Shown: positions 1 through 41,367 of the stretch, one piece after another | Position numbering within the stretch: the first letter of the stretch is position 1 | Layout: each line of letters begins with the position of its first letter | Source: a virus | Taxonomy: Duplodnaviria > Caudoviricetes | Reading direction: 5' to 3' (one strand) | DNA length: 41,367 nt | Virus record (IMG/VR): IMGVR_UViG_3300021121_000008 | Span: 1 to 41,367 of that record | Program-made: the position numbers and the translations under genes | Notes under the pieces: model-generated | What the model was told of the DNA's origin: nothing | The model's database searches: none | The model's input: the letters and a program-made list of their open reading frames with translations, nothing else

Positions 1-35
1 GGCTTGGGCATTATCGCGCCGAAATCCAAGGAATA

Positions 36-191
36 ATGAGCGACGAGGAAAAAGAACTGGTCGCCCTACTGCTGGATTACTACGAAGAAACCGCCAGCCG
101 TCAGCCGAAAAACGCATCCGAACGCAAATTGTCGGAAACGCCCGACATCCATTTTTATCAACTGAGAAACACCATCAAACCCAATCAATAA
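36..191 (+). CDS. Small hypothetical protein (51 aa, MSDEEKELVALLLDYYEE...)
   Basis: Manual translation; TAATG overlaps with both the upstream partial gene and the ERF gene. Confidence 0.55.
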   Translation: MSDEEKELVALLLDYYEETASRQPKNASERKLSETPDIHFYQLRNTIKPNQ

Positions 192-943
192 TGAACGAAC
201 TCCAAAAAATTGAACCCGGCACGGTTGAACACGTCCCGGCCCTGACCTCGCTCAACATCCTCGAAGCCGCCGTTCGCGGCGGCGTGACCTCGGAAAACGT
301 CGCCGTGGTCAAAGAACTAGTAGCCATGCGCCGGGAGGAGTTGGCCCTTGAGGCCAAGGCCCGGTTTAACCGCGCTTTTTTCAAGCTGCGGAAAGAAATC
401 GCCAGCATGGACTTCTACGCCGACAAGGCTGCAATGAACGGCGACTCAGTCGCCTACACCTATTGTTCCGAAAAGGAGCTTTCCTCCAAGTTGGAGCCGG
501 TTCTATTCAAGCACGGGTTCGCCATGCTTTTTGGCCAGCGTGACGAGGGGGAGAAGCTGGTTGCCATCATTACCTTGGTTCACGAGGAGGGCCACGAGGA
601 GACGCGGGAATACTCCGTGCGGGCCGGAGGCACCAACCGCATGAAAGACGCAACAGCCGCCGATACGGGGGCCACAACGAGCGCATGGCGGCATCTAGTC
701 ATCAAGATGTTTGGCATCAAATCCCGCATCCGTGAGGAGGACGACGCCAGGAATCTCGGTGAGCAGAATGTGAAAATCACCGCCGAGCAGGCGAACGAGT
801 TGGAGCATCGCGTTGCCCTGACCAACAGCGACAAAGCCGCGTTCCTGCAATTCGCCGGAGCCACCTGCTTCAAAGACATCCCCGCCGCCAAATTTGGCTC
901 GCTGGATGCCATTTTGAAGCGCAAGGAAAAGGCTGGAAAATGA
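191..943 (+). CDS. ERF-family single-strand annealing protein (recombinase)
   Basis: N-terminal EAKARFNRAF helix, YTY..EL...EPVLFKHGF, TLVHEEGHEE, ERF-type GATTSAWRH..MFGI..EDDA; adjacent to exonuclease. Confidence 0.8.
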   Translation: MNELQKIEPGTVEHVPALTSLNILEAAVRGGVTSENVAVVKELVAMRREELALEAKARFNRAFFKLRKEIASMDFYADKAAMNGDSVAYTYCSEKELSSKLEPVLFKHGFAMLFGQRDEGEKLVAIITLVHEEGHEETREYSVRAGGTNRMKDATAADTGATTSAWRHLVIKMFGIKSRIREEDDARNLGEQNVKITAEQANELEHRVALTNSDKAAFLQFAGATCFKDIPAAKFGSLDAILKRKEKAGK

Positions 944-1731
944 TTGTCCACGCCCACTATCAGCAGAAAAACGGTGGCGACCCAACCGAGCAATGGATTC
1001 AAGCCCGGACGGGCTGCGTCACGGCGAGCGAGTTTGGCGACATCGTTGACCTTTCCGGCAAGCTGCGGACTGGCGAAATGCCCCGGACGTACATTGCCGA
1101 GAAAATTTTCGAGCGTTGGACAGGCCGGAAAAAACCGAGCAACTTCTTCACGGTTGAGGTCAATAACGGAGTCATTGTAGAAGAAAAGGCCGCTGCTTTC
1201 GCCTCGCTCGAATACGGTCTGGAAATCCAACACGTTGGGTTTATCTCCAACGACGACGGCACGGTAGGCGCATCGCCCGACGGTCTGATTGGCTGGGATG
1301 GCTTAAAGCTCGACCAGCCAACCAAGCTGCCCGCCTGCTTTAAGCCGACCGCCAACGTAACCGGAATCGAAATCAAGTGTCCGGCCCTGACCACCCATAT
1401 CAAGTGGCTTATGGATGGCGGACTACCCAAGGAGCACTTGGCGCAGGTGCAAGGCAGCATGTGGATGACCGGCTGCGAGTCGTGGCATTTCCTGTCCTAC
1501 CCCCTCGCCTGCTATCTGGACGGCTTTCCGCCTATTCACCTCGTCGTCGAGCGCGACGAGGCTTGGCAGGCCAATTTTTCCGAGTCCATCGCCAAATTTA
1601 TGTCGAAGCTCGACACTGAATTTGCCAAGATTGTGGAAAAGAACGGAGGCCCGCCGCCTCGGTTCGCCCAAAAATCCTACACCATCAACCCCGAAAACTA
1701 CTCCGAAAAGACCGGAGACATTGCGCCATGA
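940..1731 (+). CDS. YqaJ/lambda-exonuclease family protein
   Basis: W..AR.G.VTASEF, GASPDGLI, IEIKCP, QVQGSMWMTG motifs; ATGA overlap with ERF. Confidence 0.9.
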   Translation: MIVHAHYQQKNGGDPTEQWIQARTGCVTASEFGDIVDLSGKLRTGEMPRTYIAEKIFERWTGRKKPSNFFTVEVNNGVIVEEKAAAFASLEYGLEIQHVGFISNDDGTVGASPDGLIGWDGLKLDQPTKLPACFKPTANVTGIEIKCPALTTHIKWLMDGGLPKEHLAQVQGSMWMTGCESWHFLSYPLACYLDGFPPIHLVVERDEAWQANFSESIAKFMSKLDTEFAKIVEKNGGPPPRFAQKSYTINPENYSEKTGDIAP

Positions 1732-2021
1732 TTATCAAATGTAAAATCAACGTGTCCAAAATTGACAAGTCCAAGATGTTTGTCGGCAAGCAAGGCACTT
1801 ACCTCGACATCACGCTTTTGGAGAACAAGAACGGCGTGGACGAGTACGGAAATCACTTTATGGTGGTTCAAGACGTGTCCAAGGAAGACCGCCAAGCGGG
1901 CGTCAAAGGCGCAATCTTGGGCAACGCCAAGAAGTTGGAGCCTAGCGGGCAGGGTGCCACCCAAAAGGCCCGCCAATCGCCACCTGCCGCGACTGACGAC
2001 GGCTCTGACATTCCTTTCTGA
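1728..2021 (+). CDS. Phage single-stranded DNA-binding protein (SSB-like)
   Basis: Acidic C-terminal DDGSDIPF tail; position after recombinase/exonuclease. Confidence 0.7.
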   Translation: MIIKCKINVSKIDKSKMFVGKQGTYLDITLLENKNGVDEYGNHFMVVQDVSKEDRQAGVKGAILGNAKKLEPSGQGATQKARQSPPAATDDGSDIPF

Positions 2022-2022
2022 T

Positions 2023-2163
2023 ATGTCTAAATTCAAACTACCCGAAGTCGGCCACGCGCCGGGGATTGATGTACGCAACATCACCAAATGGCGAGACCCA
2101 AACAAGCACACGGCTACAAGCAATCCTTGGCGTCGTAGCTGCGTACCCAAGAAACCCAAATGA
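2023..2163 (+). CDS. Small hypothetical protein (46 aa)
   Basis: ATG just after the SSB stop; stop overlaps the next ATG. Confidence 0.45.
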   Translation: MSKFKLPEVGHAPGIDVRNITKWRDPNKHTATSNPWRRSCVPKKPK

Positions 2164-2279
2164 GCACTTGGCACCAAGCTGAACAAGACTGGCTCCGCGA
2201 GCCGGAGCCGGTTGACCTCGACGAAGAACTCCGCAAAGACGCCGAACGCGGCGACGAACAACGTGATTTGGAAGATTAA
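2160..2279 (+). CDS. Small acidic hypothetical protein (39 aa, MSTWHQAEQDWLREP...)
   Basis: Manual translation; ATGA coupling; fills the gap before 2283. Confidence 0.45.
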   Translation: MSTWHQAEQDWLREPEPVDLDEELRKDAERGDEQRDLED

Positions 2280-2282
2280 AAT

Positions 2283-2762
2283 ATGAGCGACAATTTACAG
2301 AAAGGAGGCGATGCCAACATGAACCCTAACACAATCCCATTGACCAGCCCCGAACCCGCCAGCGCGGAAGTAGGGGCGCAATTTAACCGTCATTCGTTTA
2401 ATGAAAGCGAAGTCGCAGAGCGTTTTGCGTATCTGATTACAGACCATTTGGAGGAGTACAAGGGGTGGAACTTTGAATCCCTGATCCCCTTCCTGAAAAG
2501 CGCAATGGCTGAATCCACCGCCACCCTTCGTGCCGAACTCGCCGCCGTCAAAGCCGAACTCGCCAAGGCGAAGGAGGATTCGGAGTTGTTGGATTGGTTG
2601 GAAGCAAACATTATTGGAACAATGGGTGAGGCTCGCGCCAACGAGGACGAACACCCTATGCACGTTTGGTTGTTTTCTGCGCCAGCTTACGAACCAGAAC
2701 AAGGCGGACTTTGCCAAGCCATCCGTTCCGCCATCGCCGCGAGTAAGGAGAACAAACTATGA
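2283..2762 (+). CDS. Hypothetical phage protein with coiled coil and DSELLDWLE motif
   Basis: ORF in tightly packed operon; 'D..LLDWLE...AI..AI' module common in phage early proteins. Confidence 0.65.
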   Translation: MSDNLQKGGDANMNPNTIPLTSPEPASAEVGAQFNRHSFNESEVAERFAYLITDHLEEYKGWNFESLIPFLKSAMAESTATLRAELAAVKAELAKAKEDSELLDWLEANIIGTMGEARANEDEHPMHVWLFSAPAYEPEQGGLCQAIRSAIAASKENKL

Positions 2763-3004
2763 ACCAACCTACCCTTAAAGACCTCGCCGAACTGGCGGGG
2801 ATGACGGAAGAAGAATTGTTTGAGGTAGCTAATGCTATTATAGCCGGCTATTCAACTTACCAGAAGCCATCAAAACTCCTCGCCCTCGCGCTCATCAAAG
2901 CGCGGCGGGATGAGTTAAGTAAGTTCAATGGTGTTTATCCACCGGACATTGCCGTCCGCATCTCAACCCTCACCGAAGCCCTGAAAGCTGGAGGTGGGGA
3001 GTGA
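2759..3004 (+). CDS. Hypothetical protein (81 aa)
   Basis: ATGA/GTGA coupling on both sides. Confidence 0.6.
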   Translation: MNQPTLKDLAELAGMTEEELFEVANAIIAGYSTYQKPSKLLALALIKARRDELSKFNGVYPPDIAVRISTLTEALKAGGGE

Positions 3005-3198
3005 AATACTTCGTAAAAGGGCGTTGGTACACCGAGCTTGGCCGTCGTATTGTCATGAATGATCTGCTAAACGACATGCAAGTTTGTATGGCTGATTTAA
3101 AGAAATGCACCATCAGCGACATGGTTAAAACCGCGATGAAGCACGGCGCAACTGTCCGCATTAATTTCGTACCAAACAAACAAAAAGGCACCAAATGA
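3001..3198 (+). CDS. Hypothetical protein (65 aa)
   Basis: GTG start overlapping the previous stop; ATGA overlap with the next gene. Confidence 0.55.
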   Translation: MKYFVKGRWYTELGRRIVMNDLLNDMQVCMADLKKCTISDMVKTAMKHGATVRINFVPNKQKGTK

Positions 3199-3587
3199 CC
3201 ACTGAACAGAAAATCAAAGCGTTGGCGGAGTTGGATGGGTGGACATTTATTCCATCCCACGACAAGCAACTTGACGACGGACTTGTAGCCGTGCCGGACA
3301 AGTGGAGCCATGTTGATGGTGATGAATGTTGGGACAATTTTCCAGAAAACTACCTCACCAGCTACGACGCCATTCTGCCGTTAATCAAGAAGAAGATTAG
3401 CAAAGATACATGCCATTCGTTTTTCGATACACTTGGAATCGAGGCTGCAAAAAAATACGATGATGTTGACGGGGCTTACGAGTATCAAGGTGATGGTAGT
3501 TATTTTGAACAGTGGATATTATTTAATTCGACCCCCGAACAACTCGCCGACGCGCTGCTCCGCTGGACCGGCAAATGGGAGGAATGA
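3195..3587 (+). CDS. Phage protein, ABA-sandwich-like
   Basis: ALAELDGW ... PENYLTSYDAI.PL ... TPEQLADALL pattern. Confidence 0.55.
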   Translation: MTTEQKIKALAELDGWTFIPSHDKQLDDGLVAVPDKWSHVDGDECWDNFPENYLTSYDAILPLIKKKISKDTCHSFFDTLGIEAAKKYDDVDGAYEYQGDGSYFEQWILFNSTPEQLADALLRWTGKWEE

Positions 3588-3624
3588 ATTTCCGGCAATT
3601 CCGCCGGGATGAACAAACTGAAAT

Positions 3625-3807
3625 ATGCGTATATTATACATGCTAATAGCTTGCTGCACTGCAATGATTGGCTATCACATTCACGGCTCAATTTTCTGGT
3701 CTGTTTTGGACTGGATTTTCTGGCCGATAACATGGGTCAAATGGCTTATTTGCCATGACGTAAATGCGGCCATAATTAAGGAAACCTTTACTTGGTTTTT
3801 CAACTAA
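3625..3807 (+). CDS. Small AT-rich membrane protein (60 aa)
   Basis: Two hydrophobic segments, Trp-rich. Confidence 0.6.
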   Translation: MRILYMLIACCTAMIGYHIHGSIFWSVLDWIFWPITWVKWLICHDVNAAIIKETFTWFFN

Positions 3808-3844
3808 ACACATGGCAGGAAGTTACTAACTGCCATCTTAATTT

Positions 3845-4168
3845 ATGACCACCCCGCTCTCACCCGCCCAAATCGGAAAGCTCCAAAGGCTTTTGCCGGA
3901 GGTTGTTGAACTAATTCATGACATCCATAACGACAGGCTCATGTTGACTTGCAATGGTGGATTTGCTCAGAAAGAAGTCCTCGAAACCGAAATCCCCTAC
4001 CTAATCAGCCTCGCGGAAGCGAAGTTGACCAAAGAGCAGTTAGTCGAATTGTCAGACCGCCATTGGTTCAACTTCAACGCCGACGAGGGTTACAACAGCG
4101 ACGAGTTTGGAGTTTACATGTTGAATCTCACCTCCGCCCAACGCATAGACGGGCTGCCGGAGAAATAA
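3845..4168 (+). CDS. Hypothetical protein (107 aa)
   Basis: ORF with AT-rich start context (AATTTATG). Confidence 0.6.
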   Translation: MTTPLSPAQIGKLQRLLPEVVELIHDIHNDRLMLTCNGGFAQKEVLETEIPYLISLAEAKLTKEQLVELSDRHWFNFNADEGYNSDEFGVYMLNLTSAQRIDGLPEK

Positions 4169-4172
4169 ATTT

Positions 4173-4574
4173 ATGACACCCCAAGAAATCACCGAATTGA
4201 ACGAGTGGATTGCGGATAATGTGTTTGGAAACAAGCACGGAAATCGTAGCTGGTGGTGCCCGAATTGCCGCGAATTTGTCCCTGGTGAAAACATCACTTT
4301 CGAGCAAACACACGACACACGCGCAAATGGATGCGGTTTTAGCGTGGACGAACATCCCGACTACACCCAACCCGCCGCCCATGCGAAACTTTTTGAAAAG
4401 TGCGCTGAAAAAACCGGCGGTCTTTATGTTTACCCAACAAGGTTGCCCGGAGACAAGTGGGGCGTTAAAAGGCCGCTGGTTTTTGATACAGAGCAAAGCT
4501 ATGCAACGCAAGCCCCAACCCTCGCCCTCGCCGTGATGAAGCTGGCGATGAAGATTGAATGGAAACAGCCATGA
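4173..4574 (+). CDS. Phage ABA-sandwich-like protein with CxxC insert
   Basis: ELNEWIA.NVFG ... PDYT ... APTLALAVMKLA pattern; CPNC. Confidence 0.6.
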   Translation: MTPQEITELNEWIADNVFGNKHGNRSWWCPNCREFVPGENITFEQTHDTRANGCGFSVDEHPDYTQPAAHAKLFEKCAEKTGGLYVYPTRLPGDKWGVKRPLVFDTEQSYATQAPTLALAVMKLAMKIEWKQP

Positions 4575-4729
4575 GAAACCCCCACACCGCCCGCAAAATG
4601 GCCCAAGCGAAGCGTAATAACCTTATCGCCATGCACCGTGGCCGCAACTCTAAAAAACAATGGCTCCGCTGCAAAAAATGGGGCAACGAGTGGTATAAGT
4701 TGCGGACGAAATTTTACAGGAACAAATAA
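4571..4729 (+). CDS. Small basic hypothetical protein (52 aa)
   Basis: Manual translation MRNPHTARKMAQAKR...; ATGA overlap. Confidence 0.45.
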   Translation: MRNPHTARKMAQAKRNNLIAMHRGRNSKKQWLRCKKWGNEWYKLRTKFYRNK

Positions 4730-4733
4730 CTTT

Positions 4734-4931
4734 ATGACCCAACCAACAACCAAGCCCGTCGCATCCGAGCAGGTTTTTAACGAGCAGGAATATCAAAAGT
4801 TCGTTGATTCTATGGCTTGTTATTGCCATTGCGAACACCCGCACCCCAAGCCCTGCGACGGCGTTTTGGCGGGCGGGGTATGCGATGGGCTTGTAAGTGA
4901 ACCTGATTTTACCATGGACGAACTTGATTAA
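4734..4931 (+). CDS. Small Cys/His-rich hypothetical protein (65 aa)
   Basis: CYCHC..PCDGVLAGGVCD; start chosen at TTTATG. Confidence 0.55.
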   Translation: MTQPTTKPVASEQVFNEQEYQKFVDSMACYCHCEHPHPKPCDGVLAGGVCDGLVSEPDFTMDELD

Positions 4932-4941
4932 TCTGAAGAAT

Positions 4942-5190
4942 ATGACTGAACCAAAAACCAAGACGCCAAGGACGGGCAGGGTAGTCCTCAAAAACTTCAC
5001 CGGAGAAATTGAGAGCGATTCTATTGCCGCGCTTATTGACTTCGCCCGCCGACTCGAAACCGAGCTGAACGAATGGCGGGAGTGTGCGGAGATGTTGTCG
5101 AGGATGGTTAATCCTGAGCAAAAAATAAAGGCTTACAACAGGTTTACCGAACTGAAAACCAAATATGGCGACCCGCGAGCAAATCCTTAA
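4942..5190 (+). CDS. Hypothetical phage protein (TPRT ... FARRLETELNE motif)
   Basis: Common phage 'TPRT/ARxLExEL' small protein pattern. Confidence 0.6.
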   Translation: MTEPKTKTPRTGRVVLKNFTGEIESDSIAALIDFARRLETELNEWRECAEMLSRMVNPEQKIKAYNRFTELKTKYGDPRANP

Positions 5191-5533
5191 ACGATACCCA
5201 AATGCCAACGAACGATTCATCCAGCGCGTCATTGACGCTGATAGTGCCGGGCCGGTTGCCATCGTGGAACGCCCTGCTGTCAGCGCACCACTGGAAACGG
5301 TTAAAAATCAAAAAGGCCCAGCAGGAAGAATTTTTATCCGCTTTGTCTCTGTCCGAAAACGCCTCCTCGACCCGGACAATATTTGCGAGAAGTACCTGCT
5401 TGACTGTCTCCGATATACGCGCCTTATTTCGGGAGACGAGCCGGAAAAAGTCAGCATCCAAACCACTCAAAGAAAGTGCCAGCAAGGCGAGTCGGAAAAG
5501 ACCATTGTCGAAATTTACGAGTTTGATACTTGA
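5165..5533 (+). CDS. RusA-like Holliday junction resolvase, catalytic part
   Basis: RKRLLDPDN..K..LD.L....ISGD catalytic motif and terminal ExTIVEI strand; lacks a RusA-like N-terminus. Confidence 0.7.
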   Translation: MATREQILKRYPNANERFIQRVIDADSAGPVAIVERPAVSAPLETVKNQKGPAGRIFIRFVSVRKRLLDPDNICEKYLLDCLRYTRLISGDEPEKVSIQTTQRKCQQGESEKTIVEIYEFDT

Positions 5534-5549
5534 CAAATCTGTAAAATAG
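5202..5549 (+). CDS. Overlapping (+1 frame) ORF carrying a RusA-like N-terminal strand/helix
   Basis: LTLIVPGRLPSWNALL..HHWKR.K.KK resembles the RusA-family 'L..P...PSxN....HW..R...KK' N-terminus; ATG start. Confidence 0.5.
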   Translation: MPTNDSSSASLTLIVPGRLPSWNALLSAHHWKRLKIKKAQQEEFLSALSLSENASSTRTIFARSTCLTVSDIRALFRETSRKKSASKPLKESASKASRKRPLSKFTSLILDKSVK

Positions 5550-5557
5550 TTCAAAGT
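5530..5557 (+). promoter_or_regulatory. Sigma70-type promoter candidate TTGACA-N16-CAAAGT with shared AATCTGTAAAA spacer
   Basis: Perfect -35; spacer nearly identical to the element at 19830-19858 (-). Confidence 0.5.
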
Positions 5558-5571
5558 ACGGAAAACCACCT

Positions 5572-5961
5572 ATGCCACCCATGAAAACACTTATCTCCGT
5601 CACCATGTTTATCGCCCGCGCCATTGGCCAAGACATCCTGAGTCCCGACCGTTCCGAGGACTGCGCCACTCGCCACCGCGCCGGTCGCAACGGGATGATT
5701 TTCTGCGCCGTGGTCGCCCTGATTCTGCTCGCCGCCAAATGCCACAGCCAGCCGACATTCCGGCCCCCGGCGGATTCGCTGCCACCCAACGCGCCCCACT
5801 TGTCGGCCGGAGACACGGCCCTTGGCGCAGATCCCAAGCGCGGGCTTGGCCCCGATAACCTCCCGGAAGCCACCGAGGAGCGTTTTATGGCCCTTGGCGG
5901 CATCCTGTTTGCTTCGGCCTATCTTTGGGCGTACTGGTACGGCAAAAAGCAGAAGCATTAA
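5572..5961 (+). CDS. Hypothetical membrane protein
   Basis: Two hydrophobic segments (MIFCAVVALILL; FMALGGILFASAYLWAYW); start uncertain. Confidence 0.55.
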   Translation: MPPMKTLISVTMFIARAIGQDILSPDRSEDCATRHRAGRNGMIFCAVVALILLAAKCHSQPTFRPPADSLPPNAPHLSAGDTALGADPKRGLGPDNLPEATEERFMALGGILFASAYLWAYWYGKKQKH

Positions 5962-6038
5962 CCCATTTCCCCGCGTCTGCCCTTGTCGGGGCCATCGGCC
6001 TGAACAACCGAGAAAACAAGGCGCGGGGGATTCAAATT

Positions 6039-6347
6039 ATGAAACCAATCAAAGCACACGCGAGAAACACCGACCCTGAGACGAGCCGCGAGGCTGCGGA
6101 AGCGGTTGTAGAGGTTGGAGAAAAGCAGCACTACGTCATGCGGGCTTTCGTGTCTCGCGGCAGGCCGATGGACGACCAGAGCCTTCAAGAGCAATATCGT
6201 CAGCTTTATCCGAGGGTTCCACCCCAATCCGAATCCGGCATCCGTTCCCGCCGCGCCGAACTCGTCCGCAAGGGCTTGATCGTGGATTCTGGTCGCCGCG
6301 TCAAAACCGCGAGCGGGAGAAACGCGATTGTTTGGAGGCTGGCATGA
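6039..6347 (+). CDS. Phage winged-helix DNA-binding protein
   Basis: ARNTDPETS..AA ... SGIRSRRAELVRKGLIVDSG.R....SGR.AIVW signature. Confidence 0.75.
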   Translation: MKPIKAHARNTDPETSREAAEAVVEVGEKQHYVMRAFVSRGRPMDDQSLQEQYRQLYPRVPPQSESGIRSRRAELVRKGLIVDSGRRVKTASGRNAIVWRLA

Positions 6348-6700
6348 AAACTCCATGCCTTCCAAAGAAATCAAACCTAAACGGCTATCGTCACCCTCAC
6401 GGCTTTGAAATTAACCTCAAAGCCTCCTTGCCGTTCTTCCAAGCTAAGCCGGGTGCCTACGTTCACCGGGTTCGCTCTGGAAGCATCCATATTCGGAATG
6501 GAGAGTTCTCGCACACGTCAATTCATTACTGGTGTGGCGGGATGGGGTTCTTGGAGCAGCGCAGGGGTTCCAAGCTCATGGACAGCCCGCCGCCGGATGC
6601 GGTCATGTGCGCGACCTGTGAGGGCCGCGCAATCGGTGCCGGGCTGACGGAGAGCCGGGTTATTGCGGGCCGGTTCGTTCGATTCTCGCCACGGATTTAA
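6344..6700 (+). CDS. Hypothetical protein, possible Zn-binding (H..WC..CATC)
   Basis: ATGA overlap; last gene before the terminator. Confidence 0.6.
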   Translation: MKTPCLPKKSNLNGYRHPHGFEINLKASLPFFQAKPGAYVHRVRSGSIHIRNGEFSHTSIHYWCGGMGFLEQRRGSKLMDSPPPDAVMCATCEGRAIGAGLTESRVIAGRFVRFSPRI

Positions 6701-6705
6701 AATAC

Positions 6706-6738
6706 AAAGGCCACCCAGATTGACCGGGTGGCCTTTTT
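6706..6738. terminator. Intrinsic terminator between convergent operons
   Basis: AAAGGCCACCC-N9-GGGTGGCCTTTTT: 11-bp stem flanked by A and T runs. Confidence 0.85.
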
Positions 6739-6756
6739 AGTTGGTAGGCGGACGAT

Positions 6757-6972
6757 TTACGGGGCGGCGGGGGACGATGCGGCAGATTCAATCTGCGCCT
6801 CGCTGTTGGGGGCCAGCGTGGCGAAAGATTCGGCAGCGATGGAGGCTTTCAGGGCTTCAATGCCCTCGACGGTCACGTTGCCGGTGGCAAAGAGCTTTTC
6901 GAGGGTCGAGATCAGGGCCGGAGTTTCGGTAATCGCGGCTTGAATGATAGTCAGTAGCAGGGCGGGAGACAT
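6757..6972 (-). CDS. Small hydrophobic protein, lysis region (71 aa)
   Basis: Amphipathic ORF directly downstream of the lipoprotein gene. Confidence 0.6.
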   Translation of the reverse strand: MSPALLLTIIQAAITETPALISTLEKLFATGNVTVEGIEALKASIAAESFATLAPNSEAQIESAASSPAAP

Positions 6973-6984
6973 GGTATTCCTTGG

Positions 6985-7569
6985 TTAGAGTTTGATGTTG
7001 AATTGCGCCAAAAGGGCGGTGAGGTCGTTAAGCGAGTCCGTAAACGCCGCTTGGTCGCTAGCCAGCGTGCTCAGGATGCCCGCAGGCGCGTTGGTGGTGC
7101 CGTAGGCGGCATAAATGGCGTCTCCGTCCAGAACGAGCTTCTCAGAGGCTTGTACCTTCAAAAAGGCGTTCTTGACGGCGATTTGCTGGCTGACTGGCAC
7201 GGTGTTTTGCGAGACGTAAACATCCCAAGCCTTCACGGCGGCGGTCACGGCGGCGTCGGTGGTGCCAATGGTCTTGTAAACGACCGTGGGCGGGTTGCTG
7301 GCGCATCCGACCGCCAAAGAGAGCATCGCAAAGGCCAGAATAACGCTAACCGTGGTGCTCGTGGGGGTGTTCGCCGCCGATTTGGTGGCCGGGTTGTTGC
7401 CGTGAAGGTAATGCGCGAGCAGTCCCGCGCCAATGGTGAATCCGCCGGAAACGAGCGCGGTGATGATGTGAACGCCGTCGTCGGCCCCGATGCCGTACTT
7501 GGCGAAGATGCCCGCCGAGGCGGCGACAATCAGTTTGGTAATGAGAGAGATAGTTTGGTCTTGGTTCAT
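6985..7569 (-). CDS. Holin-like two-TM domain fused to a lipoprotein (internal lipobox LAVG-C); possible spanin/lysis protein
   Basis: Two N-terminal TM helices, linker, third hydrophobic stretch ending LAVGC, then helical domain; start set at MNQDQ. Confidence 0.6.
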   Translation of the reverse strand: MNQDQTISLITKLIVAASAGIFAKYGIGADDGVHIITALVSGGFTIGAGLLAHYLHGNNPATKSAANTPTSTTVSVILAFAMLSLAVGCASNPPTVVYKTIGTTDAAVTAAVKAWDVYVSQNTVPVSQQIAVKNAFLKVQASEKLVLDGDAIYAAYGTTNAPAGILSTLASDQAAFTDSLNDLTALLAQFNIKL

Positions 7570-7617
7570 AATTTTAATGTGTAGACACCCCAACCCTGCC
7601 ACAATCCACCGGGATTG

Positions 7618-7824
7618 TCAATTTCCCTTGTGGAGCCAAACAACGAGGATGCCAACGACGAATTGAAGGACAAGGGTGCCGCCAATGAACATCGCCATGC
7701 GGTTGTCAATTTTTCGCTGCCGCTCCTCCAAAGCGTTTTGTTTAATAGACATTTCGCTCATAAGCTGGTGAAGGTTTTCGGTGTCTTGTTCGAGCAAAGC
7801 CAGTCTCGTTTCATCCCTTGACAT
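7618..7824 (-). CDS. Coiled coil + C-terminal TM protein (holin/XhlA-like)
   Basis: RLALLEQ coiled coil followed by MFIGGTLVLQFVVGILVVWL. Confidence 0.65.
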   Translation of the reverse strand: MSRDETRLALLEQDTENLHQLMSEMSIKQNALEERQRKIDNRMAMFIGGTLVLQFVVGILVVWLHKGN

Positions 7825-7865
7825 AGATTGTTCATGTTTAAAATCAGTTACGGGCCGGTGATGGG

Positions 7866-10205
7866 TTAGTTAAGCCGCACGCGCACCAAATTGACGTTGT
7901 TGGTTTGCGTTAATCCCGTGTTCTGCATGGTCAGTGACAAAACAAAATTAGTCGCCGTGTTAAAATAGGCGCGGGTTAAAGCTGCGCCGCTAGTGCCAAA
8001 CGACGTGCCACTCCCCTGCGCCGCGCTGAATATGTTCGTGCCATTGTTGACACCAAAAAACCGTTGCAAGTTGTAGGACGCAAAGGCTGACCCCACAAAG
8101 GTTGAAGCGTTGATAACCGTCCCCCCAAGATATATGTGGAATGTGCAATTGGTGATGCCTGCACCTTCACCTTCCAAATAAACCTCAAATGCGCCATTTG
8201 TGCCAAACACACCGCCATTAACGGTCGTGGAAAATACGGTGGTTTCAACCGTGCTGTTAGTCACTCCGACCGGCCACGATTGGATGATGGACGCGGGGGC
8301 AGCCGCCAAATTCGTCAGCCCCGAGCCGTTGCCGGTGAACACGGTTCCGGTAATTGCTGCTCCTGCGATGTCCGTTGGCGGCAATGCGTTTTGATTCCAC
8401 ACCCCCGTCAGCATCCAATTCGCAATCGCTTTGTAAACCGACGTGTTTGTCGAGTTGAAGTGAATACCATCAACACTGAACCCCATGTTGGTATTCAATA
8501 GATTTTGCGTGATATAGGGGTATAGCTGGTGAAACTGAACCGGCAGCGGGGGCTGATTGGTCGCTATCATGTTGTTAAGTGACAGCAAATTCGTTTCGCT
8601 GGACGGGCTGTAACTCGCCACGTTCGTGCTGAACTGCCACCCATCCATGAAATGGACCGTCACCGGCCTGGCGGTTCCGAGCACCTGGGCCACGCCGTTG
8701 GAGATCGAATTGTAGGCGGTGGCAACCGAATTGCCATTGCGAATATCGTTGTCGCCAAACCGATACCACAAATCAATCTTCTTGATTTTCTCCGGTGGCA
8801 GATTGGTAATGGTTCCGATGCCACCCACCGCCGCCCAAGAGGTCATAAACTGGTTTGCAGTAGTACCGCCCTGAGAATAATTGGCATACCCCCAATACGT
8901 CCCGCCTGACCGGTCGTATTCATAAAAGAACGGGTAGCTGTTGGTGGTTGGCGAGATAATCGGCTGCTGGCGGGAGTCGCCCACAAACTGGTCGTAATAG
9001 TCCTCATCCTCGAAGAACCAGCTCGCTTCCGTTTCCGCCCAAATCTGATTCAGATTGGTGGAATTGTAAATTTGTATGCTACTCACGGCGAAATTGGTGT
9101 AGTCGTCGTAGGGCGAAAAATAATTCATCCGCTGCACCGTGTTCGTGACCTCTTGACCAATGGTCAGCGTGTTAAATGGCACCGGCGACACCGTAGGCGA
9201 CTGATATTTAAAGTTGCTTCCCCAGGTGCCGAAATAGCTGTACCCGTTAGTCAGGCCGTCCTGGTAGGAAAATTCGGTGCCATTGGCCATGTGAACCAGC
9301 GTGATGGCTCGGCGCTCGCACATGCGCGGGTTCTCGCGACCATTTTCGGCACCAAGGTTGGCGTAACCCTCAATCCACGGAGGGTAAAAGGTGTTCGTGC
9401 CGTAATTGGTCCCGTTGTATGCCAGCGTATAATTGAAGGGCGGATAGAAATTTGTGCCGTTGTTCTCCATGCACCAATGCTGGCCGTTGACCTCGGAAAC
9501 GTAGAACGACGAATAGGTATTCGTATCCGCAAAGCGAAACAACGTGCCCGACTTGTTGTGTGTTCCACCCGCCGGCCGATGATAGGTAATGACCATCGTG
9601 AAGTTGCTCAAGAGCATTGGCAACTGATAGGTGATGGTGCTGCCGGCGTTGATCTGCGCATAACCGCCCGGCTCGTAGCTTGGATTCGGCCAAGTAAACG
9701 AATTGCCTTTCACCGAGGTCAGGCTCACGTCCGGATGCCACCGCTGGCGAAGCGCCAAGGCATCGACCAAATTGGAAGCGATACCTTGCTTGTTCAGGTA
9801 GGCAAAATAGCCGCTCAAATCCTGAATGGCTTTCTGGTCTCCAATGTTGTTGGACGTGCTAAAGGAAACCACGAGCGGGTTTAAAGTCCCTTGCACATTG
9901 GTCAAACCGCCGCCGTTGCCATAAAACGAACCAGACCATCCACTATTTGCGTTCAGCCTCCCATTGGTATCCGGTTGAATCTGGTCAAACCCAATATTGT
10001 TGGTGTCCCACAAGTAAATGGCTCCGGGAGAACTTGGGCCGGAGCCGGATTTAATCGGACTTGCGCCGTTCGTTAAAACGATTGAAGCCCTTGGCAGGTT
10101 CGCCGCCGTGTTGGTCGTCCAGTCGGATTGCTGGACGGGATTCGCGCCCGCGAAAGCGGAAAGACCAATCGCCAAAGTTACGATGATGGTAAAGAGAAAT
10201 TTCAT
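7866..10205 (-). CDS. Tail spike/fibre-like protein with signal peptide, lectin-like region and SGNH/GDSL esterase domain
   Basis: MKFLFTIIVTLAIGLSAFA signal; SGNH blocks VGDS, SQGG, GDND, DGIH; two GNGxGLTN motifs; ATGA overlap supports start at 10205. Confidence 0.7.
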   Translation of the reverse strand: MKFLFTIIVTLAIGLSAFAGANPVQQSDWTTNTAANLPRASIVLTNGASPIKSGSGPSSPGAIYLWDTNNIGFDQIQPDTNGRLNANSGWSGSFYGNGGGLTNVQGTLNPLVVSFSTSNNIGDQKAIQDLSGYFAYLNKQGIASNLVDALALRQRWHPDVSLTSVKGNSFTWPNPSYEPGGYAQINAGSTITYQLPMLLSNFTMVITYHRPAGGTHNKSGTLFRFADTNTYSSFYVSEVNGQHWCMENNGTNFYPPFNYTLAYNGTNYGTNTFYPPWIEGYANLGAENGRENPRMCERRAITLVHMANGTEFSYQDGLTNGYSYFGTWGSNFKYQSPTVSPVPFNTLTIGQEVTNTVQRMNYFSPYDDYTNFAVSSIQIYNSTNLNQIWAETEASWFFEDEDYYDQFVGDSRQQPIISPTTNSYPFFYEYDRSGGTYWGYANYSQGGTTANQFMTSWAAVGGIGTITNLPPEKIKKIDLWYRFGDNDIRNGNSVATAYNSISNGVAQVLGTARPVTVHFMDGWQFSTNVASYSPSSETNLLSLNNMIATNQPPLPVQFHQLYPYITQNLLNTNMGFSVDGIHFNSTNTSVYKAIANWMLTGVWNQNALPPTDIAGAAITGTVFTGNGSGLTNLAAAPASIIQSWPVGVTNSTVETTVFSTTVNGGVFGTNGAFEVYLEGEGAGITNCTFHIYLGGTVINASTFVGSAFASYNLQRFFGVNNGTNIFSAAQGSGTSFGTSGAALTRAYFNTATNFVLSLTMQNTGLTQTNNVNLVRVRLN

Positions 10206-10597
10206 GCCAAAAGTTCCTGCCAAGTTGTTCCGTTGTTTGAAGATGCCCAAAAAGATTGGTCGGTTGAGTTGTAATAGAATGTGCCGGTCGTCACGCCGTT
10301 TGTGGGCGCACCCGCGCCGGAGGAGACACCGCTGCTGCCGCCGGAGCCAATGTTATTGGCGATGATTTGCAGCAACGCCAATTCAATCAGGTCGGCCATT
10401 GAGCAATAACCAACGCCGTTGTATCCAGCGACGTTGGCGGAGCTTAAAAGGGATTGCGGGTCAGTAGCCACAGAAGGAGCGAGGGTATTGGCGATGGATT
10501 GAAGCAACGCGATGCGAAGCAACTGCGCGGGCCGAGGGGCGGCTGCGCTGTTGTGATTCGCAACGCCCGTAATGAGCGATTGGGCGGTGGTGGGCAT
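10202..10597 (-). CDS. Putative minor virion/decoration protein (131 aa)
   Basis: Downstream of capsid; C-terminal GAGAP...GTFYY.....W.....W module typical of virion fibres. Confidence 0.6.
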   Translation of the reverse strand: MPTTAQSLITGVANHNSAAAPRPAQLLRIALLQSIANTLAPSVATDPQSLLSSANVAGYNGVGYCSMADLIELALLQIIANNIGSGGSSGVSSGAGAPTNGVTTGTFYYNSTDQSFWASSNNGTTWQELLA

Positions 10598-10603
10598 TGT
10601 TCA

Positions 10604-10891
10604 TTATTCTCCGTCGCCCGCCATGCTGTCAATGGACTCCATCGCGCCACCCATCGCCCCGCCTTCTTTCTCGCCCTCGTCGGGCTTGCAGGCGCAGACT
10701 TCAACCTCGTCGCCGTGGATGGCAACGACTTTCAGGGTGACTTCGGAGTCGGGTTCAAGTTTATCCGAGCCGAACAGGGATTTTGGAAGCATGGCGGTGC
10801 TTTCGTCCATCTCCTCCTGCGGCTTCGAATCCATCTTCGGCTTTTCGCCAGTGGCCGGAGAATCATCCGGCGTGTCCATGTAGTCAGGCAT
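10604..10891 (-). CDS. Acidic hypothetical protein downstream of capsid (95 aa)
   Basis: ORF position and late-gene codon usage. Confidence 0.6.
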   Translation of the reverse strand: MPDYMDTPDDSPATGEKPKMDSKPQEEMDESTAMLPKSLFGSDKLEPDSEVTLKVVAIHGDEVEVCACKPDEGEKEGGAMGGAMESIDSMAGDGE

Positions 10892-10906
10892 ATAGATATG
10901 GTTTAA

Positions 10907-10934
10907 GGGCGGGCCGGTGTTACCCAGCCCGCCC
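10907..10934 (-). terminator. GC-rich hairpin after the capsid stop (weak terminator or mRNA stabiliser)
   Basis: GGGCGGGC-N12-GCCCGCCC; only a short T run follows on the - strand. Confidence 0.5.
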
Positions 10935-10946
10935 CAAGACTACTGC

Positions 10947-12653
10947 TTAGGCGTTGCTACCCCAAGGAATTTCGACATCGTAGCAGGTGCCGGTCAGCGT
11001 GATTTGCGAACCGCTTACCGCCCAGACACCGAGCGAACCGACTTCCGCGTTCAGCGCGGCCACGAGCAGCGACAGCGTGGTGAGCAGGTTGGTCGGGTCG
11101 CCCACCGTATTGTGCTCAACCGGGTCGTCATTGCAGGTGATGCTGTTGGCCGGGATGTAGTACGAGCCGTTGAGCGGACTGTAACCGTTCGTGACTTTCA
11201 CAGGGGTGAAAGTCAGCGTGTTGGTGGTCGGGCCAGCGCAGGTCGAGGGATTGCTCGAATAGGTCTGCGTCGGGTACGGGTAGTTCGTATCCGTGACGCC
11301 GGTCGCAATTTCGGTGATGACCGCCGGAGCCGACTTGTGGAAAATCAGTTCCGAGAACTCCGTGTACTGCGGACGAATGGCCATCTTGAAGTCGCTGATG
11401 AACTGGCCCTTGTTGCGGCGTTTGTTCTCAATGGCGATGCCGTTGGTGTCCACGCCGAGATTGTCCATCACGAACTGCCACTTGCCACCGAAGTTACGGC
11501 TGGAATAGGGCATTTCGGGATTGACCGGAGACGCATCGGACACGAGGCATTGCAGAGCCTTGCGGTGCCAGATGTAGGTGAAGCGATACTGCGCGGTCGC
11601 GTAGTACTGATTCACGGTGTCTTTGGTGCCGCTCGCGCCGCCCGCGCCGGAACTGACCTGATTGACGTAAGGCAGCACGACGTTGTAGCGGTAGCTGGTC
11701 GTACCCCACGGGAAGTTGCCGGTCACGGTGCCGACATAGTTGAACCGGAGATTGAACGGGTCAACGCGCACGGCGAAGTTGCCGATTTGGCCGGAGAAGT
11801 TGTACTTCCAGTATTTGCTGGCGGAATCCCACTGCTCGAAACGCCAGTTACCGGCCACAGACGGGTTGCCTCCGCCGACGCCCTGCGAGCCGCCCAAATG
11901 GTCGAGGCTCCAAAGGGTTTCCAAGTCCGTCACCAATTCGATGAGCGGAGGCATGTCCTTGAACGGCTGCTTGCCGAAGTAGCCAATCTGCATGAGCGGT
12001 TGCACCCGGCGTTGCAACATCTGGGGCGTGAGCATGAACACGTTCGCGGGGTTCGTGTTGGTGTCAATGAACGCCTCGGAGGTCGTGCCGTCGCTGTTGG
12101 TGGTCTGCAACCACTGATACTGGAACGTGCCAACGTAGCCCGAACCGGCGTTGTTGTTCGTGCCGAAATAGAGGTTCGCTACCCACTTGTTGTTGGCGAA
12201 CTGTGCCACGCGCTTGCGGAGGAAGTTGGAATTGATGGCCGAGGTCGCCGGTTTCAGGATGTCCGTGATGATCTGGCGGAACTGTTCCTTAGCGGCGGTG
12301 ACGTGCATTTCTTGGTCGAAGCACAGCAAGGGAGTCGCCCAAGACTGCTCCTCCAAGAAGTAGGTCAACCGGGTGCTGCCCCAGGTGATGTAGTTTTCCG
12401 TCTTGGTACAGGGAGTACCGAGACAGTTACCGGCCTGCGTAGGCGTCCAAGCCTTCGTCACGTCGGGCCACACATGGTTGAAGCGGTCGAGCGTATGCTG
12501 AACGCCGGAGAAAGCGGGGAAAGTGCCGGTTTCGACGTGGAGAATCCAGCCATCTTCGGGCCGAATATCCTCCAAAATCATCTTGTCGTAAACGGGCGTC
12601 TGGTCAACCAGAAGCTGCGTAAACTGGTTTCCGTTAAGATATTGACTAGCCAT
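10947..12653 (-). CDS. Major capsid protein, with probable C-terminal extension
   Basis: 568 aa, strongest codon bias in the window, long leader and 3' hairpin; capsid-like N-terminal region; T/S-rich C-terminal ~100 aa. Confidence 0.7.
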   Translation of the reverse strand: MASQYLNGNQFTQLLVDQTPVYDKMILEDIRPEDGWILHVETGTFPAFSGVQHTLDRFNHVWPDVTKAWTPTQAGNCLGTPCTKTENYITWGSTRLTYFLEEQSWATPLLCFDQEMHVTAAKEQFRQIITDILKPATSAINSNFLRKRVAQFANNKWVANLYFGTNNNAGSGYVGTFQYQWLQTTNSDGTTSEAFIDTNTNPANVFMLTPQMLQRRVQPLMQIGYFGKQPFKDMPPLIELVTDLETLWSLDHLGGSQGVGGGNPSVAGNWRFEQWDSASKYWKYNFSGQIGNFAVRVDPFNLRFNYVGTVTGNFPWGTTSYRYNVVLPYVNQVSSGAGGASGTKDTVNQYYATAQYRFTYIWHRKALQCLVSDASPVNPEMPYSSRNFGGKWQFVMDNLGVDTNGIAIENKRRNKGQFISDFKMAIRPQYTEFSELIFHKSAPAVITEIATGVTDTNYPYPTQTYSSNPSTCAGPTTNTLTFTPVKVTNGYSPLNGSYYIPANSITCNDDPVEHNTVGDPTNLLTTLSLLVAALNAEVGSLGVWAVSGSQITLTGTCYDVEIPWGSNA

Positions 12654-12716
12654 AAATCAGTTGTTGTTTGGTGGTTTGTTGTTTGCGCGATTGTTCTTTG
12701 CCGTTTTGATGCGACC

Positions 12717-12834
12717 AGCCCGGAGAGGCTTTTCCCGCAAGGAGAACCCGCGAAGTTGCTTTGAGGGACAATGACCCCCTCGCTGACTACATTGTCGGCA
12801 GGCTATGCACCCGCCTTCATTCGGCAAACCCGAA
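12717..12834. other. Array of consecutive short hairpins in the capsid 5' region
   Basis: AGCC/GGCT, TCC/GGA, GAGGG/CCCTC, GCTGAC/GTCGGC, AGGC/GCCT, TTCGG/CCGAA in near-immediate succession. Confidence 0.5.
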
Positions 12835-12932
12835 CAACTTGATTAAAATGGCAAGGAACGAACTACTATGAAGGACAACTACCACCGAAACGGAAAACTG
12901 TAAAGGGGTGGAATTTTTACAGTCTTTGTAGA

Positions 12933-12961
12933 TTGACTTCCCCGATAGTAGGGGAAGTCAA
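12933..12961. repeat. 11-bp perfect inverted repeat
   Basis: TTGACTTCCCC-N7-GGGGAAGTCAA. Confidence 0.8.
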
Positions 12962-12972
12962 AAATTGAAGCG

Positions 12973-13003
12973 AAAAGGACTGAAAGAATTATTCTTTCAG
13001 TCC
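12973..13003 (-). terminator. 13-bp palindrome followed by TTTT on the - strand; probable terminator
   Basis: GGACTGAAAGAAT-T-ATTCTTTCAGTCC preceded by AAAA on the + strand. Confidence 0.6.
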
Positions 13004-13026
13004 ATAGGTTTAGCAGAGGGTGCCAG

Positions 13027-13128
13027 TTAGTCTAAGTCGTCGCTATCGCCCGCCTGCTCGTCGTCGTCCGACTCACTAAACGGGTTGGCTTCTTCCTCTA
13101 TTTCGTCGTCGGTAAATTCTTCCGGCAT
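13027..13128 (-). CDS. Highly acidic micropeptide (33 aa)
   Basis: Manual translation MPEEFTDDEIEEEANPFSESDDDEQAGDSDDLD; 17 D/E, no K/R. Confidence 0.45.
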   Translation of the reverse strand: MPEEFTDDEIEEEANPFSESDDDEQAGDSDDLD

Positions 13129-13322
13129 GGGAAATTGGTTCGATGGTTCATTGGCTCATTCCACATGCGAATCGCGTTGTCCTTGTCCGCTGCGTGGATT
13201 TGACGGCAGCCTTTGTGCGAGCAGATTATCAGGATGGACTTCGTGAGTTCGCAGACATCCGGCAGGGCGTCACAGGCTGGGCAATGTTGCAACTCGCGGC
13301 CATTGTAGAGATCGGTTTTCAT
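13098..13322 (-). CDS. Lar (restriction alleviation)-like zinc-binding protein (74 aa)
   Basis: ELQHCPAC ... C...GC ... AIRMWN pattern of the Lar family. Confidence 0.55.
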   Translation of the reverse strand: MKTDLYNGRELQHCPACDALPDVCELTKSILIICSHKGCRQIHAADKDNAIRMWNEPMNHRTNFPCRKNLPTTK

Positions 13323-13329
13323 TTTATTT

Positions 13330-16300
13330 TCAGGGCTTGACCGAAAAAGCATCGAAAGGCGTTCCATTGGAGTTGAGTTCAAGAACCATGTGATAGCGGG
13401 CATCTTTCAATGCCTTAGCCTGTTTAAACTCATCTTTACCAGCCTCATCTAGCGACTGGTAAAACTTGGCGTCATTTGCCTTTGACCCAGTTAGCGGACG
13501 CTCCAAGGACTGCTTAAAATGCTTGGCAATCTGCTGCGGAGGAATCTGAGTTTTCAGCCGGTCATATTCTTTCTGCGCACCAGCCCTGTCACCGTTTTCA
13601 AGATAGGCCCGAAGCGCAGCGAATTTATCTTTTTCAGCGTCGTAAACAATGTCAACGGGCGAGGTGATGCCGTTGGACTTTTTCCAGTCGGCAATCTTTT
13701 GGTCAATGTTTTGGACGGCATCATAACGCTGCTCTTGAACGCCAAAAGAGTTCATGAATTGCTCCCACCAGCTTTGTCCGCGCTTGGATTTTAGAGGCAG
13801 CGGGACTGGCATTTGCAAGGCGTCCTTTACTTGCCCCATGAAATCCCGCTTTACCCCCCTGTCGTCGCGGCCTGTGATAGCCTCAAAAGCAACTCGTGTT
13901 ACTGGCGCAATGCGGTTAAAGACAAACCCTCTAGGGTCAGATACCAAATGCAGAATGTCGCCCGGTATTGACCTAAGCCCATACGAATGGCCGCCCACAA
14001 TGATTTTGAAGGCGTTCTTCATTTCCCAGTGCGGGTCTTTGTCCAATATCTGATTCACGATGCGGGCGGTCATGTACTGGGTGACGGCCAGCAACCCCAA
14101 CGCCATAAGCTGTTCATGCCCTTGACCTTTTCGCAACGCTCCACCAACAAACCGGGCGCGAGATTCAAGAAAGTCCGGCGCAAGCAAAACAGTCCTCCAA
14201 AAATCTTGCAGGGTTGGATTTCTGCCCCAATACTTGTAAGGCAGTTCGCCAAAGGCGGAGTTAGCCTGACCGGCGGACAACTCCAACAACTGATCTTCGC
14301 TCATGTTTGGGTAGTGCTGGCGGTTGCGATCCAGCGTCACCTTAGCCATTTTGAGCTTCAAGCGCGGGATGTAATCCTGAAACAACCATTCGTTATAGGC
14401 GTGGAGTCGAGGGCCAACGACAGGCAACTTCGTGGACAGTCCGCCGCCTGCCAAGCCCTCACCGAAATCAGCCAGAGCGTTGTAGTCGGCCAGTTGCAAG
14501 CCATGTTCGGATAGGGCTTTTGTGACCGGCTCCGAAAAATCAACCGGCTCCAAGTTGGTTGGGTTGACGCGATGGCCCAAGGCATGAAGCCCTTCCTGGA
14601 CTTGATGAAACCCAGAAAGCGAAAGCATGTTCTGCTTGATTCCACCCTGCAAGCGAAGCACGGCTCGCCCGACCGGATTCTTGCGAATCTTTGAAACAGA
14701 CAGGCGGTTAAGCAGCTTATTGTAAGCCTCCGGGTGAACGAGCATGTCACCCTCTTGCAAAATTGTCGTTCCATCCGGCTCGGTTCCGGCGAATTTCCAC
14801 CCGCGCAACGCCGGATGATTGATGGGTTGATAATCTTTCAATTCCTCCGGCTTGGCGTGGGGGCGGATAAGGCGAGTTCCACCGCCCCCGGCGTCACCTT
14901 CAATCTTTCGGCCACTGCCTGACAACTCTACCAGCGGGCGTCCGTCTGACGCCTTGGCTTCATGGAGGTCTTTGATGAAGGCACGAGCCGCCAGCGCACG
15001 GTTGAACGTCTGGTCGTAATTCGCAACCAGAAATCCAGCGTCCTTTTGCGGGGTGTAGCCCGCCTGCTCGCCCTCAAAGTAGGAATCAAAAATGCGCTTC
15101 CTCGCAAAACGAAAGTTAGGCGTCAGCTTTCCGTAGGAAAGGTCGGAAAGGAGCTTCTTGGTTATCGGGTTTTCTTTTTCCCAAACTTGCGTAATGTATT
15201 GCTCCAACCCATCTTTCAAAAGCCCGGCCTCAATTCCGTTTTCGAGCTGGCGGTCGTAGTATTCGCGGATTGATTGGGCGATGTATTTCTCCCGGTCAGT
15301 CAGGTTTTGGGCGATTTGATAACCGCGCTTCAAGCTGCCCTCGGATGCGGATTCGCGCTCTTTGAGCAGAGCCGTGTCGCCATCGGCTTGAATCCAGTTG
15401 GTGATTGCCTCACGCCGAAGTTTGTCCGGCACTTCTTTGATAATCTGTTTGGCGAATTGCCGAGCCTCGTGGTCAGCCTGCTGGACGGCGGCAAACCACT
15501 TCCCAACCGCCCGCTTTTCATCGCCAAATTCAGGCACAGAACGGTAGCGGTTCCATAAAGCGTCGGCGACCGCCTTAACGGTGGCAGCCGACTTTTTGAA
15601 ATAGTCTTTGATGTCCGCCAGTTTGTCCTTCGCCTTTTGGATGGCGGAAACCTGTTCGTCCAAAGGCTTGTCCGCGCCAGCTGTTGCCCGGAGATTGTCG
15701 GACATCTGCTGAATCGCGGAATATGTTCCCGGCTCGCCGCCTGCCGCCGCACCGGGGCCGCCCTTGCCGAAGCGGGGTTTGATAGCCTCTTGACGCTTCA
15801 AAGCCGCCTGTTTGCTTTTGGCGTCCGGGAACACGGAAGGGTCAAGCCCAACGGAGCGTAGTTGGTCGTCCAGACTTTCCTTTTCGACTTTTGGCTTTGG
15901 TTCGGTTGCTTCTTTGACCGGGGTTAAATCCTTTTCGAGCGTGGTGAACTCCGCGCCGGTTTTTTCGTTGCGGACGCGAACGGGTTGCTCGCCATTGGCG
16001 ATTTCGACCGGAGTTGCGTGGAGTTTTTCAACGAGCGTATGAAGCTGTGGGCCTTGGCTAGAAACCCGGTATTTCTGGTTTGGTGGCGGCTCGCCAGGCA
16101 CCGCGCCACCCATGCCTTTTATTTCAGGCTCGGCTTTCGCCCCCGGCCCTTGGGGTATGGGTTGGGTGGGTTCAGGCTTCTCGAAGTTTCGGCGAACCAT
16201 TTCCGTTTTCGCAAAAACAACCGCGTCATTAAACGAAAGTCCGGTCGCAACCGTTTCCTTGGTTTTAGGGTTATAGACCCTCCAAACCTTTTCGGTTTTC

Positions 16301-19300
16301 TTTGGGGCTTGACGCTTGTCAAAATTACCGCGAGCAAAAACCTCGTAGCGCAAATGGTCAGGATTCACGCTAGGCCAGTTTTTGCTATCTGTGACATTAA
16401 TCGGGGCGTCAATGGAAGCCGTGCTCGTTATGTCGTCACCGTTGGGGCGAACCTTTCGGCTCACCTGAACTTTGCCAACCCTGACACCACTTTCACCAAA
16501 AGAGTAGCCACCCTTCCCCTCATCCCCGGATTTCGGGGGTTGGGCCTCCTGCGCTTTCGGAGTCTCAACTTTCTCGACTGCGGGTTTAGTCGCAGGTTCG
16601 GGCAACTTGGGAGTAGGCGTGGGTTCGGAGGAGGTTTCTTGGACTAAGTCGCCGCCAAAATTCGGCTTTCCTCCCTCAATTCGATAAACACTTCCGTCTT
16701 TCCGCTGGTAAAGTTTCTCACCAGCCGCGTTTTGCCCAATCGGGGTATCTTCGGACGGCGTAATTGTTTCGCGGGCGGGTGTGGAGAGTTTTTCCGGCAC
16801 GAGCGAAGGGTCGGAATACTTCTGGATAAGCTCGTCAATTTTAGCCTTTCCGAAATGGTTCAACACTCTGACGGTTTCAGCCATGGCAGATTGCTGAGAA
16901 TCCTCAAGAAGTTTTCCGAGGGGGTGCGCGATGGCTTTTCCGGTCGTCGCCTCGACAACTCGCCAGCCCTGTTTCGTGCCTTTGGCTTTGTTTCCAGAGG
17001 GTTTTACCAAAGCAAGGTAATACTCCTCGAAGCCGGGAATCAAAACGCTTTTTCCAAGCGTGCCGTCTGGCAATTTCAGACTTCCGCCGGAAATCATCGG
17101 TTGCGCTACCTGCGGGGGGCTTGGACGCTTAAATTTCGCCCCCGCCCCCTTTTGAGGCACCGATTCAGCCGTAGGGGTGGCCGTCGGTTTTGAAGCCTCG
17201 GAAATAGGGGGTTCGGGGGTGGGAGATTTTAATACCGGCTCCTTAGTTAGAGGGGGGGATGGCTGGTCGAGTCCGCGCTGCTTTCGGAGTTCTGCGCGAC
17301 GAGCGTCGAGGCGATTGATGTTTTCGTCCGACGTGTCCTTGCGGACGGATTCGTTAGTCTTTGCCTTAGCGTAAACCTCCGCGCTCGTGTGCGGGTTGTT
17401 TAAAACCGACCAAGCAATCCGAGACTCTTGTGATTCAGGCAAGCCCTTCGCTGCATCCAAAATCTTGGACAATTCGGCCTCGTCTTGGGATTTGTCAGCA
17501 GACCGCTCCAAGGTATCTCCAAAGCGGCTCAAGCTCTCGTAAGGCTCAACCGACGGGATTGACGGCTTTACCGGATGACCGTATTTGCTTGCAAGGGATT
17601 CGGCAAATTCGGTGTCTTTGTCGGTCAAAATCCTGATATTTTCAGGCTCGTTTTCAGATTGAACCGGCGTCGTATCAGCAATCGCCTGCTCGACCGTCCT
17701 GATTGGCTTCACTCCCTTCGGCGCAAAAACCACATACTTGTCACCGCGCTTGGCCATCATGGCGTCATCGTCGGGGTGGTAAGTATCCACTACATGACTC
17801 GCCTCGTCCTCGGTGTCAAAAACGCCAACTGCTGGATATTCGTGAACCGGAGCACCCTTGTAAGCTGTTACGGTCAGCGGCTTGATTTTGTCTAATTCAG
17901 ATTGAACCGGCGGAGCCGCCTCGCCTACGTTAGCAACTGACGCAGGAACGTCAGCGTTCGGTCGCGGTAGCCCCGCCGGTTCGTTTTTTGCAGCCTCAAC
18001 TTCGGGTTGAGAAATGGGCGGAACAATATCGGCTGTTTTAGCTTTTCCGCGAGTCTTTGCGGGGGCTGTAACAGCTTCTAAATACTTGTTTTCAAATTGT
18101 TCGATTTTTGAAAGATGGTCGTAAAACGGTTCAGTCTCATCATGCCTCCCCTCCGCCTCAAGCCGTCCAATAATTCCATTCAGCAATCGCTTAACCGTAG
18201 GCACAGATTCGAGTGCGCCGTATTGCTGGGAAAGCGCGGCGTCTTTTTTTGATGCGGTCTTGCTTACGGCGTCAATCAATTTTAGCGATGTTGGGTCGGG
18301 TTGAAAGCCGGACTTGCGAATTTGTTCACGCAATGCGGAAATAGTGTCACCCAATTCCTGCATGGCCCCCGGCAAATCTTCCGGGCTTAATCCTTTCGGT
18401 GTGGCGACAGGCTGCGCCGGATTAGTTTGTTGCTGCTGAATTGCGGCGGGCGCGGAAGGCCGGTCTTTTAACTGACGCTTAAACGGCTCAAACCCGGCGT
18501 CGGACGCTTTGGTTTCAGCGTTGTGCGGAAGTTCTATAATTTTACTACCCTTCAACTGCGGCACTTCCAAAATTGGGCGACCATCTTCATCAATCCGAAT
18601 CGTTCCGACTTGTTTGTTCCAAATGCCCAGCTTTCCAGCCATTGCGCTAAGTGGTTCATTCGACGGCTCGGTTTCCAAACGGCGACGTTGCTCATCGTCT
18701 GCTTTTTTCTGAGCTTTGGCAAGGTCGGTTGAGTGAAGCTCTTTTGTGGTTCCCGGCGGATTTCCCTGAGATTCATCAAATTTAACGGCGGCTTGGGAGC
18801 GGTTGTGAATGTTTCCAGAGTCATCCTGAAAAACGTGGTTCGCGTCGTCCTTTAAAGCCTCCTGCGCGGCTTCGGGGTCGGGCGCGTTTTTCGCAACCTC
18901 GTCGTGCGAGTCGCCGCCGGTTACGATTTGGTCGCCAACTTTGAGCGCGGGATAAAGGCCGGTAGGCTTGGCTCCGGCGGGCAGGCTCAAAACCTTGCCG
19001 CTGACCGGAGGCGGCGGGGTCGCGTTGACTCCGGCTCCGCGAGGGACGTATTTACCAATGAGCGCGGCGGCAGTCTGCTTTGCGTTGCCAATCTCGTGCT
19101 TCACGCCAAGGCCACCGAAAACCACTTGTTGCAAGCCATCCGACCAAAGGCTCGTTATTTTGTCTTGGTCGCGTTCGCTGGCAGGTTTTTGGTATTCATC
19201 ATACAACGCCTTGGCCGTGCCGGGAGCGTGGTAAATCATGTCTGCCGTAAACCCACGAGCTATGAGGCTTTGCGCCGCTTTCGGCAATGCACCAATGCCA

Positions 19301-19824
19301 AGCATAGGGGCCATTTCCGCCGTCCCCTTGGACAGCTTTGCGGCGACTCCCAAAACAGGGTTGGACTTCGACAAATCGGCAATGTATTTGTCTGTAACAT
19401 CGGAGGCAGAAACGTCACCCTGTCCGAGAGCGGCATTTGCCGCCATGCTCCAAGCCTGATAGGGGATTTTACCAACCTCGCCAAGCATTGTCGCAGCCGC
19501 GCCGGGAATGGACTTAACGAATCCAGCGGGGTCTTTTGCAATAGATGCCATGAAATCCGTTCCGGGCTGCATACCGGGGTCTTTCAGGCCAGTCTTTAAA
19601 AAAATGTCCTCGGTCGGTGAGGTTTTCAGAGTCGGAAACTGAGAATTGACCGGAGCAGGATTACTGACAGGGATGTCGGTTTGAACCGGCTTGCGCTGCG
19701 CGACGGGATTCACCATCACGCCGCCGGGCCGCATCGCCGCGCTTGTTACCGTGCCGGTGGGGGCGTCAAACTCGTCAAACGGGTTGCCGCTTTGGTCGAA
19801 CTCATCGAAAGGGTTTTTGGCCAT
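13330..19824 (-). CDS. Large internal virion/DNA ejection protein (2164 aa)
   Basis: NPFDEFD repeats at the N-terminus, P/E/K-rich linkers, helical C-terminal domain; third of three genes after adaptor/nozzle as in podoviruses. Confidence 0.7.
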   Translation of the reverse strand: MAKNPFDEFDQSGNPFDEFDAPTGTVTSAAMRPGGVMVNPVAQRKPVQTDIPVSNPAPVNSQFPTLKTSPTEDIFLKTGLKDPGMQPGTDFMASIAKDPAGFVKSIPGAAATMLGEVGKIPYQAWSMAANAALGQGDVSASDVTDKYIADLSKSNPVLGVAAKLSKGTAEMAPMLGIGALPKAAQSLIARGFTADMIYHAPGTAKALYDEYQKPASERDQDKITSLWSDGLQQVVFGGLGVKHEIGNAKQTAAALIGKYVPRGAGVNATPPPPVSGKVLSLPAGAKPTGLYPALKVGDQIVTGGDSHDEVAKNAPDPEAAQEALKDDANHVFQDDSGNIHNRSQAAVKFDESQGNPPGTTKELHSTDLAKAQKKADDEQRRRLETEPSNEPLSAMAGKLGIWNKQVGTIRIDEDGRPILEVPQLKGSKIIELPHNAETKASDAGFEPFKRQLKDRPSAPAAIQQQQTNPAQPVATPKGLSPEDLPGAMQELGDTISALREQIRKSGFQPDPTSLKLIDAVSKTASKKDAALSQQYGALESVPTVKRLLNGIIGRLEAEGRHDETEPFYDHLSKIEQFENKYLEAVTAPAKTRGKAKTADIVPPISQPEVEAAKNEPAGLPRPNADVPASVANVGEAAPPVQSELDKIKPLTVTAYKGAPVHEYPAVGVFDTEDEASHVVDTYHPDDDAMMAKRGDKYVVFAPKGVKPIRTVEQAIADTTPVQSENEPENIRILTDKDTEFAESLASKYGHPVKPSIPSVEPYESLSRFGDTLERSADKSQDEAELSKILDAAKGLPESQESRIAWSVLNNPHTSAEVYAKAKTNESVRKDTSDENINRLDARRAELRKQRGLDQPSPPLTKEPVLKSPTPEPPISEASKPTATPTAESVPQKGAGAKFKRPSPPQVAQPMISGGSLKLPDGTLGKSVLIPGFEEYYLALVKPSGNKAKGTKQGWRVVEATTGKAIAHPLGKLLEDSQQSAMAETVRVLNHFGKAKIDELIQKYSDPSLVPEKLSTPARETITPSEDTPIGQNAAGEKLYQRKDGSVYRIEGGKPNFGGDLVQETSSEPTPTPKLPEPATKPAVEKVETPKAQEAQPPKSGDEGKGGYSFGESGVRVGKVQVSRKVRPNGDDITSTASIDAPINVTDSKNWPSVNPDHLRYEVFARGNFDKRQAPKKTEKVWRVYNPKTKETVATGLSFNDAVVFAKTEMVRRNFEKPEPTQPIPQGPGAKAEPEIKGMGGAVPGEPPPNQKYRVSSQGPQLHTLVEKLHATPVEIANGEQPVRVRNEKTGAEFTTLEKDLTPVKEATEPKPKVEKESLDDQLRSVGLDPSVFPDAKSKQAALKRQEAIKPRFGKGGPGAAAGGEPGTYSAIQQMSDNLRATAGADKPLDEQVSAIQKAKDKLADIKDYFKKSAATVKAVADALWNRYRSVPEFGDEKRAVGKWFAAVQQADHEARQFAKQIIKEVPDKLRREAITNWIQADGDTALLKERESASEGSLKRGYQIAQNLTDREKYIAQSIREYYDRQLENGIEAGLLKDGLEQYITQVWEKENPITKKLLSDLSYGKLTPNFRFARKRIFDSYFEGEQAGYTPQKDAGFLVANYDQTFNRALAARAFIKDLHEAKASDGRPLVELSGSGRKIEGDAGGGGTRLIRPHAKPEELKDYQPINHPALRGWKFAGTEPDGTTILQEGDMLVHPEAYNKLLNRLSVSKIRKNPVGRAVLRLQGGIKQNMLSLSGFHQVQEGLHALGHRVNPTNLEPVDFSEPVTKALSEHGLQLADYNALADFGEGLAGGGLSTKLPVVGPRLHAYNEWLFQDYIPRLKLKMAKVTLDRNRQHYPNMSEDQLLELSAGQANSAFGELPYKYWGRNPTLQDFWRTVLLAPDFLESRARFVGGALRKGQGHEQLMALGLLAVTQYMTARIVNQILDKDPHWEMKNAFKIIVGGHSYGLRSIPGDILHLVSDPRGFVFNRIAPVTRVAFEAITGRDDRGVKRDFMGQVKDALQMPVPLPLKSKRGQSWWEQFMNSFGVQEQRYDAVQNIDQKIADWKKSNGITSPVDIVYDAEKDKFAALRAYLENGDRAGAQKEYDRLKTQIPPQQIAKHFKQSLERPLTGSKANDAKFYQSLDEAGKDEFKQAKALKDARYHMVLELNSNGTPFDAFSVKP

Positions 19825-19829
19825 GCGTC

Positions 19830-19858
19830 AGACAATGGGTGATTTTACAGATTTTGTC
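19830..19858 (-). promoter_or_regulatory. Promoter candidate TTGACA-N17-CATTGT, 7 nt before ATG (leaderless)
   Basis: Minus strand reads TTGACAAAATCTGTAAAATCACCCATTGTCTGACGCATG. Confidence 0.55.
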
Positions 19859-19867
19859 AAGTCGCAC

Positions 19868-20863
19868 TTAGGGCAGGTACTGGTCGGCGGCTCCGTCTCC
19901 GTATTTCTGGTTGAAGTAGTCAGCCAAACTGGGGTCTTGCTGCAAACGCTTGATGGCGGCAGGCGGGATGAATTTCTTGGCTGGCGCGGTCGGTGCCGGT
20001 GCCGCCGGAGCGGGATTCGCCGCATTGAAAGCTGCCGCCGGGCTATTAGTGGACGCAGAGCCGGGAAGGTAGTTACCACCCGCCCACATGCCTTTGCCGG
20101 GCACTTCGGTGCCAACGGGAATCTCCGGGCCAGCGACACCCGGCGCGTTGCCCGGAGTGCTCACAACCGGGGCTGGCTGGCCCATAGGCGCACCGGCAGG
20201 GGAAGTCATGGGTGTCGGGATACCGGCGGCAGGCGGAGGCGTAGCGGCTCCCACGGCGGCGGCGAGGTCTTGGCGGAATTTATTGATGGCCGTAACCTTG
20301 TCCGCGTCGGCAATCGAAGCGTCGGCCAGCACGTCTTTGGCGCGGAGATTCGTGATGTCCGCAATCATTCGCTGCGTGTTGCTGTCCGACTTGCCGCCGT
20401 TTTGGGCCTGATACTGCCTTAGCTCCAAAGTCTTTTGCGCGATTTCGTTTTTAGCCCCACGATAATCTTGCAAGCCCTGATTCGCCTTGGCGCGGAGGTC
20501 GAGCGCGGCGGCGGCTTGCTGGGCTTTCTGGTCAATTTCTTGCTGCTTTTGGCTTAACTGCATCTGCTTGTAAGCCTGCGCGATATTCTGCTGCTGCATG
20601 TCGCGCATGATTTGCTGCTTTTGAAGCTGAACCTGCGCGGCGGCAGCGGCACGGGCGGCAGCTTGCTGCTGGGCGTGCTCGCGGACGGCTTGGACTTGCG
20701 CGGCCTGAATCTGGGCGCGTTGGGCCTGCGCTTCTTGTAACGCCTGCTGATGGGCCTGCGCCTCCATGTCGAGCGAACGGGCGCGTTGACCGGCGGACAC
20801 GCCTGACTCTGCGGCGGCGGTGTACGAACCGGGTGTTACGTCAAGCCAAGGAGGAATTTGCAT
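19868..20863 (-). CDS. Putative ejection/DNA transfer protein (Q/A-rich coiled coil)
   Basis: Composition, position, C-terminal 'F.QKYG.GAA' motif seen in phage ejection proteins. Confidence 0.6.
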   Translation of the reverse strand: MQIPPWLDVTPGSYTAAAESGVSAGQRARSLDMEAQAHQQALQEAQAQRAQIQAAQVQAVREHAQQQAAARAAAAAQVQLQKQQIMRDMQQQNIAQAYKQMQLSQKQQEIDQKAQQAAAALDLRAKANQGLQDYRGAKNEIAQKTLELRQYQAQNGGKSDSNTQRMIADITNLRAKDVLADASIADADKVTAINKFRQDLAAAVGAATPPPAAGIPTPMTSPAGAPMGQPAPVVSTPGNAPGVAGPEIPVGTEVPGKGMWAGGNYLPGSASTNSPAAAFNAANPAPAAPAPTAPAKKFIPPAAIKRLQQDPSLADYFNQKYGDGAADQYLP

Positions 20864-20866
20864 AAA

Positions 20867-21574
20867 TCAATTAAATGCTGACATATCCCAAGGAATAATG
20901 GGCTGACTTCCTTCCGAACTGTATGTGGTGTACGGGCTGGAATAACCGCCCCCAGTGTTGCCGCTCACAAGCTGCTCGTAGTTCCCGGCGGTGAACGCGG
21001 GTTGCGCTCCGGGGAAATCGGAATAACTCGGACTCGTGTTGTAGCCTTGGCCAGCCCCGTAACCGGCGGGAGAGCGTGATTGGTTGTAGTACTTATCAAA
21101 CTGCGCCTGTTGCGCGGCGGCGGCGGCTGCCGGGTCGGGCGCGGCGGCAAGGGTCGCGTTGGACTGCGAGATGTCCGTGAGCAGGGAGGGCGAAAGCTGG
21201 GTGTTGGATAGGCCGGAAAGGAAGTTGAGGTAGTTGGATTCGCCAGTCGCCTGCAAGCCTTGGGTGGTCGTTCCGGTCAGGCTTAGGCCAATCTCGTTGG
21301 ACATCGGGCTGTTTGGCTGGCCAAGATTGACACCCCGCGCTGCGGCTTGGTTCCAGATGTTGCTCTGGGTCGAGGGCGAGATTGTCCCGGCGAGTTCGCT
21401 GCCGATGACATCCCCGGCCGCGCTGGTCAATCCGGGCAGGCCGGAATACACCGAGGAGGCTTGCTGGTAGGTGCTCGGAGGCACGGCGGTCTGGCCCGGA
21501 ACTGCGCCATAGGCACCCTGCCCGCCCGTGGGGGCAGGGGAAACATTGTAGCCCAAATATGATAGGTCTGCCAT
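20867..21574 (-). CDS. Putative ejection/pilot protein (G/S/A/Q-rich)
   Basis: Low-complexity composition and position typical of podovirus internal proteins. Confidence 0.55.
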   Translation of the reverse strand: MADLSYLGYNVSPAPTGGQGAYGAVPGQTAVPPSTYQQASSVYSGLPGLTSAAGDVIGSELAGTISPSTQSNIWNQAAARGVNLGQPNSPMSNEIGLSLTGTTTQGLQATGESNYLNFLSGLSNTQLSPSLLTDISQSNATLAAAPDPAAAAAAQQAQFDKYYNQSRSPAGYGAGQGYNTSPSYSDFPGAQPAFTAGNYEQLVSGNTGGGYSSPYTTYSSEGSQPIIPWDMSAFN

Positions 21575-21577
21575 AAT

Positions 21578-22609
21578 TCAAGTCATTCCAAGGTTTACCC
21601 GACGCGCTCCGGCCATCCCGGACGGGGCGTATTTAACCGAGAATTGCTGAATCGGAAAGCGGCTGTTCACCTGCGCAATGAGTCGGCGGAGGGCGGTCTT
21701 TTCGTACTTGTCGCCCGCAACTTCGTCGCCGCCTTCACGGGCGCGGAGGCTTTGAATCATGCTCTTGATGGCATCAGGGTTGTCTATGATGATGATGTCA
21801 GCGGGATTGGCAACCGGCGTAAAGGCAAGGCGGACGAGAGCGGAAATCTTGCGCGGGACTTTGCCGAGGTTGTTCGCGTTCGTGCTGCCGTCCATCCGGG
21901 CGAGCTTGGAATACAGGAACGCTGGGTTCACGTCGCCGGGATTGTAGAGTGCCAGCAACGCTCCGGGGGTGCTGTTGGCGTAGGTGAAAAGCCGGACGGT
22001 GCCGTTCGTAACCGGCTTGCTCACCGCTTCCACCGAGGACATCGGCACGGGCGTGACGTTGATTTGGTCTGCGGTCGGATTGATAGTCAGGACGACGCCG
22101 CGCTGGTTCACGCCGTTTTGAGCCGAGGTCACTTCTTGGCCGGAGTAGTCTTTGCCGTAAATCGTGATTTGGGTTCCGGTATCCACCGAGCTACCCGCGA
22201 CCATTATTTGCGTCGGGTTGGACTGGATGGAATAAAACAGGCATGTCGTTCCCTTGAACTCCATCACGGAGTCGCGCCCATTGCAATGCCACCAGCTTTG
22301 CGCGTAATCGTAATGCTCGTGACGCGGCTCGGTGTATTCAAACCAGCCGTTGCGGACAGGCATCCCACCACGGCAATCGTGCATCCCGAGGACGGCGGAC
22401 ACGTTCGAGGGCCAGACGAAACAATTATCGTAGGCCATGCCGTCAATAGCTTGCACCGTACCCCACCAGCCCCAATCGTTTTGTCCGCCAAGGTCAAGCA
22501 GGATGCGGCAGGCGTCGTTGACGTAGGCGATGAACTGCGACGACGTAGGGGCAACCCCGGCCACGTTTGGAATCGTGGTCGAGTTTTGTAAATAGGCCAG
22601 CGTCAGCAT
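21578..22609 (-). CDS. Putative head-tail adaptor (tail tubular A-like)
   Basis: N-terminal 'I.YVNDAC..LL' helix and C-terminal helical hairpin; location in tail module. Confidence 0.55.
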   Translation of the reverse strand: MLTLAYLQNSTTIPNVAGVAPTSSQFIAYVNDACRILLDLGGQNDWGWWGTVQAIDGMAYDNCFVWPSNVSAVLGMHDCRGGMPVRNGWFEYTEPRHEHYDYAQSWWHCNGRDSVMEFKGTTCLFYSIQSNPTQIMVAGSSVDTGTQITIYGKDYSGQEVTSAQNGVNQRGVVLTINPTADQINVTPVPMSSVEAVSKPVTNGTVRLFTYANSTPGALLALYNPGDVNPAFLYSKLARMDGSTNANNLGKVPRKISALVRLAFTPVANPADIIIIDNPDAIKSMIQSLRAREGGDEVAGDKYEKTALRRLIAQVNSRFPIQQFSVKYAPSGMAGARRVNLGMT

Positions 22610-22629
22610 ATTTCAATAATCGTTCTTTT

Positions 22630-23964
22630 TCACGCGAAAGCAACCAGAAACGGCAAGGCGTAAAGGCTTCCGGCGACTTGGTAGAAAAATTGAACGTCAC
22701 CCGGAGTCAGACCGCCCGGATAGTAAAGTTGCATCGTGCCGGAATCCACATAGGTTACGGGCAAAGCCGTCTGCTCTGCGACTCCATAGACCATGTTTCC
22801 AGCCTGCGAGGGGTCAAAGCCGGAGCCGGTGAAGGTCAAGACACCGCCAGTCACGGCGGCAGGTTGGGGCGAAACGCCGGTAAATGTCGCTGTCGTAGCC
22901 GTGCCGGATTGTTCGGCGGATTGCGGCCCTTCGATGCCGTTGGCTACCGCCGTGACGTAATAGAAATACCCTTGCGTGTACGGCAACGGGGTATCGTTGT
23001 AGCTGTTCGTGAAAGCCTGATTGATGAGCGTCTCGCCGCCGGAGGACGTGCCGCGATAGATGTTGTACGAAGTCGCACCAGACACGGCAGGCCAAGTCAG
23101 GTTGAGGGCGTAAGGCGCGGAGCCCACGGTCAAGGCAGGCTGCGCGAGGGCGGTCGGGGTGGCGTCTGCCGGAGCAGAGTAAACGCTTTCCGAGTTGTTG
23201 ATGACCGCCGTGACGACGTATTCGGTCAACGTCGCCGGAACGCTGGGGTCGAGGTAGCTTGCCGTGCTGGAAACACCCACCGCAACGTAAGGCCCGCCCA
23301 CAGGGCCGCGATAGATTTTGTAGGACATCGCGCTCGCAACTGGATTCCATGTCAGGCTGATTTGGTAGTAACCCGTGGCAGTGGCAACCAGCGTATCCGG
23401 CGGGGGTGTCTGGGTCGGTGTCGCGCTCACTTCTCCGGTCGTGTTTTCGGTCGAGCCGCGAGCGTTGACGGTGTAAACCGTGTAAAAATACTCGGTGCCG
23501 ACGGTGACGTTAATGTCGGTATAGGACACCGAGCCAACCGCAAGGGTTTGGTAGAGCGTTTCCGCGCCGGTCGTAGTTGAACGCCAAACTTGGACTTGAT
23601 TGCGCGTGTCGGTGTTCGTCCACGTCAATGCGACTTGCCCCGCGCCTGCGGCCTCCTCCAGGTTTGCAGTGGCAGTCGGCGCGGAAGGGTCGCCGGTTAT
23701 GATGACGCCGTTTCCGGTGGAGGCAATCGCGGAATTTATTTGCGCCAGCATGACGGTGGCATCAGTGGCGTCCGTAACCGCAATCTGAATCGCATCGGGC
23801 GTTCCGCCAAGCCCGACGTTCACTTTGCCGGTGCCGTCGGCAACCCCGTCCCAAAACAGCGAGTCAATCGAATCGAGAAACACCTGAATCGGTCGTGAGC
23901 CGCTGGAAATAGCGCCGGGATTGGTTGCCCCAGCCGGAAGGAATATGTAACGTCGTGCGCTCAT
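22630..23964 (-). CDS. Virion protein with three fibronectin type III repeats and an IPT/TIG-like domain
   Basis: Three LTW...Y.IYR...SY.D...Y.Y.V.AV repeats; TGVSP....TGG..LTFTGSGF. Confidence 0.8.
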   Translation of the reverse strand: MSARRYIFLPAGATNPGAISSGSRPIQVFLDSIDSLFWDGVADGTGKVNVGLGGTPDAIQIAVTDATDATVMLAQINSAIASTGNGVIITGDPSAPTATANLEEAAGAGQVALTWTNTDTRNQVQVWRSTTTGAETLYQTLAVGSVSYTDINVTVGTEYFYTVYTVNARGSTENTTGEVSATPTQTPPPDTLVATATGYYQISLTWNPVASAMSYKIYRGPVGGPYVAVGVSSTASYLDPSVPATLTEYVVTAVINNSESVYSAPADATPTALAQPALTVGSAPYALNLTWPAVSGATSYNIYRGTSSGGETLINQAFTNSYNDTPLPYTQGYFYYVTAVANGIEGPQSAEQSGTATTATFTGVSPQPAAVTGGVLTFTGSGFDPSQAGNMVYGVAEQTALPVTYVDSGTMQLYYPGGLTPGDVQFFYQVAGSLYALPFLVAFA

Positions 23965-26900
23965 TGAGGAGTGGCGAATTGAGGTTGCGGAATTTCAACG
24001 GCGGAAAACCTTCCACCCAAAAAAGTACACTTCCCGGTAAATACAATCAAAAGCTGGAAATTGTACCCTTCTCGCAACGGCTGATTGTTGGTTATGTCAA
24101 AAGCGTTGCCGTCTGGCTGGCCCAATCCTACACGAGGGCGGAAACCGGAATCGTTCGGCTGGTAGGCTATCGTGCTGTTGTACCACAAAGTCCATGTGGT
24201 GTTTTGGTCGGCCTTGTAAAAAACCCAGTAAGCGACCCCGCCGGAGCCGATGTTTTTGAGATAAATTTCACCATCATCCAATCGCTTGTAAATATGGTGC
24301 TGCTCCGCATTGAAAATAAACGCCGAGGTCATCGCCCATGAAACCGGGATGTTCGTGTTGTCGTTCCGCTCGTATTTATCGGGCAGGATTTGAGAAATCT
24401 GAATTTGTCCGCCCGGTGACAGGCACAAGGCAAAGCATTTGCGGGAGCCGTTGAACCAACCGGTTATGAGCTTCAAAATGTTCAACCCCTGCCATGAAAG
24501 GTTCTGGATGGATTCGGTTCCGTCGGCCAAATTGGTGACCGCTGGCCCCGACCACTGGCCTTCCCAGACTGAGGGGGTTTTACCGGCCATTGAACTGATT
24601 GGGTCGTAATTCAGCGAGGCAATGGATGCGTGAACCACCCCGCGAGGCTGCTGGGTTGGGTTGCAGGTCATCAAAGCCCGGTTTTGATAATTCACCAAGC
24701 TGCAATAGGGGAGCAGGGTCGGGTCATCGTTTTGGATAAGCCGGTTGATTTCGTTGCTGATCGGAGTGTTGCCCCAGCGGTTGAAATCCAGCGTGGCCAT
24801 AAGCATGGACTGGACGCCGCCGTCGGACAGGCGGAAAATCAAGTCGCTGTTCGATTGGAGCACCGCGTCCTGACTGATGCCGCCGGAGCCAATCAGGCCG
24901 TCCGTCACAATCGGGCTGGAAAGGGTCGCCCAAGTCGTCGCGTCGGATGGTGCCTGACACGAAAACACGGTGTCATCGGTGAAAATTTGCAACGGCCCCT
25001 GACCGAGCGAGACGGATAGCTGGGCGCAGAATTGCATCGCCCGGATTTGCTCGCCCGCCCCGCTGATTTTGAAAGTGGTGCCGTTGGCTAAGGCGTAATT
25101 TTGAGACACTTTTAAAACCGCGTCCGAAAAACCGTATTCATCCGACCCGCCGGATGAGCCGACAATATCGCTGGCAACAAATGAATTGCAGTTCGTCCCA
25201 TCCGTAACCGCCATCCAGTTACGACCCATTCCGTAGCAGCCCATGCGACCCTGCGGAAGCTCCGGCAATGCGTAAATAGGAGTTCCTGCCGCCACGTCGT
25301 TCCCGGCGGTGTCGTTGATGTTTTGGAGAGTGATAGAGGGGGATGTTCCGGTTGAACCGGAGCCGCCCGACACGGACACAACGTAAAACAGGTCGGTGGC
25401 AATCAGGCTTGTAACCGAGCTTTTAACCTGAATCTGAATCACGTCGCCAACCGCCGCCGTGTTGTTTTGAACCGGAGTCCCGCCGGTCGCGCTGGTGGCG
25501 GTGCTTACCGGAATCGCGGTGAAAGTTTGGCCCTGATACGACGCCGGAGGATAATTCCCGACCGATGCCGTTGACGCCGTTCCCGAAGTTTTTTGAACGA
25601 TGCTGTTCAGCGTCGGATTTGTTGTAATTGGTATGGATGAAACCGTCGGCGTGTTTAGCATGTAACACTTCACGACGTACGCGCTGACTGCGTTGACGAC
25701 GTAAAGCTGTGCCGGGATGTGCGTCGAATCGTTCTGGCCGACTTGCAGCGTATCACCAGCCACAAAGCTGTTGGCCTGCGAAAGCGTCAGGGTGAATTGA
25801 TTGGCCTGCGCCCCGTACGTTCCGTTGGTGGAACTGGTGACAACGGCAATGATGTTTTGAGTCCCGCCGCCGGTCGGAGTTGAGAAAAATTGAACTATTT
25901 TACCGACCGGCAAACTAACGTCGCTGGTCAGCACTATGGCCATCCCGTCGGATACGTTTACGTTAGGCGTTTGTGCGGTTACGGTGCCGTAGGTTGTGCT
26001 GCCGGTGCCTTGGCTGTTTTGAACAAGGCAGTTCGTCGGGATGGTCGCGCCAACGCCGGAAACGGTTTGACAGGTGATTACCCCGCCAGAACCAACCCCG
26101 CTCGCAACCACCGACAAAGTCGCAATCGTCGTGTTTGACGAATTTAAAAGGACGAGTTGATTTCCATCGGAAATTACCGGAGACGTGTCGGAAAGCGTCA
26201 GCACAATCTGGTTGGCAACCGACGGAGAATAAAGAAGCTGGTTGTTTCCCGAAAATGTGGCGGACGAATCACCTCCGGTTGATGGTATGGTCACAGTGCC
26301 GCAATAGATGTTGGAGCTTCCCGATGCCGATGTGACGTTACAAACACACGCAGTTACGCCTTGGTACGCGGTGAATGTTACGCTTGTGACGGTGAGAACC
26401 GCCCCGCCGCAAGAAAGCAGGCTTCCGACGTTAATATAGGCCAGAGATGTCGAGCCGTAGTATTGCCCATGTACATTTGTTGCGGTGTGCGGCGGGATTG
26501 TAAGCGAAACCCCGGAGGCGTAGGATGCCGCAACCGGCAGCGGCGGAACGACCGTTGTTGCCGTCCCGTTTGCCGTGGCTGATTGAATCACGCCGCAGTA
26601 TTGGAAAAATCCGGTCAGGAAAGTTTCGTCGGGGGTGATGGTCGAGGCCTGCACCGAGGCGGGCTGCAAGATTTTGATGGCGATTTGAGTAAGGCCGGAA
26701 GTTCCGCCGCTGGGAGTCGGTGGCCAAGTGGTTCCTGTCCAGTTCGCCGACGCCACGCTCACATTCGCCGCCGACAGAATCGCGCCACAGTATTGGGTGC
26801 TGGTTTTCAGCGCGGGGGTGGGCGCAATTACCGAGTCACCTATGGTGTCGCTGCTGTTGCCGGTCAACTGCAACAAAACCAATGTTGCCAGCCCGCCAGC

Positions 26901-27842
26901 AGTGCCAGATGTATAGCTCGCCACGTTGTACTGCGCCGAGCCGACGAGAACCGTTCCGCGACCAAATGCGGTTGGCCACGCCGCCAGCAATGAAACTTGA
27001 GTGGGGCTTCCGGTGGTGGAGTTCGTACTTACAAACTGACCCACTGCCGGAGCAACGAAATTTGTGTTCGTGGTGCCGAGGTATATCGGATTAGGCCCAA
27101 GCGAGCGACGAGAATTAGACCCATCCCAAAACACGGGGAGATTAACCCCATCGTTCCATATCACAAACTGCTCCGCCTGCCAAAGCCAGTTCTGCGGCTC
27201 AGTTTGAGAATTTCCGGTAGTCTCAACAATTGAAACCGTCACAACCGCGTTGGCAGCCCCTTTCAGATACAGCACCTGACCGCTGGCCGATGCCGGTATG
27301 ACCGCCGGAAAATTATTGTAAATACCCGGCGCGTCGGCGTTGAAGGCTGTCACCGCCCACTGTGAATCATTTGCGCCGGAAGTGATTTTGTAAGCAACCC
27401 CGGAGGCTAAATTTAAAGTGTATATCCCGGTCGCGGAATAGTTGCCAATCAGCAAAACGCTCGGCGGGGCAATTTGTGAAACAGAGGCCGTCGCACTGTT
27501 GCCGCTTCCGTCGGCGGCATCGTTATTCGGATAAATTTTAAACAAATTTCCGCCAATCGCGGCCATAATATAGCCATCGCTCCCCTTCCGGTAATAGCAG
27601 CATCCCTGAAAAATACCCGTTTGAAAATTGGCTGCAACATTGGCGGCGGTGTAGCCGTCCCCGTCAATCGGAGAAATGCTCACATTGTTAAAACAGGGTC
27701 GCTGCAACGCAAAATCGCCACGAACGGAAACATTGACTGCGTAGGAAAGCTGGTCAATCGACAGAAGCAGCGGGTCGGTATTCGAGTTTATCCCTTTCGG
27801 AAAGGCTCGAAGCATTGAATATAATGGTTTCCCTATCGCCAT
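23961..27842 (-). CDS. Putative tail nozzle/stabilisation protein with a large T/S/G-rich insertion
   Basis: N-terminal FPKGINS..DP..L..DQ..YAVN..VRG and a propeller-like C-terminal region flanking ~600 aa of beta-rich sequence. Confidence 0.6.
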   Translation of the reverse strand: MAIGKPLYSMLRAFPKGINSNTDPLLLSIDQLSYAVNVSVRGDFALQRPCFNNVSISPIDGDGYTAANVAANFQTGIFQGCCYYRKGSDGYIMAAIGGNLFKIYPNNDAADGSGNSATASVSQIAPPSVLLIGNYSATGIYTLNLASGVAYKITSGANDSQWAVTAFNADAPGIYNNFPAVIPASASGQVLYLKGAANAVVTVSIVETTGNSQTEPQNWLWQAEQFVIWNDGVNLPVFWDGSNSRRSLGPNPIYLGTTNTNFVAPAVGQFVSTNSTTGSPTQVSLLAAWPTAFGRGTVLVGSAQYNVASYTSGTAGGLATLVLLQLTGNSSDTIGDSVIAPTPALKTSTQYCGAILSAANVSVASANWTGTTWPPTPSGGTSGLTQIAIKILQPASVQASTITPDETFLTGFFQYCGVIQSATANGTATTVVPPLPVAASYASGVSLTIPPHTATNVHGQYYGSTSLAYINVGSLLSCGGAVLTVTSVTFTAYQGVTACVCNVTSASGSSNIYCGTVTIPSTGGDSSATFSGNNQLLYSPSVANQIVLTLSDTSPVISDGNQLVLLNSSNTTIATLSVVASGVGSGGVITCQTVSGVGATIPTNCLVQNSQGTGSTTYGTVTAQTPNVNVSDGMAIVLTSDVSLPVGKIVQFFSTPTGGGTQNIIAVVTSSTNGTYGAQANQFTLTLSQANSFVAGDTLQVGQNDSTHIPAQLYVVNAVSAYVVKCYMLNTPTVSSIPITTNPTLNSIVQKTSGTASTASVGNYPPASYQGQTFTAIPVSTATSATGGTPVQNNTAAVGDVIQIQVKSSVTSLIATDLFYVVSVSGGSGSTGTSPSITLQNINDTAGNDVAAGTPIYALPELPQGRMGCYGMGRNWMAVTDGTNCNSFVASDIVGSSGGSDEYGFSDAVLKVSQNYALANGTTFKISGAGEQIRAMQFCAQLSVSLGQGPLQIFTDDTVFSCQAPSDATTWATLSSPIVTDGLIGSGGISQDAVLQSNSDLIFRLSDGGVQSMLMATLDFNRWGNTPISNEINRLIQNDDPTLLPYCSLVNYQNRALMTCNPTQQPRGVVHASIASLNYDPISSMAGKTPSVWEGQWSGPAVTNLADGTESIQNLSWQGLNILKLITGWFNGSRKCFALCLSPGGQIQISQILPDKYERNDNTNIPVSWAMTSAFIFNAEQHHIYKRLDDGEIYLKNIGSGGVAYWVFYKADQNTTWTLWYNSTIAYQPNDSGFRPRVGLGQPDGNAFDITNNQPLREGYNFQLLIVFTGKCTFLGGRFSAVEIPQPQFATPQ

Positions 27843-27843
27843 A

Positions 27844-28839
27844 TCATTTTCGTACCCAAACGCCGTTGCTGCTCACGAACAAAAAACCCGGCGAGTTGGT
27901 CGCCGTGGCAATGTAGGTATAGTTCGTATTAACCGGTGGTAGGGTGTTCGTCGTGCTCCAAATAATCATGTTGCCGTTGGTGATAGAAAGCGTGTTCAGA
28001 TTGGTCGTCACGACGGTTGTCGCGGTTGCGGTAACGGTTGAGAGATTCGTGGAGATTGAAACGGAATCATTGTTCGTCAGCGTGTACACCGTTGGCACCC
28101 GGTCAGTCGCCAGACCGATTGACTGATAGCCGTTTGTCTGCGCGGGGGACATGCTGCCAAACTGGTCAAAATGCCACCAGCGAGTTGCCGTACCGGAGCT
28201 ATTGGTTGCGCCAGCGATATACACGTCAGACGCGCCGCCGGTATTGCCAGCGTAACCGCCGAGGTCGAGGAATAGTTGCTGCGAGCCGGTTGTAAGGTAG
28301 CCCCAAATAGCGTAGTTCAAAGACGGGCCGGAGGAGGCGTAAGGGAACGCTTGGAATAGGTAGCGGTGGGTGTTGTTTGCGGTGACACCGCTGCCGCCAC
28401 TGTCGGCACCCGCGAGCGAACCTTGGTTTTGGAGGCTGACCTCCGAAATAAACGTGTCGAGTTGTCCTGGGCCACCGAAAATCTGGCTGTTTGTCAGGCT
28501 GGGGACATTGGTCGGATTGTACGAGTAGTTCCCGCCCGCCGTGTTCGTAAGCGAGTTGGCGACAATATTGGTCGGGTAGTAACCCCCGCCGCCGGATGCG
28601 GTGGAGGAAATGAACATCACCGAGTTGGTCGAGATATTTGTCACCGAGCCGACGATGTTGGTCGTGTAGTAGTTGGTGACATTAAAAAGGATGTTGGTCG
28701 AGGCGACGACTTTCGGGTAGTTGGTGCCAAAACCAAACGAGGAAATAACGTTCGTGAGGTCGTAAAATGACGGATTCGCCGCACGGGTCAGGGCGGGAAT
28801 AAAAAGCGCGAGGACGAGGATGAGGATGAGTTTTTTCAT
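27844..28839 (-). CDS. Signal-peptide, Thr-Asn-rich fibre-like protein (331 aa)
   Basis: MKKLILILVLALFIPALTRA signal; about 20 TN dipeptides; C-terminal LFVSSNGVW module. Confidence 0.65.
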   Translation of the reverse strand: MKKLILILVLALFIPALTRAANPSFYDLTNVISSFGFGTNYPKVVASTNILFNVTNYYTTNIVGSVTNISTNSVMFISSTASGGGGYYPTNIVANSLTNTAGGNYSYNPTNVPSLTNSQIFGGPGQLDTFISEVSLQNQGSLAGADSGGSGVTANNTHRYLFQAFPYASSGPSLNYAIWGYLTTGSQQLFLDLGGYAGNTGGASDVYIAGATNSSGTATRWWHFDQFGSMSPAQTNGYQSIGLATDRVPTVYTLTNNDSVSISTNLSTVTATATTVVTTNLNTLSITNGNMIIWSTTNTLPPVNTNYTYIATATNSPGFLFVSSNGVWVRK

Positions 28840-28840
28840 G

Positions 28841-29074
28841 TCAGACCCATTTTTGGGAAACGTAATTCCAAGTGTAGGTTGAGCCAATGCCGAGGATGTC
28901 GTAGCAGGTGGCCGGGAGGTTGAGATATGGCGGGACGATGTTCGCGGTGGTTGGATTCGTCTGGGTCGCGCTGTTGTAGGATAGCTGCGGATTAGACGGG
29001 GGTTGCGCTGCCGGACTGCCGGGGGTTGAGCAGCAGGCGTTATCCGTACACGGCCATGTTGAAAATTGAGACAT
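28841..29074 (-). CDS. Small putative virion protein (77 aa)
   Basis: ATG with AAAATT context; ends YTWN...KWV; first gene of the tail operon. Confidence 0.55.
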   Translation of the reverse strand: MSQFSTWPCTDNACCSTPGSPAAQPPSNPQLSYNSATQTNPTTANIVPPYLNLPATCYDILGIGSTYTWNYVSQKWV

Positions 29075-29124
29075 AATTTTACAAAGTCTTGCTTTTACGG
29101 TAGGCTCTAATCGAATTATGTCAA
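29075..29124. promoter_or_regulatory. Overlapping divergent promoter candidates for terminase (+) and tail operon (-)
   Basis: + strand TTTACA-N17-TAGGCT; - strand TTGACA-N16-TACCGT; only 43 bp between the divergent ATGs. Confidence 0.5.
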
Positions 29125-31928
29125 TACACAAGTATGGCCTGACTTGGGCCAACGAGTACGAGCCTTTAGACATCGAATTTCACTGTATCCGTAAAGGGGC
29201 CGCGTGGTGCGCCAAAAATGGCACGAGTTTGTTTGACCACTACAAGGCCGCGCAGATGATTTTGTGGCCGGACGACCATCACCACCGATGGTCGGATTTG
29301 ACACTCAAAAGCATCCTCGACAACCAAGTGACGGTTCTAATGGGGCCGGGCGATAGCAACAAAACGTATAGCATGGTGCGTTTTGCGCTCGTGGACTTTT
29401 TTGCGTTTCCGAATAACACGCTCTCAATCGTGTCCTCAACGGACTCTCGCGGCCTTGAATTGAGAATTTGGGGCAAGATGAAAGACCTGTTTAATCGCGC
29501 CAAGGAATTTAGGGACGACCTCCCCGGCGTGGTTGTGGACTACCTGAAATGTATCACACCAGACGAAATTGACGAATCCGGCCAGCGGGCGCGGACGATT
29601 AACAAGGGAATCATTTGCGTGCCGTGCGTTGCGACTGGCGACAATTCCGGCCTCGGTCGCTACATCGGGATTAAGCCCCCAAACTCACCCGGCAAACATG
29701 ACGGGCGGTTGCGGCATTATGGGGATGAGTGCTTTCCAGCCGGGACTTTGGTTGATACGCCATCCGGCCCGGTCGCCATCGAAAAACTCAAAGTTGGCGA
29801 TTCGGTATTGAACTGCCTTGGCGAGTGCAAAGTTACGGCAACCATGAAAAGAACGTCGAGCGAGCTTGTTAAAATCAAGCTACGCGACGGGCGGCAAATT
29901 GTCTGTACGCCGAATCACCCAATCCTTACAAAAACGGGATGGGCAAATGCTATTGACATACATTCCAAAGACGTGATAGTGTCAACCCATGAAGCAATGT
30001 CTATCATGTGGGGTGAGTCTAGCGAATACGGGCTACAAGAAATTTTGCAGTCCGAAGTGTCAAAAGAAATCTTGGGAAAAACCGTGCAAGGGGTGCGGCA
30101 TAATTTTTTATCCATCGGAAAAGAGGGTTCAGTTTCATTCCAAAAGCTGCAATGCGGCTTGGAAAATGAAGCAGCCGGAAATTGTTCTGAAAATGATTCA
30201 GTCGAAAGACCTGCAAGCCATAGGGAAGAAAATCAGCGCGGGAATCAGGAAAAACGAATCGGATATGGCACGCCGCAAAATAACGTGCCGCGAGATGGCG
30301 AAAAAAGTTTGGGCCAGAAAAAAGGCAAATGGGGAGCCGCCTTACGGATGTTGTGGGGCCGGTCACAAAATGACCAAAGCGGAGGACGTATTTTCGTCCC
30401 TGTTTCCAGAAGCGAAGTACAATTACGTCGTTCCAACTGGACTGAGTTCAAAACTTGGAAACCCTCAACTTTACAGGCTGGACTTCGCATTTTTGGACAA
30501 AATGCTTTGCGTCGAATTGGATGGAAGTCATCACTGGACGCCCAAGCAAAAAGCAAAAGACTTGGCGAGGGATGCTTTTCTGAAAGCGTCGGGGTGGACA
30601 GTGTTGAGATTTACAAACAAGGAGATGCTTCAAAACCCGACGGAAGTTGTGCGAGTTGTGAGGTCTATAATTTGTCCGTCTCCGGCCACCCCAGCTATTC
30701 CGTAAACGGTCTGGCAGTTCACAATTGCCAAGCGATGAAACCGACTTTCCTCGACGCCTATTCCAACTGGATGGGTAAGCCTGACTTTAAAGGCGTCATG
30801 TCTGGAAACCCGACGGACACCCTAGACCCATTAGGAAAAGCCGCCGAGCCTTTGGACGGTTGGGATAATTTTCCAGAGCCAAAGAAAACAACAACTTGGC
30901 GCAGCCGGTTTTACAATGCTTGCGTGGTGAATCTAGTCGGCTCCGATTCCCCAAATTTTGATTACGACAGAAACCAGCCGCCGAAGTTTCCTGAATTAAT
31001 TTCTTGGCTCAAAATCGAAGCCGTCGCAAAGACTTGGGGCAAGGATTCAATTCAGTATTACTCGCAGTGTATTGGGGTAATGAAACCCGGTTTCGACGGC
31101 AAACGGGTAATTACTCGCGAGCTTTGCCGGGCTAACCGTGCGTCAGAGCAGGTTATTTGGGACGGCGGCGAACGAACCCAAGTTTACGCTATTGACCCCG
31201 CTTATGGCGGCGGTGATAGGTGTTCCGCCCTGCATGTTGAATTTGGCGTTTCCACAGAGGGGGTTCAAACCATCTTGATGCACGAGCCGAAAATTATTCC
31301 GATAAATGTCAATTTGGCCGAGTCGCCGGAGGAGCAGATTGCAAGGTTTGTTTACGCGGACACCGTTGAGCTTGGGATTCCGAGCGAGAATATATTCTAT
31401 GACGCTTTCGGAAAAGGTACGGTAGGGTTTTCGTTCGCAAAAGTGTTCGGCCTAAATCCGCCAGTTCCGGTTGAGTCAGGCGGAAGCCCTTCCGCTCGCC
31501 CGGTTCGCCACGACCTGTTTGTAACAGACAAGAACGGCACAACGCGATTGAAGCGATGCGACGAGCACTATAAAAAGAAGATTTCCGAGCTTTGGTTTTC
31601 CGTTCGGTACATTATCGAGTGCGGGCAGATGCGAGGCATGACCCAAGAAACGATTGACGAAGGTTGCCTGCGCGAATACATGGTTGTTGAAAACGGAAAG
31701 TTTGAAGTCGAGTCCAAAAAGGACATGAAGGAACGGATTGGCCGCTCCCCCGACTTGATGGACGTTGCCGCGATTGCTTGTGAAGGTTGCCGCCAGCGTG
31801 GATTTAAAATCCGCCGACTCAATGAAGATTCCCAAGACTCAAAGCCGAATCAGCTTTTGGAATGGTACTTGCAGGGCCAAAAAAAGGCGCAGCAGGATAG
31901 AACCCGCTACGCCTTGAAACGGACTTAA
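29118..31928 (+). CDS. terL: Terminase large subunit containing an intein (about 604 aa after splicing)
   Basis: P-loop-like GPGDSNKT, Walker B HYGDE, coupling motif SGNP, nuclease AIDPAYGGGD and RSPD..D. Confidence 0.85.
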   Translation: MSIHKYGLTWANEYEPLDIEFHCIRKGAAWCAKNGTSLFDHYKAAQMILWPDDHHHRWSDLTLKSILDNQVTVLMGPGDSNKTYSMVRFALVDFFAFPNNTLSIVSSTDSRGLELRIWGKMKDLFNRAKEFRDDLPGVVVDYLKCITPDEIDESGQRARTINKGIICVPCVATGDNSGLGRYIGIKPPNSPGKHDGRLRHYGDECFPAGTLVDTPSGPVAIEKLKVGDSVLNCLGECKVTATMKRTSSELVKIKLRDGRQIVCTPNHPILTKTGWANAIDIHSKDVIVSTHEAMSIMWGESSEYGLQEILQSEVSKEILGKTVQGVRHNFLSIGKEGSVSFQKLQCGLENEAAGNCSENDSVERPASHREENQRGNQEKRIGYGTPQNNVPRDGEKSLGQKKGKWGAALRMLWGRSQNDQSGGRIFVPVSRSEVQLRRSNWTEFKTWKPSTLQAGLRIFGQNALRRIGWKSSLDAQAKSKRLGEGCFSESVGVDSVEIYKQGDASKPDGSCASCEVYNLSVSGHPSYSVNGLAVHNCQAMKPTFLDAYSNWMGKPDFKGVMSGNPTDTLDPLGKAAEPLDGWDNFPEPKKTTTWRSRFYNACVVNLVGSDSPNFDYDRNQPPKFPELISWLKIEAVAKTWGKDSIQYYSQCIGVMKPGFDGKRVITRELCRANRASEQVIWDGGERTQVYAIDPAYGGGDRCSALHVEFGVSTEGVQTILMHEPKIIPINVNLAESPEEQIARFVYADTVELGIPSENIFYDAFGKGTVGFSFAKVFGLNPPVPVESGGSPSARPVRHDLFVTDKNGTTRLKRCDEHYKKKISELWFSVRYIIECGQMRGMTQETIDEGCLREYMVVENGKFEVESKKDMKERIGRSPDLMDVAAIACEGCRQRGFKIRRLNEDSQDSKPNQLLEWYLQGQKKAQQDRTRYALKRT
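29953..29980 (+). promoter_or_regulatory. Promoter candidate inside the intein: TTGACA-N16-GATAGT, 8 nt before the nested ATG
   Basis: Same geometry as other promoter candidates in this genome; TTGACA..TGTCAA inverted pair at 29953-29985. Confidence 0.5.
29989..30705 (+). CDS. Nested +1-frame endonuclease: two Zn-finger repeats + Vsr/DUF559-like PD-(D/E)xK domain
   Basis: CxxC..FCSxxC and CxxC..FHSxSC; YRLDF.....LCVELDGSHH......D..RD.FL...GWTVLRF.N. Confidence 0.85.
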   Translation: MKQCLSCGVSLANTGYKKFCSPKCQKKSWEKPCKGCGIIFYPSEKRVQFHSKSCNAAWKMKQPEIVLKMIQSKDLQAIGKKISAGIRKNESDMARRKITCREMAKKVWARKKANGEPPYGCCGAGHKMTKAEDVFSSLFPEAKYNYVVPTGLSSKLGNPQLYRLDFAFLDKMLCVELDGSHHWTPKQKAKDLARDAFLKASGWTVLRFTNKEMLQNPTEVVRVVRSIICPSPATPAIP

Positions 31929-33199
31929 CGACGACCGGAAGCCAGCCGTTCAATCGCGGCGTCGAGGGACGCCATGCTACTCATCGGGGCAGTCGGCTTG
32001 GAGCCGCTACCGCCGTTGTCAGGGGTTGACCTTTTGAACGCGGCGAGTTGTTTTTCAAGTTCGGAAATTTTTGATTCGAGCGACCGGGTTTTGAGGACTT
32101 GCCGGTCAAACGCGCCCGCCTTGTTCACAATCGCGGCGTGGAGTTTCGCCATCTCGACCGGAGGCAGCTTGCCGTTTACCATGCGCTCCTGAATCCATTG
32201 GGGGAGCTTGGCGACGTCGGTGGCTTCAATGGTTCCGAACGCGAGTTTGGCGAGTGCAAAGCCTGATTCCAGCGCGGCGTTGCCCTTGTCGTCGCCTTCG
32301 GCTGGCGCGAACAGGTGGGGATATTTCGTCACCCCTTCGGCGGCGGTTTCCTTGAACGCTTTGAGAATTTCGCCGGATTCCTTTGTCCTGGCCTCCATGC
32401 GGGCTTTTTCCATCTCGCCCGCCTTGGTCTTGTAGGTCGCCAAAGCGTTTTCCTTGGCCTTCCATGCGGCCAGCGTCTTTTCCGAGGCGGCGAGGACTTG
32501 CTGGGCCTTGATGCCGGTGCCAAATAGTTCCTCAATCTTGTCAGCGCGTTCGTTGATGTCCGTGATGGCGACGATGGCGTCAAAGTCCTCCGGTTTAGCC
32601 TGCCGGATTTCGCCGGTCGTCGGGTCGGTGACTTTTAACAGCGCGACAGTCTCGCGGGACTCCTTGTAGGTGTCGAAAAACGGTTGCTCGTACTGTTTTT
32701 TGTACTCCTCAGACTTGGTGTAGTCAACGAACTTAATGTGCTCCTCAAGTTCGTTGCGGCGTTTTTCGGCGGCGGCTACTTTGTCCTCGTAGTCTTTTTT
32801 CTCCTCCGGGGTCAGGCTGGTCGGTTTGGCCTTTTCGAGTTCCGCGAGTTTTTTCTCGTATTCCGCCAGCTTGGCCTTGCTCGCCTCGTAGGCTTGGCGC
32901 AGGGTTGCCGCCTTCTCCGGCTTGGCCTTTTCAGCCGGTTTTTCGACCGGCTTCTCTGCGGGCTTTTCGGCGGGTTCGTCACCTTCCGGCTTTTCGGTCG
33001 GTGCAACCGGCTTGGACGGCTCGGTGTCGCTCTCGCCGTGCGACTTGTCGGGCGGGGCTTCCCCCATCATTTTATCGAGGTTGGCGAAAGCGTCGTTGAG
33101 GTTCGGGGTTGAACGCTGACCGCCGGGGAGTTCAATCGGCGCAGCCGGGGCGGCAGGCGCGGCGGTGGCCGTGGCGTCGGGGGTAAGGAGGATTCGCAT
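31925..33199 (-). CDS. Putative capsid scaffolding protein
   Basis: P/E/K-rich disordered N-terminus, long coiled coils, short C-terminal helix; downstream of portal. Confidence 0.65.
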   Translation of the reverse strand: MRILLTPDATATAAPAAPAAPIELPGGQRSTPNLNDAFANLDKMMGEAPPDKSHGESDTEPSKPVAPTEKPEGDEPAEKPAEKPVEKPAEKAKPEKAATLRQAYEASKAKLAEYEKKLAELEKAKPTSLTPEEKKDYEDKVAAAEKRRNELEEHIKFVDYTKSEEYKKQYEQPFFDTYKESRETVALLKVTDPTTGEIRQAKPEDFDAIVAITDINERADKIEELFGTGIKAQQVLAASEKTLAAWKAKENALATYKTKAGEMEKARMEARTKESGEILKAFKETAAEGVTKYPHLFAPAEGDDKGNAALESGFALAKLAFGTIEATDVAKLPQWIQERMVNGKLPPVEMAKLHAAIVNKAGAFDRQVLKTRSLESKISELEKQLAAFKRSTPDNGGSGSKPTAPMSSMASLDAAIERLASGRR

Positions 33200-33201
33200 A
33201 G

Positions 33202-33558
33202 TCAGTTATTTTGCGGCGGCAGAGGTTCGATTTCCGGGGCCGGGGCGGGCGCAGCCGGGGCTTCCGGCTTGGGTTGTTGCGCGGCCTCAATTTGCTTGGC
33301 GGCATCATTCAGGATTCGCGCCACACAGGGGATGCAGACCGGGACGGGCGAGAACGCCTTTTTGCCGGACACGTCAACGCCGTGGTTGCAAAGCTGTATG
33401 AACAGGGCCGCGCTTCCGGCTTGGTTGTAAAGCTGGTACAGGTAGCCGGGGTAGGGCGAGATTTGCGCAAAACAAATTCGGCATTGAACCGGAGGCTCCA
33501 AGATCGGCTTTTCAGACCCGTCGGAGGTTTCCACTTGTAAGTTGAGTTGGTTTTTCAT
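33202..33558 (-). CDS. Hypothetical Zn-binding protein (CxxC, C, CxxC)
   Basis: ORF between portal and scaffold. Confidence 0.6.
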   Translation of the reverse strand: MKNQLNLQVETSDGSEKPILEPPVQCRICFAQISPYPGYLYQLYNQAGSAALFIQLCNHGVDVSGKKAFSPVPVCIPCVARILNDAAKQIEAAQQPKPEAPAAPAPAPEIEPLPPQNN

Positions 33559-33775
33559 TGTCGGTTTTTAGATTTTCGAGAGTGTCGAGAAAGGCTTGCG
33601 CTCCTTGGCGACGGTAATCGTTAGCGGCTGCATCCTCGATGGATGAAGGCTTTTGGAGAAGGCTCATAAAATGCAACATCGCCGCATCTTTAGCCGCCTG
33701 AAATTGCACGGAATCAATGACGTTTTGGAAGCCCTTGGAAATATCCGAGGCGCGGAACTTTTCGCGGTAGGTCAC
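33512..33775 (-). CDS. Small helical head-module protein (87 aa)
   Basis: RQGAQAFLDTL motif resembling small proteins found between portal and scaffold. Confidence 0.6.
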   Translation of the reverse strand: MTYREKFRASDISKGFQNVIDSVQFQAAKDAAMLHFMSLLQKPSSIEDAAANDYRRQGAQAFLDTLENLKTDNEKPTQLTSGNLRRV

Positions 33776-33981
33776 TTTTTACCTCCACGGGAAACTGCCG
33801 CTGACTTGCCGACGATTTTTTGCGTCATCTTTTTGGAGATGGAGTTTGGCCCCTTTTTCTTCCGGCCGCCGGAAGCCTCGTCGGCTTTTTGGTTGGCGAG
33901 CTTGAATAGCAGCGAGCCAGCCTTGAAGGGGTTCATCCCTTCTGGGTATCGTATGCCGGGGTTGTAAACTGGGTCGCTCAT
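33772..33981 (-). CDS. Small basic protein (69 aa)
   Basis: K-rich; preceded by a promoter candidate. Confidence 0.55.
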   Translation of the reverse strand: MSDPVYNPGIRYPEGMNPFKAGSLLFKLANQKADEASGGRKKKGPNSISKKMTQKIVGKSAAVSRGGKK

Positions 33982-33988
33982 TTCTTAG

Positions 33989-34016
33989 ACCTTAACCTTT
34001 CCACTGATTTTGTCAA
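33989..34016 (-). promoter_or_regulatory. Promoter candidate TTGACA-N16-TAAGGT, 7 nt before ATG (leaderless)
   Basis: Minus strand reads TTGACAAAATCAGTGGAAAGGTTAAGGTCTAAGAAATG. Confidence 0.6.
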
Positions 34017-35308
34017 GCCTCGACGATGGCTTTTCCGTCGGGGATTTCGCCCTCGCCGTAATGGATGTCGAGTTTTGCGGCCTCGTTCATTTCGCCAACG
34101 AGTTCAACCAGAGAATTGATGTCGGTCGAAACGCCGTCGGGAAGCTCCTCGACGCGCTCTTTGAGGGTTTCAATCGCCTCATCCAAGGTGTCACCACCGG
34201 CCACCAGCCAGCCTATCATGGGGTCGGGTTCGTCTTGGGGCGGGAATACGAGTTGACCGTCGTATTCGCAGCAGTTGCCGCACTTAACCCATTGGCGAAG
34301 TTCGTCGGGAAACGGGACACTGGCCCACGTCGTCGCCTCGCGCTTCAAATTTAGGACGGTTTGGACGGCGTATTTGAACACGGGGATTGGCTCGACGAGT
34401 TCGCCGTGCGCGCCGTGCCAAATAATGTCGCCCCAATTCGAGAAAAGCTCTGCCTCACACTGCGACGGTGGCGACCCATTGCGATGAGTGCAATCAATGT
34501 AAAAAAAGTCGTCCTCGGTAATCCGTATCTCGGTGGAAAACTTGTTTCGGTAACGACGCTCACGCAGAATCGGGGCAACGGCTTCATTGACCTTGCGAAC
34601 TTGCTCAGGCAGTGAATCGTATTCCTGAACGGCGCAGAGGTAGCCACGGTCTTTGCACTCAATGCCGTGAACCGCAAGTTTCGGGAAAAGTCCATCCACA
34701 TTGTAGCCATCATACCCATCTTCGATTTCCGTTTCGATTGTGTCCGCGATGACAAAAGGTATCGCGTCCGCCAGCGGGCCGAATTTCACGCGGAGAAAGT
34801 CGAGCCAGCCGGAATCTTGTTTCGCGTTGCGCCAATGGAAGGTTTCAAAGTCGCCGCGATATTTGGACATTTTAATCCATTTGTCCTCTTTGTCCTTCAA
34901 AAATTCCCCCATCGCGCCGACGCCCCGAACTCGCGTGTGCGGCGGAACGGATAGGCCAACGGTTTTGAGCATGTCCAAGAATTTCTCGCGGTGAATTTCG
35001 AGGCTGTCCGCGCTCCGTGAACCCCAAACGGGTTTGCCAAGCTTTTCCAGATGGAGTTGCAGGCCGGAGAAACCGATGTCGGGAAAGACCCAGAGGTCAG
35101 CCTCGTCCATCACGTCAAACGGGTCGTCGCAGCGAACGATGTCCGCGAATCCGTCGCCAATGATGGAGTCGGCAAGGCGCGGAAAGGCTTTTTCTACCGG
35201 CGTGTGGTAGTAAACCTTCTTGAACTCGCGGGCAAGGCGTTGGCCCCACGGGAGGAACAAGCCGTGGTCTGAAATTAATGCCGTGACTTCTGATGTTGGC
35301 TTATTCAC
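34013..35308 (-). CDS. ATP-grasp ligase, PurD (GAR synthetase)-like
   Basis: VWGS..AD.LE..R......GL.VP, WIK, FYIDCT.R.GSP motifs; coupled to the portal stop. Confidence 0.7.
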   Translation of the reverse strand: MNKPTSEVTALISDHGLFLPWGQRLAREFKKVYYHTPVEKAFPRLADSIIGDGFADIVRCDDPFDVMDEADLWVFPDIGFSGLQLHLEKLGKPVWGSRSADSLEIHREKFLDMLKTVGLSVPPHTRVRGVGAMGEFLKDKEDKWIKMSKYRGDFETFHWRNAKQDSGWLDFLRVKFGPLADAIPFVIADTIETEIEDGYDGYNVDGLFPKLAVHGIECKDRGYLCAVQEYDSLPEQVRKVNEAVAPILRERRYRNKFSTEIRITEDDFFYIDCTHRNGSPPSQCEAELFSNWGDIIWHGAHGELVEPIPVFKYAVQTVLNLKREATTWASVPFPDELRQWVKCGNCCEYDGQLVFPPQDEPDPMIGWLVAGGDTLDEAIETLKERVEELPDGVSTDINSLVELVGEMNEAAKLDIHYGEGEIPDGKAIVEA

Positions 35309-37691
35309 CGTTTAAGGCCCGAAGGCGGCTGTTGACTTGTTCGACCTCGTGACGATGGACGCCGTGAATCACTTCTTGCGCGTGTTTTTCCTGCTTCTGC
35401 TTTTGCTGCTGCTCGAAGGCAATCTGCTTCTGCGCGGTGCGTTCGGCGTGAGACTGCGCGGCGAGTTGTTGCTTCGCCTGCGCGGTCATAATGATAGCCT
35501 GAATCTTGGCTTGGTCTTTCGGGTCGAGTTGTTGGCCCTGTTGCGACTGCTGCTTTTTCTGCATCTCCGCAGCCTGTTGCACCATCTGCTTGACCTTGTT
35601 CATAACCTGATGCAAGGCGTCGGACAACTGTTTGACCTTTTGCTTCGTGGATTTCTCGTCCGCGTGACCTTTGATATGGAAAGTCGTTTCCTGTGCCAAG
35701 GCGGCGATGTGGGGCGTGACACCGTTGCCGCCGGGGACGGGCTGGCCGTCAATCGTCTGACCGGCGAGGTTTTGGATGCCGATGAGTTCTTGCTGGTCAA
35801 CCGGGCGACCACGGGCTTGGATTTGCTGGACGTTCACGGTCAATGCCTTCAACAATTCGGCGGCGTATTCATCGTGGTTGACGCCTTCCTTGAAGTCCAT
35901 CGGCAGACCGGCGACCATCACCGAGGCGGCAAGCTGGGCGTCGTGTTTCGAGCCGGAGACTTTCGGCTGCTCGGGGACAAGGCGGTTCGCCAAGGCGTAG
36001 TCGTCGGTGGTGATGGACAGGCCCATGCGGAGGACTTCTTTCTGCGCGGAGGGGTCGAGGCGCGGGAAATACTGCGCCATGATTTTGTCCATCATGGCGA
36101 CTTGGAGCATTTTGTTACCCCCGGCAATGATGCGGTTCGGCTCAATGTCCCACCGGGCGGAATCCAAGGCACCGAGGGGGACACCCTGCCGGAGACACGC
36201 GGCCCGGAACTTGTTCGCGTCGGTGTCCTGCGATTCGTTGGTCGTCAGGCAGAGGCGGCGGCAAATTTCTTTGTACTGGTATTGCTTGTAAACATATGCC
36301 TGCCCCACCATCGCGGACACCATGCCCGCAGAGTTGGAGAGCTTCGACATCGTGCGGGTCGCTGTTTCGCTGTCGCCGCGCTCGTCGTCGAAAGCGTGGG
36401 TGAAAGCCTCGGAGTTGGTCTGGATGATGCGGTTTTGGACGCCCATCGCCATTTGCACGAGGTTTTTGTCAATCCGCCAGCGTTCTTCCGGCTTCACGAA
36501 GTTGACGCCATCGGGCAGCGGGCGTTTGTCCGTGAGGTCAATTTGCAAGGCGCGTTGCGCGTCACCCATGTTGGAGACGCGGAAGTACTGCATCATGTGC
36601 TCGAATACGGCGTCATTGAATTTGCAGTTGAGCCGGTTTTCGAGGTGGCAGACGGAATAAAGCAGGTAGCCAAGCGAGCGGACGGAATGGTAGCGGAAGG
36701 GCGCGACGGATGAGCAGTCCGCAAACTGGAAATGGACGATGTTCTCGACCGATGGCGCGTAAACCGGGTCGCCGCGCTTGTCGGAGTCGTAGAGGAATTG
36801 GGATTTTTCCATGCCGTACCGCTTGCGGTCTGGCACCATGTCTTTGATGTCCTGCGTGAGCACCCCGCCGACACCCGGAAAGCCCCATGCGTCGAGCACC
36901 ATCTTGCGCCGCCAGCCTTCGCGGCCTTCGGAGTCGTCCCAGTAGAAAAAGTCGTACACGTCAATCGTGGGGACGGCATCGGACGAATACAGGCCGGAGT
37001 CTTGCTTGAGCCGTTCGGACATTTTTTCCGGCGACCAAATTTCCGGCCACTTGTTGCTCAAAGCGACTTGGGCTTGGTTGTCGGCCCATTTGCAGGCGGA
37101 CTCAACGAGGTCAACATTCCAGCCAGCGTCCACGTTGGAGCCGTGCGTCATGCCCCAGAGTTCGCGGACGGTGTAGGAGCGGTACTTGGCGAAGTAGGTC
37201 AGGTTTTCGAGCGAGACAAGGGTGTCGGACGGAATCAGGATGTCCTCAATGCCATCGGCGCGGGGACACCAATGATAGTCGTCCTTCCACGAGGAGGGGC
37301 CGATGCCGTGGAGGACGTTCTGGGCAATCGTGGAGCGTTGGGTTTCCATGAAGAAGCGACTGCCGCGAACGATGCGGTTGGCTTCTTTTGTGATGATTTG
37401 GGAGTATTCCTGACGCTTCCAGGCGGGGCCAAAGTCGCAACTGACGGTGAAAAGCGGGTCGGGTACTACGAGGGCTTGGGTCAACTGGCGGCGGGCGGCG
37501 TGGACAACTTCAGGGCCGTGGAGTGTGTTGACATTGCAGTTGAGCGCATTGTCCTGGACTTCTTGGTCGGTGTACGGCGGTGCGCCGTTCATCAAGTCAT
37601 TCACAAGCGAGCGATTCTCCCCGCGAGGGAAGTCCGCGAGCTTCATATTCCAAACCAAACTCTCGACCCCAGATGAATCTGAAAATTTCAT
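35301..37691 (-). CDS. Portal protein (about 796 aa)
   Basis: Size, helical N-terminus, ETAT motif, Q-rich C-terminal barrel as in P22-like portals; start at MKFSD. Confidence 0.7.
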   Translation of the reverse strand: MKFSDSSGVESLVWNMKLADFPRGENRSLVNDLMNGAPPYTDQEVQDNALNCNVNTLHGPEVVHAARRQLTQALVVPDPLFTVSCDFGPAWKRQEYSQIITKEANRIVRGSRFFMETQRSTIAQNVLHGIGPSSWKDDYHWCPRADGIEDILIPSDTLVSLENLTYFAKYRSYTVRELWGMTHGSNVDAGWNVDLVESACKWADNQAQVALSNKWPEIWSPEKMSERLKQDSGLYSSDAVPTIDVYDFFYWDDSEGREGWRRKMVLDAWGFPGVGGVLTQDIKDMVPDRKRYGMEKSQFLYDSDKRGDPVYAPSVENIVHFQFADCSSVAPFRYHSVRSLGYLLYSVCHLENRLNCKFNDAVFEHMMQYFRVSNMGDAQRALQIDLTDKRPLPDGVNFVKPEERWRIDKNLVQMAMGVQNRIIQTNSEAFTHAFDDERGDSETATRTMSKLSNSAGMVSAMVGQAYVYKQYQYKEICRRLCLTTNESQDTDANKFRAACLRQGVPLGALDSARWDIEPNRIIAGGNKMLQVAMMDKIMAQYFPRLDPSAQKEVLRMGLSITTDDYALANRLVPEQPKVSGSKHDAQLAASVMVAGLPMDFKEGVNHDEYAAELLKALTVNVQQIQARGRPVDQQELIGIQNLAGQTIDGQPVPGGNGVTPHIAALAQETTFHIKGHADEKSTKQKVKQLSDALHQVMNKVKQMVQQAAEMQKKQQSQQGQQLDPKDQAKIQAIIMTAQAKQQLAAQSHAERTAQKQIAFEQQQKQKQEKHAQEVIHGVHRHEVEQVNSRLRALNGE

Positions 37692-37702
37692 ACGCTTACG
37701 GT

Positions 37703-37730
37703 AAACTACCCCATTTCCTCGCGTTGGCAA
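37703..37730 (-). promoter_or_regulatory. Promoter candidate TTGCCA-N16-TAGTTT upstream of portal
   Basis: 11 nt before the proposed portal ATG. Confidence 0.45.
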
Positions 37731-37734
37731 TGTT

Positions 37735-38412
37735 TCATTTGAAACCAAACCGCTTCGGGTCAATCTTGCGCTCGGCCAGAAACGGAAGGGCGCGTTCGTA
37801 GTTGAAAATGTTACCGGCGAGACTGTGGCGGATTTCCGGCTTCTCCCAATACGCTTCGTGCTTCGCGTGGTAGATGACGTTTTCCAGCTTGGTGTCGGGA
37901 TACTGGCCGCTTTCGTCAATGATGACGCGCAAAATGTCTTTCCACCCTTCCCGCGCAAGAATCATAACCGGAAACTTCTTCCGGTTGGCTTTCCACCACT
38001 CCACCGTGAAAGCGTAGAGGTCGGAGCCGCCCAGGGTCGAGCCTTTGCTGATTTCCGTGTCGGGAATCGGCTCCATGAACGGGTCGAAGTCGCGGCGGAA
38101 ACAATACAGGGCCGGGACTTTTTTAAGCCGGGACTTGATTTTCTTCGCGCAGTCGGTCGAGACGGCGGTGTCGGAGTTCGTGAAAACGATGATGTCCTCG
38201 TAAAGCAAACCCTCGGCACCCTTGTCAATCACGTCGCGGACGAAGGGCAGCGTCTTGCGCGGCGGCTCGGTAAACAGGCGCGAAAGCTCGGAGTCCATAA
38301 TCGGACACTCTTTCCAGCCCTGCGATTTCCAAGTGAACGCGGCGACTTGCAGGCGTTTTTTGTCCGAGTCGAGACTCGGTGTGTGGAAACTGTAAACGTG
38401 TAGCATTTTCAT
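37735..38412 (-). CDS. Putative GT-A-fold glycosyltransferase-like protein
   Basis: LPFVRDVID ... IIVFTNSD (DxD-like) ... G.DLYAF ... IYH.KH. Confidence 0.55.
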   Translation of the reverse strand: MKMLHVYSFHTPSLDSDKKRLQVAAFTWKSQGWKECPIMDSELSRLFTEPPRKTLPFVRDVIDKGAEGLLYEDIIVFTNSDTAVSTDCAKKIKSRLKKVPALYCFRRDFDPFMEPIPDTEISKGSTLGGSDLYAFTVEWWKANRKKFPVMILAREGWKDILRVIIDESGQYPDTKLENVIYHAKHEAYWEKPEIRHSLAGNIFNYERALPFLAERKIDPKRFGFK

Positions 38413-38415
38413 AAA

Positions 38416-38865
38416 TTATTTTTGCGCCTCGCAGCGAATCGTTTCAATCTCGTCTTTTTCAATCCCGATTGAACGCCAATGATTATCCAGCGGGCTTCTG
38501 CCAGTCTGGCAGATTTTCGACCGCTCAAAACCAGCCGCCCAAAGCATATAACGAAGCGATGCGGGCGAAAAAACCATTTGATGACCATGCGAAAGAATCA
38601 GGTCTTTTGCATGTTCTCGGTCGTTGATTTTTCCGAGGGACGGGACGCAAATTCTCACCTTGCCTCCGGGCTTCAAAACCCGATGACACTCTTGAAACAG
38701 CCTTAGAATTTCGTGCGTGTTGAAATGCTCGACGCCATGCTCTATGAGCAACGTGTCAACGGACGAGTTTCCAAACCTAAGCGGCTTGGTTACGTCCATG
38801 TCTTGGTCATAATTTTCCCAACCCTCGATTCGATTGGAGCCGCAGCAAAGTTGCACGTTTTTCAT
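38416..38865 (-). CDS. Class I SAM-dependent methyltransferase
   Basis: VQLCCG....GW.NYD, L.F...SVD, H.VEH, ECHRVLKPGG..RI.VP. Confidence 0.85.
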   Translation of the reverse strand: MKNVQLCCGSNRIEGWENYDQDMDVTKPLRFGNSSVDTLLIEHGVEHFNTHEILRLFQECHRVLKPGGKVRICVPSLGKINDREHAKDLILSHGHQMVFSPASLRYMLWAAGFERSKICQTGRSPLDNHWRSIGIEKDEIETIRCEAQK

Positions 38866-39557
38866 ATCAGGCCACTCTCTTTCAAGACTCTCAAATCTTC
38901 TTCGCTGGTTTGCTGGACGTAGAAAACCCGGTCTTTGATGTTGAACGGTCTTTCGCGGTCGTAGCCAAATCGGAACCGTCCAACCATGTCGCTGTCGGTC
39001 CGGCGAAGCCATTCAAATTTAGGCTCGCCAGTGTGCGCATTGGAGGTTTGCGGGTGACTGCCAAAATACTTTGTGACAAAAGTTCTCAGATAAAAATGAC
39101 GAATCAAAAACAATGATTGAGAGCACGCCTGATTAGGCTCGCCGCGATGCCTACGCCCAAAAATCATCCCGCGACTTCCGATCTGGCGATACATTTCGTC
39201 AACATAATTACCAAACGCAAGGCAGTCCTGCTCTTGAAATATCAAATCGGATTCGTTGTTGTAGGCCAGCATCGCTAACGCCAACACAGCCCCAGACCAT
39301 CCGTTGAACTCGTTCTTTTTTATGCCTTTTATCAGGTCGTTATGGTTTCCCAAATCGCCCGAAACAGTTACCGACTCGACCCCCGATTCGGGGAAACGGC
39401 AACCGCCCTGACCGACAACGCAAATGCACTCTGGTTTTGGGGAGGCGAACCGGCGAATGTTTTCAATCCATCTTTTCGCCTGTTTTTTTCTTTCAGCCTC
39501 CGGGGTTTTCGAAGAGTGAAACCAACCGCAGCCAATCATGTATCTTTGGTTGTTCAT
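38862..39557 (-). CDS. Putative glycosyltransferase-like protein
   Basis: LIFQEQDCL (DxD-like after a hydrophobic strand); cluster context. Confidence 0.45.
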   Translation of the reverse strand: MNNQRYMIGCGWFHSSKTPEAERKKQAKRWIENIRRFASPKPECICVVGQGGCRFPESGVESVTVSGDLGNHNDLIKGIKKNEFNGWSGAVLALAMLAYNNESDLIFQEQDCLAFGNYVDEMYRQIGSRGMIFGRRHRGEPNQACSQSLFLIRHFYLRTFVTKYFGSHPQTSNAHTGEPKFEWLRRTDSDMVGRFRFGYDRERPFNIKDRVFYVQQTSEEDLRVLKESGLI

Positions 39558-40408
39558 GTGTTGTAGGCGGATGAAATAAACGCATTAAGTGAGTTCAGCT
39601 TTTTAACGGCTTTTGGATACGGAAAATTTGCGTACAGCCCAACGCTTGATGGCATGGAGCTACCCCAGCCGTCGCCCTTGGTGTAGAAGATTTTTTTGAG
39701 ATTGGGAACTGCCGCCGAAAGATGCAGCGAACTTGTGTCTATACTCACAAGCAATTTTGACACTTCAAACAGCCCCACCATGTCGTAGATTCGTTCGGCT
39801 ACCATGTCGCCGATGTCCACGATAAAAAACTTGTCGCGCCATTTGCTGATGACGTGCTGACACTCCGGCATCGCGGCGAACGGGCTGGAATGACCGTTGA
39901 AGTTGTAGAGCAGGACGGGCAGGTTCTTCTTGTTCTTTTTCAGGACTCGCGCAATCAGGGCTTGCTCGCGCTCGCGGTTGCGTTGGTCGAAAATAAGGGG
40001 CAGCTTGTTCATCAAGTCAATCGGAACGCCGGTTCTGTCCCAGATTGAGGTTTGATAGTTCGGCCACATTTGGAAATTGACCGCCCATTTGTTTTTGCCG
40101 AATACGAGCGTCGGGTCGCCCGCTTGCAGGGGGATGTCCGACCAGTCGCCACCGTCAGCCATCCACCAGCGCAGCACGCGGGCCTCGATGCCTTTTTCTT
40201 TGCAGTATTTTTGCGCCTTGGCGTAATCCGCGCCGGTCTGGTCTTGGATTTGGATGGCGTCAACGTAGGAGCAGCCTTCGTAGATGGATCCGAAGCGTGT
40301 CGAGGTCACGACGATGGGTCGCACTCCGGTTTGGTCGAAGATGTACTTGAAAGCAGGCAGGGCAATAATCGAATCACCGAACCTGCCAAGCAGTAGAAAT
40401 TTGTTCAT
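39554..40408 (-). CDS. GT9-like (heptosyltransferase-type, GT-B) glycosyltransferase
   Basis: LGRFGDSII.LP and LLVSIDTSSLHLSAA motifs. Confidence 0.8.
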   Translation of the reverse strand: MNKFLLLGRFGDSIIALPAFKYIFDQTGVRPIVVTSTRFGSIYEGCSYVDAIQIQDQTGADYAKAQKYCKEKGIEARVLRWWMADGGDWSDIPLQAGDPTLVFGKNKWAVNFQMWPNYQTSIWDRTGVPIDLMNKLPLIFDQRNREREQALIARVLKKNKKNLPVLLYNFNGHSSPFAAMPECQHVISKWRDKFFIVDIGDMVAERIYDMVGLFEVSKLLVSIDTSSLHLSAAVPNLKKIFYTKGDGWGSSMPSSVGLYANFPYPKAVKKLNSLNAFISSAYNT

Positions 40409-40761
40409 CGTAGCCAGCATTTTTCCCAGAGTTTTTGTTTGGATAATTCAGGCATGTGCGCAAGTGCGACATCTTTGGGACACCACACCTTTAAGCGGAC
40501 AGGACAGTCACAGGCATCGCACACGCCAAGTTTTGAGTCGAAAGCAGTGCGAAGGTTTTGACCCCTCACCCAGCCCAAAACGGCTTTGATGGTTTCCGCG
40601 TAGATTCCCCAGCGGGTCGAATATTTCACGTTTTGGTTGTGCGGACACGCCGCGCAGATTTCGGCGCGACTGTTGGCCTCGACCGCGCCCACGGGTTTCA
40701 TTCCGGCCCCGAACCACTCGACGAGTGTCTCGACCCCGACTTTGAAATTTTGCGGAGTCAT
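40405..40761 (-). CDS. Cys-rich Zn-binding phage protein
   Basis: R.EICAACP.N ... C..C.CP...K. Confidence 0.65.
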   Translation of the reverse strand: MTPQNFKVGVETLVEWFGAGMKPVGAVEANSRAEICAACPHNQNVKYSTRWGIYAETIKAVLGWVRGQNLRTAFDSKLGVCDACDCPVRLKVWCPKDVALAHMPELSKQKLWEKCWLR

Positions 40762-40764
40762 GGC

Positions 40765-41091
40765 TTAACGCATCCCGCAACATTTCTTCACGCTCGGCGC
40801 AGTCGAGACTTGCGCAAAATTGCTGGGCAGACTGTCCACCTGCACGACGTAGCTTGACGCTCCGGGTATCCGCGCCACTCGGCGGGCGTTCTGCTCGTCC
40901 ACGACGGTTTCGCAGTCCGTCCATTCGGTCGGTAAACCAAGTTGCGGATTCGCCAGCGAAAACTTTTGGTAGAAGCTCACGGCTTCGTAAAACGACCAGT
41001 AAACCCGCTCAACCTTTGGGACAAGCCCCTTGATGCGGACGATAAACCCGTTGGGCGGGCAGCTTTGTCGGTTGGTGAGTCGGTAGGTCAT
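40765..41091 (-). CDS. Hypothetical protein (108 aa)
   Basis: PPNGF motif, ends KKCCG; coupled ORF. Confidence 0.6.
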   Translation of the reverse strand: MTYRLTNRQSCPPNGFIVRIKGLVPKVERVYWSFYEAVSFYQKFSLANPQLGLPTEWTDCETVVDEQNARRVARIPGASSYVVQVDSLPSNFAQVSTAPSVKKCCGMR

Positions 41092-41261
41092 GCCTTTAGC
41101 TTTTCGTTCATCAGGAAGTCAACCGCACGACCGCAGTCGCCAGGGGCCACGTCACAGGCATGGACAGCGTTGTCGGAGACGACGCCCGCGTCTTGGAGCC
41201 GGTTCATGGCGTCAACGGGGTCGAGCCGGAAACCGGCGATGGCTTTTTCCAGATTGTTCAT
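41088..41261 (-). CDS. Small hypothetical protein (57 aa, MNNLEKAIAGFRLDP...)
   Basis: Manual translation; ATGA overlaps on both sides. Confidence 0.55.
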   Translation of the reverse strand: MNNLEKAIAGFRLDPVDAMNRLQDAGVVSDNAVHACDVAPGDCGRAVDFLMNEKLKA

Positions 41262-41367
41262 TTTTCGACGAAGGCGGGCGTTTCGTTGATGGCTTTCACG
41301 GCGGCGTCAAACCGCTCACGAGTCCAGTCGCGGGTGCCGGATTCCAAAGCGGAGAGCATTGAGATGG
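41258..41367 (-). CDS. 3' end of a possible XRE-type HTH protein (truncated by the window)
   Basis: ISMLSALESGTRDW resembles an XRE recognition helix. Confidence 0.4.
   Translation of the reverse strand, partial: ISMLSALESGTRDWTRERFDAAVKAINETPAFVEK

Follow-up and report, generated by a model that had tools for sequence, protein, structure and literature searches.

The most probable explanation of the locus described here is that a contiguous intein in a likely terminase gene carries, overprinted in its +1 reading frame, a Vsr-like nuclease with its own ATG, which would mediate homing by cutting intein-free alleles; we favor this explanation clearly, though with some reserve. The intein would be spliced out of the likely terminase precursor, whereas the Zn-finger/Vsr-like nuclease would be translated from its own ATG inside the intein and would cut alleles lacking the intein close to the 'DE|C' site of Walker B, thereby driving homing. 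The in-frame spacer would keep the intein frame open through the nuclease gene by the purging of stop codons. The strand and helix encoded by shared DNA would lock the nuclease to the splicing domain, so that deletions would leave a piece behind, and the nuclease gene would occasionally escape and end up free-standing near an intein-free target. The initial annotation of the sequence had observed the intein with its out-of-frame nuclease, which is confirmed, and had interpreted the latter as a mobility nuclease, with the intein frame kept open as a spacer, which is supported.

The intein and its nested nuclease

The window, i.e., the whole stretch of 41,367 nucleotides that was analysed, stems from a lake phage. 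The features of the locus are compiled in Table 1. The intein-bearing gene likely codes for a terminase large subunit, as judged from the similarity of the C-extein to the PHROG family phrog_2 (terminase large subunit; E = 1.9e-5); no terminase match to the host protein was obtained in Pfam, NCBIfam, or PDB sequences, nor in a PDB profile search. The motifs GPGDSNKT and HYGDE, recognized by eye, are what we take to be Walker A-like and Walker B-like sequences, and the intein is inserted at GDE|C in the Walker B-like site of the likely terminase.

Table 1. Features of the terminase intein locus and their positions in the window
Feature	Position	Strand	Remarks
Host gene, 936-aa precursor	29118-31928	+	likely terminase large subunit
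N-extein	29118-29729	+	5' part of host gene
Class-1-type contiguous intein, 332 aa	29730-30725	+	C1, TxxH, block F VYNLSV, HN, Cys+1
Shine-Dalgarno-like stretch GACGTGAT, weak	29968-29988	+	putative; upstream of nested ATG
Nested +1 ORF, 238 aa	29989-30705	+	ATG 29989 to stop 30705; Zn-finger-like part and nuclease
Two CxxC Zn-finger-like repeats of nested ORF	29998-30150	+	followed by helical linker
In-frame spacer, intein residues ~121-279	30090-30566	+	stop-free, predicted disordered, poorly conserved
Dual-structured segment, ~85 nt	~30588-30672	+	GWTVLRF strand and C-terminal helix of nuclease overlap intein VGVDSVEIYK and start of block F
C-extein	30726-31925	+	3' part of host gene

Class 1 inteins are characterized by an N-terminal Cys or Ser, a TxxH motif in block B, block F, a terminal His-Asn, and a Cys, Ser, or Thr at position +1. 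All of these features were found in the window intein, which begins with CFPAG (C1 at 29730), contains TPNH (29907-29918), and ends with HN at 30725 followed by Cys+1 at 30726. It matched Pfam Intein_splicing (E = 1.2e-9) and exceeded the cut-off of TIGR01445, and that of TIGR01443 when the full precursor was queried. AlphaFold2 modelled a Hint fold from the N- and C-terminal parts (residues 1-90 and 311-332; pLDDT 95-98), and the model gave 35 Foldseek matches at E ≤ 0.001, the best being the gp41-1 intein (E = 1.9e-6). The complete intein annotated at this position is thus borne out by motifs, Pfam, NCBIfam-type profiles, and the predicted Hint fold, and it is predicted to splice out of the precursor. 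Its frame is open throughout, without the Dassa-type split (a stop after the N-intein and a separate start of the C-intein).

The in-frame middle, described earlier as free of domain motifs, matched no Pfam family at E ≤ 1 (29991-30590), and a LAGLIDADG or HNH domain was absent from the intein frame. It opens with two predicted helices (residues 86-93 and 102-118; block pLDDT 73-95), and most of residues 121-279 were modelled at pLDDT <50. Across the family, only 4 of the 199 alignment columns corresponding to residues 87-285 are conserved at ≥70%.

In the nested ORF, Pfam DUF559 matched residues 162-224 above cut-off (E = 1.2e-14), with D165, E176, D178, H182, and D191 as the residues of the Vsr-like/DUF559 nuclease domain. 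All 53 aligned nucleases share D165, E176, D178, G179, H182, D191, W203, and F208. The best Foldseek match in the PDB was the catalytic domain of the homing endonuclease I-Bth0305I (3r3p; E = 1.2e-3, just above 0.001; probability 1.00, TM-score 0.69 of the target), followed by 3hrl and, more weakly, 1vsr. By sequence the nearest match was 3hrl, an uncharacterised DUF559 protein; a profile alignment with 3r3p gave an E-value of 0.0085, the His being offset by one residue, and the spacing D165-H182-D191 (17, 9) equals that of D196-H213-D222 in I-Bth0305I. Since no NUMOD Pfam domain was found in the nested ORF at E ≤ 1, CxxC repeats being present instead, the nuclease is classed only as EDxHD-type. 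It lacks the NPM and GGNG linker motifs of the family and has a His at one family-conserved Cys position. Its product is predicted from these models to adopt a Vsr-like (EDxHD-type) fold, in agreement with the initial reading of a 238-aa ORF with Zn fingers and a Vsr/DUF559 nuclease; the profile and structure searches proposed for both frames placed a nuclease domain in the +1 frame and none in the in-frame middle. From the sequence we infer that the nuclease may cleave DNA and promote homing.

Double coding and the start of the nested frame

The intein frame has been cleared of stop codons. When the nuclease was recoded synonymously, the intein frame acquired 8.5-12.2 stops on average, and recodings with zero stops occurred in 4 and 0 of 20,000 trials. 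None of the 51 codon junctions at which a T-ending codon would create an intein-frame stop ends in T, compared to 53 of 121 elsewhere; at the equivalent junctions of free-standing nuclease relatives, T-ending codons are found in 13 of 58 and 15 of 55 cases. The length of the +1 open stretch is weak evidence, as such a stretch would arise by chance with a probability of 0.6-10%, and it is the domain match that is decisive.

At the nested ATG of phage relatives, the frame under purifying selection changes to +1. Selection was measured in homologous pairs only, the window phage being near-identical over the intein in eight sequencing runs. The dataset consisted of four informative Vibrio-phage pairs with 28-60 differences each, which are not independent; the CP-T1/Rostov M3 pair is identical and therefore uninformative. 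Upstream of the nested ATG, dN/dS in the intein frame was 0.04-0.07 in three of the four pairs and 0.24 in the fourth, whereas in the middle region the values were 1.2-2.6 for the intein frame and 0.03-0.19 for the +1 frame. Purifying selection in +1 with a relaxed intein-frame middle, as anticipated for this locus, was thus found in the homologous Vibrio-phage pairs. The relatives also keep the +1 ORF, with six cultured-phage inteins and 69 of 80 loci being intact.

The GWTVLRF strand of the nuclease and the VDSVEI strand of the intein are encoded by the same DNA in different frames. On the intein side a strand was modelled at residues 287-296 (block pLDDT 82-87), and on the nuclease side a strand at 204-209 and helices at 210-228. 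It had been proposed that about 110 nt are functional in both frames; the overlap of the nested ORF with the C-terminal splicing region is real and amounts to 118 nt, but only about 85 nt of it are structured in both. The overlap register is identical in all 119 loci found by pattern search, and the dual segment is retained in nuclease-deleted mini-inteins. Changes within this segment were mostly non-synonymous in the intein frame (4/5, 1/1, 2/2, and 3/3 in four close pairs), and its constraint in that frame is therefore indicated by structure prediction and retention rather than by dN/dS. By sharing DNA, the last strand and helix of the nuclease and the C-terminal splicing strands are tied together, and deletions leave that piece.

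Separate translation of the nuclease, starting at its own ATG, is likely, as the family suggests: in 48 of 60 members the first CxxC is preceded by an ATG at a distance of ≤8 codons (19% expected), and a Shine-Dalgarno (SD) duplex of ≤ -5 kcal/mol was found in 27 of these 48 compared to 54 of 252 control 20-mers. In many members, an RBS-like site may be written into the last N-terminal strand of the intein. The duplex in the window has -6.3 kcal/mol and a long spacing. SD sequences are absent from many genes of the window phage. A hairpin that would sequester the RBS at the nested start was considered and rejected (z = -0.69 in the window; family mean z = -0.08, with 1 of 48 below -2). Synthesis of the nuclease as an N-extein/N-intein fusion via a programmed +1 ribosomal frameshift is improbable. 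The +1 ORF begins where the N-terminal splicing region ends, the SD of the window is weak, and at one locus (L040) the nuclease is in frame with the N-intein, all of which would suit such a fusion, but the two +1-frame stops (TGA TAG), whose end lies three codons ahead of the nested ATG, leave 9 nt for the frameshift, and most family members retain an ATG just ahead of the Zn finger, with SD-like sites being enriched. Moreover, L040 may represent an indel, given that its C-terminal sequences are shared by locus L176, which is classed as a contiguous intein.

The intein family and nuclease escape

This is a large family that goes without annotation in the GenBank records checked. Its loci were found by sequence pattern, and 80 with full flanks were classified: 69 viral loci carry an intact intein with nuclease, 4 are split, 6 truncated or deleted, and 1 frameshifted. 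HN|C in the -1 frame (119 of 119 matches) and E-x-DG-x-x-H (114 of 119) were not imposed by the pattern. A peptide-pattern search with the intein-frame protein yielded no relatives in IMG/VR, although phmmer later matched 4,684 representatives at E ≤ 0.001. A word-limited homologue search with the nuclease was likewise empty, which does not count as evidence. A protein-only tail signature was present in 65 of 132 parsed and 18 of 150 unparsed sequences; being based on protein sequence without DNA, it is only suggestive. The hosts are mostly helicase inteins and also terminases, and all six inspected helicase inteins of cultured phages share the layout, none of them annotated as such. Mobility of the intein is suggested by its patchy distribution over helicase and terminase hosts, by related terminases with intein-free Walker B sites, and by the phage pair phi673, which carries the intein, and phi674, which does not.

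As its closest relatives, the window nuclease has genes that stand alone immediately upstream of terminases lacking an intein. Such free-standing copies are distributed over three separate lineages, and a block F fossil is kept in two of four; the fossil test was negative for loci L001 and L250, whose scores (-4.3 and -6.0) are at background level. A first nuclease tree with distant DUF559 outgroups did not resolve, gave long-branch warnings, and was set aside. The three lineages and the fossils point to escape from inteins, and it is likely that the nuclease gene occasionally becomes free-standing beside an intein-free target gene. We lean slightly towards a cycle within the family that comprises dual-coded inteins, split inteins, footprint-keeping mini-inteins, and repeated nuclease escape with a block F fossil, inteins acting as a source of homing endonucleases. 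In the same reading, the splicing domain would partly be built from a shifted-frame reading of the nuclease gene, and the two would not be cleanly separable.

The position of these relatives directly upstream of terminases could also mean that the +1 ORF serves the phage instead of homing, for example as a nuclease that assists the terminase or acts on host DNA; an HNH nuclease encoded upstream of the HK97 terminase is described as aiding cos cleavage in the part of that report covered (PMC10448857). We consider this improbable, a marginally poorer candidate than the frameshifted fusion. Most family members reside in helicase inteins, many related terminases lack an upstream nuclease gene (L005-L008, L011, L015), and the fold that matches best is that of a homing endonuclease. 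Less probable again is a recently inactivated relic whose frame is open only because little time has passed since the loss. Decayed family members do exist, no intein-free allele of the window phage was seen in 8 runs of 24 listed, and the nuclease shows diverged linker motifs and the Cys-to-His change. It is, however, of full length, begins with a start codon, and has every one of the invariant catalytic residues, and its free-standing sisters (41-43% identity) likewise lack NPM and GGNG, so the linker divergence is lineage-wide.

An independent Logan contig covering 29243-31871 differed by two substitutions and no gaps, a second one covering 29100-30680 showed no differences, and no indels or joints were found at the locus in the 8 runs examined (24 listed); both frames therefore stand the check for an artefact. 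Although the ORF lies at the canonical endonuclease position, the idea that an ordinary intein with an in-frame endonuclease was frameshifted by assembly or sequencing can be dismissed given these gap-free contigs and the same layout in cultured phages and most classified loci, and no single indel could fuse the nuclease to the intein frame because its end overlaps the splicing strands in the other frame.

Implications and relation to known systems

Gene callers miss the nested nucleases, as 0 of 6 GenBank regions checked annotate one, and many phage helicase and terminase inteins with a seemingly degenerate middle may therefore be mobile. The family offers a pool of uncharacterised, predicted EDxHD-type site-specific nucleases and a natural system for the origin and locking of overlapping genes. 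It also bears on how inteins gain or lose endonucleases and become split, with the direction readable from the block F fossil, and the cultured, harmless Corynebacterium glutamicum phages phi673 and phi674 make homing directly testable.

Alternative-frame nucleases had been suspected to be on record, and there are indeed publications on intact inteins, those of terminases among them, with nucleases out of frame. In the parts covered, Gosselin, Arsenault, and Gogarten (bioRxiv 10.1101/2025.01.02.630785) describe actinobacteriophage inteins with a nuclease in a separate frame, with terminases among the hosts. These resemble the window locus in the intact phage intein, the unstructured in-frame middle, and separate-frame nucleases including Vsr/EDxHD-like ones. 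Their Vsr-like nucleases are antisense, however, and their sense out-of-frame type is an endonuclease VII in frame 3, whereas the window nuclease is in sense +1; sense-strand Vsr cases could be in the supplements. The same passages call such architectures rare, with second ORFs usually outside the splicing domain, in contrast to the abundant family with overlapped splicing strands found here. A cyanobacterial dnaX intein with a homing endonuclease lying out of frame (Phillips, DeSimone, and Gogarten, bioRxiv 10.64898/2026.09.14.751524, where Gorbalenya, 1998, is cited) shares the sense overlapping ORF, SD motifs, the disordered in-frame middle, and the same frame-dependent switch in dN/dS, but contains a LAGLIDADG enzyme in a '+2' ORF of a bacterial gene, and the passages covered mention no splicing-strand overlap.

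The split inteins on either side of Vsr-like endonuclease genes described by Dassa et al. (2009; PMC2677866, covered in part) agree with the window locus in nuclease class and in its position within the intein, and the 3' end of the nuclease overlaps the start of the C-intein by 6-69 bp. In that case the intein is divided between two genes, whereas the window intein frame is open throughout; the four Dassa-style split loci among the 80 relatives link the contiguous and split forms. I-Bth0305I, a group I intron-encoded EDxHD homing endonuclease with NUMOD repeats and demonstrated activity (Taylor et al., 2011; PMC3239194, in the sections covered), is similar in its C-terminal Vsr-like domain, D-H-D spacing, and N-terminal putative DNA-binding region; the window nuclease differs by its CxxC Zn-finger-like repeats in place of NUMOD and by an activity that is predicted. 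In the ShiLan insertion, a hidden out-of-frame HNH nuclease likewise leaves the host frame open, but a splicing domain is lacking (Arsenault et al., 2025; PMC11855218, as far as covered).

Neither a sense +1 Vsr-like nuclease overlapping the splicing strands of an intact intein nor escape from inteins was found in the literature covered, outside of which lie most subscription papers and the bioRxiv supplements. The general layout is already published, and what this locus adds are the close free-standing relatives and the signs of escape. Gosselin et al. propose in the passages covered that free-standing nucleases invade inteins, whereas the window family shows signs of the reverse move; if this is true, inteins supply free-standing homing endonucleases, the opposite of the published invasion model.

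Host gene, intein and nested nuclease

The intein is inserted directly 3' of HYGDE, which we take to be a Walker-B-like motif. Sequence comparison makes the host gene product a probable terminase large subunit, with a PHROG match of the C-extein to phrog_2 (E 1.9e-5); Pfam, NCBIfam and PDB profile searches found no terminase match in the host protein. The gene lies on the plus strand, and the large flanking genes lie on the minus strand (28800-29120).

Features of the element in the window, and free-standing nuclease genes in the records of relatives
Feature	Coordinates	Strand	Basis
Host gene, 936-aa precursor	29118-31928	+	open reading frame
Intein, C1 to HN, then Cys	29730-30725	+	sequence motifs; Pfam Intein_splicing
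Nested ORF, ATG-started, 238 aa	29989-30705	+ (frame +1)	DUF559 in Pfam, E 1.2e-14
Free nuclease L001	167-859
Free nuclease L003	2501-3175
Free nuclease L250	ORF end near 2150
Free nuclease L281	~1330-2165

The initial annotation had described a complete intein with a domain-free in-frame middle and a +1 nuclease whose GWTVLRF motif overlaps the C-terminal splicing strands, and profile and structure analyses of both frames bore this out. Pfam detected Intein_splicing and no family in the in-frame middle. In the AlphaFold model (58-row alignment), the Hint fold was confident at residues 1-90 and 311-332, residues 86-118 formed two helices of moderate confidence, and residues 121-279 were mostly disordered; gp41-1 was the best Foldseek match. 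A predicted strand at 287-296 is the -1 reading of GWTVLRF (30592-30612), and the last nuclease helix extends into the DNA of block F, the C-terminal intein motif. AlphaFold modelling of the nested product from a 3-row alignment (pLDDT 70 on average) gave a predicted nuclease fold that best matched the catalytic domain of I-Bth0305I (E 1.2e-3, prob 1.00, TM 0.69); 3hrl, a DUF559 protein, came next, and Vsr was a weaker match. D165, E176, D178, H182 and D191 are invariant in 53/53 aligned nuclease relatives.

Selection, translation start and proposed mechanism

A 238-codon open +1 stretch alone is not rare by chance (0.6-10%). Synonymous recoding of the nuclease introduced a mean of 8.5-12.2 stops into the intein frame, and only 4 and 0 of 20,000 trials left none. 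At junctions where T would create a stop, T-ending codons were absent from the window's nuclease (0/51, versus 53/121 elsewhere) and from five embedded relatives (0 of 31-54), and made up 13/58 and 15/55 in free-standing relatives. The predicted stop avoidance is present. The expected contrast in selection was likewise found in four informative close pairs of homologues, which are not independent and of which the window has none: upstream of the nested ATG, intein-frame dN/dS was 0.04-0.24; across the middle it rose to 1.2-2.6, and the +1 frame there had values of 0.03-0.19.

In 48 of 60 members an ATG is found no more than eight codons ahead of the first CxxC, against an expectation of 19%. 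SD-like sites are over-represented at these starts (27/48 members versus 54/252 controls), that of the window being weak; no conserved hairpin was found at the nested start in the window or the family. Production of the nuclease by frameshift fusion is improbable because two +1 stops end three codons 5' of the nested ATG in the window.

We propose that the terminase precursor is likely translated through a tolerated spacer, disordered in the model, and then splices, and that the nuclease is likely initiated internally, from its own ATG. In co-infecting phages, the nuclease would likely cut alleles that lack the intein, close to the conserved codons for DE|C (bar, insertion point), and repair would copy the element into these alleles. 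Intein-free ADE|C sites are present in related terminases. ERF-like and YqaJ-like recombinase genes form a recombination module at 191-1731, which could serve homing repair. That the nuclease serves the phage instead of homing is marginally less probable than frameshift fusion, and that it is a fresh relic is less probable again.

An assembly artefact has a negligible probability: the entire intein is covered, with 2 substitutions and without gaps, by a contig whose run carries no flag as a possible source, and the eight runs examined showed neither indels nor joints at the locus. Among the matches listed, at least 24 freshwater runs contain the window DNA. In run X10, a commoner related sequence (depth about 69 versus 12) agrees with both ends of the terminase gene (29100-29300, 31840-31945) but differs in its interior. 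The dual-coded observation is well supported as real.

A family of dual-coded inteins

A tblastn search of GenBank phages with the nuclease matched 50 records, and in 39 of the best 40 of these the match fell within a gene whose annotation was helicase, P-loop, coil-containing or hypothetical. All six phages inspected (Pseudomonas MR14, Corynebacterium phi673 and four Vibrio phages) carry an intact intein at DE|CHH and, at the same offset, a +1 ORF that lacks annotation, so that the out-of-frame arrangement is kept in homologues. The accessible text of the phi673 paper reports the intein, without mention of the +1 ORF, and states that phi674 has no intein.

Searching IMG/VR with a nucleotide pattern built on the dual-coded end, which itself selects the W-x-V-x-R-F footprint, yielded at least 119 loci; among the matches listed, HN|C in the -1 frame (119/119) and E-x-DG-x-x-H upstream (114/119) were not demanded by the pattern. 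The 80 loci with full flanks, not dereplicated, comprised 69 with intact intein and nuclease, 4 split, 1 frameshifted, and 6 with the nuclease truncated or deleted and the footprint kept. A nuclease-only query, aligned mostly from embedded members, gave 72 contiguous inteins, 2 free copies and 6 unparsed loci (with an intein C-end) among 80 viral loci; in GTDB genomes, 29/80 were classed in inteins and 51/80 were ordinary DUF559 genes. When the intein-frame protein was used as phmmer query, 4,684 representatives matched at E<=0.001, unrelated inteins included.

The split loci (L045, L099, L101, L049) may be new natural split inteins: stops interrupt the intein frame mid-way, and the C-intein has a Met of its own that lies inside the nuclease 3' end. 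Mini-inteins (L056, L057, L059, L089, L113; 141-192 aa in L056, L059 and L089) have lost the nuclease, of which the final strand and helix are still readable in +1. L040 and L176 have identical C-terminal sequences, and a frameshift in one record, either a real intermediate or a sequencing indel, places the nuclease in frame with the N-intein. Related inteins occupy several nearby sites of this terminase family (GIA|C, GKW|C, RNG|C, DE|C; L239, L254, L258, L278, P0003-P0152), and the nuclease of the window clusters with nucleases of inteins at different insertion sites, not with those of other GDE|C inteins.

Free-standing nucleases and comparison with known systems

Free-standing genes are the closest relatives of the nuclease in the window (41-43% over full length). 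They comprise two distinct sequences (L001, L003) in four viral loci, and each overlaps the 5' end of a terminase gene that belongs to the same family and has no intein. Of two further free copies, L250 likewise precedes and overlaps the start of a terminase gene lacking an intein; L281 has no adjoining terminase. In the nuclease tree (46 rows, LG+G4, midpoint root), free copies fall in three places, each within otherwise intein-embedded groups (supports 98/96, 97/97, 96/88); the first includes the window's nuclease and is one side of the root split. The topology test rejected a single clade of free copies (3 changes; p-AU 1e-55).

At the block F position, the C-terminal STILKLK of L003 reads FYNFEIK in the -1 frame and L281 has FFNFEIKRHTNYTIN behind a stop, with motif scores of 12.4 and 5.8 (maximum 1.9 among 51 ordinary DUF559 genes); no fossil was found in L001 and L250, which scored at background. 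Since inteins in general have a block F, these sequences are most simply read as nucleases that have left inteins repeatedly; with four free sequences and no firm root to the tree, the direction of movement is an inference, not proven. L281 also has an added N-terminal stretch (MNNYDLFLKSK...) that is presumably similar to the beginning of a helicase gene of phages, and its -1 frame contains the decayed tail of an intein. At the Walker B site, the terminases beside L001, L003 and L250 have DE|I, DD|C and DE|L instead of DE|C, which could reflect self-protection; as a counter-case, the L005 terminase has DE|V and no such nuclease gene was seen upstream.

A Walker-B-like context common to helicases and terminases may explain the element's presence in both; Gosselin et al. 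(bioRxiv 10.1101/2025.01.02.630785), in the accessible text, propose a similar route via nucleotide-binding sites. As the initial annotation had cautioned, out-of-frame nucleases in intact inteins, and hence the general layout, are already described. The accessible texts report antisense Vsr-like and frame-3 endonuclease VII genes in intact actinophage inteins, with terminase among the hosts (Gosselin et al.), a sense overlapping LAGLIDADG in a dnaX intein with the same dN/dS switch (Phillips et al., bioRxiv 10.64898/2026.09.14.751524), and Vsr-like genes that lie between the two halves of split inteins and overlap at the 3' side (Dassa et al. 2009, PMC2677866). Sense +1 Vsr-like contiguous inteins and escape from inteins were not found in the literature searched; the bioRxiv supplements, outside the search, may bear on this. 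The finding gains weight from how abundant the family is, from the strand coded in both frames, from the signs of escape and from the availability of a test system; the earlier description of the layout lessens it. Compared with the homing endonuclease I-Bth0305I (D196/H213/D222; PMC3239194, accessible text), the window's nuclease has a similar predicted Vsr-like catalytic fold and the same D-H-D spacing (aligned with a one-residue offset), but CxxC repeats, putative zinc binders, occupy the place of the NUMOD repeats, which were not detected in it.
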